Assembly (NCBI GenBank): GCA_947589475.1
Contig: CANQBO010000007.1
Location: 33,493-97,492 of the forward strand
Length of the DNA: 64,000 bases
Direction of reading: 5' to 3'
DNA from: an uncultured Clostridia bacterium
Lineage (GTDB): Bacteria > Bacillota > Clostridia > Christensenellales > CAG-917
Part shown: piece after piece, positions 1 to 64,000 of the stretch
Layout of the letters: the number at the start of each line of letters is the position of its first letter
Numbering within the stretch: position 1 is the first letter of the stretch
Position numbers and translations under genes: made by a program
The notes under the pieces: generated by a model
What the model was told of the DNA's origin: nothing
The model's database searches: none
What the model saw: only the letters and a program-made list of their open reading frames with translations

Positions 1-1109
1 CCTCGCGAAAGGACTGCATATCTTTAGGCGTGGGCGAGCCTGATTTCCCCACTCCTCCCGCGTTTTGCAAGGCGGGGATAGACAGCGTGGAGGCGGGGCG
101 CACGGGCTATACGGCAAACGCTGGGCTAAGCGAGTTGCGCGTGGCGATCTCAAAATACACATCTCGCTTTACGGGCGTTGATTACGACCCCGAAAGCGAG
201 ATCCTTGTGACGGTTGGCGCGTCCGAAGGCTTGGACGCGGCAATACGCGCCATATGCGCGCCGGGCGACGAGATCCTTGTGCCCGAACCCTGTTTTGTGT
301 GCTATGCTCCGCTCATCTCGCTTGCGGGAGGCGTCCCCGTACCTATTGCGTGCTCGATCGAGGACGATTTCAAAGTTACGCCCGCCCTTCTCGAGGCAAG
401 CATAACAAGCAAAACTAAAGCGCTCATTCTCGCCTACCCCAACAACCCTACGGGCGCTATAATGCAAAAGAGCGACCTCGAACTGCTTGCGCCCATAATA
501 AAGAAGCACGACTTGCTTGTGATAAGCGACGAGATATATGCCGAGCTTACCTATGACGACGCAGAATTTTGCTCCGTCGCCTCTCTCGAAGGCATGCGCG
601 AGAGGACTGTCATCGTGAGCGGATTTTCAAAATACTTCGCTATGACGGGCTGGCGCATAGGCTATGTGTGCGCCCCCAAACAGATCTACGACGTAATATT
701 CAAAATCCATCAGTATGCCGTGATGTGCGCGCCTACGGTGGCGCAATACGTCGCGCTGGAGGCGCTTGAGCTGTCATTCAGAGACAACTTCGGCACGGTG
801 AGACAGATGCGCGACATCTATGACGAGAGGCGCAAATTCCTGCTCCGCAGATTTGACGAGATAGGTCTGCCCTGCTTCCGTCCGAGGGGCGCGTTTTACG
901 CATTTCCGAGCGTGGAACCGCTTATGACAGACGGCGACACCTTCGCCTACGGCTTGCTCGACGCAAAGAATGTCGCGGTAGTGCCCGGTTCCGCATTCGG
1001 CTCCCGTTCTCAAAATTTCCTGCGCATAAGTTACGCCTACTCCATTGAAACGCTTGCTCGCGCCCTCGATCTCATCGAGGAGTACGTCAACGAGCTTTTG
1101 ACAAAGTAG
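1..1109 (+). CDS. PLP-dependent aminotransferase, class I/II (aspartate/aromatic aminotransferase-like); 5' end is outside the window
   Basis: ORF 30..1109 stays open in frame back to nt 3 (..DCISLGVGEPDFPTP..). It has the GEPDF-TP N-terminal motif, NNPTG, and SGFSKYFAMTGWRIGY (PLP-lysine region). Confidence 0.85.
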   Translation, partial: SRKDCISLGVGEPDFPTPPAFCKAGIDSVEAGRTGYTANAGLSELRVAISKYTSRFTGVDYDPESEILVTVGASEGLDAAIRAICAPGDEILVPEPCFVCYAPLISLAGGVPVPIACSIEDDFKVTPALLEASITSKTKALILAYPNNPTGAIMQKSDLELLAPIIKKHDLLVISDEIYAELTYDDAEFCSVASLEGMRERTVIVSGFSKYFAMTGWRIGYVCAPKQIYDVIFKIHQYAVMCAPTVAQYVALEALELSFRDNFGTVRQMRDIYDERRKFLLRRFDEIGLPCFRPRGAFYAFPSVEPLMTDGDTFAYGLLDAKNVAVVPGSAFGSRSQNFLRISYAYSIETLARALDLIEEYVNELLTK

Positions 1110-1393
1110 ATCGAACTTTCTTGCAAAATAACATCTGAAAAGAGCCGCCCGCGCCTATGTTGCGAGCCTTTTTTAATTGCGAGATTTTCACTGAGCTTAC
1201 GCGCATTTAAACATATTTTCAAAGACGTTTTCCCGCCGTCCTGTAAATAAAATTTAAAAGCCGACCTCATTTTTTACGACATCAAATCGCGACATGTCAA
1301 AGGCTTTTCCAAAAAATGCGGCTTTATTTTTCGCACCCATATGCATATTTCCGCCAAAAATCTTGCCGCTTGAATTCGCACATACGCACAATT

Positions 1394-2965
1394 TCAGACA
1401 AGCGCGAAAACGGCGCAAATCGCGACGGCGGAAGCGGCTCCTATCAACCCGCCGCGCAGCTTGTCTTTGCGCGGCAACAGTATGAAGCGAGAAAAGAAGA
1501 TTGCAAGCATGAGATAAAGCGCTATTGCGGGGACGGATATTGCGGGAAGAGACAGCATATTTCGAGTCAGACCCGCCGCCCAGCCCACATATTGCTCAAA
1601 CGGGAAGAGCAATATCCTCATCACATAGACGACGGGAGCCGCGGTCGTCACAAGCGAAAAGAGCGTGACGACAAGCAACGCTATATAGCATATCATAATA
1701 AACGGCACGAATATTATATTTGACACAAGCTGAAGAAGAGGGAGCTGTCCGAAGAAGTACGCCACAAACGGACAACTCATTATCGTCGCGGACAGCGTAA
1801 CGCAAACGAGCGATACGATCCTTTTGCCGAATTTATGTTTGGGACTTATCTTGCATATCACCTTCTGCCCCGCGTCGTTTAAGCTCTTGTGGAAGAGGAA
1901 TATTCCGAGCATGGATGAGAACGAGAGCAAAAACCCCACTTCCAAAAGCGCCGTCGGACGGAAAGTCAAGATGAGTATCGCCGCAAACGACAACGCGGAG
2001 ATGTTGTCCCGTTTTTTCCCGAAGCTTGACGCGAACGTAAACACAAAACTCATCACGAACGCCCTCAGCGCGGACGCGGTGAAAGAACAAAGCGCGGTGT
2101 ACAAAAACGTGAGCGTCGTCACGACGATGAGGCTCGCCCACGGCTTGACTTTGAGTTTTCTCAAAATGAAATAGAGCACTGTAGACAGCGTGGATATGTG
2201 CAATCCGCTCACCGCGAGCACGTGCGACAGCCCGCTTGCCGCCACTCCCGACGACAACTCGTCGCTCATTCCGAATTTGTCGCCCAAAAGCAGCGCGGTG
2301 CATATCGAGGCGCTGTCCGCGTCCATATTGCCGTAAAATATAGATTTTATCCGATGCTGTATATTGCGCGGGAAGGACAGTTTGCCCTCGGCGAGCTTGC
2401 TTATCTTCGAGATATAGAGATGATATGCCCGCCTGTTTGCCAACGCATTTGCATAAAAACCGTCGAATTTTTCGTGAGCGGTTCCCTGCACATAGCCGCG
2501 CATATATATCACGTCGCCCGCATTGAAATCAGGCTCGAATTCGAAATATACGTGCACAGACGCGTCGAAGTCCATCTTTTCGCCGTCGACATAGAGGTCG
2601 TGCACGTAAAATTCCGTACCGCCGTCCTCAACGGTAATTAAACCCGAAACAGTCGCTGTCATTTCCACTATGGGCGAACGCTCCACGTAGCGTACCTTCG
2701 AATCGTACATAGCGCCGCTTATGGTCATCGCGGAAAAGCCCACGAGCATGATAAGCGGGATATAGAAAAAGCGGCGCGTCCTCTTAAATGCCGAAAGCAA
2801 GACGATCGCCGCGACTCCAAACGAGAGCGGAATGGCTATGAAAGCGAGTTTTCGCCGTAAATGGCTTCGGCTATGACAATTCCGCCTATAAGCGCGAGCG
2901 CGGCGCAACACATGGGACGATAGTTGAATATCCGACTCTTTGCCTTCGCCATGCTCACCTCTCAA
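1394..2965 (-). CDS. comEC: ComEC/Rec2-family competence membrane protein; only DUF4131-like and competence domains visible, no C-terminal metallo-beta-lactamase domain
   Basis: 523-aa polytopic ORF with the ComEC core motif LLLGDKFGMSDELSSGVAASGLSHVLAVSGLHISTL. The exact start is uncertain because the N-terminus is Arg-rich. Confidence 0.75.
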   Translation of the reverse strand: MRGEHGEGKESDIQLSSHVLRRARAYRRNCHSRSHLRRKLAFIAIPLSFGVAAIVLLSAFKRTRRFFYIPLIMLVGFSAMTISGAMYDSKVRYVERSPIVEMTATVSGLITVEDGGTEFYVHDLYVDGEKMDFDASVHVYFEFEPDFNAGDVIYMRGYVQGTAHEKFDGFYANALANRRAYHLYISKISKLAEGKLSFPRNIQHRIKSIFYGNMDADSASICTALLLGDKFGMSDELSSGVAASGLSHVLAVSGLHISTLSTVLYFILRKLKVKPWASLIVVTTLTFLYTALCSFTASALRAFVMSFVFTFASSFGKKRDNISALSFAAILILTFRPTALLEVGFLLSFSSMLGIFLFHKSLNDAGQKVICKISPKHKFGKRIVSLVCVTLSATIMSCPFVAYFFGQLPLLQLVSNIIFVPFIMICYIALLVVTLFSLVTTAAPVVYVMRILLFPFEQYVGWAAGLTRNMLSLPAISVPAIALYLMLAIFFSRFILLPRKDKLRGGLIGAASAVAICAVFALV

Positions 2966-3019
2966 AATTCCAAAAACAACTTTATTTGCGCGTTTTGTCG
3001 TGATAAACGCTCGTTTTTG

Positions 3020-3370
3020 TCAACATCCGCTTGTCGGGGTGCCCGTGATGACGATGTCCGTTTCAAGTCCGTCCAAGCTTGCGTGCAACCTGTCCCCTAT
3101 CTTCGCGTCCCTGCCTATCGTAAGCGTGCCTATGTACGCGACGACGTCGCTCACGCGCTCCTTAGGTACGGGCGCGTCCGTCTTGCATGACGCAACTCCG
3201 CCGCCTTCGAGTTTTATGAGCGTAGTCACGGTGCGCACGGGGTGCGTAAACTCCGCCTTGCCGTACGCCTCTCCCCGCTTGCAAGTGTTGCCGCTCACTC
3301 TTATTTCCTCGCCGACTTTCTCTATTTTCAGCCCGCATCCCATCGGACACATTATGCATATCGTATTCAT
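3020..3370 (-). CDS. DUF1667-domain protein, small Cys-rich subunit of the GlpA-like flavoprotein trio
   Basis: Internal start MNTICIMCPMGCGL at 3370, chosen because its ATG overlaps the upstream stop (ATGA). The CxxC-rich N-terminus is typical of DUF1667. The longer ORF 3020..3616 overlaps the upstream gene. Confidence 0.8.
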   Translation of the reverse strand: MNTICIMCPMGCGLKIEKVGEEIRVSGNTCKRGEAYGKAEFTHPVRTVTTLIKLEGGGVASCKTDAPVPKERVSDVVAYIGTLTIGRDAKIGDRLHASLDGLETDIVITGTPTSGC

Positions 3371-4599
3371 TTTTCCAACCTCACGACGATGTCTCCGTCT
3401 ATATCCGATCTTTCGATGTCCACGCTTCCCATCTCTCCCGGGGCGAGCATCTGAAATTTCCTGTTTGACAGCGTCTTGCTTCCGCTTTCCACGACCAGCC
3501 TCACACCCTTGTACACGTTGTCCACCCTGAAAAACAGTCTGACTTTGCCCTCTCCCCTGTTTATGCGTTGAGGAAGCGCGTATCTCACGCCGTCCTTCGC
3601 CGCAACGTTTACGCACTCGCCGCTTTTAAGCTCGCCTTTTGCATATCTCGCCGCCGCACTGCCCGCGATAAGAGCCTCTTGAGAGACGTTGTCCACGAGG
3701 TCGTGCACATGCAACACGTTGCCGCAGGAAAATACGCCATCGAGAGTAGTCATTCTGTTTTCGTCCACCGCCGCGCCGTTGGTGACGGGACTCATTTCCA
3801 CTCCCGAGCCGTTTATGAGATCGTTTTCGGGTATAAGCCCCACCGAGAGCAACAGCGCGTCGCAACTCACAAATTGCTCATTGTCGAGAATAGGCTTCCT
3901 GTCCGTGCCGACGGGCGCATAGTAAAGTCCCTCTATTCGTGGACTGCCCACGACGCGCGTGATCGTATGCGAATATTTTATGGGGATGCCGTAGTCGTCG
4001 AGGCATTGCACGATGTTGCGCTTGAGTCCGCTTGAATACGGCATGAGTTCAAGCACAAGTTTGACCTTCGCGCCCTCCGTCGTCATACGGCGCGCCATGA
4101 TGAGACCTATGTCCCCGCTGCCCAAAATGACGACCTCTTTGCCGACGAGGTAGCCGTCGATATTGCACAGCTTTTGCGCCATACCCGCCGTGTAAATGCC
4201 CGCGGGACGCGTCCCCGGAAGCGCTATTGCCCCCGCCGTACGCTCTCTGCAACCCATCGCGAGCACTATAGCCCCCGCCTTCGCCTTGACAAGCCCGTAT
4301 TCGGGAGAGAGCGCGGTGACCGTCCTGTCCTCGCCTATCGCGAGCGCCATTGCCTCAAGCATGACGTCGATGTCCCTCTTCTCGACCTCTTTGCGGAAGC
4401 GGTCGGCATATTCCGGACCCGTCATCTCTTCTTTGAAGTAGTGCAGACCAAAGCCCTGATGTATGCATTGATTGAGTATACCGCCAAGCCGCACGTCGCG
4501 CTCGAGTATCAGCGTTTTCGCGCCGCCGTCGCATGCCGCGATCGCCGCCGCCATGCCCGCGGGACCGCCGCCTATCACAACAACGTCGTACTCTCTCAT
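3367..4599 (-). CDS. NAD(P)/FAD-dependent (pyridine nucleotide-disulfide family) oxidoreductase
   Basis: Start at MREYDVVVIGGGPAGMAAA (GxGxxG dinucleotide fold), with a second Rossmann motif VVILGSGDIGL. The start overlaps the upstream stop by 1 nt (TGATG), which implies coupling. Confidence 0.85.
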   Translation of the reverse strand: MREYDVVVIGGGPAGMAAAIAACDGGAKTLILERDVRLGGILNQCIHQGFGLHYFKEEMTGPEYADRFRKEVEKRDIDVMLEAMALAIGEDRTVTALSPEYGLVKAKAGAIVLAMGCRERTAGAIALPGTRPAGIYTAGMAQKLCNIDGYLVGKEVVILGSGDIGLIMARRMTTEGAKVKLVLELMPYSSGLKRNIVQCLDDYGIPIKYSHTITRVVGSPRIEGLYYAPVGTDRKPILDNEQFVSCDALLLSVGLIPENDLINGSGVEMSPVTNGAAVDENRMTTLDGVFSCGNVLHVHDLVDNVSQEALIAGSAAARYAKGELKSGECVNVAAKDGVRYALPQRINRGEGKVRLFFRVDNVYKGVRLVVESGSKTLSNRKFQMLAPGEMGSVDIERSDIDGDIVVRLEK

Positions 4600-6029
4600 C
4601 ACTCCACCTCCTTGACGCGGTAGCGCGCAATGTTGGCGCCCAAACCTTTGTTGACCTCGGTGAGAGGAATATCCAGCTCCCTCGCGAGTATCTGCATCAC
4701 TCTCGTGCCGCAAAAACCGCCCTGACACCTGCCCATGCCCGCGCGACAGCGCCGCTTTACGGCGTCCACTGTAGTCGCGGGAAGAGGCGAGTGTATCGCG
4801 TCCACAATTTCCCCTTCCGTGACTTTCTCACAGCGGCACACTATTCTGCCGTAGCGGTTGTCCTCGGCGATGAGCTTTTCTATCTCCTCTTCTGAAAGCT
4901 CCTTAATACGCTTATGGCGAGGCATTACGGTCACGTATTCCGCTTTTTTATCGACATGCAGCGTTTCTTGCACCATTGACATTATCTCGTCCGCTATGGC
5001 GGGCGCGGAGGTCAGCCCAGGCGAGCATATGCCTATCGCCATGATGAAGTTCTCTTTCAGTTTGGACTTGCATATAACGAAGTCGTGCCCTATAAGAGTG
5101 CGCAGACCGCTGTACACTCTTATGCACTTGTTGAAAGCGGGTCGCTTATAAGTGAGCGGCACGCTTGCGCGCAAGATGTCGAGGCTGTCAAGCGAGGAAG
5201 CGACGTCCTCGCTGTCGTCGGTGTCTATCGCGGTGGGACCGTATATCACGTTGCCGTCCGCGGTGGGCGCGACAAGTATGCCCTTTCCCGCCGCCGTCGG
5301 AAGCGGGAATATGACGGTGTTCACATTTTTGCGCTCCGTACTGTCAAGCACGAAGTAATCGCCTCTGCGATATGTCGTCTCGAAATGCTCCGCCCCCGCG
5401 AGGTCGTTTATGTCCGCGCCGTGCGCTCCCGCGCAATTTATCACCATGCGCGTCGCAACCACGCCTTTCGGAGTGGTAAGAAGGTACTCTCCGTCCTCGA
5501 AGCTTATATCCGATACGGGCGCTTCGAGCGCTATTTTCGCGCCGTTTGTGACCGCCCTGTCCGCATATCCGATCGCCATTTGATAGGGCGACACTATGCC
5601 CGCCATAGGCGCATACAAGCTGTAGACTATTCTGTCCGCGACGTTTGGCTCCAACTTCAAAGTCTCTTCTCTGTCCAGAAGGTGCACCTCGACGCCGTTC
5701 GCCTTCGCCTTCCTTTGAAGCTCCTTAAGTCCCTCGAGTCCGTCCTCGCCCGCGACGACGATAGAGCCGCACTTGAGGTGCGGCACGTCAAGCTCCTCCG
5801 CATCCTTCCATACGAGGGGATTGCCAAGCACGTTGTACTTCGCCTTGAGCGTGCCCGGTTCGCAATCGTAACCCGCGTGCACTATGCCGCTGTTCGCGCG
5901 CGTAGTGAAAGAAGCGACGTCGTCGCACTTTTCGACCAGCAACGTCTTTAGATGATAACGCGAAAGTCTGTCCAGCACCGCCGTGCCGACGATCCCTCCG
6001 CCTATGACCGTAACATCGAATCTTTCCAT
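4599..6029 (-). CDS. FAD-dependent glycerol-3-phosphate dehydrogenase/oxidase-like flavoprotein with C-terminal BFD-like [2Fe-2S] domain
   Basis: MERFDVTVIGGGIVGTAV (FAD GxGxxG). The C-terminal CRCEKVTEGEIVDAI...CRAGMGRCQGGFC is a BFD-like 2Fe-2S motif. It is the first gene of a three-gene coupled set. Confidence 0.85.
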   Translation of the reverse strand: MERFDVTVIGGGIVGTAVLDRLSRYHLKTLLVEKCDDVASFTTRANSGIVHAGYDCEPGTLKAKYNVLGNPLVWKDAEELDVPHLKCGSIVVAGEDGLEGLKELQRKAKANGVEVHLLDREETLKLEPNVADRIVYSLYAPMAGIVSPYQMAIGYADRAVTNGAKIALEAPVSDISFEDGEYLLTTPKGVVATRMVINCAGAHGADINDLAGAEHFETTYRRGDYFVLDSTERKNVNTVIFPLPTAAGKGILVAPTADGNVIYGPTAIDTDDSEDVASSLDSLDILRASVPLTYKRPAFNKCIRVYSGLRTLIGHDFVICKSKLKENFIMAIGICSPGLTSAPAIADEIMSMVQETLHVDKKAEYVTVMPRHKRIKELSEEEIEKLIAEDNRYGRIVCRCEKVTEGEIVDAIHSPLPATTVDAVKRRCRAGMGRCQGGFCGTRVMQILARELDIPLTEVNKGLGANIARYRVKEVE

Positions 6030-6080
6030 ATGAAAATTAAAAATTATTCCCGCCCCATATGCTTCGGGCGGGAGGCATGT

Positions 6081-6614
6081 TTATATGTTGAATTTCTTTT
6101 TGTATGCGGCGATATTTTCCTTGATGATAAGCTCCGCGTGCTCCCTGCCCTTGACATGGAACACCGTAGTGTGCTTATCCTCAAGTTGTTTGTACACTCT
6201 GAAGAAGTGCGACATCTCGCTCATGATATGCTGAGGAAGTTCGTCAATATCCTTGTACACATTCCACGTCGGGTCCTTAAACGGTATCGCGATGATCTTG
6301 TAGTCCATCTCGTCGTTGTCCTGCATCATTATGACGCCTATGGGGTAGCACCTCACAAGAGTGAGAGGCACTATAGGCTCCGAGCAAAGCACAAGCACGT
6401 CGAGGGGATCGTTGTCCTCCGAATACGTGCGCGGAATGAACCCGTAATTCGCGGGATAATGCGTAGACGTATACAGCACCCTGTCCAAAATGAGGACGCC
6501 CGTTTGCTTGTCAAGCTCGTACTTGTTTTTGCTCCCCTTTGAGATCTCAATGACGGCAACGAAATCCGTCGGCGACACGCGCGCGGGATCTACGTCATGC
6601 CAGATATTGCTCAT
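6081..6614 (-). CDS. ppa: Inorganic pyrophosphatase (family I)
   Basis: 177 aa with KNKYELDK...YPANYGFIPRT...DGDPLDVLVL-type signature (here DNDPLDVLVL). Confidence 0.95.
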   Translation of the reverse strand: MSNIWHDVDPARVSPTDFVAVIEISKGSKNKYELDKQTGVLILDRVLYTSTHYPANYGFIPRTYSEDNDPLDVLVLCSEPIVPLTLVRCYPIGVIMMQDNDEMDYKIIAIPFKDPTWNVYKDIDELPQHIMSEMSHFFRVYKQLEDKHTTVFHVKGREHAELIIKENIAAYKKKFNI

Positions 6615-6705
6615 CGCTCAATTCCCCCGAAGATGATAATTATATTATAATTATAATGATTGCAGTTGTAAATGTCAATAAGACTTGCGTACACGTTTGA
6701 CCTTT

Positions 6706-7443
6706 TTACTCGGGGAATTTCAAGGGCATGCGGCGCTTATGCTCGCTTGCGGCGCGCATTTTTTCTATCTTCGCAATCGTTTCGGGCGAGACCTCTCCGC
6801 CGCGCAGGTAGGCGTCCACGTCGCTGTACTTTATTCCCATCTCGGTCTCGTCCGTCTGTCCGGGATACAGTCCCGCGGAGGGCGCTTTGCTTATGACGCT
6901 CTCGGGGCAGCCGAGGAATTTCAAATGCTCGAATATTTCGCCCACCGTGAGGTCCGCGATGGGGTTGAAGTCGTACGCGCCGTCCCCCCACTTCGTGAAG
7001 TAGCCCAAAGTCGCCTCGTCAAGATTGCCCGTCCCCGCGACGAGATAGCCGCGCGCCTGTCCCAATGCGTACAGCGTCGTCATGCGCAAGCGGGGATTTA
7101 TGTTGATGGACGCCATGTGTTTCGCGCTCTCGCTCCCCGCAAACTTGTCGCCAAGCGCGGTCATAAACGTATCTTTTACGCTTGTGAGGTCCACCTCTAT
7201 CTGCTCTATGCCGAAATGTTTGCCCACGGCGAGCGCGTCGTCGCGGTCGGACGTGTAATTCTGTTTTGAACTGCACGGCATGATGACCCCGAGCACATTG
7301 TCCGTTGCCATCTTGCAAAGTATGCTCACAAGCGAGCAGTCCTTTCCGCCGCTGTTTCCGTATATGACGCCCTTCGCGCCCGCGCTCTTTAGAAGCGCCT
7401 TTATCCACTCCACTCTTGCCGACACAGATCCTCTTATGTCCAT
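6706..7443 (-). CDS. nadE: Ammonia-dependent NAD+ synthetase
   Basis: 245 aa with the PP-loop SGGKDCS in GVIYGNSGGKDCSLV, and an AAGGAG Shine-Dalgarno upstream of 7443. Confidence 0.9.
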   Translation of the reverse strand: MDIRGSVSARVEWIKALLKSAGAKGVIYGNSGGKDCSLVSILCKMATDNVLGVIMPCSSKQNYTSDRDDALAVGKHFGIEQIEVDLTSVKDTFMTALGDKFAGSESAKHMASININPRLRMTTLYALGQARGYLVAGTGNLDEATLGYFTKWGDGAYDFNPIADLTVGEIFEHLKFLGCPESVISKAPSAGLYPGQTDETEMGIKYSDVDAYLRGGEVSPETIAKIEKMRAASEHKRRMPLKFPE

Positions 7444-7621
7444 ATGGAAAACTCCTTTTAAGATGATAATACATTATAAACGACCTCCCCGCGATTTGCA
7501 ATAAAAATTTAGCAAGTGCGAAAATTTGCAAAAATGCGGATCTTTGACGAAAAATATATCAAAATTTGTGTTTTTGTGCAAAAAATCTTTTGCAAATACC
7601 CAAAATTTAGCAAAATTGCTA

Positions 7622-7650
7622 TTGAAATATGAATTTGGCGGTTATATAAT
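7622..7650 (+). promoter_or_regulatory. Putative sigma-A promoter of gldA-dhaK (TTGAAA, 17 nt spacer, TATAAT)
   Basis: TTGAAA at 7622-7627 and TATAAT at 7645-7650, read directly; about 38 nt upstream of the gldA ATG. Confidence 0.55.
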
Positions 7651-7687
7651 ATAATCATCAAATAAACCTCAAAAAAGGAGAAACTTT

Positions 7688-8839
7688 ATGAGAAAAGCAT
7701 TTATTTGCCCCACAAAGTATGTCCAGGGCGAGGATGAGCTCCTCAACCTCGGATATTTCGTAAGAACTTTCGGTAAGAAAGCTCTGCTTATCGCGGACCC
7801 GTTCGCGCTCGGTCTCGTCAAAGAGAAACTCGAAGCTACACAGGCGAAATTCGGCGTTGAATTCGTGCTGAGCGGCGACCTGTTCAAGGGCGAGTGCTCC
7901 CGCAACACCGTAAAGGCTCTGCAAGAGTTTGCAAAAGCCAACAAGTGCTCCTGCACCATCGGTCTGGGCGGCGGCAAGGCGATCGACACATCGAAGTGCG
8001 TCGCGGCGGGCAGCAACCTCATCATCTGCCCCACCATTGCGGCGACGGACGCTCCGACATCCCACTCCGCAGTGCTGTACACGGACGATCATCACTTTGA
8101 CGACTATGCATATTTCAGACAAAGCCCCAGCGTGGTGCTCATCGACACGACTGTCATCGCAAACGCTCCCACGCGTTTCCTCGTCAGCGGCATGGGCGAC
8201 GCCCTTTCCACATATTTCGAGGCGAGAGCAAACGTCCGCTCCTGCTCCAACGTCAATGCGGGTCTTCCCTGCGGCGCAAACAGAGCAAAGGGCACGATGC
8301 TCGGCTATGGCACGATGGCGGCTTTCGCGCTTGCGGAACTGTGCTATAAGACCCTTCTCTCGGACGGCGCAAAGGCAAAGACGGCTTGCGATATGAACTG
8401 CGTCACACCCGCGTTTGAGAGAATAGTCGAAACAAACATCCTTCTCTCCGGCCTCGGCTTCGAGAGCGGCGGACTTGCCGCGGCGCACGCCATCCACGAC
8501 GGCCTCACTCTTCTGCCCTCTCACACGAAGTATTATCACGGCGAAATGGTAGCCTTCGGCACCATCTGCCAACTCGTGCTTGAAAACAGCCCCGAAGAGG
8601 AACTGTACGAAGTCCTCGACTTCTGCGAGACAGTGGGACTCCCCGTCTGCTTGAAGGACCTCGGCACTGACGAGATCGACGACGAGATGCTCACCGCAAT
8701 TGCCGAAAAATCCTGCATCCCCGACGAGTCCATTCACAACATGCCCTTCCCCGTAACAGTCGACATGGTCAAAGCCGCCATCAAGACTGCGGACAGAATA
8801 GGCTATGAATATAGATACGGCTGCGATTGCTGCGACTAA
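7688..8839 (+). CDS. gldA: Glycerol dehydrogenase (iron/zinc-dependent alcohol dehydrogenase family)
   Basis: 383 aa with GGGKAIDT and the PTIAATDAPTS motif. AAAAGGAG RBS 6 nt before the ATG. The tail ..YGCDCCD is unusually Cys-rich. Confidence 0.9.
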   Translation: MRKAFICPTKYVQGEDELLNLGYFVRTFGKKALLIADPFALGLVKEKLEATQAKFGVEFVLSGDLFKGECSRNTVKALQEFAKANKCSCTIGLGGGKAIDTSKCVAAGSNLIICPTIAATDAPTSHSAVLYTDDHHFDDYAYFRQSPSVVLIDTTVIANAPTRFLVSGMGDALSTYFEARANVRSCSNVNAGLPCGANRAKGTMLGYGTMAAFALAELCYKTLLSDGAKAKTACDMNCVTPAFERIVETNILLSGLGFESGGLAAAHAIHDGLTLLPSHTKYYHGEMVAFGTICQLVLENSPEEELYEVLDFCETVGLPVCLKDLGTDEIDDEMLTAIAEKSCIPDESIHNMPFPVTVDMVKAAIKTADRIGYEYRYGCDCCD

Positions 8840-8906
8840 GCGACAATAAATGAGGGTGCTCTCCCCAAAGGAGAGTACCCTACTTTTTTTGAATAAGGAG
8901 AATATT

Positions 8907-10736
8907 ATGAAAAAAATAATGAACACCCCCGAGAGTTTCGTCTATGATATGTGCCACGGCCTTGCGGCGGCGCATCCCGAACTCGAGTTTGTCGAAAAGT
9001 TCAAGATCGTAAAAAAGAAGGACATCAACGACGAGAAGGTCAGCCTCATTTCGGGCGGCGGCAGCGGACATGAGCCTGCGCATGCGGGTTTTGTCGGCAA
9101 AGGTATGCTTGACGCGGCGGTATGCGGCGACGTATTTGCCTCTCCCTCTCAGGTGCAAGTTTACAACGCGATCAAAAAGTGCGCGACGGACAAGGGCGTA
9201 TTGCTCATCATCAAGAACTATTCGGGCGATTGCATGAATTTCAACAACGCAATGGCGGACGCGCAAGAGGACGGCGTCAAGGTCGACGCGGTGTATGTCA
9301 ACGACGACATCGCCGTCAAGGACTCCCTCTACACCGTCGGACGCAGAGGCGTTGCGGGCACAGTGCTCGTGCATAAGTGCGCAGGCGCGGCGGCAGAACA
9401 AGGCAAGGAACTCGAAGAGGTCAAGCGTATCGCAAACAAGGTCATCGAAAACGTGCGCTCCTTCGGTTTCGCGTTTACGTCCTGCACCGTTCCCGCGGCG
9501 GGACATCCCACTTTCGACATCGGCGACGACGAGATGGAATTCGGCGTGGGCATCCACGGCGAACCCGGTCGTTTCCGCGAGAAGATAGACTATTCAAAGG
9601 GCACCTTCTCGGACGACCTCGCGCGCAGGATCGTCACCGACCTCGAGGAAGATCTCGGGCTTAAGAAAGGCGAAGAGATCGTGCTTCTCATCAACGGTTT
9701 CGGCGGATCCCCCCTGCAGGAGTTGTACATCCTCAACAATTCCGTCACAAAGGCGCTTGCCGCGGACGGCATAACCATACATCGCACGATAGTCGGCAAC
9801 TATATGACGTCCATCGACATGGCGGGCGCTTCCATTTCCGTGCTGAGAGTAGACGCGGAACTCAAAGCTCTCATAGATTATCCCGTTTCCACACCTGCCC
9901 TCACCTGGGGCGCGGCTATGGATGAGCAAGCGGAAGCGGCGCTCGAGGCTATAAAGGCAATAGGCAAAGCGCTCGGCTACGCTCCTCAAGAGGCACAGCC
10001 CAAAAAGGCGAAGAAAGCCGCGGCAAAAGAAGAGACAGAGGATAACGCCACTTACGAAGTCGTAGGCGAGCCTAAGATCGGCGAGACAATAAACACTGCC
10101 GCATTCGTCAAAATAGTCGAGAAGATGGCGGACATCGTCATCGAAAACGAAGTTCCCTTCTGCGAGGCGGATCAAATGGGCGACGGCGACTTCGGAATGT
10201 CCATCGCAAAGGGCTTCAGACAGCTCAAGGCAGATTGGGCGACCCGCAAGAAAGGCGACATCGGCGAATTCCTCGTCAGTTGCTCCGAGATAATCAAGGA
10301 GTACTGCGGCGGCGCGTCAGGTCCCATCTGGGGTTCCGCGTTCAAGTATGCGGGCAAAGCGATGCTCGGCAAGACGGAAGTCAGCCTCAAGGACATCGCC
10401 TTCCTCTTCACGGAGGCGAACCGCGGCGTGTATGAGACGGGCAAAAAGTCCTTCGGCAAGGGCGCGGACATCGGCGATAAGACGCTTGTCGACGCCTTAA
10501 AACCCTGCGCGATCGCGCTCACAAAGGCGGCTGAAGAAAACAAGAAACTCATCAAGGGTCTCGAGCTTGGCGCAAAAGCGGCGCACGAAGGCGCGGAAGC
10601 CACAAAGACTGTCGTCGCAAGACTTGGCAGAGCGGGCACCGTCGGCGAACGCAGTATAGGTTTCCCCGACGCGGGCGCGCACGGCCTCGACGTCATCTTC
10701 AACGAGCTTGTTGCCTACATCAAGGCATTCAAGTAA
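8907..10736 (+). CDS. dhaK: Dihydroxyacetone kinase, fused DhaK-DhaL (single-chain, ATP-dependent type)
   Basis: Start MKKIMNTPESF at 8907, preceded by AAGGAG at 8895-8900. The DhaK domain has SGGGSGHEPAH. A Lys/Ala/Glu-rich linker (KKAKKAAAKEETED) is followed by a DhaL-like domain (GDGDFG). Confidence 0.9.
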   Translation: MKKIMNTPESFVYDMCHGLAAAHPELEFVEKFKIVKKKDINDEKVSLISGGGSGHEPAHAGFVGKGMLDAAVCGDVFASPSQVQVYNAIKKCATDKGVLLIIKNYSGDCMNFNNAMADAQEDGVKVDAVYVNDDIAVKDSLYTVGRRGVAGTVLVHKCAGAAAEQGKELEEVKRIANKVIENVRSFGFAFTSCTVPAAGHPTFDIGDDEMEFGVGIHGEPGRFREKIDYSKGTFSDDLARRIVTDLEEDLGLKKGEEIVLLINGFGGSPLQELYILNNSVTKALAADGITIHRTIVGNYMTSIDMAGASISVLRVDAELKALIDYPVSTPALTWGAAMDEQAEAALEAIKAIGKALGYAPQEAQPKKAKKAAAKEETEDNATYEVVGEPKIGETINTAAFVKIVEKMADIVIENEVPFCEADQMGDGDFGMSIAKGFRQLKADWATRKKGDIGEFLVSCSEIIKEYCGGASGPIWGSAFKYAGKAMLGKTEVSLKDIAFLFTEANRGVYETGKKSFGKGADIGDKTLVDALKPCAIALTKAAEENKKLIKGLELGAKAAHEGAEATKTVVARLGRAGTVGERSIGFPDAGAHGLDVIFNELVAYIKAFK

Positions 10737-10812
10737 GATTCGACAACTTAATATACAGATTATAACCACCTGTTTTTGTTTGTAAGGAAAAGTTATATCC
10801 TGTCGGTTCTGC

Positions 10813-10846
10813 AAAATATCCTCTCCGAACGGAGAGGATATTTTTC
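10813..10846. terminator. Bidirectional intrinsic terminator shared by the convergent dhaK and purL
   Basis: Perfect 12-bp stem ATATCCTCTCCG/CGGAGAGGATAT with a 2-nt loop, flanked by an A-run and a T-run. Confidence 0.7.
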
Positions 10847-10953
10847 ACATCGTTTTATTCGTGTTTTGCAAAACGCGCATTTTAAATTTGCACAACGCAA
10901 TGTTTAAATGCCTAATTTGCAGAGTCAAGCGCGCTTTTGCACATCGGTCTGCC

Positions 10954-13900
10954 CTATTCGAAATACTTGACCGCGCTTTCAAACAGCTTCATGTCGTAAT
11001 TGCCCGGGACGTTTTGATACAGTCCCGCGCCCTTGCGCTCCGCATGTCCCATCTTGCCGAAAACTCTGCCGTCGGGTGAGAGTATGCCCTCAACCGCGCA
11101 GGTGCTGCCGTTTGGAGCAAAGCGTATGTCCATAGTCGCCCTGCCTTTCAAATCTACGTATTGCGTCATGATCTGCCCGTTTGCGGCAAGCTGCCTCAGC
11201 AACTTGTCCGAACACACAAATCTGCCCTCGCCGTGGGATATCGGCACGTTGAACACGTCTCCCACATTGACCGCGCTCAGCCACGGCGACTTGTCGGAGG
11301 CGACTCTGACCTGCACGATACGGGATTGATGCCTTCCGATGTCGTTGTAGGTGAGCGTAGGACAATTTCTGTCCGTATCTATTATCTTGCCGAATGGCAC
11401 GAGTCCGAGCTTTATGAGCGCCTGAAAACCGTTGCAAATGCCGCCCATAAGTCCGTCGCGGACCTCAAGCAATCTCCCGACTTCCTCTTTTATTCTCTCA
11501 TTTCTGAAAAACGCGGTTATGAATTTGCCGGAACCGTCGGGTTCGTCGCCGCCCGAGAAGCCCCCGGGGATAAACACTATATTAGCCTCGCTCATGCGCC
11601 TTGCGAATTCCTGCGCGGAGTACGCCACGTCGCTTGCGGAATTGTTTTTGATGACGAAAACATCCGCCTGCGCGCCCGCGTCCTCAAACGCCTTTGCGGT
11701 GTCGTACTCGCAGTTCGTGCCCGGGAATACGGGGATCAGCACCTTCGGATGTGCGGTGGAAATCGAACATCTAAACGGCTCGAATTTGCCGTCATACGAC
11801 AACGTGCTCACGGGACGTTTGGGAGGCGTTATATTGCAGGGATAAACGCTCTCAAGCTTTCCTTCGTATATGCTTTGCAGTTTGTCAAGCGAAATTATTT
11901 CCTCTTCGCGAGCGAGTTGATATCTCGCCTTCGTCCTGCCCAGAGTCTTGCCCACGCGCGCCGCGCCGCCAAGTTCTATGATGAAGGAGCCGTAGCGATA
12001 CGCAAACAGCGTCTCGTTGTCTATCTCCTTGTCAATGGCGAAGCCTATCCTGTTGCCGAGGCACATCTTGAGCAGTCCCGCCGCCACGCCTCCGTAGGTG
12101 GGCGTATATACGGCTTTCGCCTTGCCTTCTCTTATGAGTTTTGTGACCTTTGAAATGTTTGCGACAAGCGATATTGCGTCGGGCAGACCGTACTCGTCGT
12201 ACTTCGGCTCGATCAAAACTACTCTGTGCCCCGCCGCCTTGAATTCGGGAGATACGACCTCCGACGTCTTGCCCGTCGTCACCGCAAACGAGACGAGGGT
12301 GGGCGGGACGTCGATATTCTCGAAAGTGCCGCTCATACTGTCCTTGCCGCCTATCGCCGCAATGTTAAGATCGCACTGCGCCTTGAATGCTCCGAGAAGT
12401 GCCGCGAGAGGCTGTCCCCACCTTGTTGCGTCCTTGCCGGGTTTGAGGAAGTACTCCTGGAATGTGAGATAGACATCCTCATAGCTCGCGCCCGTAGCGA
12501 TGAGCTTGCATAGGCTTTCCACAACGGCGAGATATGCGCCGTGATACGGGCTGTTTTCCGCTATGTGCGGATTCCCGCCCCAGCTCATATATGAAACCGT
12601 GTCCGTGTGTCCCTTCTCGGTAGATATGAGGTGCACCATAGCCTGCGGAGGCGTCTGTTGATACTTGCCGCCGAAGGGCATAAGCACCGTGCCCGCGCCT
12701 ATCGTCGAGTCAAATCGCTCGGAAAGTCCGCGCTTAGAGCACACGTTGAGGTCGCCCGCAAGCGTTTTCATACCCTCGACAAAGTCCGCGGGGATCTTTC
12801 TTCCAAACTCTTTTATCTTTGCGGGAGCGATGTCGATATGTTTTTCCGCGCCGTTGGAGTTTAAAAACTCGCGGGAAATATCCACGACCGTATGCCCTTT
12901 CCATCTCATCTTCAGCCTCGGCTCCTCTGTGACAGTCGCGACGACGGTCGCCTCGAGGTTCTCGCCCTCGGCAAGCTCGATAAATCGCGCCGCCTTATCC
13001 GCCTCCACTACGACAGCCATGCGCTCCTGCGATTCGGATATGGCAAGCTCGGTGCCGTCAAGTCCCTCGTACTTTTTCGGCACGAGGTCGAGGTCTATCT
13101 CAAGCCCGTCCGCAAGCTCGCCTATCGCGACGGACACACCGCCCGCGCCGAAGTCGTTACAACGTTTGATGAGGCGCATCGCCTCGCTTATTCTGAACAG
13201 CCTTTGAAGTTTTCTCTCTTCGGGAGCGTTGCCCTTCTGCACTTCCGCGCCACACTCCGTGAGAGATTCTTGCGTATGGGATTTTGACGAACCCGTCGCG
13301 CCGCCGCACCCGTCTCTGCCCGTCTTACCTCCCAAAAGTATCACCTTATCGCCGGGAAGAGGCGTTTCTCTGCGCACATTTTCAGCGGGAGTAGCGGCGA
13401 TGACCGCGCCTATTTCCAGCCTCTTTGCGACATAGCCCTCGTGGTACATCTCGTCCACCTGTCCCGTCGCAAGCCCTATCTGATTGCCGTATGAGGAATA
13501 TCCCGCCGCCGCCGTCGTAACGAGCTTACGCTGAGGAAGCTTCCCGGGCAAAGTATCCTTCACGGGTACGAGGGGGTCTCCCGCGCCCGTCACGCGCATA
13601 GCGGCATACACATAGCTTCTTCCGCTGAGCGGGTCACGTATCGCGCCGCCTATACAGGTCGCCGCGCCGCCGAAAGGCTCTATCTCGGTGGGATGATTGT
13701 GCGTCTCGTTTTTAAACAGCAACAGCCAATCTTCCTGCTTGCCGTCGTGGTCTACTTTTATTTTGACGGTGCACGCGTTTATCTCCTCGCTCTCGTCCAG
13801 CTTGTCTAGAAGCCCGCGCTTTTTGAGCAACTTGCATGCGATGGTGCCTATATCCATGAGGTTTATCGGCTTTGTGCGCCCTATTTCCTCGCGCGCGGCG

Positions 13901-14646
13901 ATATAATCTTTGTAGGCGTCCTCAAGCAGTTCGTCCTCGAATTTTACGCTGTCCACCGTCGTCAAAAACGTGGTATGGCGGCAGTGATCGGACCAATAGG
14001 TGTCTATCATGCGTATCTCTGTGATGGTGGGGTCGCGCTTCTCATCTCTGAAATAGCTTTGACAAAACGCGATGTCGTCGATGTCCATCGCAAGTCCGTA
14101 ATTTTTGACGAATGCCTCAAGCCCCGCTCTGTCCAGCGCGTTGAACCCCGTGAGAGTCTCCACCGTCTCGGGCATATCGTATTCGACTTTGAGCGTCTTT
14201 GGCAGTTCTAGCGAAGCCTCTCTGCTCTCTACGGGATTTATGACATACTTTTTCAGCGCCGAAATGTCCGCCTCGCTCACGTCGCCGTACACGAGATACA
14301 GCTTTGCGGTGCGTATGAGGGGACGCGCGCCCATCGAGATGAGCTGTATGCACTGCGCCGCGCTGTCCGCCCTTTGGTCGAATTGCCCGGGCAAATACTC
14401 CACGGCAAACGCGGTCGCGCCGGACATATCCACGCGCTTCAACGCCTTGTCCATCTGCGGCTCGCTGAACACCTTTGCTACGCAGGAGTCGAACAGCTTT
14501 CCATCAAGTCCCTCCGCGTCGTAGCGGTTTATTACGCGTATCCTCTCTATGCCTTTAAGCCCCAAAAGCTCGCGACAATCGGCAAGAAGCGTCCTCGCCT
14601 CGTGGTCGAAACCTGTCCTCTTTTCAACATAAATGCGATAAACCAT
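10954..14646 (-). CDS. purL: Phosphoribosylformylglycinamidine synthase, large single-chain form (PurS/PurL/PurQ fused)
   Basis: Start MVYRIYVEKRTGFDHEA at 14646, overlapping the purD stop (TAATG). FGAM synthase motifs are present, and the C-terminal glutaminase domain has GGFSGGDEP and ICNGFQ. The 97-aa N-terminal extension in the ORF track overlaps purD and was rejected. Confidence 0.95.
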   Translation of the reverse strand: MVYRIYVEKRTGFDHEARTLLADCRELLGLKGIERIRVINRYDAEGLDGKLFDSCVAKVFSEPQMDKALKRVDMSGATAFAVEYLPGQFDQRADSAAQCIQLISMGARPLIRTAKLYLVYGDVSEADISALKKYVINPVESREASLELPKTLKVEYDMPETVETLTGFNALDRAGLEAFVKNYGLAMDIDDIAFCQSYFRDEKRDPTITEIRMIDTYWSDHCRHTTFLTTVDSVKFEDELLEDAYKDYIAAREEIGRTKPINLMDIGTIACKLLKKRGLLDKLDESEEINACTVKIKVDHDGKQEDWLLLFKNETHNHPTEIEPFGGAATCIGGAIRDPLSGRSYVYAAMRVTGAGDPLVPVKDTLPGKLPQRKLVTTAAAGYSSYGNQIGLATGQVDEMYHEGYVAKRLEIGAVIAATPAENVRRETPLPGDKVILLGGKTGRDGCGGATGSSKSHTQESLTECGAEVQKGNAPEERKLQRLFRISEAMRLIKRCNDFGAGGVSVAIGELADGLEIDLDLVPKKYEGLDGTELAISESQERMAVVVEADKAARFIELAEGENLEATVVATVTEEPRLKMRWKGHTVVDISREFLNSNGAEKHIDIAPAKIKEFGRKIPADFVEGMKTLAGDLNVCSKRGLSERFDSTIGAGTVLMPFGGKYQQTPPQAMVHLISTEKGHTDTVSYMSWGGNPHIAENSPYHGAYLAVVESLCKLIATGASYEDVYLTFQEYFLKPGKDATRWGQPLAALLGAFKAQCDLNIAAIGGKDSMSGTFENIDVPPTLVSFAVTTGKTSEVVSPEFKAAGHRVVLIEPKYDEYGLPDAISLVANISKVTKLIREGKAKAVYTPTYGGVAAGLLKMCLGNRIGFAIDKEIDNETLFAYRYGSFIIELGGAARVGKTLGRTKARYQLAREEEIISLDKLQSIYEGKLESVYPCNITPPKRPVSTLSYDGKFEPFRCSISTAHPKVLIPVFPGTNCEYDTAKAFEDAGAQADVFVIKNNSASDVAYSAQEFARRMSEANIVFIPGGFSGGDEPDGSGKFITAFFRNERIKEEVGRLLEVRDGLMGGICNGFQALIKLGLVPFGKIIDTDRNCPTLTYNDIGRHQSRIVQVRVASDKSPWLSAVNVGDVFNVPISHGEGRFVCSDKLLRQLAANGQIMTQYVDLKGRATMDIRFAPNGSTCAVEGILSPDGRVFGKMGHAERKGAGLYQNVPGNYDMKLFESAVKYFE

Positions 14647-15920
14647 TATTTTTCCCCCAATGCGGCGAGCGCTCTTGCGCCTATATCGCCGCGCATATAC
14701 GCACCCTCGAAGCGCACCTGCTTTGCAAGCGCATACGCTTTGTCTATTGCCGACCTCAAGTCCTTCGCCCTTGCCACCGCGCCGAGCACTCTGCCGCCCG
14801 ACGTCACAAGTTTGCCCTCGCAAAGTTTTGCGCCCGCAATGTAAATGTCCTCGTCCTCGGCGGGAGCGGGAAGCGACATTTCGCACCCCGTATTGTATTT
14901 TTTTGGATAACCATTCGACGCGACGACGACGCAACACGCGCTGTCAGATGAGAATTTCACCATATTCTCGTCTAGCGTTCCGTTGCGCGTGGCAAGCATG
15001 ATCTCAAGCAAGTCGCTAACGAGAAGCGGCAAAACCACCTGCGTCTCGGGATCGCCGAAACGACAATTGTACTCGATCACTTTGGGTCCGTCCGCCGTGA
15101 GCATAAGCCCGAAATACAGACAGCCCTTAAACGTCCTGCCTTCCGCGTTCATCGCCTCGATCGTGGGCAGGAATATCTCATCCATACAGCGCTTTGCGAT
15201 GTCGGGCGTGTAGTACGGATTCGGCGCGATAGTGCCCATTCCGCCCGTGTTGAGGCCCTTGTCGCCGTCCAGCGCGCGCTTGTGATCCATAGATGATACC
15301 ATAGGAATTACGCGCTTTCCGTCCGTGAAAGAGAGTACTGAAACTTCCGGTCCCGTCAAGAACTCCTCAACGAGCACTCTGCTGCCGCTCTCGCCGAATA
15401 TCTTGTCCAGCATCATATCCTTGATCGCCGCCTTCGCCTCGTCAAAGTTGTTTACTATGACGGCGCCCTTTCCCAGCGCAAGGCCGTCCGCCTTTATGAC
15501 GGCGGGATAGGTCGTATCTTTGAGATATTCGAGTGCTTCGTCCGCGCGCGTGAAAGTTTTGCTCTTTGCGGTGGGGATGCCGTACTTGTTCATAAGCTGT
15601 TTTGAAAACACCTTGCTCCCCTCTATAATAGCCGCCCTCTTGTTCGGTCCGAAACACGGCACGCCTATGCCCTCGAGCGCGTCCACCGCGCCGAGCACGA
15701 GCGGGTCGTCGGGAGTGACCACCGCAAAATCGACTTTGTGCGACTTTGCAAACTCCACGATGCCGTCTATGTCCGTAGATTTTATCGAATGACACTCCGC
15801 GTCCGCCGCGATACCTCCGTTTCCCGGCAAGCAATATATCTTGCCCGCCTTAGGACTGCTTTTGAGAGCTTTTATGACCGCATGCTCTCTTCCTCCGCCT
15901 CCGACGACCAATATGTCCAT
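14646..15920 (-). CDS. purD: Phosphoribosylamine-glycine ligase
   Basis: Start MDILVVGGGGREHA at 15920 with AGGAGG 5 nt upstream; ATP-grasp GARS motifs. Confidence 0.95.
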   Translation of the reverse strand: MDILVVGGGGREHAVIKALKSSPKAGKIYCLPGNGGIAADAECHSIKSTDIDGIVEFAKSHKVDFAVVTPDDPLVLGAVDALEGIGVPCFGPNKRAAIIEGSKVFSKQLMNKYGIPTAKSKTFTRADEALEYLKDTTYPAVIKADGLALGKGAVIVNNFDEAKAAIKDMMLDKIFGESGSRVLVEEFLTGPEVSVLSFTDGKRVIPMVSSMDHKRALDGDKGLNTGGMGTIAPNPYYTPDIAKRCMDEIFLPTIEAMNAEGRTFKGCLYFGLMLTADGPKVIEYNCRFGDPETQVVLPLLVSDLLEIMLATRNGTLDENMVKFSSDSACCVVVASNGYPKKYNTGCEMSLPAPAEDEDIYIAGAKLCEGKLVTSGGRVLGAVARAKDLRSAIDKAYALAKQVRFEGAYMRGDIGARALAALGEK

Positions 15921-15996
15921 AATTCCTCCTGCAAATTTTAAAATCAAAACTTTATCGCGCTATTTTTTGCAAATAAACCCGCGTTTAATGCAATTA

Positions 15997-17181
15997 TCAA
16001 TGGTGGAACAATCTCATTCCCGTGAAGCACATCACCATGTCGTGCTTGTTTGCCGCCTCTATGACGAGGTCGTCTCTCACGGATCCGCCCGGTTCCGCAA
16101 TATAGCCGACGCCGCTCTTGAACGCCCTCTCGACGTTGTCCGAGAAGGGGAAGAAAGCGTCGCTTCCGAGAGAAACTCCCTTTATCGTCTTGAGATATTC
16201 CGACTTCTCCTCGCGAGTGAACGGCTCGGGACGAACGGCGAAATTTTGCCTCCATACGTCGTCCCCTATTACGTCCTCCGCGTCGTCGGAAAGATAGATG
16301 TCGATGATGTTGTTTTTTTCGGGTCTGCCCACGCCGTCCGCGAACTTGAGTCCCAGCACTTTTTCATGCTGTCTTAGATGCCACAGGTCCGCCTTTTGCG
16401 CGGCGAGACGAGTGCAATGTATGCGCGATTGCTGTCCCGCGCCCACGCCTATCGCCTGTCCGTCCGTCGCAAAGCAAACGGAGTTGGACTGCGTATATTT
16501 GAGGGTGATGAGCGAAATTATCAGGTCTATCGCCTTGTCCTCGGGCAGATCCTTGTTGTCCGTGACGATATTTTTAAGCAGATCGCCGTCTATTTTGAAG
16601 TTGTTCCTGCCCTGCTCAAACGTGACCCCGAACACCTGTTTGCGCTCTATCTCGTCGGGCACGTAGTCCTTGTCTATCTGCACGATGTTGTACGCCCCCT
16701 TGCGCTTTGCGCCGAGTATCTCGAGCGCCTCTTTGCTGTATGCGGGGGCGATTATGCCGTCGGACACCTCGCGCGCGATTATCTTTGCGGTCGTGGCGTC
16801 GCACTCGTCCGAAAGCGCGATCCAATCGCCGAACGAGGACATTCTGTCCGTACCCCTTGCCCTTGCGTATGCGCAAGCGAGCGGAGAGTCGTCGAGTCCC
16901 TCTATGTCGTCCACAAAGCAGGACTTCTTGAGTGCGTCGGACAGCTTCCTCCCCACTGCCGCGGATGTCGGGGACACATGCTTGAAACTCGTCGCCGCTA
17001 CAAGTCCCGTATTCTCCTTTATCTCCTTGACAAGTTGCCACGAATTCAGCGCGTCTAGGAAGTTAATATATCCCGGTCTGCCGTTAAGTATGCTCACGGG
17101 AAGGTCGCCGCCGTCCGCCATAAATATGCGCGCGGGCTTTTGATTTGGATTGCAACCGTATTTCAAAGAAAACTCGTTCAT
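15997..17181 (-). CDS. purH: AICAR transformylase (AICARFT domain only; no MGS-like IMP cyclohydrolase domain)
   Basis: 394 aa starting MNEFSLKYGCNPNQKPA, which corresponds to the C-terminal transformylase half of bifunctional PurH. Confidence 0.85.
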   Translation of the reverse strand: MNEFSLKYGCNPNQKPARIFMADGGDLPVSILNGRPGYINFLDALNSWQLVKEIKENTGLVAATSFKHVSPTSAAVGRKLSDALKKSCFVDDIEGLDDSPLACAYARARGTDRMSSFGDWIALSDECDATTAKIIAREVSDGIIAPAYSKEALEILGAKRKGAYNIVQIDKDYVPDEIERKQVFGVTFEQGRNNFKIDGDLLKNIVTDNKDLPEDKAIDLIISLITLKYTQSNSVCFATDGQAIGVGAGQQSRIHCTRLAAQKADLWHLRQHEKVLGLKFADGVGRPEKNNIIDIYLSDDAEDVIGDDVWRQNFAVRPEPFTREEKSEYLKTIKGVSLGSDAFFPFSDNVERAFKSGVGYIAEPGGSVRDDLVIEAANKHDMVMCFTGMRLFHH

Positions 17182-17304
17182 ATCTCTCCTATTTGTCTCA
17201 ATAAATTCCGACTTTTATGTTTTTGTCTCAAAACTCACTACGTTTTGCGCATTTTTGCAAAATTCGCCGTTTTGAATTCTATATCCGAAACGTTTTAAAA
17301 CGTC

Positions 17305-18030
17305 TCATTTTTGATACTTGTTGATGATGACTTCCTCTTCCTCTCCGCTCAAGAGGTCGTATGAGCGGCAAACAAGAGATATTTTGTTGTCCTCGTTCAG
17401 GCTGTCCCACACTTCGTGAGCAAGTTCCTGCACAGTTGCGGGGAGCTTCACTCTTTCGGGTTCGCCCTCGAATGTGGGAAGCGGGTTCCCGTCCTTTTTG
17501 TATGTATGGATGAAGTGTCCGACTCCGCTGAGCGGCTCATATGCATAGAAATATCTGTTGCACGCCCTGCCCTTTGAGTCCGCGCTCTTCAAAATGGACA
17601 TCTCATAGGTGTAATCCTTCCTCTTTTTGCCGAGGTGGAGTATGGCGCTTATGCGCGGAGTGAAGTTGGGTGCGTCAGGCTCGAACTGCCTTGTCATAAG
17701 CGCGTGACGGAAGCACCTGCCCTCCTCAAGCGACGTCTCTATTGTGTCCGTCTGGTCGCCGTTTGTGACGATGACATCCTTGCCGACCATCTTAACGGGC
17801 GCGTAGATGATGAGGCTCGGGTCCTTGACCTTGCTCTCGTCATATGGTTCGGTGTAGATCGCGTCTCCCTTTTTTACAAAGACGCGATTGCGGCTATTTT
17901 CGCTCCTTCCCATGATGAAGTAGGCAAACAGCGCCTTCTTGCCGTCCGAGCTTTTGCCGACGATTATGCCGCGCCCCGGATAAGCGTTTGAGGCAAGCAA
18001 CCTCGAGATGCTCTTTTTTGCGTATGACAT
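17305..18030 (-). CDS. purO: IMP cyclohydrolase, PurO-like (archaeal-type)
   Basis: 241 aa, SNAYPGRGIIVGKS...YFIMGRSENSRNR; this matches my recollection of the PurO/IMP_cyclohyd family. It sits between purN and the AICARFT gene. Confidence 0.75.
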   Translation of the reverse strand: MSYAKKSISRLLASNAYPGRGIIVGKSSDGKKALFAYFIMGRSENSRNRVFVKKGDAIYTEPYDESKVKDPSLIIYAPVKMVGKDVIVTNGDQTDTIETSLEEGRCFRHALMTRQFEPDAPNFTPRISAILHLGKKRKDYTYEMSILKSADSKGRACNRYFYAYEPLSGVGHFIHTYKKDGNPLPTFEGEPERVKLPATVQELAHEVWDSLNEDNKISLVCRSYDLLSGEEEEVIINKYQK

Positions 18031-18166
18031 GTTGTACTCCTTCGCCGTAAGGCGTATTGATTTTCTAATTTATTTTTTTTGCGACAAGCCCAAAACTTCG
18101 CGTTTTTTGGATACAGGTGCGCATTTTGCGATGTGTCATAAGTTGTAAGTCAATAATGTATTGTCC

Positions 18167-18772
18167 TCATATCCCGCAAAGTTTGCTTGCGACAAGCTCC
18201 ACGGCCTCAGGCAATATCACCCACTCCGCCTCGCGCATTACGCGCTTTTGCAGCGTCTCGGGAGTGTCGCCGTCCTGCACGTTTACCGCTTTTTGCAAAA
18301 TTATGGGACCGCCGTCGCACTCCTCCGTGACATAGTGCACAGTCGCGCCCGTCACCTTGACTCCGCGCGCGAGCGCCGCCTCATGTACGTGCAGACCATA
18401 CATTCCCACTCCGCAAAAGCTTGGGATGAGCGCGGGATGCACGTTGATGATGCACCCTTCGTACGCCTTTATGAACTTTTCGGACAGCACTGTCATAAAG
18501 CCCGCGAGCACGACCATATCTATGCCCTCTTTTTTGAACGCGGCAAGTATAGCCTCTTCGCGCTCCTGCCGTGAAGGGATGCTTTTTCTGTCAAAGACAA
18601 GCGTTTTTATGGCGTATCTCTTTGCGCGCTCCAGCACATATGCGTCAGCGTTGTCCGTGACGACGAGGCATATGTCGCCGTGCGGGATAAGCCCCACCTC
18701 GCTCGCGCTCATTATCGCCTGAAAATTTGTGCCTCCGCCCGAGCAGAGCACCGCGATCTTCACTTTTTCCAT
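18167..18772 (-). CDS. purN: Phosphoribosylglycinamide formyltransferase
   Basis: 201 aa, KIAVLCSGGGTNFQAI...NVHPALIP...G.TVH motifs. Confidence 0.9.
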   Translation of the reverse strand: MEKVKIAVLCSGGGTNFQAIMSASEVGLIPHGDICLVVTDNADAYVLERAKRYAIKTLVFDRKSIPSRQEREEAILAAFKKEGIDMVVLAGFMTVLSEKFIKAYEGCIINVHPALIPSFCGVGMYGLHVHEAALARGVKVTGATVHYVTEECDGGPIILQKAVNVQDGDTPETLQKRVMREAEWVILPEAVELVASKLCGI

Positions 18773-18862
18773 ACTTTACATATCCTTTTTTGTGCAAACT
18801 TCGTGAGTTTCGCGCTCTTTTACAGCTCGCATGCACGGCAATTTGCACATTTCATTTATTTC

Positions 18863-18891
18863 ATTTTACCTTAGCTGCGCGATATTTGCAA
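18863..18891 (-). promoter_or_regulatory. Putative internal sigma-A promoter ahead of purN (TTGCAA, 17 nt spacer, TAAAAT)
   Basis: Read on the minus strand in the 196-nt gap between the orphan gene and purN. Confidence 0.4.
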
Positions 18892-18968
18892 GATGTATAC
18901 TTCTCATTTGCCGCTCAAGCACTTTGCTCCGTGGTATTTTGCGTATCGAGCGTTTAAGTCGGAGCGTC

Positions 18969-19799
18969 TCATTGTTTTTTCAGCGCGCTCTTCACCATTT
19001 CAAACACCGCGCCCTCATATCCCTTTTGCAAATTTCCCCAAGTTGGATGATAGCTCAAAATATAAGTGACGCCGTCCCGCTTTATCTCGCACAAATATCG
19101 TTTTGTGCCTATGTGCGCTTTGCTCTTGTCGCACGCTTTTAATGTATCGGGCGCAAGCGGCTCGTCCTTACGACTGTTATACTCTGCCGCGATATTGGGC
19201 AATTCCTCTTTGAGCGATATCTCATGCCAGCCGCAAAATAAGACGATGTTGGGTTTGAGAATTTCTATTTCCTCTTTGAGTATCTTTGTCTCCACACTGT
19301 GAAGGAGTGCCCTTTCCCTGTCGGACAAAGCGCACTTCGATTTTTTACGCAAACATATTTTGTCGATATCGTTCCATACGACGGCGCAATTTTCGAGTTT
19401 CGCAATGCTCCCAAACCTTCTCCAGAATGCGCTTTTTCTGCCTTCTTCCAAATGGTAGTCTTTGGTTGCCCAAGTGTTGTAACGCATAAGCTTTTCAATG
19501 CCTTTCACATTGACAGCGCTACTCTCAAACACCTTAATAGGCTCCGTGATGATCTTGTAAATCGAGGCGTTCTGCTTCCAACGCTCCGCGGATCCCGTTT
19601 CCCAACCGGACGCTTTGCCAAATCCCCACTCGCCCGCCGCCTCCTTCCCGACTATCATAATGCGGTTTGTTGCGCTCTTCCAATCATCGGGGACGCCGAG
19701 ATAGCAAGGATTTGAATACATATCGCCGCACAAGTCTTTACACTCGCTCGCGATCTGTCCCGTCCACCGCTTGTACATATTGAAAAGCCGCTCTTCCAT
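18969..19799 (-). CDS. Hypothetical protein (276 aa) inserted in the pur operon; weak resemblance to uracil-DNA-glycosylase-superfamily motifs
   Basis: Uninterrupted ORF in DNA that looks markedly less GC-rich than the flanking pur genes. RIMIVGKEAAGEWG and ILSYHPTWGN loosely recall UDG motif A (G-x-x-P-G) and motif B (H-P-S). The RBS is weak. Confidence 0.6.
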   Translation of the reverse strand: MEERLFNMYKRWTGQIASECKDLCGDMYSNPCYLGVPDDWKSATNRIMIVGKEAAGEWGFGKASGWETGSAERWKQNASIYKIITEPIKVFESSAVNVKGIEKLMRYNTWATKDYHLEEGRKSAFWRRFGSIAKLENCAVVWNDIDKICLRKKSKCALSDRERALLHSVETKILKEEIEILKPNIVLFCGWHEISLKEELPNIAAEYNSRKDEPLAPDTLKACDKSKAHIGTKRYLCEIKRDGVTYILSYHPTWGNLQKGYEGAVFEMVKSALKKQ

Positions 19800-19868
19800 A
19801 TCCCGATTTCAATATTTATTTCCCAAAATTCAACGTATCTGCGCTTCAGACAGCGACCTGAGCTTTCC

Positions 19869-20903
19869 TCACTTGAGCGTTACGCCGCTCCCCTCGGTCA
19901 TAGTGCCGAGTTTGTAGGCGTCTATGTCGTTCGCTCTCAAAATATCTATCGCCTTGTCCGCGTCCTCGCTATGAACTATAGCGGTCATGCCCACGCCCAT
20001 ATTGAAGGTGTTGAACATGTCGTGCTCACTTATATTCCCGCGTTTTTGGATGAGGTCGAATATGGGGAGAACTTTTACATCATTTCGAGCGATCTCCACG
20101 CCCAACCCTTCGGGGAAGGAGCGCGGCATATTCTCGAAGAAGCCGCCTCCCGTGATGTGCGCAACGCCGAGCACTTCCACCTGCTTCAAAAGCGCGAGCA
20201 TGGGTTTGACATATATGACGGTGGGTGCGAGCAACGCCTCGCCGAGGGACTTGCCGCCAAGCTCCGCGACGGGAGCGTTCAGGTCCGCATTTTCGATGTC
20301 GAAAACCTTTCTCACAAGCGAAAAGCCGTTGGAATGTACTCCGCTGGACGGAAGCGCGATCATGACGTCCCCCGCCCTCATCTTTTTGTTGTCTATTATC
20401 TTGTCGCGGTCCACGACTCCCACGGTGAAGCCCGCGATGTCGTAATCGTCCTCGGGCATAGTGCCTGGGTGCTCCGCGGTCTCGCCGCCTATAAGCTGGC
20501 AGCCCGCCTGTACGCAGCCTTCCGCCACTCCGCTCACTATGGTCGCGATCTTTTCGGGAATATTTTTTCCGCACGCGATATAATCGAGGAAAAACAGCGG
20601 TTTTGCCCCGCAACACAGCACGTCGTTGACGCACATCGCGACGCAGTCTATGCCTATTGTGTCGTGCTTGTCGAGCAATTGAGCGACGCGCAACTTTGTG
20701 CCTACGCCGTCCGTCCCCGACACCAGCACGGGCTTTTTTATGTCCTCGAGGTCAAGCGGGAAAAGTCCTCCGAAGCCGCCTATGACGTCCCTGCCGTCGG
20801 GGAGGGTGCGCGCGATATGCTTTTTCATAAGCTCCACCGCTCTGTAGCCCGCCGTGATGTCCACGCCCGCATTCTTGTAACTTTCGGAATAGCTGTCCTT
20901 CAT
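19869..20903 (-). CDS. purM: Phosphoribosylformylglycinamidine cyclo-ligase (AIR synthetase)
   Basis: 344 aa, SGTDGVGTKL and GGETAEHPG motifs. Confidence 0.95.
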   Translation of the reverse strand: MKDSYSESYKNAGVDITAGYRAVELMKKHIARTLPDGRDVIGGFGGLFPLDLEDIKKPVLVSGTDGVGTKLRVAQLLDKHDTIGIDCVAMCVNDVLCCGAKPLFFLDYIACGKNIPEKIATIVSGVAEGCVQAGCQLIGGETAEHPGTMPEDDYDIAGFTVGVVDRDKIIDNKKMRAGDVMIALPSSGVHSNGFSLVRKVFDIENADLNAPVAELGGKSLGEALLAPTVIYVKPMLALLKQVEVLGVAHITGGGFFENMPRSFPEGLGVEIARNDVKVLPIFDLIQKRGNISEHDMFNTFNMGVGMTAIVHSEDADKAIDILRANDIDAYKLGTMTEGSGVTLK

Positions 20904-22360
20904 TGTTTCCTCTCCTTATTTTGGAATTTGGGATTTTCGCTTATGGGGCGCTCCCACCTTTCAAATCTGCTCTTGTCCGTGACGGTGGGAAGGTCGGTGG
21001 GATATTTTCCGTCAAAGCACGCCTTGCAAAATCCCGTACCCTCTCCCGTGAGCCACTCCACCTTGTTTACGTCCAAATATCCCAGCGAATCCGCGCCGAT
21101 TATCTTTGCAATTTCCTCAACGCTATGGTGACAGGCGATGAGGTTGTCGCGCGAGTCGATGTCCGTGCCATAGTAGCAAGGATTGAGGAATGCGGGAGCT
21201 GAGGAGAGCATATGCACCTCCGTCGCGCCCGCGTCGCGCAACAATTTGACTATGCGCTGACACGTCGTGCCGCGCACAATACTGTCGTCGACAAGCACCA
21301 CGCGCTTGCCCTTTATCGCGGACGTGAGCACGTTGAGTTTTATGCGCACCCTGTCCTCTCTCGCGGCTTGCCCGGGCGCTATGAACGTCCTGCCGATATA
21401 CTTGTTTTTGATGAAGCCTATTCCATATGGAATGCCCGACGTCTCCGCGTACCCGAACGCCGCGTCTATACCCGAATCGGGAACGCCTACGACTATATCC
21501 GCGTCTATCTTGTACTGTTCGGCAAGAAACTTGCCCGCCTGCCTCCTTGCCTCATGTACGGACTTGCCGTCTATGACGGAGTCGGGACGCGCAATGTACA
21601 AAAACTCGAACACACACAGCGTTTTTGGCGCTTTGCCGCAGTGCGATCTGTCGCTTGTCACGCCGTCCGCGCTTATCGTGAGCATCTCGCCCGGCTCCAC
21701 CTCGCGCACATAGGTCGCGCCTATTGCGTCCAGTGCGCAGGACTCGGAGGCAATGACATACGCGCCGTCGTCCCGCACTCCGAAACAGAGCGGTCTGAAA
21801 CCGTTTGGATCGCGCGCGGCAATGAGTTTTGAGGGCGACATCACGACGATGGAATACGCGCCCCGAAGTCTGTCCATCGCGGCGAGCACCGCTTCCTCAA
21901 TGGAATGACGACACACGCGCTCTTTCGTGATGATATAGGAGATGACCTCACTATCCGAAGTAGTGTGGAAAATGCTTCCGCCGTTTTCAAGCTCGGATCT
22001 AAGCTCGTACGCATTGACAAGGTTGCCGTTATGCGCAAGCGCGAGGTTGCCCTTAAGGTGATTGACGACTATGGGTTGAGCGTTCTCTCTGAGTCCCGTG
22101 CCCGTCGTGGAATAGCGCACGTGCCCTACCGCCATATTTCCCTCGCCCAGCCTTCGCATCGCATCGGGAGTGAAAACGTCGTTGACAAGTCCCACGTCCT
22201 TGTGCGTGCGGAAAACGCCGTCGTCGTTGACGACTATGCCCGCCGATTCCTGACCTCTGTGCTGAAGCGCAAACAGCGCGTAGTACGCGGTTGAAGCCAC
22301 ATCCTGTCTTGAATTTGCGAAAATGCCGAACACTCCGCACTCGTCATGTATGTGTGACAT
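20900..22360 (-). CDS. purF: Amidophosphoribosyltransferase
   Basis: Start MSHIHDECGVFGIF at 22360 (Ntn Cys after propeptide); PRPP-binding VVLVDDSIVRGTT. The stop overlaps the purM start (4 nt). Confidence 0.95.
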   Translation of the reverse strand: MSHIHDECGVFGIFANSRQDVASTAYYALFALQHRGQESAGIVVNDDGVFRTHKDVGLVNDVFTPDAMRRLGEGNMAVGHVRYSTTGTGLRENAQPIVVNHLKGNLALAHNGNLVNAYELRSELENGGSIFHTTSDSEVISYIITKERVCRHSIEEAVLAAMDRLRGAYSIVVMSPSKLIAARDPNGFRPLCFGVRDDGAYVIASESCALDAIGATYVREVEPGEMLTISADGVTSDRSHCGKAPKTLCVFEFLYIARPDSVIDGKSVHEARRQAGKFLAEQYKIDADIVVGVPDSGIDAAFGYAETSGIPYGIGFIKNKYIGRTFIAPGQAAREDRVRIKLNVLTSAIKGKRVVLVDDSIVRGTTCQRIVKLLRDAGATEVHMLSSAPAFLNPCYYGTDIDSRDNLIACHHSVEEIAKIIGADSLGYLDVNKVEWLTGEGTGFCKACFDGKYPTDLPTVTDKSRFERWERPISENPKFQNKERKQ

Positions 22361-22446
22361 AAAACTCTCCGCGCGGCATTTCAAAATGCCGTAAATCTCA
22401 ATAAAAGATGTTTATGTGCGCAAAACGCGCACATAAACTTTGGTTT

Positions 22447-23157
22447 TTATTTGTTTGTGATCCTGCCGAATATCTCGCGGTAGGCGTCCTCGACTCCGCC
22501 GAGGTCGCGCCTGAAGCGGTCCTTATCCAGCTTCTCGTTTGTCTTTGCGTCCCAGAAACGGCAGGTATCGGGGGAGATCTCGTCCGCGAGTACTATGGTC
22601 CCGTCCGATGTCTTGCCGAATTCGAGTTTGAAGTCGATGAGCTTCACGCCTATCGTCAAAAAGTACTCCTTGAGCACTTCGTTGACCTTGAATGCGTACG
22701 TCTTGATGAGTTCTATCTCTTCCTTTGTCGCAAGTTTGAGCGCGAGCGCGTGATAGCTGTTGATGAGCGGATCGCCGAGCGCGTCGTTTTTGTAGGAAAA
22801 CTCTATCGTCGGCTCGTCAAATACTATGCCCTCTTCCACGCCGTAGCGCTTTGCGAAAGATCCCGCAGATACGTTGCGGATGATGACCTCGAGAGGAACT
22901 ATGCTGACCTTTTTCACGAGGGTGTCGCGCTCGGACAGTTCCTCTACATAGTGCGTGGGAACGCCCTTCTTTTCAAGCAGTTGCATCATCATGTTGCTCA
23001 TGCGATTGTTGATGACGCCCTTGCCGACTATGGTGCCCTTCTTGAGACCGTTGAACGCGGTCGCGTCGTCCTTATAAGAGACGATGTAAAGATCCTTGTC
23101 AGAGGTCTTATAGACCTTTTTTGCCTTGCCCTCATAAACTTGTTCGAGCTTTTCCAT
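22447..23157 (-). CDS. purC: Phosphoribosylaminoimidazole-succinocarboxamide synthase
   Basis: Start [18 protein letters not shown] at 23157; SAICAR synthetase signatures. Confidence 0.95.
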
Positions 23158-23252
23158 ATTATTCTCCTTGAAAAGGTTATTTTTTATTGTGTTGACCACA
23201 AAGCGGAATGTTTTTGTTCTTGACAACAACACGTCGCTTGATGTTTTGCATG

Positions 23253-23747
23253 TCACTTGTTGTATTTTTCGGCTATTTTATTGTTTTTTTCAAGCACTTG
23301 CTTTGCGGCGACGTCCCTCGCTTCCTTAAGCTTCGCCGAGAGCGTAGCGTCGGACAAAGCGATTATTTCGGCGGCAAGATACGCCGCATTTTTTGCTCCG
23401 TCTATGGCGACCGTCGCGACGGGTATGCCCGATGGCATCTGCACCGTGGAAAGCAATGCGTCCATTCCGTCCAGCGTTGCGCTCTTGATGGGTATGCCTA
23501 TGACGGGGAGCGTGGTGTTTGCGGCAAGCGCGCCCGCAAGATGAGCCGCCATGCCCGCGGCGGCGATGATGACGCCAAAGCCGTCCCTCTCGGCATTCTC
23601 GGCAAAAGCCTTTGCCTCAAGCGGAGTGCGGTGCGCGGAATAGACGTGCACCTCATACGGAATATCAAACTCCTCCAGCACTTCGAATGCCTTGCTCACG
23701 ACGGGCAGATCGGAATCGCTGCCCATAACAATGCCGACTTTTTTCAT
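23253..23747 (-). CDS. purE: 5-(carboxyamino)imidazole ribonucleotide mutase / AIR carboxylase catalytic subunit
   Basis: 164 aa, [13 protein letters not shown]...[10 protein letters not shown]. Confidence 0.95.
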
Positions 23748-23880
23748 ATATACCTCTCAAATAATCAAGAAGGCAGGAATTTCCTGCGTGAAAATACCTG
23801 CCTTAAATTGCGCCTCTCAGACTATTGGATTTCTCCCCGCCCTGTCGGGCGAAGCACGTTCTCAAGCCTTTCATAGCCGT
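23748..23880 (-). promoter_or_regulatory. Structured ~130-nt pur operon leader: closed multi-stem element plus terminator-like hairpin; candidate riboswitch or attenuator of unassigned class
   Basis: GGCUAU (23878-23873) pairs with AUAGUC (23825-23820) and encloses the CGCCC-GACA-GGGCG hairpin. This is followed by a 14-bp stem AAGGCAGG-U-AUUUUC/GGAAAU-U-CCUGCCUU (plus-strand 23770-23804), then CUUGAUUAUUU and the RBS. Confidence 0.4.
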
Positions 23881-23910
23881 ATTATAGCGCAAATCGAAAA
23901 GCGCCGTCAA
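23881..23910 (-). promoter_or_regulatory. Putative sigma-A promoter of the pur operon (TTGACG, 18 nt spacer, TATAAT)
   Basis: Read on the minus strand; the -10 is at 23886-23881 and the -35 at 23910-23905. Confidence 0.55.
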
Positions 23911-23993
23911 GCGAAAGACCGCCCTTTTCGCCTCTTTTTAAAAAGTATACAAAATGTGTTTTTAAGCTATGATTTTTTTTCTTCTTCCCTTTT

Positions 23994-24968
23994 TTAGTCG
24001 CACTTTAAAATGTTGATGAGTCCCAATACGAACGAGTCCGAGCCAAGGTCAATGATGTTGAGGGAATATATGAAAACGGGTATGATGATAAGCACGCACA
24101 AAATGGGGTTAAGATACCAAAGCCCGACGCACAGCACGATGTCTATCGCAAAAATTATGAGCCCTACAAGGATGAGCGATACAACGTTGCGCGACGTGAT
24201 GACGTCCTTCGGCGTAAGCGGAACGTTCTTATCCCTGAAAATGATGTAAGCATTCATTAGCGAAATGATTGCCCACAGCGCGACCGCCGCAACGAGCACA
24301 AGTATGGCGAACCATTGTATAAACGCAAACAGTATGCCCGCTACAAAAACCACGATGGACTGCACAAACGGAACAAGAGTATGCGCAAGCAAAAAGTTTT
24401 TTATTCCACGTTTCGCCGTACGCCGACGCAAGACATATCGCGTAGCTGAGTTTGAAATCCACACACCCAGCGCGACGAGCGACACCGCGATACCCAGGTC
24501 TACGGACAGCTTGTTTGAAAAATTGGTCAGTATCGCGTTTATCTGCGCATCAAACCCTTCCGTAGACATACTGAGCGTATCGAAAAAGCCCTTGACTGTC
24601 TCGCTTATCCATTTTGTATCCAAAATTCGCGCGATGGTCTGTAAAAAGTTGCCATCCCAATTTATCTTGCCAAATGCGTAAGCGAGGAACTCCTCCACCG
24701 ACGCAGACGACTGCTCTATAGACGCGCCCACGGTCTCGATTATCCCCGACAGCGTATCCGACAAGTTCTGCAAAGTGGAGCCTGCAAACAACAAGATCGC
24801 AAACAGCATAAAAAGATACACCGTGCCCATCGTCACAAAAACGTATATCAAATTCGTGCCGAAATTCTTCAGCGTATTCTTGATCATTCCGAAATCGGGC
24901 GCTAAGTTTTTGTCGCTTCCGCTCTCTCCCCTCTTTGAAACGCTCTCTCGCTTTGACCCCTTTTGCAT
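23994..24968 (-). CDS. Hypothetical polytopic membrane protein (324 aa)
   Basis: Long ORF with at least 6 hydrophobic segments and a basic cytoplasmic N-terminus. I recognise no family. Confidence 0.6.
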   Translation of the reverse strand: MQKGSKRESVSKRGESGSDKNLAPDFGMIKNTLKNFGTNLIYVFVTMGTVYLFMLFAILLFAGSTLQNLSDTLSGIIETVGASIEQSSASVEEFLAYAFGKINWDGNFLQTIARILDTKWISETVKGFFDTLSMSTEGFDAQINAILTNFSNKLSVDLGIAVSLVALGVWISNSATRYVLRRRTAKRGIKNFLLAHTLVPFVQSIVVFVAGILFAFIQWFAILVLVAAVALWAIISLMNAYIIFRDKNVPLTPKDVITSRNVVSLILVGLIIFAIDIVLCVGLWYLNPILCVLIIIPVFIYSLNIIDLGSDSFVLGLINILKCD

Positions 24969-25193
24969 ACTGCCTCTAATTGATGTATTGAGATATTATT
25001 TTGATACCCTATATAAAATCGTTCCATACGACCCATTATTGTGTATCCAACGCTTTATATAAAGCACTTACGCTATTATATCACCGCCCGCCGCTTTTAG
25101 CAACATTAAGTTTCGCATATGACAGGTTCAATATCCTAATGGGCGATGCGGCTGACAAAAATTTCGCCGTCTAAACAAAAATGTTAAAATCGC

Positions 25194-25222
25194 TTGCAAC
25201 TTAAACAGCATTATGTTATATT
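25194..25222 (+). promoter_or_regulatory. Putative promoter of tRNA-Leu (TTGCAA, 17 nt spacer, TATATT)
   Basis: The -10 ends 8 nt before the mature tRNA 5' end. Confidence 0.5.
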
Positions 25223-25230
25223 TGTAGTGT

Positions 25231-25318
25231 GCCGGTGTGGTGAAATTGGCAGACGCGCTGGACTCAAAATCCTGTGGACTAATCATCCGTGACGGTTCGA
25301 GTCCGTCCACCGGCACCA
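25231..25318 (+). tRNA. tRNA-Leu (anticodon CAA), class II with long variable arm, CCA encoded
   Basis: Acceptor GCCGGTG/CACCGGC, anticodon loop CTCAAAA, T-arm GACGG-TTCGAGT-CCGTC, discriminator A plus CCA. There is one U-U mismatch in the anticodon stem (CTGGA/TCCTG). Confidence 0.9.
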
Positions 25319-25319
25319 A

Positions 25320-25352
25320 AAGAAGGGACAGTTTAAAGCTGTCCCTTCTTTT
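25320..25352 (+). terminator. Intrinsic terminator after tRNA-Leu
   Basis: 12-bp perfect stem AAGAAGGGACAG/CTGTCCCTTCTT with a 7-nt loop and a short T tail. Confidence 0.65.
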
Positions 25353-25595
25353 GCTGTCGGCGTCCGTCCTCTCACCGTCACTGCGAGTTGCTTTCGCAAC
25401 TCGCACGTGATCTGCACGCGTCGCTTCCGAGAGCAAGCTCTCCCGCTCCGCTGTTGAGCGAGTCCGTCCATATAGCGTGATGCGGTTATAAATGTTGATT
25501 TTGTCCGCTTTTGGCTTATAATATATTCGCCTATGCGTGCAAATATCCATTTCTAAATGTAAGTAATGTAGATAATATAGGAGAACGATAAATAA

Positions 25596-25995
25596 ATGGT
25601 TGCCGGCATTATAGTGTTGATAGTGGGTTTGATAGGTATCCCTATAATTATTTTGATAAAAAAAGGACACCTGGATCTTATATTCGGATATAATACCATG
25701 ACAAAAGAAAAAAGAGAAAATTGATAAGATAAAATTGAGGCAATACGTTTTAAGAATTTTAATCTCGGAAACATTGTTGCTTATTGAATCCGATATTGTT
25801 TTTATAATAAATCTAAAAAAATATATCGTAATTTGAGCAACCGTTGCTATTTTAGTGATACCTATAATAGGAGTTATAATGTATGCGAGTTCAGCAATGT
25901 TGAATATTAAGGCTATTGATCACATACACATAATTCTAACGATCGTAATTATATTAGTTAGTCCTATAACTTTGTTTACATTAACTTTTATTTAA
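25596..25995 (+). pseudogene. Decayed gene for a small multi-TM membrane protein (AGYNTM-KE motif family; I recall this as DUF3784, not verified)
   Basis: AGGAGA RBS, then ATG at 25596 gives MVAGIIVLIVGLIGIPIIILIKKGHLDLIFGYNTMTKEKREN followed by TGA TAA. Membrane-like sequence continues after the double stop (DKIEAIRFKNFNLGN..). After a +1 frame shift and another stop it reads ..ATVAILVIPIIGVIMY..ILTIVIILVSPITLFTLTFI*. Confidence 0.4.
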
Positions 25996-26186
25996 TGAGT
26001 TATTTTCGGATAACCAAAATGCTTACTCGTATACGGAAGATATTACAATTGAGATCCAACACAAAACAAAATATTCAGAATACTAAATTATACATATCTA
26101 CAAATAATATCATAACCCATATCAAAAATATATAAGGAAACAAGTCCGAACCAAATAAAAAACAGTCTCAATTTGTTTGCACATTG

Positions 26187-26231
26187 AAAACACTCTCCCG
26201 TACCTATGGTGGTGCGGGAGAGTGTTTTTTT
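26187..26231. terminator. Bidirectional intrinsic terminator (downstream of pnp on the minus strand)
   Basis: AAAACACTCTCCCG / CGGGAGAGTGTTTT 14-bp stem with a 14-nt loop, followed by a T7 run on the plus strand. Confidence 0.7.
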
Positions 26232-26349
26232 GTGATTTTAAGTTGTACCGCGGAAAGTTTATGCCGCGAGCGGATCATATTTTGCGAATATGTTTATCGC
26301 AAGCGTTTATATCCGCGAGCGCAAGGCGCGACGCGAAATATCGTATAAG

Positions 26350-28464
26350 TTACGCCTTCTTGACGATCTCCTTGAGTTTGAGGTCTACGCGGTGTTTCTC
26401 GTCGATCTTGATGACTTTGACAAGCACGATGTCGCCCACATTGACGACGTCCGTCACCTTGTCAACGCGCTTGTCGGAGAGCTTGGAGATGTGGATCATT
26501 CCGTCCTTGCCGGGAGCAAAGTTGACGTTTGCGCCAAACTGCCCCTTGTCGTTCTCCATTATTTTGGTGACGACGCCCTCATAGATGTCGCCGACCTCGA
26601 CGTCGCGCACGATGGTTTCGATGATGTTCTTCGCCTTGTTGATGGCGGTCATATCGTTGGACGCGACAAAGACTACGCCGTCGTCGTTGATGTCGATCTT
26701 GACGCCCGTGTCGTCGACGATCTTGTTTATGGTCTTGCCGCCCTTGCCGATGATGTCGCCGATCTTGTCGGGATCCACCTCGAAGGACACGATCTTAGGC
26801 GCCCACTTGCTGAGTTCGGGACGCGGCTCGGCTATGACAGCCTTCATCTTGCCGAGTATCTCAAGCCTGCCGAGTCTTGCTTGCTCGAGCGCTCTCTTCA
26901 AAATGCTCTCGTCTATGCCCTTGATCTTGATGTCCATCTGAATGGCGGTTATGCCTTCCGTCGTGCCCGCGACTTTGAAGTCCATATCGCCGAGGAAGTC
27001 CTCGAGGCCCTGAATATCCGTGAGCACTGCGACTTTGCCCTGCTCCTCATTCTTGATGAGACCCATAGCGATGCCCGCGACGGGAGCCTTGATGGGAACG
27101 CCCGCGTCCATCAGCGCGAGTGTACTGCCGCATACGGACGCCTGAGAAGTGGAGCCGTTGGAACTCAAGATGTCGGACACTGTACGTATTGCATACGGGA
27201 ATTCCTCCTCGCTGGGCAAAACAGGCTCCAGAGCGCGCTCGGCGAGGGCGCCGTGACCTATCTCGCGTCTGCCGGGACTCTTGAGCGCCTTAGCCTCGCC
27301 TGTGGAGTAGCCGGGCATGTTGTATTGATGCATGTATCTCTTATAATAGTCGTCGTCGAGACCTTCCAGCCTTTGCGCCTCGGATATAGTGCCGAGGGTG
27401 CAGGTGGTGAGGGCTTGAGTCTGACCTCTTGTGAACACGGCGCTACCGTGCACGCGCGGGAGCATGCCGACCTCTATCCAAATTGGACGTATCTCGGTGA
27501 GCGCTCTGCCGTCGGGACGCACGCCTTCGTTGAGTATCTTTGCGCGGACCTTCTCTTTTTTGAGGTAGTACAGGCTGTCGAGGATGAATTTTATCTTCTT
27601 TGGCTCGTCATTAAAGTCGTCCGCAAAGTGTGCGAGCACGTCCTCGTTGAGGGCGTCCTCTCTCGCCTCGCGCTCATAACGCTCGAACGCCTCGAGCACA
27701 TAGTCCATCTTCTTGTCCGCATATGCGCGGACTGCGGCGTCGATAGCCTCGGGGATATGCTCAAGCTCTATATCCTGCTTCGGCTTGCCTACAGCCTTCT
27801 GTATCTCTTCGATGAAGGCGACGATCTTTTTGATTTCCTCATGTCCGAACATTATTGCGCCGAGCATCTCCTCTTCGGTGATGACTTCCGCGCCCGCTTC
27901 GACCATCATTATGGCGTCCTTAGTGCCGCTCAAATTGAGTGTAAGGCGGGACTTAGCGCGCTGTTCGCTGTCGGGATTGATGACATATTCGCCGTCTACA
28001 AGGCCTACGACCACGGAGCCTGTGGGACCTGCCCACGGGATATCCGATATACTGAGCGCGACGGACGAGCCTATCATGCCGAAAACTTCGGGCGGGATGT
28101 TGGTGTCCACTGACAGCACTGTAGCGATGACCGTAACGTCGTTGTAAAGTCCCTTCGGGAAGAGCGGACGAATGGGGCGGTCGATGAGGCGCGACGTCAA
28201 AATAGCTTTGTCGCTTGCCCTGCCCTCGCGCTTTTTGAAGCCGCCGGGGATCTTGCCGATCGCGTACATTTTCTCTTCGTAATCCACGCTGAGGGGGAAG
28301 AAATCCATGCCCTCGCGAGGCGCCTTGCTCATGGTCGCGTTGACCATGACCACCGTGTCGCCGCAGCGGACTACGCACGAACCGTTTGCTTGCGAGCAAT
28401 ATGCGCCCGTTTCAACGATAAGCTCTCTGCCGCCGACTGTTGTCTTGAAAATTTGTCTTTCCAT
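26350..28464 (-). CDS. pnp: Polyribonucleotide nucleotidyltransferase (PNPase)
   Basis: 704 aa with two RNase PH domains plus KH (GKGGKTINKI) and S1 C-terminal domains. Confidence 0.95.
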   Translation of the reverse strand: MERQIFKTTVGGRELIVETGAYCSQANGSCVVRCGDTVVMVNATMSKAPREGMDFFPLSVDYEEKMYAIGKIPGGFKKREGRASDKAILTSRLIDRPIRPLFPKGLYNDVTVIATVLSVDTNIPPEVFGMIGSSVALSISDIPWAGPTGSVVVGLVDGEYVINPDSEQRAKSRLTLNLSGTKDAIMMVEAGAEVITEEEMLGAIMFGHEEIKKIVAFIEEIQKAVGKPKQDIELEHIPEAIDAAVRAYADKKMDYVLEAFERYEREAREDALNEDVLAHFADDFNDEPKKIKFILDSLYYLKKEKVRAKILNEGVRPDGRALTEIRPIWIEVGMLPRVHGSAVFTRGQTQALTTCTLGTISEAQRLEGLDDDYYKRYMHQYNMPGYSTGEAKALKSPGRREIGHGALAERALEPVLPSEEEFPYAIRTVSDILSSNGSTSQASVCGSTLALMDAGVPIKAPVAGIAMGLIKNEEQGKVAVLTDIQGLEDFLGDMDFKVAGTTEGITAIQMDIKIKGIDESILKRALEQARLGRLEILGKMKAVIAEPRPELSKWAPKIVSFEVDPDKIGDIIGKGGKTINKIVDDTGVKIDINDDGVVFVASNDMTAINKAKNIIETIVRDVEVGDIYEGVVTKIMENDKGQFGANVNFAPGKDGMIHISKLSDKRVDKVTDVVNVGDIVLVKVIKIDEKHRVDLKLKEIVKKA

Positions 28465-28539
28465 ATATATCTCCTATTCTCGGGGATTCCGTCATCCCCT
28501 ATTTTTGTTTGGGTAGAGCGTATGTATCGATACGCTCAT

Positions 28540-28569
28540 AAAAAATCGGGTGCGACAAACAGCGCACCC
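28540..28569 (-). terminator. rpsO terminator / start of the structured pnp leader
   Basis: On the minus strand, GGGTGCG-CTGTTTGT-CGCACCC followed by T6. Two further hairpins (GAGCGTAT/ATACGCTC and GGGGAT/ATCCCC) lie between it and the pnp ATG. Confidence 0.65.
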
Positions 28570-28579
28570 AATTCTTTTT

Positions 28580-28843
28580 TCACTTTCTGAGTCCGAGCGA
28601 GCTGACGATTGCACGATACCTCTCGATGTCAACGTCCTTGAGATAGTTGAGCAAGCTCTTCCTGTGACCGACCATCATGAGCAGTCCTCTGCGGCTGTGA
28701 TGATCCTTCTTGTGCACCTTGAGGTGCTCGGTGAGTTCCTTGATGCGCTCGGTGAGAAGCGCGATCTGCACTTCGGGAGAGCCTGTGTCGCCCTCACTGC
28801 GCGCATACTTTGCAATGATCTGTTGCTTGAGTTCCTTATCCAT
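28580..28843 (-). CDS. rpsO: 30S ribosomal protein S15
   Basis: Start [34 protein letters not shown] at 28843, with AAGGAGGT upstream. Confidence 0.95.
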
Positions 28844-29020
28844 TGATTTAACCTCCTTCGCTGGATAAATAATTCGCTTGCAACCAAGTAAGGACTCGGA
28901 GTATTTGACCAAACCTCGTCGCAAGTACGCGGATAATAATATCACAAACAAACTAAATTGTAAACAAATTTAGCGGACTTTATAAATTTTTTTTGAAGAA
29001 GGATGTTTATTAAAAGCCAA

Positions 29021-30319
29021 TTAGTCCTTTAAGCATCCTATCGGTATGATATATACGCCCTCTTTGCTCTTATACGCCATTTCGCCGCCGGTAAGCACAA
29101 TAAGTGCGGACGGTTTTGAGAGTGGACATTGCTCATTTTCCGAATTGTATTTTTCAATCAGAGCATTGAGGCTCAGCAAATGGTCGATACCGTTTGATAT
29201 CTCGCGGCTACCGAGTTTGCACTCTATAAGAGCATACCTGCCGTCTTTGAGATGTAAAACGAAGTCCGCTTCGAGATCGTATCTGTCGTGATAATAGCTG
29301 AGTTGCCCTCTCATCGATTGCGAATATACCCTAAGATCCCTCGCGCAAAGCGTTTCAAAGAAAAAGCCGAAGGTCTTGAGATCCGTATAAAAATATTCGG
29401 GATCGACGCCAAGTGCGGCAATGCCTATCGACGGATCGACGAATTCTCGCTTGTATCTGCTTCTTATTGCCGAAGCGGAGCGTATGGACGGACACCATGC
29501 GGGCACATCCTCTATCACAAATAATTTTTCGAGCGCGGAGTGATAATCGTCGAAAGTGGACGCAGATATACTGTTGAATACCGCGGCAATGTCACTACGC
29601 AACAACTGTTCCGTCGCCAAAGTCGAAACGTTTCTTGCATACGATCTTAAAATGTGTCTCGCTTTTTCGGGGTCTCTGTTTTTTCCGTCTACGGTCGATA
29701 TTTCCATTGCGCATATGCCATCCAGATAATCGCTTGCCACTATCAGCTTAGCCGCGTCAGACCTCTTAGACAGGCTTGAAGGCCATCCGCCGCGACACGC
29801 CGCAAAAATGAGCTCTTCGACCGAAAGATCGGAGCGTATGCCGTCTATGTCATAATTCGGATCGTCGAAGAGCCTTAAAAGCGATATCTTGCCGTTTGAC
29901 TCGCCTGACTCGAACAGTGTCATTGGGTACATCTTCATTCGAGATATTCTGCCTATCCCCGTATGCATAATGCTGTTTTCATCAACGGAATTAGAACCCG
30001 TCAAAATGAAAAGTCCCTCTCTGTTTTCTTCGTCGACAGCACTGCGTACAGCGTCCCACAGTTCCGGAGCGACCTGCCATTCGTCTATGAGTCGAGGCTT
30101 ATCGCCCAAAAGCAAAAGCGACGGCTTTGTGTTTGCCGTTGTCAAATATGACTCGCGTCTGTCCGGATCCTGCATTTTGAGTACGCTTTTCGCTTGCATT
30201 TCGGCAGTCGTGGTCTTGCCGCACCACTTTGGCCCTACGATGAGCGTCGCCCCAAACGCTTCAAGCCTCAAAGCAAGCTCTTTATCAGCCAATCTGGGCA
30301 AATATTGTTTATATGTCAT
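29021..30319 (-). CDS. AAA+ ATPase of the AAA_14/DUF4143 (COG1373-like) type with a PD-(D/E)xK-like C-terminal motif
   Basis: Start MTYKQYLPRL at 30319. Walker A GPKWCGKTT, Walker B RLIDEWQ, and the family-typical FILTGSNS...GRISRMKMYPMTLFE. The C-terminus LEADFVLHLKDGRYALIECKLG has a D..E.K nuclease-like pattern. A 60-nt sample at 29100-29159 is 38% GC by hand count. Confidence 0.8.
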   Translation of the reverse strand: MTYKQYLPRLADKELALRLEAFGATLIVGPKWCGKTTTAEMQAKSVLKMQDPDRRESYLTTANTKPSLLLLGDKPRLIDEWQVAPELWDAVRSAVDEENREGLFILTGSNSVDENSIMHTGIGRISRMKMYPMTLFESGESNGKISLLRLFDDPNYDIDGIRSDLSVEELIFAACRGGWPSSLSKRSDAAKLIVASDYLDGICAMEISTVDGKNRDPEKARHILRSYARNVSTLATEQLLRSDIAAVFNSISASTFDDYHSALEKLFVIEDVPAWCPSIRSASAIRSRYKREFVDPSIGIAALGVDPEYFYTDLKTFGFFFETLCARDLRVYSQSMRGQLSYYHDRYDLEADFVLHLKDGRYALIECKLGSREISNGIDHLLSLNALIEKYNSENEQCPLSKPSALIVLTGGEMAYKSKEGVYIIPIGCLKD

Positions 30320-30341
30320 ATGCACCTCACATCTTTGCAAA

Positions 30342-30371
30342 ATTATAGCATTTAAAGTTTGTCGAAGTCAA
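30342..30371 (-). promoter_or_regulatory. Putative sigma-A promoter of the ATPase gene (TTGACT, 18 nt spacer, TATAAT)
   Basis: Read on the minus strand; the -10 is at 30347-30342 and the -35 at 30371-30366. It lies immediately promoter-proximal to the 23-bp repeat array. Confidence 0.5.
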
Positions 30372-30390
30372 TACTTTATGACAGAAAAAT

Positions 30391-30528
30391 GTATTTTTGT
30401 GGCATTTCATTACGTACTTTTGTGGCATTTCATCATGTATTTTTGTGTTAATTTATAACGTACTTTTGTGGTGTTTCGTAATGAACTTTTGCGGTATTTC
30501 GCAACGCACTTTTGTGGTAAGTGCGCAT
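30391..30528. repeat. Six head-to-tail, exactly phased 23-bp direct repeats (consensus GTAYTTTTGTGGYATTTCRTNAY)
   Basis: Units start at 30391, 30414, 30437, 30460, 30483 and 30506. R1 is gtatttttgtggcatttcattac and R2 is gtacttttgtggcatttcatcat (20/23 identical). R3-R6 are progressively more diverged. The period is not a multiple of 3. Confidence 0.9.
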
Positions 30529-30530
30529 AC

Positions 30531-30569
30531 AAAGTCAAGGGCGGGAATTTGTCCCGCCCTTTTGACTTT
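30531..30569. terminator. Strong hairpin terminator downstream of the 743-aa gene
   Basis: GGGCGGGA-ATTTG-TCCCGCCC core, extended by AAAGTCAA/TTGACTTT, with T-rich flanks. Confidence 0.7.
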
Positions 30570-30585
30570 TCATTTGCGCAACGGA

Positions 30586-32817
30586 CTATGCGCTCCGCTT
30601 CCTTGCTATGCCTTCATCGTAGTAGGCAAGATCTATGCGATAGCCGCGATATTCATGCATATATTCTTTGTATGCCGCAAGCTGCTTCTTATATAGTTGC
30701 TCTTTCTCGCGTGTATTGGAAAGATATTCTTTATATTGCACCGTCTTTTTGAGCTTCCTTGCGCCCAAAACCTGCTCCGTATATTTATTTGATGTAATCA
30801 GCATTCTAATTGCCAATATCCATAAAACAAAGAAATAAACTATTCCTGCGCAGGGCAACATAAAGTATATAATCTCTAACGAACACGAATATAACCGCTC
30901 TTCTGCGCTCGAATACACGCGGGAGACGTTGACCAATTTTATGATTGCGTCTCTTGTGGAAAGTGCGGGATCCTCAAATGAAATATGCCAAATTGCATTT
31001 CTGATGTCATTCATACACCAAATATATTGAGTATGGTATCCTAAAGTTTTGTCGGGAAATTCATAAAATTTAGTTATACCCGCCGGTATAGCTTGCAATT
31101 TTTTTTCAAGCTCGGCATATTGCTCCTTCGTTATAACCTGATAATCATACTCACTCACTCTTATTTCAATTTTACTATCGTCATCTTGCACCTCTGATGT
31201 TACAAGTTTTCCGCACACAGCATCAAAAATAATAGCAAAATTATTGGGAACGGAGTAGGAGTTGTGATAATCTGTAGTAGTTAAATCCAAATCAAAATAT
31301 TCGTTCAATGCGTCGATCGCCTCTATAATCGGCTTGACATTCTTTTCATATCCTTTGACTACATTCTCAAGACCATCCGCGGATGCAATATACAATAGCG
31401 CGTCCACATTATCATAAGTACCAGCATCGGTAGCCTTGAAATCCCAAAAATTTTGTCTATGCAATATAAAGTCAGCAATTTGTTCGTCGGACATATCGGT
31501 TATTTTTTTCAATTCTTTGTAACCTAAATTATAAACCGTCACATCAGAAGGCGCTTCGTTCATCTCATTCTCGTCACTGTTCTCTAGGTTCCACATACTC
31601 ATACTCAAGTGAATACTCTCATATTGGACATCATTCATGTCCTCATACCAGTATTTAAAATCATTATTATCGATATCGGTTTTGAAAAAACTATACGGAC
31701 TTATAATATGAAATATCGGCCAAATCATCAGTAGCGCAACAGTTGCGCATACAAACATAAACGGCGCAATAATGTTGGCCGCTTTTATGGAGCCTCTTTT
31801 ACAAACCTTCCAAAAGTCTTTTGGCTTTGTGGTGGCATAATAAATTATTGCAATTATTCCACCGATGACGCCCAAAAACAAGATCATCACGAGATATGCG
31901 ACGGCTTCTCTTCGTTTTATGTGTTTTACTATTTTCTTTTTATCTTCCTCGCTGTCTGCAACGGCGATATTTTTATATGTTGGCGCCTTTTTTTGAGGTT
32001 TTTGAGGTTTCCCGACAGGGAACGGCTCTAAGGGTTGAGTAAGTTTGGCGCGAGCGGCGTCTTTTTGAGCTTCGTACTCGTCCTTTGCCCCGCGCCATAC
32101 AAGCGATATGAGCTTTCTGCCAAACAGCGCCGAGATCATCAACAGTCCGAAGAACAGCGAGAAGAAGATGATACATATGGGCGCCGCGCCCGGTTCGGAC
32201 AGCCCGAGGTCGTCACCAACGTTCGCGCAAAGTATGCATCCGAGCAGGAAAATGACAAACAAAAGCAACAGGCTTGCGAGGTCGAATATACTCTTTAGTT
32301 TGAAAGTGCAGTCACCGACTTTAAACTTTGTTGCCGCAAGCGGGACATACATCGCGAACGCAAGCTCGACCGCCGCGACTACTACCGCAAGAGCGGCGAA
32401 CGCTACAAGCGAAGCGCATATGCCCTGCATTGACGCGCCCGAACCGCCCTCTTCATCAAAGTCTAAATCGTCTGCCGCAGACAAGGCAAATTCATCTCCC
32501 CAATCATCTGCGGACTCTTCTTCACTCCCCGAAAGATAGGAATACACGGAGTCGGATACTCCGCCGAATTCCTCCGCAAGTTCGCTCTTTGTGACGGGAC
32601 CCGCAAAGCAGATCAACATCAAAGCCGCAAACACGGCGAAGAGTATGGAGAAAATTTTCGGCATATGCGCGTACAGTTTGCCTATAAGCGCGGGCACGGT
32701 TGCCCTGCCAGCGGACGGAGCGGATGCATCGTTTTGTTTTGGCAAGCCGTCAGCAGGCTCGCCGCAATTCGGACAGAATTTGCCTTCGAATTCCTGTCCG
32801 CACTTTGAACACTTCAT
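30586..32817 (-). CDS. Hypothetical 743-aa zinc-ribbon, multi-pass membrane protein with a compositionally foreign C-terminal two-thirds
   Basis: N-terminal MKCSKCGQEFEGKFCPNCGEP (CxxC..CxxC zinc ribbon), an acidic stretch, at least 6 TM segments, a ~300-aa hydrophilic region, a final TM, and a Lys/Tyr/Glu-rich tail. About 1.25 kb of the ORF runs uninterrupted through ~27-35% GC DNA, which argues for real coding. Confidence 0.75.
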   Translation of the reverse strand: MKCSKCGQEFEGKFCPNCGEPADGLPKQNDASAPSAGRATVPALIGKLYAHMPKIFSILFAVFAALMLICFAGPVTKSELAEEFGGVSDSVYSYLSGSEEESADDWGDEFALSAADDLDFDEEGGSGASMQGICASLVAFAALAVVVAAVELAFAMYVPLAATKFKVGDCTFKLKSIFDLASLLLLFVIFLLGCILCANVGDDLGLSEPGAAPICIIFFSLFFGLLMISALFGRKLISLVWRGAKDEYEAQKDAARAKLTQPLEPFPVGKPQKPQKKAPTYKNIAVADSEEDKKKIVKHIKRREAVAYLVMILFLGVIGGIIAIIYYATTKPKDFWKVCKRGSIKAANIIAPFMFVCATVALLMIWPIFHIISPYSFFKTDIDNNDFKYWYEDMNDVQYESIHLSMSMWNLENSDENEMNEAPSDVTVYNLGYKELKKITDMSDEQIADFILHRQNFWDFKATDAGTYDNVDALLYIASADGLENVVKGYEKNVKPIIEAIDALNEYFDLDLTTTDYHNSYSVPNNFAIIFDAVCGKLVTSEVQDDDSKIEIRVSEYDYQVITKEQYAELEKKLQAIPAGITKFYEFPDKTLGYHTQYIWCMNDIRNAIWHISFEDPALSTRDAIIKLVNVSRVYSSAEERLYSCSLEIIYFMLPCAGIVYFFVLWILAIRMLITSNKYTEQVLGARKLKKTVQYKEYLSNTREKEQLYKKQLAAYKEYMHEYRGYRIDLAYYDEGIARKRSA

Positions 32818-32841
32818 TGTTGTAACTCCTTTTTAAATTTT

Positions 32842-32890
32842 AAGTACAATTTGCTTGTACTTTTTTCGTAATTGTACAAGATATTTGTAC
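32842..32890. promoter_or_regulatory. GTAC-core palindromic operator cluster in the divergent promoter region
   Basis: AAGTACAA-N5-TTGTACTT (32842-32862), the palindrome TTGTACAA (32872-32879), and TTGTAC (32885-32890). The four GTAC cores are spaced 13/17/13 nt apart. Confidence 0.45.
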
Positions 32891-32915
32891 TCTTGTCAAT
32901 GATTTGGGTAAAGTT

Positions 32916-33125
32916 ATGGAAAAAAATGCTATCGCAAAAAATATCAAACTTTTAAGACGCTCATTGGGACTTACACAAGGAGAATTAGCAGAAAAACTAT
33001 GCGGCAAAAAGAGCCTTGTAAGCAATTACGAGAACGGTTATTCCGTGCCCGATATTTTCACGCTCATTCAGCTTGCGGACATCTTCGACGTCACTCTGGA
33101 CGAGCTTGTCGGTCGCGACAAATGA
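32916..33125 (+). CDS. XRE-family helix-turn-helix transcriptional regulator (69 aa)
   Basis: IKLLRRSLGLTQGELAEKLCGKKSLVSNYENGYSVPDIFTLIQLADIFDVTLDELV is a canonical Cro/C1-type HTH. The ATG at 32916 is preferred over the TTG at 32904; no strong RBS is visible. Confidence 0.8.
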   Translation: MEKNAIAKNIKLLRRSLGLTQGELAEKLCGKKSLVSNYENGYSVPDIFTLIQLADIFDVTLDELVGRDK

Positions 33126-33351
33126 GCGCCTTATTTTTGATGATGTCGCCCTTGAAATTTTTAAGCAAAAATTCAAAACCCGCACTTTAAGACATTGTTT
33201 TTTGCAGATAAAATACGATTTATTGTCATCTTGAGCGAAGTCGAAAGATCCCCCTGTGCAACGCATGACGATCCCCTAGATACGCTTTGAGGAAAGCTTG
33301 TCCGATCGGAATTTATGAAATGAAACGCCTTGCCTTGGCTCTCGTCGTACT

Positions 33352-34791
33352 TTATTTCCAAAATTCGGCTTGACGGGAGAGCATCAGGTCGATGTTTTTG
33401 ATGTATTCGAGGGGTTCTTTATAGTTGGCGCAACGGGTGATGAGGTTTTTGTCCGCTTCCCACTTTTTGGAGATGGCGTTTGCGCCGCTCGCGATTATAG
33501 AGGTGTCCTCCTCCATAATGTCGATGTTGTAGATGCACTCGTGCCCGGGCAAGGAATAACCGACGTTTTCGAGGTTGCCGCTAGTATACTTTTGGCGATA
33601 CATATAGTACGGTCTGTAGCCCGCCGCGGACAGCTTGTCGTAGGCGTAGTCCACCATGCGCGAGGCGAGGTCGAAGCCCGCGTCCTCGAAGCCCTCGTTT
33701 TTGAGGCGACTGCCTTTTTTCATATACAGCGTATGCACGGTGATGTTTTCGGGAGCGAGCGCGCAGGAAATGTCCACACTGCGCTTGAAATCCTCGAAAG
33801 TTTCGTTTGGCAACATCGCGATGAGGTCCATATTTACGTCCATTTTGCCCTTGACGAGCGCGTAGGCGTTGTAGATGTCCCTCGATCTATGCTTTCTGCC
33901 GATGAGTTCGAGCGTAGCGTCGTTGAAAGTCTGCGGATTGACGGAAATTCTGTTTACGCCATGGGAGAGCAACATCTCGATCATTTCGCGGTCTATAGTA
34001 TCCGGTCTGCCCGCCTCCACGGTGAATTCGCGCGCGGATGGACAATATGAGAGTATCCTATCCAAATTTTCCACGCCTATTGACGTCGGCGTTCCCCCTC
34101 CTATGTAGACGGAGCGGATGTTGATATTTTTTGACTTGATAAGCTCCTTTGTCTGCTCCAACTCCCGCAAAAGGCAATCGACATAGGGCGAGACAAGCTT
34201 CTTCTGCTTGTCGAGGGGAAGGCTGACAAACGAGCAATACGCGCACCTTGTGGGACAAAACGGAATGAACACAAACGCGTCCATATCCCGCTCGGACTTG
34301 TTGCGGAGCGGCTTTTGCACCTCGACTATGCGCTCGATAAGCTCGATCTTGCGCGGGCTTACGTCGTAGTCCTCCTCAAACACTTCGCGCGCGCTCTTGC
34401 CGTACAGCGCGGGCGAGGACTCTATCTCAACATACAGCTTTGTGGGACGAATTCCCGTGAGACAACCATACGGCAGACGCACTCCCGTGAGAAAAACAAG
34501 AGTGTTGTAGATAGCCATTTTGAGGAAGCGTTTTTCCTCGCGTTTGCGCAAAAGTTCGCTGTCCGCTTTGACAGGATATATAAATTTTTTGGAAAAGTTG
34601 TCAAGTTTGTCCGATTTGAGCGTGACGATAAAGGCGCGCGGAGAGCGGGAGTAGCTCACCTCAAGCGAGAAGTCCCCCTCGACGCGGCTGTCGAAAAGAC
34701 GGATAAGCTCCATCAGATCGCCCGCATATTCCTCATCGCAACAAACAAAATGTATCATAAACTCAAAAAGTTCCCCTGCTTTACGCTTCAA
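33352..34791 (-). CDS. hemZ: Radical SAM coproporphyrinogen-III dehydrogenase-like protein (HemN/HemZ family)
   Basis: 479 aa with the CxxxCxxC cluster FCPTRCAYCSF and GGGTPT. The long N-terminal extension is typical of HemZ-like proteins. Confidence 0.75.
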   Translation of the reverse strand: MKRKAGELFEFMIHFVCCDEEYAGDLMELIRLFDSRVEGDFSLEVSYSRSPRAFIVTLKSDKLDNFSKKFIYPVKADSELLRKREEKRFLKMAIYNTLVFLTGVRLPYGCLTGIRPTKLYVEIESSPALYGKSAREVFEEDYDVSPRKIELIERIVEVQKPLRNKSERDMDAFVFIPFCPTRCAYCSFVSLPLDKQKKLVSPYVDCLLRELEQTKELIKSKNINIRSVYIGGGTPTSIGVENLDRILSYCPSAREFTVEAGRPDTIDREMIEMLLSHGVNRISVNPQTFNDATLELIGRKHRSRDIYNAYALVKGKMDVNMDLIAMLPNETFEDFKRSVDISCALAPENITVHTLYMKKGSRLKNEGFEDAGFDLASRMVDYAYDKLSAAGYRPYYMYRQKYTSGNLENVGYSLPGHECIYNIDIMEEDTSIIASGANAISKKWEADKNLITRCANYKEPLEYIKNIDLMLSRQAEFWK

Positions 34792-34848
34792 AACTCACGA
34801 CGTATGCGCGATTTTGCTCATTGCGTTTTAAAGCGCCACGTTTAAAGT

Positions 34849-35478
34849 TCAGTTTTCGCCGTCCGCGAGAATGGGATTGTTACGTCTCTCAAAATCGAGA
34901 GTGGTCCGCTCGCCGTGACCGGGCAAAAGCTCATAGTCGCCCTTAAGCGCGAACAGCTTTGCCGCGCTATTTTTGAGCGTCGCGAGGTCTCCGTCAAAGA
35001 GGTCCGTCCTGCCGTACGTTTTACAAAATATGGCGTCACCCGTGAATATCTTGTCCTCAACCTTAAAGCAAACTCCGTCTTTTGAGTGTCCCGGGGTGTA
35101 GATGACGTCGAAGTCAAGCCCCGCGATATTCAATTTCTCGCCGCCGTCAAGCAAGATGTCGGGCTGAAACGGCTCCACTTTGACCCCCATATACTTGCCC
35201 AAATTCTTCTTGCCGTGAATATATTCCACGCTCTCTGAGTGCGCGTACACTTTGGCTTGTTCATACAGCCTTTTAAGCGCCGCAACGCCCGCGATATGGT
35301 CGAAATGGGCGTGCGTGATGAGTATTGCCTCCACTTTCGCTCCGAGAGCGTCAAGTCTCGACTTTACCCTGTCCGCGCAAGCTTCGTCCCCGGGGTCTAC
35401 GACGATCGCGCTCCCGCCCTCGACGATGATATATGTGTTTGTATGCATCAAAGAGCATATCTCTTGAAATATCTGCAT
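34849..35478 (-). CDS. MBL-fold metallo-hydrolase (glyoxalase II-like)
   Basis: 209 aa with the ITHAHFDHIAG (HxHxDH) motif. Confidence 0.85.
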   Translation of the reverse strand: MQIFQEICSLMHTNTYIIVEGGSAIVVDPGDEACADRVKSRLDALGAKVEAILITHAHFDHIAGVAALKRLYEQAKVYAHSESVEYIHGKKNLGKYMGVKVEPFQPDILLDGGEKLNIAGLDFDVIYTPGHSKDGVCFKVEDKIFTGDAIFCKTYGRTDLFDGDLATLKNSAAKLFALKGDYELLPGHGERTTLDFERRNNPILADGEN

Positions 35479-35543
35479 ATGTCCCTCGTTTTACAAGTTG
35501 AATGTTGCAATATTTTCTGCAAAATGTACACCTGTGGCACGTT

Positions 35544-37688
35544 TTAGCGCTTTATGCTTATGACTCCGTTTATGGAATGTAGTTTGAGCACAAGGTTTTC
35601 AAGCTCGCTCGCTTTTTTGATGCGCACGGTCAAAGTGATCTCGCCCGTATCGCCCCTATCGAGCACGCGCACGTTTGCCGCGACGATCTCGATGTGCATA
35701 TTCGACACCGCAAGCGTGACTGCGGCAAGCAGACCGCCTTTATTTTCGCAATATATTGTGAGCGTAGAGTTGAAGCTCTCGTTGCCCTCGATGTCCCACG
35801 ACACATTGATGAGCCTCTCCTCCTCCATGCCCTTTATGTTCGGGCAGTCCGCCCTGTGCACGGACACTCCCCTTCCCCGCGAAATGTAGCCTATTATGGG
35901 GTCTCCCGGGACGGGCGAACAACATTGCGAAATGCGCACCGTAAAGTTGGCGTTTCCGTTGACGAGTATTCCGCTCTTCGAGTGTTGGTGCGGCTTGCTG
36001 TCCGACTTGAGCGTCACAGTCTCGTCCGCAAGCGAAGTGACGGCGGGTTCCGCGCGGAAACTTTCTATAATTTTGCTGAGGACCTGATTTGTGGTGAGTC
36101 CGCCGTAGCCGACCGCCGCGTACAGGTCGTCCTCGCTTCCTATGCCGTGGCGCGTGAGTATGGCGTGCAATGTCTCGGGGGTGAATATCTCGCTGAGATT
36201 GTAACCTCTGCGCTTCGCTTCCCTTTCCAACATATCCTTGCCGCGGGCGATGTTCTCGTCCCTGCGCTCCTTCTTGAAAAACGCGCGAATCTTCGACCTT
36301 GCGGAAGCGCTCCGCACAAACTTGAGCCAATCCAGGCTGGGGCCTTTGGAGGCGTTTGATGTTATGATCTCGACTATGTCGCCCGTCTGCAGTTTTGTGC
36401 TGAGCGGGACCATTTTTTTGTTTATCTTTGCGCCGACGCACTTGTTGCCTATCTGCGAGTGTATCTTGTAGGCAAGATCGACGGGTGTTGAGCCGACGGG
36501 CAAGCCGTGCACGTCTCCTTTTGGGGTGAAGACAAAGACTTCGTCGTCAAAGACGTTGATTTTGACGGCGTCCATAAATTCTTTTGCTCCGTCGATGTCC
36601 TTCTGCGCCTCCATGACCTCTCTCAGCCACTTGACTTTGCTGTCAAGCTCGCTGTCAATGCCTGTCGTGCCTTCCTTGTACTTCCAATGCGCCGCGATAC
36701 CGAATTCCGCCACGCGGTGCATCTCGTACGTCCTTATCTGTATCTCGAAAGTCTCGTTGTAAGGCGTGACGACGGTGGTGTGCAGAGATTGATAGTTGTT
36801 CGCCTTCGGCATGGCGATATAGTCCTTGAACCTGCCCGGCATCGGTTTCCACATGGTGTGTATCTCGCCGAGCATGGTGTAGCAATCCTTTATGCTTGTC
36901 ACGATTATGCGCACCGCAAGCAGATCGTATATCTGATCTATGTCGATGTTGTGATTTTTCATCTTGCGATATACGCTGTAAAAGTGCTTAGGTCTGCCGT
37001 TGACCTCGCCCTTTATGTCCATTTCCTTGAGTTTCGCCTCTATCTGCGCAATTATCGTATCCAGCTGATTTTGCCTCTCACTGCGGCGTTTTGCGACGCT
37101 TTCGCTGATATACTTGTACTCCTCCGGCATGAGATATTTCATGCTCAGGTCCTCAAGCTCGCATTTGAAGAAGGAAATCCCCAATCTGCCCGCGAGCGGC
37201 GCGTATATATCCAAAGTCTCGCGCGAAATGCGCTGTTGCTGTTCCACCGAGGTACAGCCGAGGGTGCGCATGTTGTGGAGCCTGTCCGCAAGTTTGATGA
37301 TTATCACTCTGAGGTCCTTCGCCATAGCGACGAATATCTTGCGGAAATTTTCCGCTTGCGCCTCTTCCTTGTTGACAAATTGAAGCTTGTCGAGTTTTGT
37401 GACGCCCTGCACAAGCTCGAGTATCTCGTCCCCAAACAGCTCCTTTATTTCCTCGGGAGTATGCGGAGTGTCCTCGAGCACATCGTGCAAAAAAGCCGCA
37501 ATGACAGTCGAGCTGTCAAAGCCGAAGTCCGCCAATATCTCCGCCACCGCGCATGGATGTATAAAGTAGTCCTCGCCCGAAATGCGCTTTTGTCCCTCGT
37601 GTGCGGCTTTGGCAAAATCATACGCCTTTTTTATCTCTGCGTATTTTTCGGGATAACATTTTCTGAGTTTTACGAGTAATTCGTCCAT
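35544..37688 (-). CDS. relA: Bifunctional (p)ppGpp synthetase/hydrolase (RelA/SpoT homologue)
   Basis: HD domain (HDVLEDT), synthetase domain, and TGS and ACT C-terminal domains. The start MDELLVKL at 37688 has AGGGGG 8 nt upstream; an alternative ATG is at 37709. Confidence 0.95.
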   Translation of the reverse strand: MDELLVKLRKCYPEKYAEIKKAYDFAKAAHEGQKRISGEDYFIHPCAVAEILADFGFDSSTVIAAFLHDVLEDTPHTPEEIKELFGDEILELVQGVTKLDKLQFVNKEEAQAENFRKIFVAMAKDLRVIIIKLADRLHNMRTLGCTSVEQQQRISRETLDIYAPLAGRLGISFFKCELEDLSMKYLMPEEYKYISESVAKRRSERQNQLDTIIAQIEAKLKEMDIKGEVNGRPKHFYSVYRKMKNHNIDIDQIYDLLAVRIIVTSIKDCYTMLGEIHTMWKPMPGRFKDYIAMPKANNYQSLHTTVVTPYNETFEIQIRTYEMHRVAEFGIAAHWKYKEGTTGIDSELDSKVKWLREVMEAQKDIDGAKEFMDAVKINVFDDEVFVFTPKGDVHGLPVGSTPVDLAYKIHSQIGNKCVGAKINKKMVPLSTKLQTGDIVEIITSNASKGPSLDWLKFVRSASARSKIRAFFKKERRDENIARGKDMLEREAKRRGYNLSEIFTPETLHAILTRHGIGSEDDLYAAVGYGGLTTNQVLSKIIESFRAEPAVTSLADETVTLKSDSKPHQHSKSGILVNGNANFTVRISQCCSPVPGDPIIGYISRGRGVSVHRADCPNIKGMEEERLINVSWDIEGNESFNSTLTIYCENKGGLLAAVTLAVSNMHIEIVAANVRVLDRGDTGEITLTVRIKKASELENLVLKLHSINGVISIKR

Positions 37689-37807
37689 ATCGCCTACCCC
37701 CTTTGCCATTTAGTCCTATCAAGCGACGTCGCCGCCTCATTCATATTGTTATATTTTAGCCCAACCCGCCTCATAAAGCAATAGGCTTTTTCAATTTATA
37801 TGCGACA

Positions 37808-40093
37808 TCAGCGGCATAAATTGCGATATACCGCGCTTTTGGCGAGATCTACGCGTTTATTTGCCACATTGAGCTGTCCCCTTTCGGAAACGCTTACAAG
37901 CCCTACCTGCTCGAAGATGCGCATAGCGATGAGGAAAGTCTGCTCGCTCACCTTGAAGCGCGAACATATCGCAAGGTACAGTCTGCGCATGTTGCTTGCC
38001 CTGTCAGGACGTCTTGCTTGAGCGGCAAGCTCCTTATATATCGTCCTCAAAATATCGTCGCTTATGCGCGGCGCGTCGATTTTGACCGCGTCGAGCGCAT
38101 AGCATTTTGCGCTGTCCGAGATGTGCGCGATATAGCCTTTCGACAGCGGATCGCCCGCGACGACCACATTCTCGTAAAAACCGAAATCGAAAACACTGCA
38201 CGGACATACGAGCACAGCGTTTTCGGGATTCAGCGAGGGCATTCCGCCCACATATACGGGAAGAGTGGCGACCTCGGGACACATGCTTACAAGCCTGTCC
38301 ACATCCGCGCGTTTGAAGCACACGAACAGCGTCCCGAAGGGTTTTTTGAGCATTTCCGCCATCTTTTCGTTGTCGATGGGCAATACATCGGGCGTCCCCT
38401 CAAAGTCCAACTCGTGCACGTTCAAACAAGCCGCGTCCTCGTCCGCAAGCGTAAGCTCGCTGAGTTTGAAGGAGCGTATGAGCGCCTGCGCGGTCACATT
38501 GTTTTGGAAAGTGTTTACGGCAAGCGTGACTTCCATATCCAGCTTGCCCGAGTTGTAGCCAAGCGCCTCGGGATAGCGCGAAAAGCCGAGAATGTCCAGA
38601 TTTTTGCCCGAATATTTGACGTGTTGCGAAAAACCTATCCTCTCGAAATCGAAATTCCCGTCCTTTATGAGGAACGTCGGTTTTGGGTTTCTGTAGCCTG
38701 TCGGTTCCATAAACTCAAGCTCTTTGGCGAAGCTCAAAAAGTCTATGTCGCTTGTCAACTCCATCTCGCAAACGACGGGAGGAATGAAATCCGTGAGAGG
38801 ATGCTCATTTAGCACGCGCCTGTTTGCCTCTTGCCTGAACGCCTCCAAATTCTCGGGACGCATATTTATTCCCGCGGCTTGCGCGTGCCCGCCGAATGAG
38901 GTGTAATATTCGCTCATGCCGCTGAAAAGCTCGAATATATTTACGCAAGGCACGCTTCTAGCGCTGCCCTTAAGCTCCTCGCCGTTCTTTGCAAACAGCA
39001 CGGCGGGACGTTTGAACTCCTCCACGAGTCTCGCCGCGGCGATGCCGAGTATGCCCGCCTCCCAATTCTCATTGTAAAGCGCGATGAAGCCCGTAGAATT
39101 GAAGTCCACGCCCTTGAGCATACGCTTCGCCTCTTCGACGATGACCTCGCACATGTCCTGTCGTCTCGCGTTGTCCCTTGAAAGCTCCTCCGAGAGAGTT
39201 TTGAGCATAAAGTAGTCGCTTTCCAAAAACAGTCCTACCGCCTTCATCGCGGAACCTAACCTACCCGCGGCGTTTATGCGCGGCGCAAGTTTGAACATGA
39301 TGTCCTGTGATGTGATGTTCTCCGCCCCGACAAGCAACTTTATGCCCCTGCGCGGACTTGAAAGAAGCGCCCTAAGTCCGAAATATGCGATTATCCTGTT
39401 GTCGTCCACAAGCGGCACGACGTCCGCGATCGTGGCGATGGCGGCGATGTCGATATATTTTTTTGCCTCGTCCGCACTCGAGAGAGCCTCTACAAGTTTG
39501 AAGGCGACACCCGCGCCGCACAACTCGAAAAAGCCTTTCCTCTCCAGCTTTGGGTCGACGATGAGGCAATTCGGCAAGACGTCCTGCGGCTCATGATGAT
39601 CGGTGACGATGACGTCTATACCCTGCGATTTGATGTATTCCACCTCATTCACCGCCGTAATGCCGCAGTCTACGGTTATGACAAGCGAGGGACGCTTTGA
39701 CGAAAACATCCTTTCGAGCGCGCTCACGCTCATGCCGTAGCCGTCGCGGTTGCGATCGGGAATGAAATACCATACGTCTGCCTTATCTCTGAGATACAGC
39801 ATCAAAATGGATATGGCGCATATGCCATCGCAGTCGTAATCTCCGTATATCAAGATCTTTTCCCCGTCTTTTATCGCCCTTTGAACGCGTTCGGCGGCTT
39901 CCCTCATCCCTTTTATGGCAAAAGGAGAACCGAGCGCGTCGAGAGAGGGATGAAGATAGCCCTCAATTTGGTACTCCTCTATCCCGCGCGAGAGGAGCAA
40001 ACTCAAAAAACGCTCGGAAATATGCAACTTCCTTGCAAGTTCCTTCTGTTCCGAGCTGAGTTTCGGGGATAAGTTTTTGACAGCATAGTCCAT
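37808..40093 (-). CDS. recJ: Single-stranded-DNA-specific exonuclease RecJ
   Basis: 761 aa with DHH motifs (IYGDYDCDG, DHH in VTDHHEP) and a DHHA1 domain. Confidence 0.95.
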   Translation of the reverse strand: MDYAVKNLSPKLSSEQKELARKLHISERFLSLLLSRGIEEYQIEGYLHPSLDALGSPFAIKGMREAAERVQRAIKDGEKILIYGDYDCDGICAISILMLYLRDKADVWYFIPDRNRDGYGMSVSALERMFSSKRPSLVITVDCGITAVNEVEYIKSQGIDVIVTDHHEPQDVLPNCLIVDPKLERKGFFELCGAGVAFKLVEALSSADEAKKYIDIAAIATIADVVPLVDDNRIIAYFGLRALLSSPRRGIKLLVGAENITSQDIMFKLAPRINAAGRLGSAMKAVGLFLESDYFMLKTLSEELSRDNARRQDMCEVIVEEAKRMLKGVDFNSTGFIALYNENWEAGILGIAAARLVEEFKRPAVLFAKNGEELKGSARSVPCVNIFELFSGMSEYYTSFGGHAQAAGINMRPENLEAFRQEANRRVLNEHPLTDFIPPVVCEMELTSDIDFLSFAKELEFMEPTGYRNPKPTFLIKDGNFDFERIGFSQHVKYSGKNLDILGFSRYPEALGYNSGKLDMEVTLAVNTFQNNVTAQALIRSFKLSELTLADEDAACLNVHELDFEGTPDVLPIDNEKMAEMLKKPFGTLFVCFKRADVDRLVSMCPEVATLPVYVGGMPSLNPENAVLVCPCSVFDFGFYENVVVAGDPLSKGYIAHISDSAKCYALDAVKIDAPRISDDILRTIYKELAAQARRPDRASNMRRLYLAICSRFKVSEQTFLIAMRIFEQVGLVSVSERGQLNVANKRVDLAKSAVYRNLCR

Positions 40094-40176
40094 TTTGTCG
40101 CGCCTCGGGTCATATCGCTTTCAAAAGCATAAAATTCGCCCCTACAGCGTGCACTGTAAGGGCGGAATTGTTTCTT

Positions 40177-41388
40177 TTATTTTTTCTTTGAAGAGGTGTT
40201 CTTCTTTGAATATTTGTAGGTGGCGTTGCTCTTTGCCTTGTTGTTTGAGTCTTTCTTTTTGGAAGATCTGTTTGCGCCTGTCTCTGCGGGAGCCGTCCCT
40301 TCGTCCGAACCGCTTGAAACGACGTTTGCGTTTGAGGGCTGTTGCTCTTCCTCGTCGTCGCTCTTTTCATAGGTGACGTCGTTTCTCTTCGCATACTTTT
40401 CCTTTGTCCTGTCAAAGGAAGCGGACATCGCCGCCCAAAGCGGAGTTGCGAGGAATACCGACGAATAAAGACCTGCGATCAAGCCGAGGATGATGGGCAC
40501 GCAGAACTCTCTTATGGACTCGCCGCCGAGTATCGCGAGGAATATGACCGTGATCATCGTCGTGAGCGTGGTGTAGATTGAACGCGTCATCGTATCTCTG
40601 ACCGCCAGATCGCCGATGCCCTTATAGTCGATATTTTTCTCGTTCTTGATGGGTTTCAAGGACTCGCGGCAACGGTCGAAGATGATGATGGTGTTGTTGA
40701 TTGAGTACGCGATGATGGTTATCATTGCCGCAACGTATGAGCTGTTGATCTGCACTCTGCAAATGACCGTGAGCGCAAACATGACGACTACGTCGTGGAC
40801 GAGCGCGATTATCGCCGCAAAGCCGCTCATCAGCGTAAATCTGATGATGATGTAGAGGAGTATCAGCGCGACGCTGACCGCAAGCGCAATTCCCGCTTTC
40901 GACAGCAAGTCGTGCGCCGCCGTTGCGCCGATGGATTCGTATGTGACCGTTACGGGTTTTTCGGAATCGGCATACAGCTCCTCAATTGAGGCTCTTATCT
41001 CTTCATTGAGTTGGCTTATCGCCTCGTCATCGTTGGAGATGTTCTTGTATCTGAACGCTATGGACGAATTGTCGACGTTGTTCGCCTCTTGCTGTTGGAT
41101 ATAGCTGACGGTGACTTTGTGCTCCTGTATAGCCTCGACGATGAGGTTTCTGTTCTCCACATATTTGTCGCCCAGAGCGCCCTCGCCCAAAGTGACCGTG
41201 ATGACGGAGCCGCCTTCGAAGTCGATGCCTATGCCGACCGCGTCCGAATAGCTGCCGCCCGTCGCTCCGAGCGCGACGACGATTATCACCGCGACCAAAA
41301 GAATGACGAATGGAACCACCGCAAACAACTTACCGTATTTGCTTACGCTGAAGGTGTTGAGTAAACTTCTGAAAGATTTGTTTTTCAT
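40177..41388 (-). CDS. secF: Protein translocase subunit SecF, with a ~90-aa low-complexity C-terminal tail
   Basis: SecF TM core, then ..FDRTKEKYAKRND...SSKKKDSNNKAKSNATYKYSKKNTSSKKK. Confidence 0.9.
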   Translation of the reverse strand: MKNKSFRSLLNTFSVSKYGKLFAVVPFVILLVAVIIVVALGATGGSYSDAVGIGIDFEGGSVITVTLGEGALGDKYVENRNLIVEAIQEHKVTVSYIQQQEANNVDNSSIAFRYKNISNDDEAISQLNEEIRASIEELYADSEKPVTVTYESIGATAAHDLLSKAGIALAVSVALILLYIIIRFTLMSGFAAIIALVHDVVVMFALTVICRVQINSSYVAAMITIIAYSINNTIIIFDRCRESLKPIKNEKNIDYKGIGDLAVRDTMTRSIYTTLTTMITVIFLAILGGESIREFCVPIILGLIAGLYSSVFLATPLWAAMSASFDRTKEKYAKRNDVTYEKSDDEEEQQPSNANVVSSGSDEGTAPAETGANRSSKKKDSNNKAKSNATYKYSKKNTSSKKK

Positions 41389-41389
41389 A

Positions 41390-42739
41390 TCACTTCACCT
41401 CCTTAGCGGGTCTTGCGGATACAGGCGTTGAAGCGCCCTCTTCTCCATCGCCGTCCGATCTCTTCAGCCCGTAGAAAGCAGGGTGAGAATTGTTGAGCGC
41501 AATGAAGCACTTGAGTATAAGTCTTGTCACGACAAGCGAGGTGAACATCGAAAGAATGATACCGATGAAAAGCGTGACCGCAAATCCGACGATCGCGGAA
41601 GAACCCAATATCCACAGCACGACCGCGCCTATGAGCGTTGTGACGTTGCCGTCGACGATCGCCGCGGTAGAGCCTTTGAAGCCGTCCTTAATGGAGGTCT
41701 GTATCGACCTCGAACCGTTTGATTTGTACAGTCTCTTTATCCTCTCGAAAATGATGACGTTCGCGTCGACTGCCATACCTATCGAAAGCAGGATGCCCGC
41801 AATGCCCGGGAGAGTGAGCTGTACCCACGGAAGAACCGCGCAGAACCAAAGCAACAGCACGATGTAGACGCAAAGCGCGATGTCCGCCGCAAGTCCGAGG
41901 CCGCGATATACGACGCCGAGGAAGAGGAAGATGAGTCCTACGCCTATAGCGCCCGCGATGAGAGCGATGCGCACAGCGTCCTTGCCGAGAGTTGCCGAGA
42001 TGTTGCGTTGCTCCAAAACGGTCAGCTTGACGCCCAAACTGCCCGACTGTATCTGAGTGGCAAAATCGTACGCCTGTTGATAGGTGTAGCCGCCGCTTTG
42101 GGTGATGATCGCCTGTCCGTTGGTGATCTGGGAGTTGACAGTGACGCCGCTGACTCTTGTTGTGCCGTTGTAGATGTAGATCTGATTGTTGAGATAATCT
42201 TGAGTCATTTTTGCAAAAGCTTCGGTGCCCGCGGTGTTAAACCTCAGTCCGACTGCATATTGCCGATTGTCGTCGAGAGTGACAAACGCGCTCGAGATGT
42301 GCTCTCTGCCGATGATGATGGATTCCGCATTCGGGTCATCCTCGCCCTTGAAGGTGATGTACGCGGGCGTACCGATGAGTTTGAGCACTCTTGCAGGATC
42401 GTCGATGTCGGGGACTTCGACGCGGATCGTCTGTCCGCCGTTGCTGTTTGTACCTTTTGTGACGGTAGACTCCGTATATCCCTTGCTTGCGAGCAGGTTT
42501 TGCAGAGAATTGATCGTACCGTTGATACGGCCATCAAGATCCTCAAGTCCATCGTCGTCAACGCCGAAAACAGTGGAAACGCCGCCCGACATATCAAGAC
42601 CGAGCTTGATGGCGTGGACATATCCGTTGTAGTCGTAGACCGTGTCGGCGATCGGGAATGATACCACCGCGAAAACCGCCATCAGAATGATGAACACGCT
42701 CACAACGGAGAGTATGACAATTGATTTCTTTTTGTTCAC
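41390..42739 (-). CDS. secD: Protein translocase subunit SecD
   Basis: SecD periplasmic and TM domains. The GTG start at 42739 (VNKKKSIVIL) lies 8 nt after GGAGG; the ORF-track start 42766 is an alternative. Confidence 0.9.
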   Translation of the reverse strand: MNKKKSIVILSVVSVFIILMAVFAVVSFPIADTVYDYNGYVHAIKLGLDMSGGVSTVFGVDDDGLEDLDGRINGTINSLQNLLASKGYTESTVTKGTNSNGGQTIRVEVPDIDDPARVLKLIGTPAYITFKGEDDPNAESIIIGREHISSAFVTLDDNRQYAVGLRFNTAGTEAFAKMTQDYLNNQIYIYNGTTRVSGVTVNSQITNGQAIITQSGGYTYQQAYDFATQIQSGSLGVKLTVLEQRNISATLGKDAVRIALIAGAIGVGLIFLFLGVVYRGLGLAADIALCVYIVLLLWFCAVLPWVQLTLPGIAGILLSIGMAVDANVIIFERIKRLYKSNGSRSIQTSIKDGFKGSTAAIVDGNVTTLIGAVVLWILGSSAIVGFAVTLFIGIILSMFTSLVVTRLILKCFIALNNSHPAFYGLKRSDGDGEEGASTPVSARPAKEVK

Positions 42740-42894
42740 AGGAAGAACCTCCATACAGTAAAACAAAGAATATTATAATGAGAAAAGCATATTAAGTCAA
42801 CAAAATAAAGCAAACCTATTGAAATTTTTATTCAAAAATGTCGTCATTTTTTCGCTCTTTGCATAATCGCGCCCGTAGGCTCATAGTCTTTGGT

Positions 42895-43281
42895 ATGGAA
42901 AGATCTTCAAATCTCAAGGGAAATATAACGGATGTCTTGAAAGCAGTACTGCTTTCTACGCTCATATCTTTGGGGCTTGTCCTCATTTTTGCCGTGATAA
43001 TCAAGTTTGCCGCCCTGCCCTCGAGCGTAATCATGCCCGTCAACATCGCGATAAAGACAATTTCGGTGTTGCTGGGTTGTCTCATAGGGTTCAAGACGCC
43101 CGAAAACGGCTTGCTCAAAGGCGCGATAACGGGACTCGTGTTCATGCTGTTCACGTTTTTCATTTTTGCGGCGCTCAGCGGTTTCAAGGACGTCAAATTC
43201 AGCTGGATAGACCTCATCACCCTGCCCGTCGCGGGCGCCATATCAGGCATAATAGCCGTAAATATTAGACATAAAAAATGA
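42895..43281 (+). CDS. Small 4-TM membrane protein (YrzE/TIGR04086-like, from memory)
   Basis: 128 aa from the ATG at 42895 (alternative start 42838), hydrophobic throughout. A comparable small membrane protein sits next to secDF in Bacillus. Confidence 0.55.
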   Translation: MERSSNLKGNITDVLKAVLLSTLISLGLVLIFAVIIKFAALPSSVIMPVNIAIKTISVLLGCLIGFKTPENGLLKGAITGLVFMLFTFFIFAALSGFKDVKFSWIDLITLPVAGAISGIIAVNIRHKK

Positions 43282-43294
43282 CCGTAAACACATA

Positions 43295-43325
43295 AAAACA
43301 GGCTGTCGTTCGGCAGCCTATTTCT
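43295..43325. terminator. Bidirectional terminator between the convergent membrane-protein gene and yajC
   Basis: AGGCTG-TCGTTCGG-CAGCCT hairpin flanked by an A-run and a T-rich tail. Confidence 0.55.
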
Positions 43326-43346
43326 ATGTTCTAAACGAATGTAATT

Positions 43347-43850
43347 TTAGTTTTCTTCGGAACCTTCCTCTTTGTTTTCAAAAATGGAAGCTTCGCTCTC
43401 GGTGGCTTGCTCAGGCTCGGACGCGGCCTCTTCTTCGGGAGCCTGTGCGGGTTCGGTAGATGTCTCGGGTTCGGCGGGAGCTTGCTCCGCTTGCGGCTCC
43501 TCAACGGGTTGAGGCGCGGGCGCGGGTGCCGCTACGTTTTCAAGCACATAGCCGACCGCCTTCCTGTCGATGACGATGAGCGTGGGATTTGTCTCGGTGC
43601 CGACGTTGACGATGAGAGTGTTGTCGGTGTTGACCTGCGTAATCTTGCCGACGAGTCCGCCGACGGTCATAAGCTTTGTGCCGACTGTCAGGCTGTCCAT
43701 CATCTGCTGTTGCTGTTTTTGGCGCTTCTTTTGAGGCACGATCGTCAGCACGATCATGAGCACAAGCACAACGCCGATTATCACAAACATGATCCAGCTG
43801 TTGTTGTTCTTAGGCGCGTCCTCTGCCAATAAATAATTCAAAAATGACAT
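43347..43850 (-). CDS. yajC: Preprotein translocase subunit YajC, with an acidic Pro/Glu/Ala-rich C-terminal extension
   Basis: N-terminal TM plus QKKRQKQQQQMMDSLTVGTKLMTVGGLVGKI (YajC core), followed by ~65 aa of APAPAPQPVEEPQAEQAPAEPE... Confidence 0.85.
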   Translation of the reverse strand: MSFLNYLLAEDAPKNNNSWIMFVIIGVVLVLMIVLTIVPQKKRQKQQQQMMDSLTVGTKLMTVGGLVGKITQVNTDNTLIVNVGTETNPTLIVIDRKAVGYVLENVAAPAPAPQPVEEPQAEQAPAEPETSTEPAQAPEEEAASEPEQATESEASIFENKEEGSEEN

Positions 43851-43894
43851 ATTTTAACTCCTTGAAAATCGCATTACACGACTGTTACTTGTCA

Positions 43895-43923
43895 AGTATA
43901 ACAGGATATTTCAACTTTGGCAA
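43895..43923 (-). promoter_or_regulatory. Putative yajC promoter (TTGCCA, 17 nt spacer, TATACT)
   Basis: Read on the minus strand, about 45 nt upstream of the yajC ATG. Confidence 0.4.
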
Positions 43924-43975
43924 GCTAATTTTGACAATAAGCAGGTATAAAATATTTTTAATACATTTGAAACTT

Positions 43976-44003
43976 GCGATATTCATAATGCGATATTCAT
44001 AAT
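43976..44003. repeat. Perfect tandem duplication of the 14-mer GCGATATTCATAAT
   Basis: The copy at 43976-43989 is identical to the copy at 43990-44003. Confidence 0.9.
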
Positions 44004-44127
44004 ATGTAACTCTGCCCGAGCGCATATAGAACTCAAGCACGAAAAGTTTTGGCATCTCGGACAAAGTTATTTAAATGACCCACCCTCACTGCGTACTTAG
44101 CGTAAAACCGCTCGCTCCGCGACGTCG

Positions 44128-44387
44128 CTCGGACAAAGCGTCCGTCCGTGTATAAGAACACTCGGACTGAGGTTACGTTAATCACTCGGACATGGCAAGT
44201 ACCATGTATAAGTGCGCTTAGACAAAGGTTACGTTATAAGTCGGGACCCCCACCACCCGCCTACGGCGGAGCCTCCCCCTAAACGCATGTTTCATTTCTA
44301 CACTTACGTTATCGAAGGGAGATGCCTAAGCTCAGACAATGCGTCCTTCCGTGTATAAAAACGCTCGGACAGAGGTTACGTTATAAG
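44128..44387. repeat. Three copies of a ~57-bp composite repeat, each built from two CTCGGACA-initiated sub-units
   Basis: Copies lie at 44128-44184, 44185-44241 (tandem with the first) and 44331-44387. Copy 1 versus copy 3 has 10 mismatches in 57 by hand alignment. The CTC(G/A)GACA-like octamer occurs 10 times between 44056 and 44601. Confidence 0.75.
44243..44284. repeat. Left arm of a 42-bp inverted-repeat pair
   Basis: gggacccccaccacccgcctacggcggagcctccccctaaac. Its reverse complement matches 44490-44531 at 38/42 positions, and all four mismatches fall in or next to the loop of an internal CCGCC/GGCGG mini-hairpin. Confidence 0.85.
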
Positions 44388-44446
44388 CCCAGACAAATTT
44401 TTTAATTTTTCCGTTTTGGGCATACCCCTTGATTTACCCCACGAAA

Positions 44447-44472
44447 AGTACTTTTCGTGGGGACCCCGCTTT
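44447..44472. repeat. 26-nt perfect palindrome CCCCACGAAAAGT|ACTTTTCGTGGGG
   Basis: Read directly; it lies between the two 42-bp inverted-repeat arms. Confidence 0.9.
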
Positions 44473-44489
44473 TGCTCAGACAAACGTGA

Positions 44490-44531
44490 GTTTAGGGGGA
44501 GGCTCCGCCGAATGGCGGTGGTGGGGGTCCC
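44490..44531. repeat. Right arm of the 42-bp inverted-repeat pair
   Basis: gtttagggggaggctccgccgaatggcggtggtgggggtccc; see the left arm. Confidence 0.85.
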
Positions 44532-44604
44532 GAAAAACAACGCACGGGCAGTTGCAACGTAAATTTCAAACTCTTCCGTAGGAGTTTGGCACTTGCAGAC
44601 AATC

Positions 44605-44647
44605 AAAAACGCGAGCGACGGCAAATATTTGCCTAGCTCGCGTTTTT
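44605..44647. terminator. Bidirectional terminator downstream of tgt
   Basis: AAAAACGCGAGC ... GCTCGCGTTTTT enclosing the palindrome GGCAAAT/ATTTGCC. Two smaller hairpins (44658-44679 and 44684-44702) sit between it and the tgt stop. Confidence 0.7.
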
Positions 44648-44703
44648 AGTTTGGGGTGCAGGGGACGAAGTCCCTTGCCGCAGTGTGGGCGCGTAGCCCA
44701 CAT

Positions 44704-45816
<1,113 letters not shown>

Positions 45817-45887
45817 TTAAACTGCCTCGTTATGTCTTTCAAACGCAACAACTTGCGCCGCACGTTGGGCCTTGCCCTCTCCCCCGC

Positions 45888-46166
45888 TCAAAACAGGTCG
45901 GAGTGCGTGCCTGTGCGTATCAGCTTCAAAACCAACCGATCTTCGTAAACCTTATAGATCAAAAGCCAATCAGGTTGAATGTGACATTCTCGCACGTCAA
46001 TATATTCTCTTGTGTTTACTAAAGCATGGTCGCGGTATTTTTCCGGCAAAGGTTGTTCGTTTGCAAGCATAGATACCACCTTTTGAAATTCGCCAATATC
46101 GCATCCTCTCTTTACAGCGAGCTTAAAATCTCTTTTGAATTGTCCTTGATATTCTATCCTAAGCAT
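45888..46166 (-). CDS. yafQ: Type II toxin, YafQ/RelE-family mRNA interferase
   Basis: 92 aa, FKRDFKLAVKRG...KYRDHALVNTREYIDVRECHIQPDWLLIYKV...LIRTGTHSDLF matches the YafQ pattern. Confidence 0.85.
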   Translation of the reverse strand: MLRIEYQGQFKRDFKLAVKRGCDIGEFQKVVSMLANEQPLPEKYRDHALVNTREYIDVRECHIQPDWLLIYKVYEDRLVLKLIRTGTHSDLF

Positions 46167-46425
46167 TCAGATCCTCCATAAGAGCCTCTACGCTGTCAAA
46201 AGGTCCGTAAACGTCATCTCCGTTTTCCGCATCGGCGATCGCTTTTGCCGTGATGTCATTGGGCTCTTCGCGGGTAACGTCAAAAGGAATACCGTGCCAC
46301 GCCAACGCTTTTTTCAGAAAAATATTTATTGCGGTGGACAGATCGAGTCCGAGATCGGCAAACAATTCCTGCGCTTGTTTTTTCACTTCCGCGTCGATAG
46401 AGATATTTGTAGATACTTTCGCCAT
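46159..46425 (-). CDS. dinJ: Type II antitoxin, RelB/DinJ family
   Basis: 88 aa, TNISIDAEVKKQAQELFADLGLDLSTAINIFLKKAL (ribbon-helix-helix DinJ N-terminus). It overlaps the toxin start by 8 nt. Confidence 0.85.
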   Translation of the reverse strand: MAKVSTNISIDAEVKKQAQELFADLGLDLSTAINIFLKKALAWHGIPFDVTREEPNDITAKAIADAENGDDVYGPFDSVEALMEDLNA

Positions 46426-46460
46426 ATTTTTTCACTCCTTAATTGAGATACTATATGCGT

Positions 46461-46489
46461 ATTCTACCACATTATATGCATTTTGTCAA
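46461..46489 (-). promoter_or_regulatory. Putative promoter of the dinJ-yafQ pair (TTGACA, 17 nt spacer, TAGAAT)
   Basis: Read on the minus strand. TATATGC direct repeats overlap and flank the -10 and could be the autoregulatory operator. Confidence 0.5.
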
Positions 46490-46633
46490 CATGTTATGCT
46501 CATATTATGTTTGTTTATACGCGTATTATGATCATAACTTTTGCAATTATATAGGAAAGTCTCCGCATTTACGATACTTGTCAAAGGCAGAACTCATATT
46601 TTCATAAGCAAGCGCGACAAAGAGATGCGCCGC

Positions 46634-47686
46634 TTATAAGAACAGGCACGCATCGCCGAAGGAGAAAAATCTGTAGCGTTCTTTGACGGCTTCGCGGTAT
46701 ATTTCCAGCGTCTTTTCTCTGCCTACGAAGGCGGACACCAGCATGATGAGCGTGCTTTCGGGCAGGTGGAAGTTTGTGATGAGTCCCTTCACGCACTTGA
46801 AACGGTAGCCGGGATAGATGAAAATGTTTGTCTCGCCCTTGCAAGGGCGCACAAATCCGTTTTCGTCCGCGACGGTCTCGAGAGTGCGCACGCTTGTGGT
46901 GCCTACCGCTATGACCCGCCTGCCCTCGCGCACCGCGGCGTTTATAATTTCCGCATTCTGCGCGTCTATCTCGTAATACTCCGTGTGCATCTTGTGGTCG
47001 AGGATATTTTCCTCCTTGACGGGACGGAAGGTGCCTAAGCCTATATGCAAAAGCACAGTCGCGAATTCCACGCCCATTTCCCTAAGCTTGTCCATAAGTT
47101 CGGGCGTGAAGTGCAGACCCGCGGTGGGAGCGGCGGCAGAGCCTTCTATCTTGCTGTACACTGTCTGATACCTTTCCTTGTCGGCGAGTTTTTCCTTGAT
47201 GTAGGGCGGAAGAGGCATATTTCCCACCCTGTCCAAAATATCCTCGAATACGCCGTCAAAGACAAACTCCACCGTACGCGCGCCGTACTCCCCGACCTCG
47301 GTCACCACCGCTGACAGCTCGTCTGAGATGAAAATTTTACTGCCGAGACGAGCCTTGCGCGCGGGCTTCATGATGGTCTCCCAATGCGTATAGTCAACGC
47401 GCTTTAAGAGCAACATTTCAAGCACGCTCTCATGGTTTTCGATGCGTCCGTATATTCGCGCGGGTATGACGCGGGTATTGTTGACGACAAGCAGGTCCCC
47501 CGCCCTCAAAAATTTAGGCAAGTCGTAAAAATGCGCGTGGGTTACGCTGTCCTCTGACCTGTCATACACCAAAAACCGAGAGCTGTCTCTCGGCTCGACG
47601 GGGGTCTGAGCAATAAGCTCTTCGGGCAAGTCATAATAAAAATCATGAGTCGAAAGAGCTGTATTTTTTTGGTCGCAAGTTGTCAT
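46634..47686 (-). CDS. queA: S-adenosylmethionine:tRNA ribosyltransferase-isomerase
   Basis: 350 aa, DFYYDLPEELIAQTPVEPRDSSRFLV and GTTSVRTLE motifs. Confidence 0.95.
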   Translation of the reverse strand: MTTCDQKNTALSTHDFYYDLPEELIAQTPVEPRDSSRFLVYDRSEDSVTHAHFYDLPKFLRAGDLLVVNNTRVIPARIYGRIENHESVLEMLLLKRVDYTHWETIMKPARKARLGSKIFISDELSAVVTEVGEYGARTVEFVFDGVFEDILDRVGNMPLPPYIKEKLADKERYQTVYSKIEGSAAAPTAGLHFTPELMDKLREMGVEFATVLLHIGLGTFRPVKEENILDHKMHTEYYEIDAQNAEIINAAVREGRRVIAVGTTSVRTLETVADENGFVRPCKGETNIFIYPGYRFKCVKGLITNFHLPESTLIMLVSAFVGREKTLEIYREAVKERYRFFSFGDACLFL

Positions 47687-47741
47687 ATCAAACGTTTACA
47701 TCTCAAAAATCGCAACTTTAAGCGCGACTTTTGACATTTTC

Positions 47742-48779
47742 TCAAAATCCTATATAAGATCTGCCGAGGTGTTTGTACGCGCTCGGAGTGCATATCCTTC
47801 CCCTCGGTGTGCGGGATATGAAGCCGAGCTGGATGAGGAATGGCTCAACGACGTCCTCGATGGTGCTTGCCTCCTCGCCCGTCGCCGCGCTCAGCGTATC
47901 CAGTCCCACGGGTCCTCCCGAAAATTTGTCTATTATCGCCTCGAGCACAGTCCTGTCCGTGATGTCAAGTCCCAACTCGTCCACGTCCATGAGCTTGAGC
48001 GATCTTTGCGTTATGTCCAAATTTATGCTTTTAAGCCCTTCATACTGCGCGAAGTCCCTCACGCGCCTCAGCAATCTGTTTGCGATACGCGGAGTGCCGC
48101 GGCTCCTGCGCGCGAGTTCGAGCGCCGCGTCGGGGTCTATCGCTATGCCGAGTATGCCCGCGGAGCGCACAACTATGTCGCGAAGCTCCTCGGGGGCGTA
48201 CATCTCGAGCCTCAACATCATTCCGAAGCGGTCGCGAAGAGGGCTTGAAAGCATGCCCGCCCTCGTCGTCGCGCCTATAAGCGTAAAGTGCTTGAGCGGC
48301 AAACGTATACTGCGCGCCATAGGTCCCTTGCCGGACACGAAGTCGAGGGAGAAATCTTCCATCGCGGGGTAAAGCACTTCCTCGATGTTGCGATTGAGAC
48401 GGTGTATCTCGTCTATGAAAAGTATGTCCCCTTTTTCGAGGTTGGTGAGTATGGCGGCAAGATCGGCGGCGCGCTCTATGGCGGGACCGCTTGTCACTCT
48501 TATCTGCGCACCCAGTTCTGAGGCGATGACGTGCGCAAGCGTAGTCTTGCCGAGTCCGGGAGGTCCGTACAACAAGACGTGGTCGAGGGCGTCCTGCCTC
48601 GACCTTGCGGCGGAAATGTAGACGTTGAGGTTCTCCTTTATTTTGGATTGCCCGACATATTCGCTCATACGTTTGGGACGTAAAGAGGTGTCCTGCTCGT
48701 CGTCCTCGATGGTGAGACTGCTGACAAGCCTGTCGTCGCTCTTCCCCGCGTTTTCCTTTGAAAATTGAGACTTTATCAT
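47742..48779 (-). CDS. ruvB: Holliday junction branch migration helicase RuvB
   Basis: [12 protein letters not shown], Walker [10 protein letters not shown], Walker B FIDEIHR. Confidence 0.95.
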
Positions 48780-48862
48780 ACTTCTCCGAGGGGCGTAACC
48801 GCCCTTTCTTGTTTTTATAATATTAAACGGAAACCGTGCGCAAAGTCAAGCCGTGCGCGCCA

Positions 48863-49459
48863 TTATCTGCCGCCGTTCAGATTTTTGAGGCAATAGGCGA
48901 TGATATTTTCAACTCCGCTCACGACTTTACTCGCCTCGCTCGCCGCGCGCACCGCCTCCGTCTTCGGAATCCCGAGGCTCTCGAGCGCGAACACGGCGCC
49001 CGCAATATCCTCGTCCGCGACTCCGCCCATTCCGGACGCCTCGCCGAACTGCGTGACGTCCTCCGCCGCTTGCTCGCGCAAGTTGAGCACAATGAGTTCC
49101 GCCGTCTTTTTGCCCAAGCCCTTTATCTTGCAAAGCGTCTTGACGTCCCCGCTTGCGATCGCGACGGTGAGCGTTTTCAGGTCGTAGCCGCTTAAAATCT
49201 GCATCGCCATTTTGGGACCTATGCCGCTTATGTCGATGAGCTTTAGGAAGAGTTTTTTCTCCTCCTCGCGCGAAAAACCGTACAGGGACATCTCGTCCTC
49301 GCGCACGTAAAGATAGGTGTAAATTTTGACGATCTCGCCGAGGTCGACGTCGTAGAGCGTGTTGCCGCTCACGCCAAGCTCATAGCCTATGCCGCCGTTG
49401 TCTATGACCAAAGACGAAAGACCCTTGTCGACGACTTTGCCCGAAATGTAGCTGTACAT
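48863..49459 (-). CDS. ruvA: Holliday junction DNA-binding protein RuvA
   Basis: MYSYISGKVV... OB fold, with GIGPKMA and GLGKKTAE HhH motifs. Confidence 0.95.
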   Translation of the reverse strand: MYSYISGKVVDKGLSSLVIDNGGIGYELGVSGNTLYDVDLGEIVKIYTYLYVREDEMSLYGFSREEEKKLFLKLIDISGIGPKMAMQILSGYDLKTLTVAIASGDVKTLCKIKGLGKKTAELIVLNLREQAAEDVTQFGEASGMGGVADEDIAGAVFALESLGIPKTEAVRAASEASKVVSGVENIIAYCLKNLNGGR

Positions 49460-49579
49460 ATCTCTCTCCTATGCCCCATGGGGCAACGTATTCTTGTTTT
49501 GCCGCCCGAATGTCATAAGCGATTTCTTCGAGCGCCTGTTTAGCCTTTATGCCGAGCGACGCATATCAAAATGCCCGTG

Positions 49580-50077
49580 TCATTGTACCCTGAATCCTGT
49601 GCCGAGCGCGCTTGTCTGAGCGTGGCACAGTGCGACGGCAAGCGCGTCCGCCGCGTCGTCGGGACGAGGAATGTTTTTGAGGCGCAGGAGCGCCTGCACC
49701 ATATGCATCATCTGCACCTTGTCCGCGCCGCCGTAGCCCGTGATCGCCTGTTTTATTTGGTTGGGCGTATATTCGTACACCTCGTCGCCCAAAGTCTTGA
49801 CCGCAGTCAGCAAGATGACTCCCCTCGCCTCCGCAACGGGTATGCCCGTCGTGATGTTTTTTGAAAAAAACAGCTCTTCTATCGCGATATTTTGAGGTTT
49901 GAAGGTCTCGATGAGTTCCTTCACTCCGTCCTCAAGCTGGACGAGCCGCGCGGGAAGAGTGCACTCCTTCGGCGTGGTGACGACGCCGTAATCGACGACG
50001 GAAAAATTGCCGTGCGCCGCTTCTATCACCCCGTAGCCCATTGTTGCAAGCCCCGGATCGATGCCGAGTATAGTCAT
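49580..50077 (-). CDS. ruvC: Crossover junction endodeoxyribonuclease RuvC
   Basis: MTILGIDPGLATMGYGVIE and the C-terminal DAADALAVALCH. Confidence 0.95.
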   Translation of the reverse strand: MTILGIDPGLATMGYGVIEAAHGNFSVVDYGVVTTPKECTLPARLVQLEDGVKELIETFKPQNIAIEELFFSKNITTGIPVAEARGVILLTAVKTLGDEVYEYTPNQIKQAITGYGGADKVQMMHMVQALLRLKNIPRPDDAADALAVALCHAQTSALGTGFRVQ

Positions 50078-50108
50078 AGTCGCCTCTCCCGCGCCATGTA
50101 TGCGCCTA

Positions 50109-51152
50109 TCAAATCAAAATGCTGTTTTCGCTCTTCGCGTCGAAGAGCATTATCTTTTCGGGCTTCGGAGATGTGCACACTCTGTCCCGCTTCGCGCCCA
50201 AAACCACACGCTTGCCCGAAACGGTATGATGCACGTATTTATCCCCTTCCCGAACGACGTACGCCGCGTCCTCGCTCCTCTCGCCGTCCTCAGCGTAATC
50301 CGCGCCGTGCCAACCGACGAGGATGGGTACGCCAATATAACTCGCGGGCACTCTGTCCTTGAGACGAGATACGTCAAGCCTAAATTCATCCCATGTCAGC
50401 GTAAGGCTTTCGCCGTCCGTGCTCAAAGTCGCGCTCTCAAAGTGGAAATTCCCATCGAGAGCTTGCGCCGCCCACACGCTCGAGGGTCTCTCATATATGC
50501 TCTCGGGCGTATCGAGCTGTTTCAGCTCCCCTCCGCTCATGACGGCGATCCTGTCTGCAATTAAGAGCGCCTCTTCCGCGCTTGACGTGGAATATATCAC
50601 CGTCGCGCCCTTTTTCGCTTTCTCCATAAGTATTGGGGCAAGCCAAGTCCAAAGTTCTCTCGCCTCGCCCGCGCAAAGTCCCGACGCGACGTCGTCGATG
50701 AGTATGTTTTTCGCGTCCCTCAACAGAAGTCTTGCAATCGCGAGTTTTTTTACATCTATGAGCGGCAATTTTTTGACTTTTTCGGGAAGGCAAGCGCTTA
50801 TGTCCGACTTTCTTGCCGCGCCTTCCACCGCCTCGCGTATCTCTTCCTTGTCCATGCCGCGTATCTTGAGCGGATAGGCAAGATTGTAAAAGCAGGTGCG
50901 GTTTTTGAACATCGCGAGATCGTCAAAGACAAACTGCATGTTTTCCTGTCTTTCAGAAACAGGCTCGCCGTCGACGAGCACCCTGCCCTCGCAGTCCGTA
51001 ACTCCAGCAATGACCTTGAGAAGCGTGGTCTTGCCACTTCCCTCGCCGCCGAGTACGGATATTATCTCGCCGTCGCGCACAGTGAAATCGAGCGTACCCA
51101 GCACGCGCGCGCCGTAAAGATATTGCTTTGTGACCCCCTCGAGACGTATCAT
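50109..51152 (-). CDS. MalK/UgpC-like ABC ATPase homologue with degenerate catalytic motifs (orphan; no permease nearby)
   Basis: Walker A GGEGSGKTT is intact. The LSGGQ position reads LPLIDVKK, Walker B is ILIDDV with no catalytic Glu, and the H-loop position reads YSTSS. A C-terminal OB/TOBE-like regulatory domain is present. Confidence 0.8.
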   Translation of the reverse strand: MIRLEGVTKQYLYGARVLGTLDFTVRDGEIISVLGGEGSGKTTLLKVIAGVTDCEGRVLVDGEPVSERQENMQFVFDDLAMFKNRTCFYNLAYPLKIRGMDKEEIREAVEGAARKSDISACLPEKVKKLPLIDVKKLAIARLLLRDAKNILIDDVASGLCAGEARELWTWLAPILMEKAKKGATVIYSTSSAEEALLIADRIAVMSGGELKQLDTPESIYERPSSVWAAQALDGNFHFESATLSTDGESLTLTWDEFRLDVSRLKDRVPASYIGVPILVGWHGADYAEDGERSEDAAYVVREGDKYVHHTVSGKRVVLGAKRDRVCTSPKPEKIMLFDAKSENSILI

Positions 51153-51739
51153 AGAATGTCTATGGATTCGCTGAAGCCGTCCATGAAGTTGTCAAGGAAG
51201 TAGCCAAGCTCGGGAAACTCCTCTCGCTGTGCGTCCAGAGCGTTCTTCAAGCGGTTGTACGCCTTGTCGAACTCGCTGTTGCCGAGCAATTTTTCCTCCG
51301 TGCACTTGACGAATGCGGACAACTTGTCGGCTATCTTCATAAGCTTATACTCCGTGCTGTCCTCGTCGGGCATTATATACGGAGTGTAAGGCGCCTTAAG
51401 TTCCTCGGGAAGCGCGTCGATGAGGCGCTGATTTATTTCCTTTTCTATGTCCTTATAGGCGCCCTTCATACTGTCGTTGTAATACTTGACGGGCGTGGGC
51501 AGGTCGCCGCTGACGACTTCCGCCGTGTCATGATACAGCGCAAGCGAGGCAATTTTGTCCACGTTGACGTTGCCGCCGAAAAGCGTATTGCGAATGATGC
51601 CGAGCGCCTGTCCGAAAATCGCCACCGCCGCCGTGTGTTGCATGAGGTCCTCGCGTATGTTGGAGCGCATCAGATTCCACCTCTGGATGAGCTTCATTCT
51701 GTTCATAAAAGCATAGAAAGTATACATATTCTTTTCCAT
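51149..51739 (-). CDS. HD-domain 5'-deoxynucleotidase (YfbR-like)
   Basis: Start MEKNMYTFYAF at 51739 with an AGGAGA RBS. RWNLMRS...QHTAAVA...LYHDTAEVVSGDLPTP (H..HD..D). The stop overlaps the ABC-like gene start (ATGA). Confidence 0.8.
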   Translation of the reverse strand: MEKNMYTFYAFMNRMKLIQRWNLMRSNIREDLMQHTAAVAIFGQALGIIRNTLFGGNVNVDKIASLALYHDTAEVVSGDLPTPVKYYNDSMKGAYKDIEKEINQRLIDALPEELKAPYTPYIMPDEDSTEYKLMKIADKLSAFVKCTEEKLLGNSEFDKAYNRLKNALDAQREEFPELGYFLDNFMDGFSESIDIL

Positions 51740-51844
51740 ATAAGTCTCCTTTTTCAAACTCATCATACGCCTTGCAATGTCCGCTTTTCGGGACATATAC
51801 GCTATACGAATATATACTCCGCAATTTAGCAAACAGCCTATTTA

Positions 51845-53239
51845 TCAGATGATGTATTTGCTGCTCTTTTTGGGCGCGGCTTCGAGTTCCGCGCGCTTCT
51901 GTTCGTATCCGCCTCTGCCAAACAGCGCATACGTTGCGTTTTTACCCTCTTCCACGCCGGGTTGGTTGAAGGGGTCTATGCCCAGCAGACTGCCGCAATA
52001 CGCCGTTTCCATCTGGAAGAAGAACATCAGCTCGCCAATGCTCTCCGCGTTTACCGAGTCGAGCAAGATGGTGCGGTTCATATGCTTCGAGCGCGTGAGG
52101 GCGTACTCCGTAGCGACGCGCTCCGTGTTGATAAGCTCGCCCATAGTGTGCCCGCACAGGAAGTTGACGTCTTTGAATTCCTCCGCTCCGTTTGCGATCT
52201 CGATGTCCTTTTTGAAGTGCTCGACGCCTATTATCGTGATGACCTTGTCGAAGGGACCCTCGGTGTAGAGTTGTACTTGCGAATGCTGGTCGGTGACTCC
52301 GAGCGCCTTGACGGGAGTCTGTCCCTTATGTACGGTGTTGCCCGCAAGGTCCACCGCCTTGCCGAGGCTCTCGCCCCAAAGCTGGCAGTACCAATCCGCC
52401 ATAAGCTTGAGGCTGTCGGCATACGGCATCATGACGGAGATGTTCTTCCCCTTCTGCTCCATAGCGATATAGCTGAGCGTCGCCGCCATAAGCGCGGGAT
52501 TCTTGTACGGGTCGGAGCCGTCGCACGCCTTGTCCATATTCGCCGCGCCTCTCAGCAGTCCGATGATGTCGATGCCAAGCACCGCCGCGGGCAGAAGTCC
52601 CACGGGGCACAACTCGCTGAATCTGCCGCCCACTCCGTCGGGAATGAAATATGTCTTGAAGCCCTCCTGCTTTGCAAGTTTTATGAGGTTGCCCTTGCTT
52701 TCGGAAGTCGTGGCGATGATGTGTTTTGCCCAATCCTTGCCGCACTTCTTTTTGAGCAGATCGGTGATGATAAGATATTGACTCATGGTCTCGGACGTCG
52801 CGCCGCTCTTAGTGATGACGTTGAACACCGTATCCTTCACGTCGATGACGTCGAGAAGCGCGTGCATACGCTCGGGGTCGACATTGTCCTCGACATAAAA
52901 TTTTACTCCGCGCTTTTCAGGCTCCAACTCGTTGTATCTCAAATGGCAGAGCGCGTTGTAAACCGCCATGGGACCGAGCGCGCTGCCGCCTATGCCCAGC
53001 ACGACGAAATTTTTGTAGTGCGCGCGTATCTCAGCCGCCGTAAGTATTATGTCGCCGACTATCTCCGCTTGATTATAGGGGAGCTCGCTCCAGCCCATCC
53101 AGCCCTTGCCGCGATTTTTCTCGAAATAGGCGTACGCCTCTTTCGCCTTTGGCAATACGGCCTCTATCTCCGCCTCGCTTATGCCCTGCTCGCCGATGTA
53201 GGCGTCCATCATGTTGTTGAAATCGAATTTAAGTTGCAT
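51845..53239 (-). CDS. pgi: Glucose-6-phosphate isomerase
   Basis: 464 aa, GIGGSALGP, SKSGATSET and the active-site region DQHSQVQLYTEG. Confidence 0.95.
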   Translation of the reverse strand: MQLKFDFNNMMDAYIGEQGISEAEIEAVLPKAKEAYAYFEKNRGKGWMGWSELPYNQAEIVGDIILTAAEIRAHYKNFVVLGIGGSALGPMAVYNALCHLRYNELEPEKRGVKFYVEDNVDPERMHALLDVIDVKDTVFNVITKSGATSETMSQYLIITDLLKKKCGKDWAKHIIATTSESKGNLIKLAKQEGFKTYFIPDGVGGRFSELCPVGLLPAAVLGIDIIGLLRGAANMDKACDGSDPYKNPALMAATLSYIAMEQKGKNISVMMPYADSLKLMADWYCQLWGESLGKAVDLAGNTVHKGQTPVKALGVTDQHSQVQLYTEGPFDKVITIIGVEHFKKDIEIANGAEEFKDVNFLCGHTMGELINTERVATEYALTRSKHMNRTILLDSVNAESIGELMFFFQMETAYCGSLLGIDPFNQPGVEEGKNATYALFGRGGYEQKRAELEAAPKKSSKYII

Positions 53240-53245
53240 AAAATA

Positions 53246-54028
53246 TCAGCCTCCGATAAGATTTTTCAAATATTGCACGGAAGCGGCGACTTCGCCGTAT
53301 TCCGTATAGTTTTTCGCATACTGTTCTATAAGCAAGGGTCCGTCGTAGCCCATATCCTCGAGGCGGGAAATAAGCTCCTCAAACGGGAAGATCCCCTTGC
53401 CGACCATCGTTATGTTGCCGCGCGCGTCCACGTCCGAGATGTGCACGTTTTTAAGCCTGTCCCCCATAACGGCAAGATAATCCCGCCAATCGTACTCGGA
53501 CTGCCTCGCCTGTTTTATGTCGAGCACGGCGCCCACGTCGGGACAATACTCTTTTGCGACCTCGAAAAAGGACGGCTCGCTGAACATAGCCCAATGCACG
53601 TTTTCAAGGCACAGCGTAATGCCGTACTCTTTTGCGATCCTGCCCAACTCCTCAAGCCGCTTGCCCGAAGTCACGGGATCTATGACGGCGTTCTTTTTTA
53701 GGTGCGGTATGCCATGGAAAGTGTACACCTTCGCGCCCATCCTGCGCCCCGCCTCGAGCACTTTGCGGTACAAAATTTCCGCGTCCGCGCGCGTCCTCGC
53801 CGCCGCGTTGAAAAGTTGAGGCTCGAATTGCGTGTTGAGCGAGTGTACCGAGTACACTTCAAGTCCCTCCAGCCTGCTTAGGAGCATATCGACAAAAGAA
53901 GGCTCATACTCGCTGTAAGTGGTCAAAAACACCTCACAAATATCGCCCCCACAATGACGAATAACCGAGAACGTATCCTCGGTCAATTCCTTCAAAAAAA
54001 ATGTTGCCGTCGAAATGCCAACTTTCAT
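53246..54028 (-). CDS. Sugar phosphate isomerase/epimerase (xylose isomerase-like TIM barrel)
   Basis: Start MKVGISTATFF at 54028; the LCLENVHW and HISD motifs are typical of AP_endonuc_2/TIM-barrel proteins. Confidence 0.8.
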   Translation of the reverse strand: MKVGISTATFFLKELTEDTFSVIRHCGGDICEVFLTTYSEYEPSFVDMLLSRLEGLEVYSVHSLNTQFEPQLFNAAARTRADAEILYRKVLEAGRRMGAKVYTFHGIPHLKKNAVIDPVTSGKRLEELGRIAKEYGITLCLENVHWAMFSEPSFFEVAKEYCPDVGAVLDIKQARQSEYDWRDYLAVMGDRLKNVHISDVDARGNITMVGKGIFPFEELISRLEDMGYDGPLLIEQYAKNYTEYGEVAASVQYLKNLIGG

Positions 54029-54141
54029 ATTTCCGCCGCTCGCACCGCGACTTTGACGCGCTTTCAGACCGCGGAGCGTGCCGTACACGCCGTCCCGTCC
54101 TTAAACGTCGCGCGACCTTGCGCCCCGAAGGGCGCGCATCG

Positions 54142-54453
54142 TCAATCGTTTTTGTTGTCGGACCTTCTGCCGTTTTCGTCGATGTCCTTTTGCTTGCGAA
54201 GCTGTCCTTCCAGCCTCGGTATCACGATGTCGAGGTTGTCGAAAGGCGAACGCGACGTCGCGCTCACTCTGAAATCGCCCTTCTCGCACGTTATCTGAAG
54301 GTCAGTCGTATAGTCCTCGTTTTCAAGCGTGACGGTAAACCTGAGATCCGCGCCGTCGCCCAACCTCTTTGCGAGCTTCGCGCACTTCTTCTCCGTGATC
54401 TTGACAAGAGAGTCGCTGGGGTTGTAATTCTTCCCGAAAATCGTAATGTTCAT
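54142..54453 (-). CDS. hpf: Ribosome hibernation factor, short HPF/RaiA type
   Basis: 103 aa, MNITIFGKNYNPSDSLVKITEKKCAKL...; S30AE fold only. The long C-terminal dimerisation domain common in Firmicutes is absent. Confidence 0.85.
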   Translation of the reverse strand: MNITIFGKNYNPSDSLVKITEKKCAKLAKRLGDGADLRFTVTLENEDYTTDLQITCEKGDFRVSATSRSPFDNLDIVIPRLEGQLRKQKDIDENGRRSDNKND

Positions 54454-54563
54454 GATCCGCCTCCTGTGGGATTTTATCCGCTACAATTATAACAAACGTA
54501 TCGTGTATAATCAACAGTTTATCAAAATTTTACGCCGTTTAAAGCCTTCCTCTCTTCGCTTCG

Positions 54564-57041
54564 TCACAGCTTTTCCACGGTGATGCTCACTCCGTCGCTG
54601 TCCACAAAGGCGATGTCGCCGTCGCCAAGTTCTCCGGACAGCAACATCTCGCTTAGTTTGTCCTCGACGAGACGTCTGAGCGCTCTGCGGAGCGGGCGCG
54701 CGCCGTACACGGGATCGAAGCCGTCCTTGATGAGCGCCGTCTTTGCCGCCTCCGTGAGTTTGAGTTTGACGCCGTTTTCCTCCATTCTCGCGGAGAGCGA
54801 GGAGATCATAAGCTCGAGTATGCTCTTCATGCTTTCGCGCTCGAGCGGGTCGAAAACGATTATGTCGTCAAGGCGATTGATGATCTCGGGGCGCATGAAG
54901 CCGCGAAGCGCCTGCATATATTTGTCGCGCACGGCGCTCTCCTCCTCCTTCGCGCCGAAGCCGAGGAGCATGGACGGAGCCGACGCCTCTTTCGCGCCTA
55001 TGTTGGACGTGAGAATGATGACCGCGTCCTTAAAGCTGACCGTCTTGCCCTTGCCGTCCGTGAGTATGCCGTCCTCGAGCACCTGAAGCAACAGATTGTA
55101 GACGTCCTCGTGTCCCTTTTCTATCTCATCCAAAAGCACTACGCAATAGGGCTTGCGCCTCACCGCTTCCGTAAGCTGTCCGCCCTCTTCATAGCCGACC
55201 AGCCCGGGAGCCGCCCCTATGAGGCGGGACACGCTGCCCTTCTCCATATATTCGGACATGTCGACGCGTATAAGCGCCCTCTCGTCGCCGAAGAGCGCGG
55301 CGGAAAGCGCCTTTGCAAGCTCCGTCTTGCCTACGCCCGTGGGTCCGAGGAACAAAAACGAGCCTATGGGACGTTTGGGGTCCTTTATGCCCGCTCTCGC
55401 GCGTCGTACCGCGCGCGCTACCGCCTCGCACGCCTTGTCCTGACCTATCACTCTGCGCTTCAAAGTCTGCTCCAGATCGTTCAACTTTTGAGCGTCCACG
55501 CTCGAGAGTTTGCTCACGGGTATGCCCGTCCAATCGGACACCGCCTCGGCAATATCCGCCGACGAAACGACGTATGCTTCGCCGCATGCCGCACATTCTT
55601 CGCTGAGTTTTGCGGACAGTTCTTCTATAAGCTGTTTCAGTCTTGCGATCTGCGTTCCGCTTCCGTCCGCCCTCATCTCTTTGAGCGCTTTTGTCGCCTC
55701 GACAAGCTGTTTTTGCAATGTCGCTATGCTGTTTGGCACGTCCTTTATCGCGAGACGCTTGCGCGAAGCCGCTTCGTCAATGAGGTCCACCGCCTTATCG
55801 GGCAAAAAGCGGTCCCTAATATATCTGTCCGAAAGAGAAGCCGCCGCCGCAAGCGCTTCGTCCGAAATGGCGACGCCGTGGTGCGCCTCGTATTTGGGTC
55901 TCAACCCCCTCAAAATGGCGACCGCGTCCGCGACGGAAGGCTCGTCCACGCGCACGGGCTGGAAGCGCCTCTCCAGCGCGCTGTCCTGCTCGAATTGTTT
56001 GCGATACTCCTCTATAGTGGTAGCGCCTATGGTCGTGAGTTCTCCCCTCGCGAGCATAGGTTTCAAGATGTTGGCGATGTCAAGCCCGCCCTCCGCGGAC
56101 CCAGCCTTAAGTATCGTGTGGATCTCGTCGATGAAAAGTATGATGTCGCCGCGCTGTTTTATGGAGCCGAGCACCGTCTTGAGTCTTTCCTCGAAATCGC
56201 CGCGGTATCTCGTGCCCGCGACAAGCGCGCTGAGATCAAGCGAAAACACCGTCTTGCCTTTGAGCGGCTCCGGAACTTTGTCCTCGGCAATGGCTATGGC
56301 AAGCCCGTCCACTATTGCGGATTTTCCCACTCCCGGCTCGCCTACAAGCACGGGGTTGTTTTTTGTGCGACGGCAAAGCACCTGAATGACGCGCTCCGTT
56401 TCCTTGTCCCTGCCAATGACGGGATCCAGCTTGCCCTGTTTAGCCTTAAGCGTGAGGTCTGTCCCGAATTTGTTTAGCTCGCTCCCCGCTGGAAGTGCCG
56501 CGTTCCCCCCTTTCACGGAGTATCTTTCCTCGCCGTACTTGTCCTCGCCGTAGCCGCTCTCTGCGCGGAATATGCCGTCCGCCCCCTGCGCGCCTTCGTT
56601 TGAAACGCTGTACTCGGGTCGCTTGCCGCCGCCCTCTACCATGGCGTTGTATGCAAGCATCTGCACGTGTCCGGGGTCTATGCCCATATCGGCAAGTATC
56701 CTGCACGCGCCGCTCTCGGCGTCGTCGAGCACGGCATAAAGCAGATGTTCGGTGTACACAGCGTCACTGCCCAGTTCCACCGCAATACTGTGCGAATACG
56801 CCATCGCCACTTTGGAGCGCGGAGACATCACTACGCTTTCGCAGGACGCGCCGTCTATGGGTCCCTTCACAATATCGCGAGCGTATATCCCGCTCATATT
56901 GAGAATGTTGCAAGCGGTCGTACCCCCGACCGCCAGCAGTCCGTACAGCAAATGCTCGCTGTAAACGATGCCTCCGCTGTCCGCGGCGAGCCTCGCCGCG
57001 CTTTCCAAAACAGCCTGCGCTTTTTTTGAGTATGTGATCAT
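54564..57041 (-). CDS. clpC: ATP-dependent Clp protease ATP-binding subunit ClpC
   Basis: 825 aa with Clp-N repeats, two AAA modules ([18 protein letters not shown]) and a UVR-like linker. The start overlaps the upstream stop (ATGA). Confidence 0.95.
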
Positions 57042-58417
57042 ATCGCCCCCAACCTTTCACGCACGATCTGCGCGCGCCGTATGCCGCGTCGCTCTGCGTG
57101 AGGCTCGTCGCTGATTATTTCAAATGCCGTAGCAAGGTCGTCGAGTATACCGTCCAATTGTTCCGGCGAAATGTCGAAAAGTCCGAGGCGTACGCCCAAT
57201 CTCACGTCCGTGAGCAACTCGAACATCTCGTCCGACTCCAGCGTATGCGCGTGCAAAAGCGTGCCGTAGCTCCGCTGTATCCTGTCGAGGAGTTTGGTCT
57301 CCGACGTACGCAACAGGTCGCGCGTGGCGGCGCTCTCCATAGCCGCAAGCTCCATAGCCGCGCTCTCGACAAGGCGCACGGTATCCTCTGCTCCGAAATA
57401 AATTGCGTCCGCATTGCTGATCTGATACATGTCGTATGCCGCCTTGCTGCCCTCGCCGAAAAAGCCGCGCACTGTGATGCCGAAACGCTCCCGCATATCG
57501 TCAAAGGAGCGCTCGAGCCGCCCCATGCACTTGAGCGCGGGCAAAAACATCATGACGGACGCCCGCATGCCCGTACCCACGTTTGTGGGACATGAGGTGA
57601 GAAATCCCGCCTTTGCGTCGTACGCTATGGGCAGTCTGCGCCCCAGCGCTTCGTCATATCTTTTCAGCCTCGCATACGCCCCCGCAAGGTCGAGTCCCTT
57701 CTTCACGCACTGCGCGCGGATATGGTCCTCTTCGCACAACATTATGGAAATTTCGGGCCTGTCTCCCCTCTCTATGATCACCGCTCCGAGCGCGCTCCTT
57801 GCAAGCGGAGGAGAGATGAGGTGCCTTTCGAGCAACATCGTCTTTTGCAGACCGTCAAGCTCCGCCATATAATAGATGTCGCCCCGAAAAATGCCTTTCG
57901 CGGCAAACATAGCCTCCCGTCCGAGGCGTTCTGTAGCGGGCAGATCGCGCCCGCTCGTATGCTCGCCCGCAAGCCTTTCGAGTTTGCGTGGGAATAGCAT
58001 CCCCTCGACGTTGCGCGCAAGCCTCACGCGAGAAGAGACTACATAGTCCCTCACTCTGCCCCTCTGCTCGTCGGTGAGAGTATCAAGCACGACGTCAGTG
58101 CCGCCCGCGCCCCGTCTCAGCCGCGCCAGCTCTCTCCCCGCGACTTTGCTCATATGCCTGTAGCAGTCGGGGCATCCGAAAAGATAGCTCTCGGCAAATT
58201 CCTCCGCCGTGCAACCGCAGGAGGGGCACTCCAGCCCTATGCGCGACAAACTCTGCCTTGCGACGGCAATGGGGTCCAAGCCCGAAGCGAGCGCGCGCCT
58301 GTAGCACGCCTCGCAATAGGCATAGCTGACCGAAGCGCCGTTTTCGACAACGGTCTCCATACGCTCGGCGCGCCTCTCCCCGCAAATATCGCAAAGCCTC
58401 ATCCTCTCATGTCGCAC
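57038..58417 (-). CDS. mcsB: Protein arginine kinase McsB with an N-terminal McsA-like four-CxxC zinc-finger module (apparent McsA-McsB fusion)
   Basis: GTG start at 58417, 8 nt after AAAGGA. The N-terminus has CDIC..CEAC..CPSC..CPDC. It is followed by the guanido-kinase core VVSSRVRLARNVEG, CEEDHIR and TNVGTGMRASV. Confidence 0.85.
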   Translation of the reverse strand: MRHERMRLCDICGERRAERMETVVENGASVSYAYCEACYRRALASGLDPIAVARQSLSRIGLECPSCGCTAEEFAESYLFGCPDCYRHMSKVAGRELARLRRGAGGTDVVLDTLTDEQRGRVRDYVVSSRVRLARNVEGMLFPRKLERLAGEHTSGRDLPATERLGREAMFAAKGIFRGDIYYMAELDGLQKTMLLERHLISPPLARSALGAVIIERGDRPEISIMLCEEDHIRAQCVKKGLDLAGAYARLKRYDEALGRRLPIAYDAKAGFLTSCPTNVGTGMRASVMMFLPALKCMGRLERSFDDMRERFGITVRGFFGEGSKAAYDMYQISNADAIYFGAEDTVRLVESAAMELAAMESAATRDLLRTSETKLLDRIQRSYGTLLHAHTLESDEMFELLTDVRLGVRLGLFDISPEQLDGILDDLATAFEIISDEPHAERRGIRRAQIVRERLGAI

Positions 58418-58468
58418 ACGCGACGTCCTTTACTTATTTTCCAAAAAAGCGACTTTAAATCGCCGTTT

Positions 58469-59347
58469 TTACATCATAAACCTGTCGTTCAGCGACTTGA
58501 GATATGTCGCGAACCCATCCGCAAGATCGCCGTCCCTCAGGGCGTATTCCACATTCGCCTCCAGATACCCGAGCTTGTCGCCTATGTCGTAGCGCCTCGC
58601 TTCAAACTCGCATGCGCATACGCTCATACCCTCCGTCGCGAGCGTGTCAATAGCGTCCGTCAGATACACCTCGCCGCCCTTTTGAGGAGTGCGCTCTATC
58701 GCGCCGAAGATGTCCGGGGTCAGCACAAAACGTCCCAGAGACGCAAGATCGCTGGGCAATGCGCCCTCGGGTTTTTCGACTATGCCCTTGACGCGGGTGA
58801 CGCGCTCCGAAATTCGCTCGCCGAGTATCATGACCCCGCACTTGCGCGCGACCTCTTCGGAACACTTTTGACAGCCCACTATTGTCGCACCCGTAAGCTC
58901 GTATGCGTCGATGAGCTGTTTTAGTACGGGAGTCCCCTCCCCCGTATACATTATGTCGTCGCCGAACATCACCCCTACGGGCGAACCCGCCGCGAACTTT
59001 TTGCACAGCGCGACAGCCCTGCCGTTGCCTCTCATTTCCTTTTGCGTAACAAAGGATATCTTCATGCCGAAGTCCCTGTTTGCGAGCGCCAAAGCCTCCC
59101 TCTTTCCCGTCGCCTCGAGTTGAGCGTTGAGCGCGACATTCGGCTCGAAAAGCTGCTTTATGTACTGTTTTTGCGGCGAGAGGACGATCATGACTTCCTC
59201 TATGCCGCTCTCTCTCGCCTCGTCCAGAATATAGCAAAGCGCAGGAGCGTCCACGATGGGCAACAGCTCCTTCGGCATTACCTTTGTGAGAGGCAAAAAG
59301 CGGGTCCCGAAGCCCGCGCACGGAATTATGGCTTTTCTTACAGACAT
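58469..59347 (-). CDS. galU: UTP-glucose-1-phosphate uridylyltransferase
   Basis: KAIIPCAGFGTRFLPLTKVMPKELLPIVD; AAGGAGGG RBS. Confidence 0.9.
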   Translation of the reverse strand: MSVRKAIIPCAGFGTRFLPLTKVMPKELLPIVDAPALCYILDEARESGIEEVMIVLSPQKQYIKQLFEPNVALNAQLEATGKREALALANRDFGMKISFVTQKEMRGNGRAVALCKKFAAGSPVGVMFGDDIMYTGEGTPVLKQLIDAYELTGATIVGCQKCSEEVARKCGVMILGERISERVTRVKGIVEKPEGALPSDLASLGRFVLTPDIFGAIERTPQKGGEVYLTDAIDTLATEGMSVCACEFEARRYDIGDKLGYLEANVEYALRDGDLADGFATYLKSLNDRFMM

Positions 59348-59706
59348 TATACCCTCCTTTTAAGCGATCGCTTGCGTAACGGTATAAATTGTATGCGCCT
59401 GAGCACGATTGTGCGCCTACGCGCGCGCCAAATGTCTTTGTATTCTAAATCATTTTAACATATTTGCGCGTTCTGTACAAGAGTATAACGCCAATTTATG
59501 GCGTTCCGCTTTAAAAAAATTCGCATTTGATTTTTTGACGCGTGCGGGGCAATATGTGCCGCCATGACTGTTTTGCGACTTTTGCGCCTGTCTTAAAGCC
59601 GCATGAAAATGGCGTCTGACCTTTTGTTTTGGCGACGCTCGACCTCGCCGAGCCGAAATACGCTCTGCCTCATAATCAAGAAATTTTTTGCCCCCCCCCA
59701 TGTGAC

Positions 59707-59753
59707 AAAAACGCCTCTTCGCCTGCCGTACAATGATGACAAGTGAAGAGGCG
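59707..59753 (-). terminator. Probable galE terminator
   Basis: On the minus strand, a CGCCTCTTC/GAAGAGGCG 9-bp stem with a large 24-nt loop, followed by T5. Confidence 0.45.
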
Positions 59754-59786
59754 ATGTATGCTTTTATGCCGCTCTATCGCAGCGTA

Positions 59787-60773
59787 TTATTTATCGAAGC
59801 CGTGCGGGTGTGTGGAGTGCCACTTCCACGCGGATGAGATTATGCTCTCGAGGCTGTCATAGCGAGGTTTCCAGCCCAGCTCGCGCTTTATCTTCTCGCT
59901 TGAGGCGACGAGAGTGGCGGGATCTCCGGGACGTCTGCCCTCTATCTCGCGCTTTATCTTTATGCCCGTGACTTTTTCGGTCATATCGATGACCTCTTTG
60001 ACGGAAAAGCCGTTGCCGTTGCCGAGGTTGTAGTGCGTGGACTTGCCTCCCTTCTTCAGATAATCGAGGGCGCGGATGTGCGCGTCCGCTAGGTCGGTGA
60101 TGTGGATGTAGTCCCTTATGCAGGTGCCGTCGGGCGTGGGATAATCCTCGCCGAATATGCCGATGTGATCGCGCGTGCCGTTTGCGACTTGCAAAATTAT
60201 GGGGATGAGGTGGCTTTCGGGATTGTGAGCCTCGCCTATCTCGCCGCTTGCATGCGCTCCCGCCGCGTTGAAATATCTCAGCGCGACGTACTTAAGCCCG
60301 TACGCCTTGTCGTAGTCCTGCATGAACTGCTCCATCATCAGCTTCGTCTGTCCGTACACGCTTGTCGGGTTTTGCGGGCTGTCCTCGGTGATAAGCCCGT
60401 CCCCGCAGTCGCCGTATGTCGCCGCAGACGACGAGAACACGAGATACTTGACGTTTTCCGCGATCATAGCGTCCAAAAGCGCGAGAGTGCCCGCAACGTT
60501 GTTGTGATAATACTTGGCGGGGGTGGTCATGCTTTCCCCGACAAGCGAATATGCCGCGAAATGTATCACGCTGTCCACGCCGTACTTTTTGAAAGTCTCC
60601 CTCAACAGCTCGACGTCGAAGATGTCGCCCTGTATAAACGGTACGCCCTCAGGGACAGACTCGACGTGCCCCGTCGTGAGATTGTCGTATACGACGACGC
60701 CCATGCCGCGCTCCTTAAGTTCCCTAACGCAATGCGAGCCGATGTAGCCCGCGCCTCCTGTGACAAGAATCAT
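59787..60773 (-). CDS. galE: UDP-glucose 4-epimerase
   Basis: Start MILVTGGAGYIGSH at 60773, with the YxxxK site (YGQTKLM). The 110-aa N-terminal extension in the ORF track overlaps dinB and was rejected. Confidence 0.95.
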   Translation of the reverse strand: MILVTGGAGYIGSHCVRELKERGMGVVVYDNLTTGHVESVPEGVPFIQGDIFDVELLRETFKKYGVDSVIHFAAYSLVGESMTTPAKYYHNNVAGTLALLDAMIAENVKYLVFSSSAATYGDCGDGLITEDSPQNPTSVYGQTKLMMEQFMQDYDKAYGLKYVALRYFNAAGAHASGEIGEAHNPESHLIPIILQVANGTRDHIGIFGEDYPTPDGTCIRDYIHITDLADAHIRALDYLKKGGKSTHYNLGNGNGFSVKEVIDMTEKVTGIKIKREIEGRRPGDPATLVASSEKIKRELGWKPRYDSLESIISSAWKWHSTHPHGFDK

Positions 60774-60812
60774 ATCTAACTCCCTTGCGCATATGCGCCA
60801 AAAAATTGTCCT

Positions 60813-62108
60813 ATGACATATTATAAACTCGAACCTCTTGTTTTGCAAGCCAAAAGTGTATATAATAAAGGTGTGGAAAAAACAATTTTGCATTGCGATC
60901 TGAACAACTTCTACGCCTCGGTGGAGCAAAAGTTGCATCCCGAATACGACGGGTTGCCGCTTGCCGTATGCGGCGATCCGAAACAGCGCCACGGCATCGT
61001 GCTCGCAAAAAACCAGCTCGCAAAAAAAGCGGGAGTGCAAACGGGCGAGGCGATATGGATATCGAAGCAGAAATGCCCCGATATTGTTTTCGTCGCGCCG
61101 CATTACAACGAATACGTCAAATATTCAAATCAAGTCTTTTCCATATACACTCAGTACACCGACCGCGTGGAAAGCTTCGGCATAGACGAGTGTTGGCTGG
61201 ACGTGACGGGCAGTAAAAAGCTGTTCGGAGAGGGCAAGGTCATCGCTGATACCTTGCGCGAGCGCGTCAAGGCGGAGACGGGGCTTACCATATCCGTGGG
61301 CGTTTCTTTCACAAAGACGCTCGCAAAGCTGGGCAGCGATCTGAAAAAGCCCGACGCCACCACCGTCCTCGACAGAGCGCACTATATGGACATCATCGGC
61401 GACCTATCCCCTTCCGAGCTGATCATGATAGGCTCTCGCACCGCAAAGAAGCTCTCCGACCTCAACATCCACACCATACGCGAGCTGGCGGGCGCGGACA
61501 GGACAGCCTTGAGATACCACTTCGGAGTCATCGCGGACAACATGATAAACGCCGCCGCGGGCATTGAGACGGAGGAAGTGAAACGCTTCGACGACCGCTC
61601 CGTGCCCAAAAGCGTCTCAAACGGCACCACCACTCCCCGCAACATCGAGAATATCGACGAGGCGAAAATCGTCATATATTCGCTCTCGGAACTTGTAGCT
61701 GTCCGCTTGAGGCAGTACGGACTGCTTGCGCAGGGCATCTCGCTTGCGATAAAGGACCCCGACCTCAATTGGAAGTCTAAGCAAGTCCCCCTTCCCGTCC
61801 CGACTTCAAATGCGGGCGACATCGCGGAGGAAGCTGTAAAGTTGCTTGTCAAGATACACTCCTTCTCGGATCCGCTAAGAGCGATCACCGTGGGCGCGAT
61901 ACGCCTCATAAGCAAAGAGGATTGGCAACCGTCTCTGTTTGACGAAAACTCCGAAAAGGAAGAGAAACTCGACGAGAGCGTGGACAAGATACGCGAAAAG
62001 TACGGCTACCATGCGCTGACGCGCGGCATAGCTTTGGACGACGAGCTTACGGGCAATCTGCACGAGGACGACGACTTCCGCCCCTTCCACAGATCCAAAA
62101 CTTCCTGA
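60813..62108 (+). CDS. dinB: DNA polymerase IV (Y-family)
   Basis: ILHCDLNNFYASVE, SIDECWLD and SVGVSFTK motifs. The start is uncertain: the ATG at 60813 lacks an RBS, and a GTG at 60873 would give the usual short N-terminus. Confidence 0.9.
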   Translation: MTYYKLEPLVLQAKSVYNKGVEKTILHCDLNNFYASVEQKLHPEYDGLPLAVCGDPKQRHGIVLAKNQLAKKAGVQTGEAIWISKQKCPDIVFVAPHYNEYVKYSNQVFSIYTQYTDRVESFGIDECWLDVTGSKKLFGEGKVIADTLRERVKAETGLTISVGVSFTKTLAKLGSDLKKPDATTVLDRAHYMDIIGDLSPSELIMIGSRTAKKLSDLNIHTIRELAGADRTALRYHFGVIADNMINAAAGIETEEVKRFDDRSVPKSVSNGTTTPRNIENIDEAKIVIYSLSELVAVRLRQYGLLAQGISLAIKDPDLNWKSKQVPLPVPTSNAGDIAEEAVKLLVKIHSFSDPLRAITVGAIRLISKEDWQPSLFDENSEKEEKLDESVDKIREKYGYHALTRGIALDDELTGNLHEDDDFRPFHRSKTS

Positions 62109-62388
62109 CTTCAAAAATAACGCATAAAACACATATCGTATTTTATTTTACATAAAAATCACACGTTTCGTATTTTATAATGCGTAAAACCAACCATTTA
62201 TATAAAAATCGTTCAAAAATCCGCCTATCGAATAAAATATGCAGATATACGTATTGTGTTTTTAATGTGTCTGTGAAAAAAGAAAAATTTTGCGGGTCGT
62301 CCACAATTTTGTTTACAAGCCTATACAAATTTGTTATCATTATTATATCTGCGCGCTACATGCGCGCGCAAATGTGACGAGGAGATGT

Positions 62389-64000
62389 ATGAGTGCTCTT
62401 GACATTCTTGACATATTCAGATCTCTGTTCGGGCTTCTCGCAGGCATAGGCGTATTCCTCATTGCGATAAAGATAATCAGCAACAATTTGGAATCCATAG
62501 GCGGCAATCGCCTCAAATCGCTGTTCGCCCGCACCTCGAGGAGCAACCTGCTGGGAATTTCGATAGGTACGGCGGCGACTGCGCTTGTGCAAAGCTCGGG
62601 CGCGACGTCCGTCATGGCAATAGGTTTTGTCAACGCGGGCATAATGACGCTGACGCAAGCGTGCGCGATCGTACTCGGCGCAAACATAGGAACGACCGTC
62701 ACGGGTCAGATCGTCGCGATCGGTTTACTCGGCAATGCGAACACCCTCTCCGCGACCGTCATACTTGCCTCGCTTGCGGGCATAGGCGCGTTCATGATGT
62801 ACTTCGCAAAAAAGGACATCGTCAGAAAAATAGGCAGTCTGCTTGCGGGCTTCGGTCTCCTCTTCGTGGGTCTGAGCGCAATGAGCAGCTCGATGACTCC
62901 GTTTACAGTCGAAGGCTCCCCCGTCCGTAGCTTCATCGCCTCGATAAATTTCCCGGGATATTCCGTCGTCCTCACGCTTGTGGGCGCGCTTCTCACGGCA
63001 GTGATACAATCCTCATCCGTCACATCGTCAATTGCGATAACCATGTTCGTGTCGGGACTCATCTCTCTTGATCAGGGCATATTCCTCATATTAGGCTCCA
63101 ACATAGGCGCGTGCGTAGTGGCGCTCCTCGCATGTATGGGCGCAAACACAAACGCAAAGCGCGTCGCTATATTCCACCTGCTCACAAACGTCATAAGGGT
63201 GGTCGTATTCCTCGCCATAGTGGAGGTCATAACTTTGGCGACGGGTGGGCGCTTCACCGTCGGATGGCTGTTTGAGAAAATATTCCCGACCCTCAAACCA
63301 TTGCAACTTTCAATGTTCCACACCTTCTTCAATCTGTTGACCGTGCTCATCTTGTGGCCATGCATAGGCGTATTTGTCAAGTTGAGCGAAAAGATACTCC
63401 ACGACAAACCGTCTAAGGCGGAGATCCCCGCTTCGGGAGAGAGGTTGTATTACATCGACGAGCACATGTTGAAGACCCCGCCTATCGCCGTCCAACAGAC
63501 CAAAAACGAGATCGTCAACATGGCGGAGATCGCGATGCGCAACTTTACGCTCGCCCTCGACACCATATGCACTATGGACTACTCGCAGGTTGAGACCTTC
63601 CGCAAAAACGAAAACGAGCTCAACTTTTTGAACCGCGAGATCGTGCACTTTATCGTCAAATTGTCAAAGCTGGAGATGAGCGACGCGGACCACATCTATC
63701 TGTCCACGGCATATCACTCCATCACCGACCTCGAACGCATAGGCGACTATGCCGAAAACATAATCGAGTATGCGGACAGGATGAATGCATCTGAGGAGCT
63801 GTTTTCGGAAGAGGCTATTGAAGAGATCCGCACCGTGCAGGGACTCATCGAGGACCTCTACGGGAAAGTCATGAAAACATACGTCAACGTCGACCTCGCG
63901 TCGCTTGCGGAGGCGGAGGAAGTAGAGGACGCCATAGACGACTACACCGCGGAAATGGCGGACAACCACATCAAGCGCATCGAGGAGGGCGTGTGCACCT
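62389..64000 (+). CDS. Na+/phosphate cotransporter family protein with a PhoU-like C-terminal domain (3' end outside the window)
   Basis: Absent from the supplied ORF track. I translated it by hand from the ATG at 62389 (GAGGAG 4 nt upstream) to nt 64000 and found no stop. It reads MSALDILDIFRSLFGLLAGIGVFLIAIK...QSSGATSVMAIGFVNAG...IQSSSVTSSIAITM... (duplicated Na/Pi QSSSA-type motifs), then PhoU-like ...ITDLERIGDYAENI. Confidence 0.9.
   Translation, partial: MSALDILDIFRSLFGLLAGIGVFLIAIKIISNNLESIGGNRLKSLFARTSRSNLLGISIGTAATALVQSSGATSVMAIGFVNAGIMTLTQACAIVLGANIGTTVTGQIVAIGLLGNANTLSATVILASLAGIGAFMMYFAKKDIVRKIGSLLAGFGLLFVGLSAMSSSMTPFTVEGSPVRSFIASINFPGYSVVLTLVGALLTAVIQSSSVTSSIAITMFVSGLISLDQGIFLILGSNIGACVVALLACMGANTNAKRVAIFHLLTNVIRVVVFLAIVEVITLATGGRFTVGWLFEKIFPTLKPLQLSMFHTFFNLLTVLILWPCIGVFVKLSEKILHDKPSKAEIPASGERLYYIDEHMLKTPPIAVQQTKNEIVNMAEIAMRNFTLALDTICTMDYSQVETFRKNENELNFLNREIVHFIVKLSKLEMSDADHIYLSTAYHSITDLERIGDYAENIIEYADRMNASEELFSEEAIEEIRTVQGLIEDLYGKVMKTYVNVDLASLAEAEEVEDAIDDYTAEMADNHIKRIEEGVCT

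Follow-up and report, generated by a model that had tools for sequence, protein, structure and literature searches.

Probable composite origin of an accessory interval between rpsO and hemZ in uncultured gut Clostridia, and an iteron-like repeat array at a PDC-S01-type ATPase gene

Among the single-gene candidates for prokaryotic defence, PDC-S01 consists of an ATPase fused to a PD-(D/E)xK domain (PMC12988326), the DUF4143 domain itself being a PD-(D/E)XK family (PMC3424549). PDC-S01/DUF4143 ATPases have been reported as the fourth commonest "defence" hit in prokaryotes and as the single locus encountered most often in rumen genomes, and PDC-S01 is described in the literature as a defence candidate pending validation. 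In the sole published test known to us, four candidates gave protection against T4, T5, or T7, and the PDC-S01 representative was not one of them (bioRxiv 10.1101/2024.09.26.614923). Literature searches for AAA_14, PF13173, and PF13635 returned nothing relevant, the main text of the guilt-by-embedding preprint makes no mention of PDC-S01, and no mention of a repeat array or of autoregulation for the family was found in the searchable literature, in which just 3 papers name DUF4143. Here, we describe an ATPase gene in a 64,000-nucleotide stretch of clostridial DNA (the window) that resembles PDC-S01 (AAA_14 plus DUF4143; COG1373, "predicted AAA+ ATPase") in its full-length profile match, in both domains, and in its single-gene organisation, and that is accompanied by a repeat array for which the PDC-S01 literature describes no counterpart.

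Head-to-tail repeats of ~19-23 bp at the promoter of the binding protein's own gene are known from iteron initiators, such as P1 RepA with the incC iterons and R6K pi, and from the ParR/parC system of plasmid R1. Likewise, the gene for Orc1/Cdc6 is neighboured by repeated boxes to which its product binds.

The ATPase gene lies in an accessory interval (28998..33352, no strand assigned) whose insertion site is bordered by the promoter region of rpsO and the stop codon of hemZ, the flanking genes being identified by Pfam Ribosomal_S15 and TIGR03994, respectively. Its boundaries were defined by blastn against the empty site of a relative (L011), where homology to the window ends at 33353 and starts again at 28997; an earlier note on this DNA had proposed a low-GC accessory island at nearly the same coordinates (28952-33351), and this part of it stands, the GC content of that segment being 0.436 versus a window mean of 0.522. 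By part, GC amounts to 0.478 for the ATPase gene, 0.436 for the membrane-protein gene (0.38 in its C-terminal part), 0.423 for the XRE gene, and 0.26-0.36 for the intergenic regions. GC3 is low as well: the membrane-protein gene has the lowest value among the 43 ORFs of the window (0.47) and the ATPase gene reaches 0.53, versus a window median of 0.68. Two of the three 60-nt GC samples given in the note were reproduced (29100-29159, 0.383; 32400-32459, 0.583), the third (31000-31059) was 0.333 rather than 27%, and the flanks, put there at 55-60% GC, measured 51-56%.

In a comparison of relatives, as the note had proposed, no gene separates hemZ from rpsO in five genomes in which the island is absent (L011, L014, L018, L019, L021); three others have different cargo at this site (L013, L016, L017), and in one (L015) rpsO is missing after hemZ, a position at which an rRNA operon was sought as the cause and gave no Rfam match. 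The segment 28998-33352 is a real, acquired, and variable accessory insertion, and in these uncultured gut Clostridia the junction of hemZ and rpsO is a hotspot of recombination. Two features of classical genomic islands are present here, in that the composition is atypical and relatives lack the segment at this site; an integrase, a tRNA target, and flanking direct repeats are not. No integrase ORF was found in the interval, in line with the note, and no tRNA lies beside it, the nearest being at 25231-25318, beyond pnp. An Rfam scan of 24500-34000 gave a single match, a tRNA at 25231-25315, and returned no riboswitch or sRNA in the intergenic regions. Neither flanking direct repeats nor terminal inverted repeats or target duplications were found round the island or the ATPase cassette, and transposon-like mobility was rejected on these grounds.

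The gene content is as first described: an AAA_14/DUF4143 ATPase, a 743-aa zinc-ribbon membrane protein, and a divergently transcribed 69-aa XRE protein (HTH_3). These had been proposed to form a single conflict system of abortive-infection-like design, in which an XRE switch and a membrane sensor act together with an ATPase-nuclease effector. The window and one relative (L007) have the three genes next to each other, the ATPase matches a PADLOC candidate, and both non-coding arrays of the window lineage contain GTAC, all of which speak for such a system. However, the XRE/membrane pair occurs without an adjacent ATPase in four lineages (L005, L006, L008, L068) and with one only in the window and L007, the contig of L009 ending before the neighbourhood of its pair can be read, and none of 40 other ATPase-homologue loci contains the membrane protein or a shared XRE. 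The sole gene cluster common to these 40 loci is the ATPase itself, with no recurrent neighbour gene. Judged by co-occurrence, as the note itself had proposed, the ATPase does not belong to the system. The three genes moreover have three separate strong promoters, a terminator separates the membrane-protein gene from the ATPase gene, and GTAC lies outside the conserved core of the repeat unit. Adjacency and a common GC dip are insufficient to define a system, and we regard a single three-gene system as highly improbable.

The histories of the genes differ as well. Between the window and L007, the ATPase ORFs share 93.3% nucleotide identity and their products 97.7% amino acid identity, versus 70% nucleotide and 69% product identity for hemZ, 75.6% nucleotide identity for relA, and 48% identity over less than half its length for the membrane protein. 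The ATPase gene has been transferred horizontally, and the discrepancy between it and the membrane protein counts against one system. For transfer between relatives at one and the same site, homologous recombination via conserved flanks is the simpler explanation, these flanks being rpsO on one side and, on the other, the XRE gene with the 5' end of the membrane-protein gene (85.7% nucleotide identity). We are reasonably confident that two cassettes, each acquired independently, make up the interval in a variable hotspot, the second consisting of an ATPase that binds its own array. Cassette 1 (30537-33125 plus a spacer) comprises the XRE and membrane-protein genes, and cassette 2 (about 28998-30534) the 23-bp array, the promoter, and the ATPase gene as a self-contained single-gene unit.

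The ATPase gene (29021..30319, minus strand) encodes 432 aa according to the gene callers and is typed by Pfam and PADLOC as an AAA_14 plus DUF4143 ATPase-nuclease of the PDC-S01 type. Its mechanical ORF reaches as far as a TTG (30340). Pfam places AAA_14 (3.2e-13, 50.3 bits, cut-off 27) at residues 31-144 and DUF4143 (1.4e-28, 100.1 bits, cut-off 28.1) at residues 219-376, in this N-to-C order. The defence-candidate match that the note had suggested looking for in PADLOC was obtained with PDLC04790 of PADLOC-DB v2 (2.3e-53), in which residues 6-437 align with positions 6-417 of a 422-position profile, a full-length PDC-S01 match that makes the ATPase a candidate for a role in defence. Walker A (GPKWCGKTTT, G29-T38), Walker B (DEW, D79 and E80), and the D352/E366/K368 triad, which corresponds to the D..E.K nuclease-like motif first noticed at the C-terminus, are invariant in 45 sequences. 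PHROGs and NCBIfam gave no match for the ATPase, and PDB sequence searches with either the ATPase or the membrane protein returned nothing significant.

An AlphaFold2 model of the ATPase was of moderate quality (pLDDT 71.5), with a poor N-terminal AAA part. Foldseek on this model gave weak matches to winged-helix regulator, Orc1/Cdc6, and restriction-endonuclease folds, none at E ≤ 0.001, and was used as no more than weak guidance on the order of the domains. It suggests the order AAA+, winged helix, and restriction-endonuclease-like PD-(D/E)xK domain, in which the winged-helix assignment is tentative because all Foldseek E-values exceed 0.001 and the model is moderate. The best of these weak matches were archaeal Orc1/Cdc6 and archaeal AAA+ ATPases (PDB 2qby, 2fna, 2qen; E-values 0.007-0.1, TM-scores about 0.2), which share the succession of an AAA+ module and a winged helix. 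In contrast to Orc1/Cdc6, the window ATPase has an extra C-terminal nuclease domain, and its repeats are direct and tandem rather than inverted around an unwinding element. Homologues occur in Firmicutes, Bacteroidota, and probably Actinomycetota. Five of 50,697 phage records match as well, all of them unverified metagenomic "Bacteriophage sp." scaffolds, and these were not accepted as evidence of a phage origin.

The promoter of the ATPase gene (30342..30371, minus strand) consists of TTGACT, an 18-nt spacer, and TG-TATAAT, with 11 of 12 consensus matches and the same layout at homologue loci. Upstream of it, six head-to-tail 23-bp units with the sense consensus TATGAAATrCCrCAAAAGTACGT occupy 30389..30526 (minus strand), and a degenerate seventh unit (30366-30388) overlaps the -35; the six phased repeats and the palindrome cluster discussed below are both present as the note described them. 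The pattern CNCAAA-N17-CNCAAA has five matches in the window, all within the array, versus 0.23 expected by chance. A CRISPR array was ruled out by the contiguous units, whose spacing equals the 23-bp unit length, and by the lack of unique spacers; by eye, TGTGGCATT does not fit the DnaA box TGTGnATAA.

This array is conserved at homologues of the ATPase. Among periods 12-39, a period of 23 scored highest upstream of 29 of 34 homologues, as opposed to 6 of 124 controls (Fisher p = 8e-21), and 31 of 33 homologue loci have at least two motif sites, 57 of the 69 adjacent spacings being exactly 23 bp. Unit copy number varies from 2 to 9, and in most loci the -35 begins 7-9 nt after the last unit. 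The conserved unit core is CCnCAAA, with C10, C11, and C13 as conserved positions; GTAC, which the note had taken as the common theme of the repeats and the palindromes, proves to be lineage-specific. Homologues of 36-59% protein identity have the array too, including one on a Bacteroides plasmid, and none was seen at the Thermus and Brucella plasmid homologues, which share about 25% identity. Placement is not uniform: the array usually lies upstream and abuts the -35, at one L040 paralogue it lies downstream of the -10, and at L054 the units themselves contain TATAAT.

Unit sequence and protein sequence co-vary (Mantel r = 0.565, reached in 0 of 5000 permutations). The partial correlation is 0.263 for the putative winged-helix segment (28 of 2000 permutations reach it, p about 0.014) and -0.01 for the rest of the protein, a modest signal that may be read with the caveat that array-protein co-variation is also expected from simple co-inheritance. 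ATPase paralogues each have their own, different array; at L040, two side-by-side paralogues have unrelated units, those of one paralogue's array being GAATTCGGTTAA. These observations bear on an alternative in which the array is a generic upstream activating element that is bound by a host factor, or that acts through the intrinsic curvature of phased A-tracts, without any binding of the ATPase. Such an element would account for the A-rich units with two A-tracts each, and for the position of the array upstream of the -35 in most loci, as at UP-like or activator sites. Against it, hosts as diverse as Firmicutes, Bacteroidota, and probably Actinomycetota share no single host factor; C13, C10, and C11 are conserved but not needed for curvature, for which a 23-bp period, not being a multiple of the helical repeat, is also ill suited; adjacent paralogues have unrelated unit sequences; and unit divergence tracks the putative winged-helix segment. 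We consider this alternative unlikely.

The best reading of the 23-bp array is that of an iteron-like site of autoregulation to which the ATPase itself would bind. Contact with the array would be made by the winged helix within DUF4143, several ATPase protomers would occupy adjacent units as far as the -35, and the array-bound protein would set the expression of its own gene, most likely by negative feedback; the sign is uncertain given the non-uniform position of the array relative to the promoter. This resembles iteron initiators and ParR-parC: direct repeats lie beside and extend into the promoter of the gene for a presumed winged-helix binder, copy number is variable, and the cognate repeats are lineage-specific, so that the iteron-type pattern of tandem direct repeats of ~17-23 bp beside the gene for a presumed binding protein is found here. 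Unlike those systems, the window protein, whose DNA binding is putative, is an AAA+ ATPase-nuclease rather than a Rep or ParR fold, and the locus is chromosomal without origin features or partner genes. Pfam detected no Rep domain, no AT-rich unwinding element was found, cumulative GC skew runs monotonically through the region, and the neighbours are chromosomal housekeeping genes.

These replicon-type features also weigh on a further possibility, namely that the array is a functional platform, iteron/origin- or centromere-like, where oligomers of the AAA+ protein form, either to mobilise or replicate the cassette or as a nuclease at rest that is freed on infection. The Orc1/Cdc6-like combination of AAA+ and winged helix, the variable number of units, and the movement of the cassette between genomes without an integrase would fit, as would the failure of the published PDC-S01 representative to rank among the four candidates protecting E. 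coli B. However, there is no AT-rich unwinding element, GC-skew turn, terminal repeat, or target duplication, the cassette is chromosomal and single-copy here, and recombination via the conserved flanks accounts more simply for its transfer; such a platform thus appears rather unlikely. A broader proposal, doubtful but conceivable, is that PDC-S01-type proteins form a two-part module of protein and cognate 23-bp iteron-like array, the latter a lineage-specific oligomerisation platform through which the protein sets its own dose and is perhaps held, as a nuclease, on DNA at rest. If so, the non-coding array would be part of the system and belong in functional tests. For autoregulatory binding, the conserved, phased, and lineage-specific array at PDC-S01 promoters provides a concrete and cheaply testable handle on a family without validated function or mechanism; it may help to explain this very common ATPase family of unknown function, and constructs without the native upstream region may misbehave.

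The other cassette pairs the XRE-family HTH gene (32916..33125, plus strand; 69 aa; HTH_3 2.7e-15) with the divergent gene for the 743-aa membrane protein (30586..32817, minus strand). XRE was also called as 69 aa in L003, L006, L009, and L068. Transcription of the membrane-protein gene would start from TTGACA, a 17-nt spacer, and TACAAT (32871..32899, minus strand; 11 of 12 consensus matches), which overlaps the first of two palindromic operators of the form GTACAA-N5-TTGTAC (O1, 32874-32890; O2, 32844-32860; 30 bp apart, no strand assigned). The operator pair is conserved in L005, L006, L007, and L008, of which L008 shows the operators only before its contig ends. At the distant pair of L009, two AGAC-N7-GTCT palindromes stand in their place, the operators changing together with XRE; elsewhere the XRE gene stays linked to the divergent membrane gene and to a pair of palindromes (L005, L006, L007, and L068), as it does in L009 with its different palindrome. 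The repressor/operator switch predicted in the note is supported by this conservation and by the overlap of O1 and promoter. Briefly, the XRE repressor would bind both palindromes, O1 between the -35 and -10 and O2 just downstream of the promoter, and thereby repress the zinc-ribbon multi-pass membrane protein. AAGTAC, which is an XRE operator half-site, occurs in some array units of the window and of L007, so that cross-talk between the two cassettes is conceivable.

In the membrane protein, a zinc ribbon (CxxC...CxxC) lies at the N-terminus, 6-7 TM segments are predicted, residues 379-641 form an acidic and variable domain of ~260 aa, and the C-terminal tail is basic. Neither Pfam nor NCBIfam gave a match, PHROGs recognised only the zinc ribbon, and the AlphaFold2 model from seven sequences was unusable (pLDDT 51.4). 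A word-indexed search retrieved 7 homologues, and a second one with the 7-sequence profile no new ones, whereas an exhaustive profile search yielded 576 relatives, almost all matching only the N-terminal zinc-ribbon/TM part. Distant relatives of this anchor carry BspA-type LRR and Listeria-Bacteroides repeats, typical surface domains, and the large variable domain is probably surface-exposed, the topology being ambiguous under the positive-inside rule. The arrangement resembles phage cI/Cro-type switches and XRE-controlled accessory genes in that the HTH_3 protein is small, transcription is divergent, and one of the two palindromes overlaps the target promoter; it differs in that the controlled gene encodes a rare zinc-ribbon polytopic membrane protein without family assignment and that no phage genes lie nearby. 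A small family of XRE-controlled zinc-ribbon membrane proteins, with relatives carrying surface-repeat domains, is hereby defined. The membrane-protein gene of the window is followed by its G+C-rich hairpin terminator (30537..30561, minus strand), which forms the left edge of the ATPase cassette, and L005, which is without the ATPase, has a hairpin of different sequence at the same position.

Between rpsO (28580-28846, minus strand; followed by pnp, 26350-28464, minus) and hemZ (33352-34791, minus; TIGR03994, 432 bits), beyond which lie an MBL-fold gene and then relA, the low-GC genes, repeats and palindromes described in the earlier note were all recovered. These are an AAA_14 plus DUF4143 ATPase (29021-30319, minus; 432 aa by gene callers, with a mechanical ORF starting from TTG at 30340), non-coding DNA with a hairpin as well as tandem repeats, a 743-aa ORF (30586-32817, minus), two palindromes within 86 bp of intergenic sequence, and a 69-aa HTH_3 (XRE) protein (32916-33125, plus). 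The GC content of the interval is 0.436 against a window mean of 0.522, and GC3 is 0.53 in the ATPase, 0.45 in the XRE gene and 0.47 in the membrane-protein gene (the lowest among the 43 long ORFs of the window) versus 0.66-0.74 in flanking genes. The compositional break thus holds; of the three spot counts first offered for it, two were reproduced (0.383 and 0.583) and one, put at 27%, was recounted as 0.333.

A HemZ scan of one genome per species yielded 12 loci, all on MAGs of uncultured gut Clostridia (rabbit 'Lapin' and Christensenella-like). Relatives with rpsO directly beside hemZ exist: five loci (L011, L014, L018, L019 and L021, with HemZ identities of 88%, 68% and, for the last three, 45-55%) have a gap of just 100-255 bp. 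Alignment by blastn to the empty site places the borders of the insertion at 33352/33353 and 28997/28998. Neither an integrase, whose absence had already been remarked, nor an adjacent tRNA or flanking repeat was found at the interval, which is an insertion at a variable site.

The hemZ-rpsO junction is a recurrent insertion hotspot. In other species it holds unrelated short cargo, namely two membrane proteins of 168 and 201 aa (L013, 2201-3331), a lipoprotein-like product of 298 aa whose linker is acidic and of low complexity (L017, 4524-5420), and about 0.7 kb lacking a convincing ORF (L016, 9423-10100). The fixed right-hand border of all insertions is the rpsO upstream region (window 28847-28997, with homologous stretches in L005-L011), strongly conserved across species, empty-site genomes included. 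It consists of a TTTACA-17-TATTAT promoter and a leader, CGTACTTGCGACGAGGTTTGG, which matches no Rfam family and is consistent with an S15 autoregulatory leader. The closest relatives, L015 (9430-16406) and L010 (9430-10385), with 92% identical HemZ, have neither the island nor rpsO/pnp after hemZ; in L015 about 4 kb past hemZ is devoid of long ORFs and Rfam matches, the latter ruling out an rRNA operon there. A second low-GC patch (25231-26300; GC 0.26-0.30 over 25500-26250) lies immediately downstream of tRNA-Leu(CAA) (25231-25318) and before pnp, contains no ORFs other than short hydrophobic ones (42 and 46 aa), and may represent a further small insertion, in this case beside a tRNA.

The XRE gene, membrane protein and ATPase had been read as one system. 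This reading is rejected, and the interval is two cassettes, since by the co-occurrence check attached to that proposal the ATPase is found after the membrane gene in just two cases, the species of the window and L007. A word-indexed search of 5.8 billion proteins gave only seven homologues of the 743-aa protein. Among the contigs carrying them, the XRE gene lies divergently upstream of the membrane gene wherever the contig extends that far (L005, L006, L007, L009 and L068), so this pair does stay together. In L005, L006, L008 and L068, rpsO directly follows the membrane gene, with a small ORF between them in L006 and L068. Relative to L005, the extra DNA of the window (about 28998-30596) consists of the repeat array, promoter and ATPase. 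The ATPase ORFs of the window and L007 share 93.3% of their nucleotides, third codon positions accounting for 76 of the 87 differences, and their products are 97.7% identical; the corresponding nucleotide identities are 70% for hemZ and 75.6% for relA, and the membrane protein, a short form of 471 aa in L007, aligns across fewer than half of its residues, at 48% identity. The interval's top three promoter matches, all on the minus strand, precede the membrane gene (32899-32871), the ATPase (30371-30342) and rpsO (28964-28936), and a terminator with a 10-bp stem (30537-30561) separates the membrane gene from the array. No second gene was common to 40 metagenomic ATPase-homologue loci (43-64% identity).

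As a family, the XRE/membrane pair is narrow and uncharacterised. Two GTACAA-N5-TTGTAC palindromes, O1 (32874-32890, between the -35 and -10 of the membrane-gene promoter) and O2 (32844-32860, just downstream of it), lie 30 bp apart and are kept in L005, L006, L007 and L008. L009, whose XRE is 43% identical, has instead two AGAC-N7-GTCT palindromes, again overlapping a TTGACA/TATAAT promoter. This retention in relatives, together with the exchange alongside a divergent XRE, is the pattern expected of a dedicated repressor. From its N-terminus, the membrane protein is predicted to have a CxxC...CxxC zinc ribbon in the cytoplasm, then four well-conserved TM segments, their first loop acidic, a basic loop and two more TM segments. 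Next comes an acidic domain of about 260 residues, encoded by the lowest-GC DNA and absent from short forms, and last a TM segment with a basic tail. At E <= 1e-3 an exhaustive profile search gave 576 relatives, almost every one matching the zinc-ribbon/TM N-terminus alone, and several long ones carry C-terminal BspA-type leucine-rich repeats and Listeria-Bacteroides repeats. The N-terminus is accordingly interpreted as anchoring the protein in the membrane, and the variable domain as probably exposed at the cell surface. The protein had no PADLOC match and no link to defence.

A full-length match to PADLOC PDC-S01 (2.3e-53) was obtained for the ATPase, whose Walker A, Walker B and D352/E366/K368 residues are invariant among 45 homologues; by these matches it is a new member of a known, uncharacterised candidate family. 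PDC-S01 is a candidate defence gene, reported to be the fourth commonest 'defence' match in prokaryotes (PMC12988326) as well as the most frequent single locus of rumen genomes (PMC13356809). In the sole published PDC-S01 phage test found, its representative in E. coli was outside the four candidates protecting against T4, T5 or T7 (bioRxiv 10.1101/2024.09.26.614923). DUF4143, scarcely mentioned in the searchable literature, is classed as a PD-(D/E)XK family of unknown function (PMC3424549). Genes neighbouring ATPase homologues are mixed: housekeeping functions occur beside some defence or mobile genes, among them HEPN/NTase, methyltransferases, a reverse transcriptase, SIR2 and extra PDC-S01 paralogues.

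Upstream of the window ATPase lie six contiguous 23-bp units (30389-30526), and the pattern CNCAAA-N17-CNCAAA occurs five times, always inside this array, the expectation for the full window being 0.23. Judged by its recurrence, the array is a conserved feature of this ATPase family. Among periods 12-39, 23 gave the best self-match in 29/34 ATPase-homologue upstream regions versus 6/124 control upstream regions of the same loci (Fisher p = 8e-21), several of these six being divergent neighbours that use the ATPase's own upstream region. A position-weight search found at least two unit sites in 31 of 33 loci, with adjacent units exactly 23 bp apart in 57/69 cases. The sense-strand consensus is A-A-y-r-A-A-A-T-r-C-C-n-C-A-A-A-t-n-a-C-t-w-A, of which C13, A14, A15 and A16 are near-invariant. 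In most loci TTGAC begins 7-9 nt past the last full unit, so that the -35 sits where the core of a further unit would fall, and downstream of it come a spacer of 17 bp, TATAAT, the GGAGG ribosome-binding site and ATG; the window and L007 have a degenerate extra unit overlapping the -35. The array is kept at 59% protein identity on Bacteroides uniformis plasmid pBUN1 and in faecal contigs with homologues at 48% and 36%. At 25% identity, an Actinomyces homologue has a possible two-unit trace, and the array is absent upstream of Thermus and Brucella homologues.

More distant paralogues in the fetched loci have their own arrays of unrelated units. One in L040 (1943-3214, minus) has 23-bp units built on GAATTCGGTTAA downstream of its promoter and adjoins another paralogue with CCCCAAAT units, while one in L054 (1162-2469, minus) has 24-bp units on GCGGTATAATTGCC, each including a -10-like TATAAT. 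Unit sequence follows protein sequence (Mantel r = 0.565, 0/5000 permutations). A partial analysis places this signal in residues 216-295, whose correlation given the rest of the protein was 0.263, reached by 28/2000 permutations, versus -0.01 for the reverse partial. These residues are modelled as three helices and a beta-hairpin. Foldseek matches of the ATPase model, all weak, included PerR, Mur and MarR winged helices, archaeal AAA+ ATPases and Orc1/Cdc6, as well as McrB, Card1 and type II restriction enzymes.

The ATPase is proposed to recognise its own array via a putative winged-helix part of DUF4143, with several protomers occupying successive units up to the -35, and their occupancy would set the level of the gene's own transcription. 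The sign would most likely be negative feedback, which would be sensible for a potentially toxic ATPase-nuclease; the binding, its sign and any role in defence are inferences. Such an action would resemble that of plasmid Rep proteins on iterons or of ParR on parC, although the ATPase belongs to neither family. A conserved, phased, lineage-specific array at a PDC-S01-type promoter appears to be undescribed, and offers a testable handle, the part worth following, on a very abundant protein family lacking an assigned function.

The earlier statement that GTAC(TTTT) is present in both arrays holds to the letter in the window and fails as a family trait, GTAC being confined to the window/L007 lineage and its positions reading t-n-a-C-t-w-A across the family; cross-talk of the array with the XRE through an operator half-site is conceivable but has no support. 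The window array also has a 46-bp super-period, its units ending alternately in ...AAAAGTACGT and in ...AAAAATACAT or ...AAAGTTCAT; the same alternation in L007 suggests that the duplicated element was a dimer of repeats. Three termite-gut contigs (L024, L040 and L058) have in common an element of about 35 bp, AAAAATATGTCTACTTTACTTGACAAGTACAA, some 60-120 bp upstream of their ATPase arrays, which includes the palindrome TACTTGACAAGTA and a TTGACA and might mark the edge of a cassette or serve as a further operator. Finally, in the related loci L043 and L042 the 23-bp array has upstream of it, at some 150-300 bp from the ATPase, another tandem array of 22-bp period, AAATGGTGCGCACCAAAAGGTG, whose palindromic core is GGTGCGCACC.

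Follow-up and report, generated by a model that had tools for sequence, protein, structure and literature searches.

The window analysed here is a stretch of 64,000 nucleotides from contig CANQBO010000007.1 of an uncultured Clostridia bacterium. An array of head-to-tail 23-bp repeats in this window lies between the gene encoding a 432-aa ATPase-nuclease and the gene encoding a 743-aa zinc-ribbon/membrane protein (P743). All genes at the array locus are located on the minus strand, and the wider flanks contain the rpsO-pnp and relA-recJ-secDF housekeeping genes. The coordinates of the features are listed in Table 1.

Table 1. Features of the array locus, numbered from the first letter of the window.
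Feature	Position	Strand	Basis or remark
Accessory cassette (array, promoter and ATPase gene)	28998..30528, borders approximate	-	Homology breaks against genomes G017, G059 and G008
432-aa ATPase-nuclease gene	29021..30319	-	Pfam, PADLOC, AlphaFold2, Foldseek
ATG of the ATPase gene	30319	-	Read from the sequence
Ribosome-binding site GAGGTG	30323..30328	-	Read from the sequence
-10 element TATAAT, TG-extended, 18-bp spacer	30342..30347	-	Promoter scan
-35 element TTGACT of the ATPase promoter	30366..30371	-	Promoter scan
Array of six head-to-tail 23-bp units	30391..30528	-	Tandem Repeats Finder, unit table, genome search
Unit starts	30391, 30414, 30437, 30460, 30483, 30506	+ (numbering)	Phased, without indels
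G+C-rich hairpin, bidirectional terminator-like, ending the P743 gene	30537..30561	-	Outside the cassette
P743 gene (743 aa, zinc-ribbon/membrane protein)	30586-32817	-	No Pfam match

The terminator of the P743 gene and the TTGACT-18-TATAAT promoter of the ATPase gene, both described in the initial annotation, are present. The promoter matches 11 of 12 consensus positions and is a near-consensus sigma-70 promoter. Between the last repeat unit and the -35 element downstream of it lie 19 bp; measured from the last CAAAA core, the distance is 28 bp. The array had been assigned to positions -45 to -185; its upstream placement stands, but with a transcription start near 30335 it spans about -56 to -193, so that the earlier figures are about 10 bp off. 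As had been claimed, the array is situated directly upstream of the ATPase promoter, a position that would suit a cooperative regulator.

Tandem Repeats Finder reported the array at 30391-30519 with a period of 23, 5.6 copies, 77% matches, 0% indels and a score of 132, the strongest short-period array of the window. This output and direct reading agree with the six unit starts of the initial annotation exactly, with no phase slip. Units 1 and 2 are 20/23 identical, also as described. The consensus of the units is GTACTTTTGTGGTATTTCATAAC (GTTATGAAATACCACAAAAGTAC in the gene sense, minus strand), and the six units match it at 20, 20, 19, 20, 19 and 15 of 23 positions. The supposed decay of units with distance applies to the most distal unit (15/23) but is not clear in the others. 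A core CC(A/G)CAAAA is found in five of the six units, with AACACAAAA in its place in unit 3, and the shorter core C(A/G)CAAAA is common to all six. The array is non-coding and iteron-like in form, being composed of head-to-tail 23-bp repeats of the protein-binding type, which agrees with its first description. The 8-mer GTACTTTT occurs nine times in the whole window against 1.44 expected, a count that none of 100 shuffles reached, and two of these copies lie within the array. Elsewhere in the window, a tandem duplication of an A/T-rich 32-bp unit lies at 62129-62189 (Tandem Repeats Finder score 80). Outside the window, the same genome contains a period-66 array of about 15 copies with a CRISPR-like look at a contig end (G000:C18:1-1002).

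No further copy of the 23-bp unit with up to 3 mismatches was found in the 1.89-Mb genome, so the unit is unique; the nearest other matches are two weak singles with 4-5 mismatches. Although the core on its own is frequent in the genome (70 copies), phased pairs (C[AG]CAAAA-N16-C[AG]CAAAA) are almost confined to the array, which holds five of the genome's six. Lag-23 self-similarity of at least 0.70 was detected only upstream of the ATPase gene among the 1351 upstream regions of this genome. Dozens of scattered copies of the 23-mer had been named beforehand as the mark of a generic REP-like element. With no dispersed copies, the REP-like reading fails. An RNA element was ruled out by an Rfam search of 29800-33500 without a match at E≤1 and by folding of the array region, in which the terminator hairpin alone folds. 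A CRISPR was rejected as well, because the units are contiguous and without spacers.

Genomic comparison within the genus places the array in an accessory setting. Ancestrally, a hemN-like gene precedes rpsO, as seen in genome G061. In G017 and G060, an XRE gene and the P743 gene are inserted and P743 abuts the rpsO leader, with neither ATPase gene nor array. G059 contains the XRE gene, a P743 fragment, six 23-bp units, the same promoter and an ATPase that is 97% identical at the protein level. G008 has four units and a decayed promoter, followed by 260 bp of unrelated DNA and then rpsO. No ATPase homologue was found genome-wide in G008 at E≤1e-20, in an assembly that is 83% complete, and no gene remnants were detected in its orphan locus by BLASTX against the ATPase proteins or by BLASTN against the window's genome and the fetched loci. 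The orphan array and the sequence that follows it correspond to positions 165-510 of locus L002 (G008:C8), and the 260-bp stretch resembles neither the ATPase nor anything else among the fetched sequences.

The homology between the window and G059 starts at the distal end of the array, which forms the left border of the inserted segment. Homology with the empty sites is regained about 24 bp past the stop codon, which sets the right border. Judged by these two breaks, the array, promoter and gene form the unit of gain and loss, a cassette of about 1.5 kb situated between the variable membrane-protein gene P743 and rpsO. The initial annotation had considered such an array unexpected in a housekeeping neighbourhood. 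The surroundings are indeed housekeeping, but the array itself belongs to an inserted accessory cassette, which explains its presence there. Members of the ATPase subfamily show a patchy distribution, in 7 of 52 congeners. Three congeners have 6, 6 and 4 units, and copy numbers of 2-6 occur in the family as a whole. A BLAST search of the array DNA against 40 relatives returned G008 as the sole match. Array sequences diverge too fast for a DNA search, and relatives were therefore traced via the protein.

Further observations were made on both sides of the cassette. The XRE gene (HTH_3, 32904-33125, plus strand) and the P743 gene (minus strand) are divergent, and GTACAA/TTGTAC palindromes lie between them at about 32846-32895 (window 32818-33125). 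The XRE-P743 pair is itself accessory and sits as an islet between the hemN-like gene and rpsO; it is found in G017, G060 and G059 but not in G061. The P743 homologue of G060 (L042, G060:C15), with 49% identity, contains one in-frame TGA. On the other side, no terminator was found between the stop codon of the ATPase gene (29021) and the rpsO promoter (TTTACA-17-TATTAT, 28964-28936). The strong cassette promoter could drive read-through into rpsO-pnp unless it is repressed.

The ATPase matches AAA_14 (PF13173; E=3.1e-13, residues 24-137) and DUF4143 (PF13635; E=1.4e-28) in Pfam, both above the cut-off. It also shows a full-length match to the PADLOC model for PDC-S01 (PDLC04790; E=8.6e-53, residues 4-430), while neither a PDB sequence search nor NCBIfam returned a useful match. 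PDC-S01, an ATPase fused to a PD-(D/E)xK domain, is among the most abundant defence candidates (PMC12988326, PMC13356809, PMC3424549). Genes of this AAA_14-DUF4143 type are reported to rank among the commonest candidate defence loci of bacteria and archaea and to be mechanistically uncharacterised (PMC12988326, PMC13356809). The anti-phage role of PDC-S01 is that of a candidate and is experimentally unvalidated (PMC12988326). Among 80 sequences, the Walker A/B residues G29, K31, G34, K35, T36, T37, D79 and E80 are invariant; of the PD-(D/E)xK residues, E322 and K368 are invariant and D352 and E366 are at least 90% conserved. The pN/pS ratio of the gene against G059 is 0.056. Based on this ratio and on the conserved Walker A/B and nuclease residues, the ATPase gene is judged to be functional and under strong purifying selection.

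An AlphaFold2 model of the ATPase was built from the 80 sequences and reached a pLDDT of 92.4 and a pTM of 0.92. It replaced an earlier 12-sequence model, which was poor in the ATPase domain (pLDDT 68). The modelled order of domains is an AAA+ core (residues ~24-130), a helical lid, a winged helix (~217-293) and a PD-(D/E)xK nuclease domain (~296-430), whose alpha/beta core was modelled at a pLDDT above 90. In the model, the winged helix-turn-helix comprises helices 217-229 and 237-245, a recognition helix at 253-265 and a basic wing (W275-R291). The protein thus carries a predicted DNA-reading module. The best folds retrieved by Foldseek are the archaeal AAA+/winged-helix proteins 2qen and 2fna, followed by an NLR, Orc1/Cdc6 and clamp loaders.

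The protein-guided search retrieved 16 genomic and 80 metagenomic loci, with 43-97% identity, from Clostridia, Defluviitaleaceae, Bacilli, Spirochaetes, Bacteroidaceae (Bacteroidota) and Verrucomicrobia. When 35 lags were tested on the 220 bp preceding the start codon, self-similarity was highest at a lag of exactly 23 in 79 of 84 loci. In the controls (downstream regions and shuffles), the best lags scatter and none reaches 0.75, and the base rate in the window's genome is 2.0% of the 1351 upstream regions. More homologues elsewhere in the genus also have lag-23 arrays abutting the -35 element, and a cultured example of this arrangement is found on plasmid pBUN1 of Bacteroides uniformis NBRC 113350. 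The linkage between the array and the gene family is strict. The arrays contain 1.4-6.3 copies and always have the same orientation relative to the gene. A search of 77 loci for the gene's own unit behind the gene, where it could mark the second end of a mobile element, found no copy. Few members of the family are carried by plasmids (10 of 72,556 records) or phages (4 records).

Placed in a common register, the arrays give the profile nnAnTnAAATaCCnCAAAAnnnn, with information peaking at CAAA. Units of different lineages have the core CnCAAA in common and otherwise differ, the lineage-specific positions being 11-14 and 19-23/1-2. In most loci, the distance from the C of the last core to the start of the -35 element is 17-19 bp, against 28 bp in the window and G059; in some relatives the -35 element sits inside the last unit. 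Taken modulo 23 over loci L046-L141, the distance from the last core to the -35 element falls into two classes, a majority class of about 18 bp and another of about 29 bp (the window and G059). These classes differ by one helical turn or half a unit. A second DUF4143 paralogue in the same genome (L004, G000:C18, ~806-860) has two units 23 bp apart that abut a TTGACA. These units, ccgcaaagaaaatttttataatt and acgcaaaaattctcaatagttgg, have a related core and a flank different from that of the window array.

In a broad Pfam DUF4143 sample of 30 loci from other subfamilies, lag 23 was found in 1/30, and lag 33 was best in two, one of them clear (score 0.67). Because these other subfamilies mostly have no 23-bp arrays, the 23-bp rule holds for the clade studied and not for the whole Pfam DUF4143 family. 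By eye, other DUF4143 subfamilies show a palindrome across the -10 element (cggctataat...attatagccg), dispersed GTGTGAT boxes or a 33-bp period (loci L155, L157, L159, L164 and L165; L167, L169, L170, L172 and L173; L174). This suggests that operator architectures are subfamily-specific in DUF4143.

Covariation between protein and unit was analysed in 57 non-redundant loci by APC-corrected mutual information over about 245 residues and the 23 unit bases. The six strongest pairs all involve winged-helix residues (248, 253, 254, 257 and 284), with 254 paired to unit positions 2 and 1, 284 to 14, 253 and 257 to 22, and 248 to 14. Residues 236-292 account for 13 of the 30 top pairs, where 4.3 would be expected (p=1e-4). 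Two generic phylogeny-controlled tests, sister-pair Fisher tests and all-against-all branch co-changes, did not single out the winged helix, both being confounded by overall divergence and noisy for short arrays. The mutual-information signal may therefore be partly clade structure. Targeted tests were performed for the position-14 pairs only (residues 284 and 248), using contingency counts, branch co-changes (for 284) and a predictor ranking. Ala or Gly at residue 284 is accompanied by a purine at unit position 14 in all 33 loci, and Val, Ile, Met or Thr by a T in 22 of 27. The class of residue 284 changed 21 times and that of base 14 changed 17 times, with 9 changes on the same branch against roughly 2.4 expected, and the switches are scattered over the tree. 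Among all residues, the best predictors of base 14 are 284 (64 of 74 loci) and 248 (62 of 74), the others reaching at most 55. The window conforms to this pattern, with Ala284 in the protein and A or G at position 14 of the units. The position-14 pairs thus hold up in the targeted tests.

We propose, with a probability of about 0.65, that the array is a cis-linked array of binding sites, an operator or an iteron-like assembly site, for the ATPase-nuclease encoded downstream. This reading is drawn from comparative sequence analysis, from which we infer physical binding, cooperativity and the sign of regulation. Each 23-bp unit would be one asymmetric site, consisting of the conserved CC(A/G)CAAAA core and lineage-specific flanks, and would be read by one winged helix. 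Since the units are direct repeats, the protomers would be aligned head to tail at fixed 23-bp intervals, with cooperative binding. Cooperative filling of the array would then confer specificity, which single sites, being frequent in the genome, would not. Binding beside the near-consensus promoter may feed back on the gene's own transcription, and auto-repression would keep a potentially toxic nuclease low. The array, promoter and gene make up a self-contained cassette that is gained and lost as one piece.

A near-consensus sequence is typical of promoters that a repressor holds down. The sign of regulation is probably auto-repression, which is made likelier by the near-consensus promoter, by the arrays that abut the -35 element and by the relatives in which the -35 element sits inside the last unit. 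With 19 bp between the array and the -35 element in the window, simple occlusion is not obvious there. Less probably, given this gap, the array acts by activation or has no transcriptional role.

An extended version of the proposed binding, which we regard as rather unlikely, treats the array as an obligatory nucleation strip. The ATPase-nuclease would polymerise on it head to tail in the 23-bp register with a simple, evolvable read-out code, in which wing residue 284, for example, would read unit base 14. The protein would be parked there in an inactive state, and a disturbance of ATP, DNA topology or the filament by infection would release or activate it. If this were true, the cassette would be a self-addressed, sequence-programmable AAA+ nuclease, and the most abundant uncharacterised defence candidate would use 'home-site sequestration', with a private orthogonal address for each paralogue.

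Several explanations without a role for the encoded protein as the reader of the array were weighed. A host factor could bind the array, or the array could be a UP-element-like or curved-DNA promoter enhancer whose phased A-tracts tune transcription. The A/T-rich units, the conservation of the CAAAA core across phyla and the location upstream of the -35 element, where alpha-CTD and UP elements act, are in line with this. However, the 23-bp period and the orientation track the gene through Firmicutes, Spirochaetes, Bacteroidota and Verrucomicrobia, among which host factors and promoter types differ, and the variable unit bases track encoded winged-helix residues. Curved DNA further requires phasing with the helix, with which a 23-bp period is out of phase, and a UP element would be acting on a promoter that is already near-consensus. 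We therefore consider this explanation unlikely. Neutral slippage, which would make the repeats a VNTR without function, accounts for the variable unit copy number but not for a recurrence of the same period with different sequences in 79 of 84 homologues against a base rate of 2%. Drift is also limited to the flanks, the core being conserved both within species and between them, and the spacing to the -35 element is fixed, which leaves slippage with a close to negligible probability.

The initial annotation had also pointed to plasmid or phage origins and to the neighbouring XRE regulator. In the former case, the array would be an iteron origin or the mobile-element end of an integrated plasmid or phage, with the ATPase as an Orc1/Cdc6-like initiator. 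The location of 23-bp direct repeats beside the gene of a predicted DNA-binding AAA+ protein, the resemblance of its fold to Orc1/Cdc6 and the patchy distribution of the cassette would suit such an origin. Yet there is no Rep-family domain in the ATPase, which matches AAA_14 and DUF4143 only, or in the P743 neighbour, which is without a Pfam match. No DnaA box with up to 1 mismatch was found from 26.5 to 41.1 kb, nor an AT-rich unwinding element nearby, and the GC-skew trend is unbroken. The cassette contains a single gene and has no second end, its family is rare on plasmids and phages, and the nuclease domain of its protein is intact, whereas an initiator would not be expected to have one. 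We thus consider an origin or mobile-element end very unlikely, and the plasmid/phage suggestion was not borne out. In the latter case, the XRE regulator would bind both the array and its own operators at 32842-32890 and co-regulate the two loci. The 8-mer GTACTTTT, on which this idea was built, does occur at 32857-32864 as well as in the array, but with nine copies in the window it provides no specific link to XRE. The operators are the GTACAA/TTGTAC palindromes, whose half-site is missing from the array units. Moreover, the distribution of the two features contradicts the idea: G017 and G060 have the XRE-P743 pair but no array, dozens of unrelated loci have the array but no XRE gene, and the array travels with the ATPase gene across sites and phyla. 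A single regulator for both loci was accordingly abandoned as hardly credible.

The proposed ATPase-nuclease and its array can be compared with known systems in which a protein reads arrayed sites next to its own gene. In the iterons of theta plasmids (R6K pi, RK2 TrfA, P1 RepA and pPS10 RepA), tandem direct repeats with a phasing of about 22-23 bp lie by the Rep gene. Each Rep protomer reads a single repeat through a winged-helix module, and the arrays also serve as operators for autoregulation. The array studied here is similar in having six 23-bp direct repeats without indels beside the gene of the presumed binder, whose binding is predicted. It differs in lacking a Rep-family domain, origin features and a replicon, and its presumed binder is an AAA+ ATPase-nuclease. 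The combination of AAA+ core, lid and winged helix also resembles the Orc1/Cdc6-ORB system (PDB 2qby), and Orc1/Cdc6 proteins are among the Foldseek matches (2qby_B, E=2.2e-5; 7jpo_A, E=8.4e-6), with TM-scores of only 0.2-0.5, those of these two being 0.22-0.26. As with Orc1 and ORBs or DnaA and the DnaA boxes at its own promoter, the gene adjoins arrayed sites, here predicted ones, for its own product. By analogy, ATP-dependent oligomerisation on the arrayed sites would be the mode to expect. ORBs are inverted around an unwinding element. Unlike the Orc1/ORB pair, the array has no replication context and the ATPase has an additional PD-(D/E)xK domain. An initiator-origin pair of the Orc1/Cdc6-ORB type was rejected on the basis of the unbroken GC skew, the absence of origin features and the patchy accessory distribution.

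The best structural matches are PABY2304 (2qen; E 3e-7) and SSO1545 (2fna; E 2e-6), with target-normalised TM-scores of 0.51 and 0.47, respectively. Both are shorter than the ATPase (350 and 352 residues) and leave no room for the whole C-terminal nuclease domain. To our knowledge, neither PABY2304 nor SSO1545 has an established function or DNA site. The arrangement of array and gene is iteron/Rep-like or Orc1/ORB-like in form but, as it lacks both a Rep domain and an origin, is a member of neither system.

In the literature searched for mentions of DUF4143 or PDC-S01, no upstream repeat array or DNA-binding specificity was found. The gene-linked 23-bp array is a new addition to the knowledge of the PDC-S01 family (COG1373), and its 23-bp register provides the first concrete molecular handle on this family. 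It offers a predicted DNA ligand, a predicted DNA-reading module, at least one residue-base correspondence and a testable regulatory circuit. Cassette membership also explains iteron-like arrays in housekeeping neighbourhoods, which aids genome annotation. For defence work, the minimal unit to clone would be the array, promoter and gene together, and clones without the array may be misregulated or toxic.
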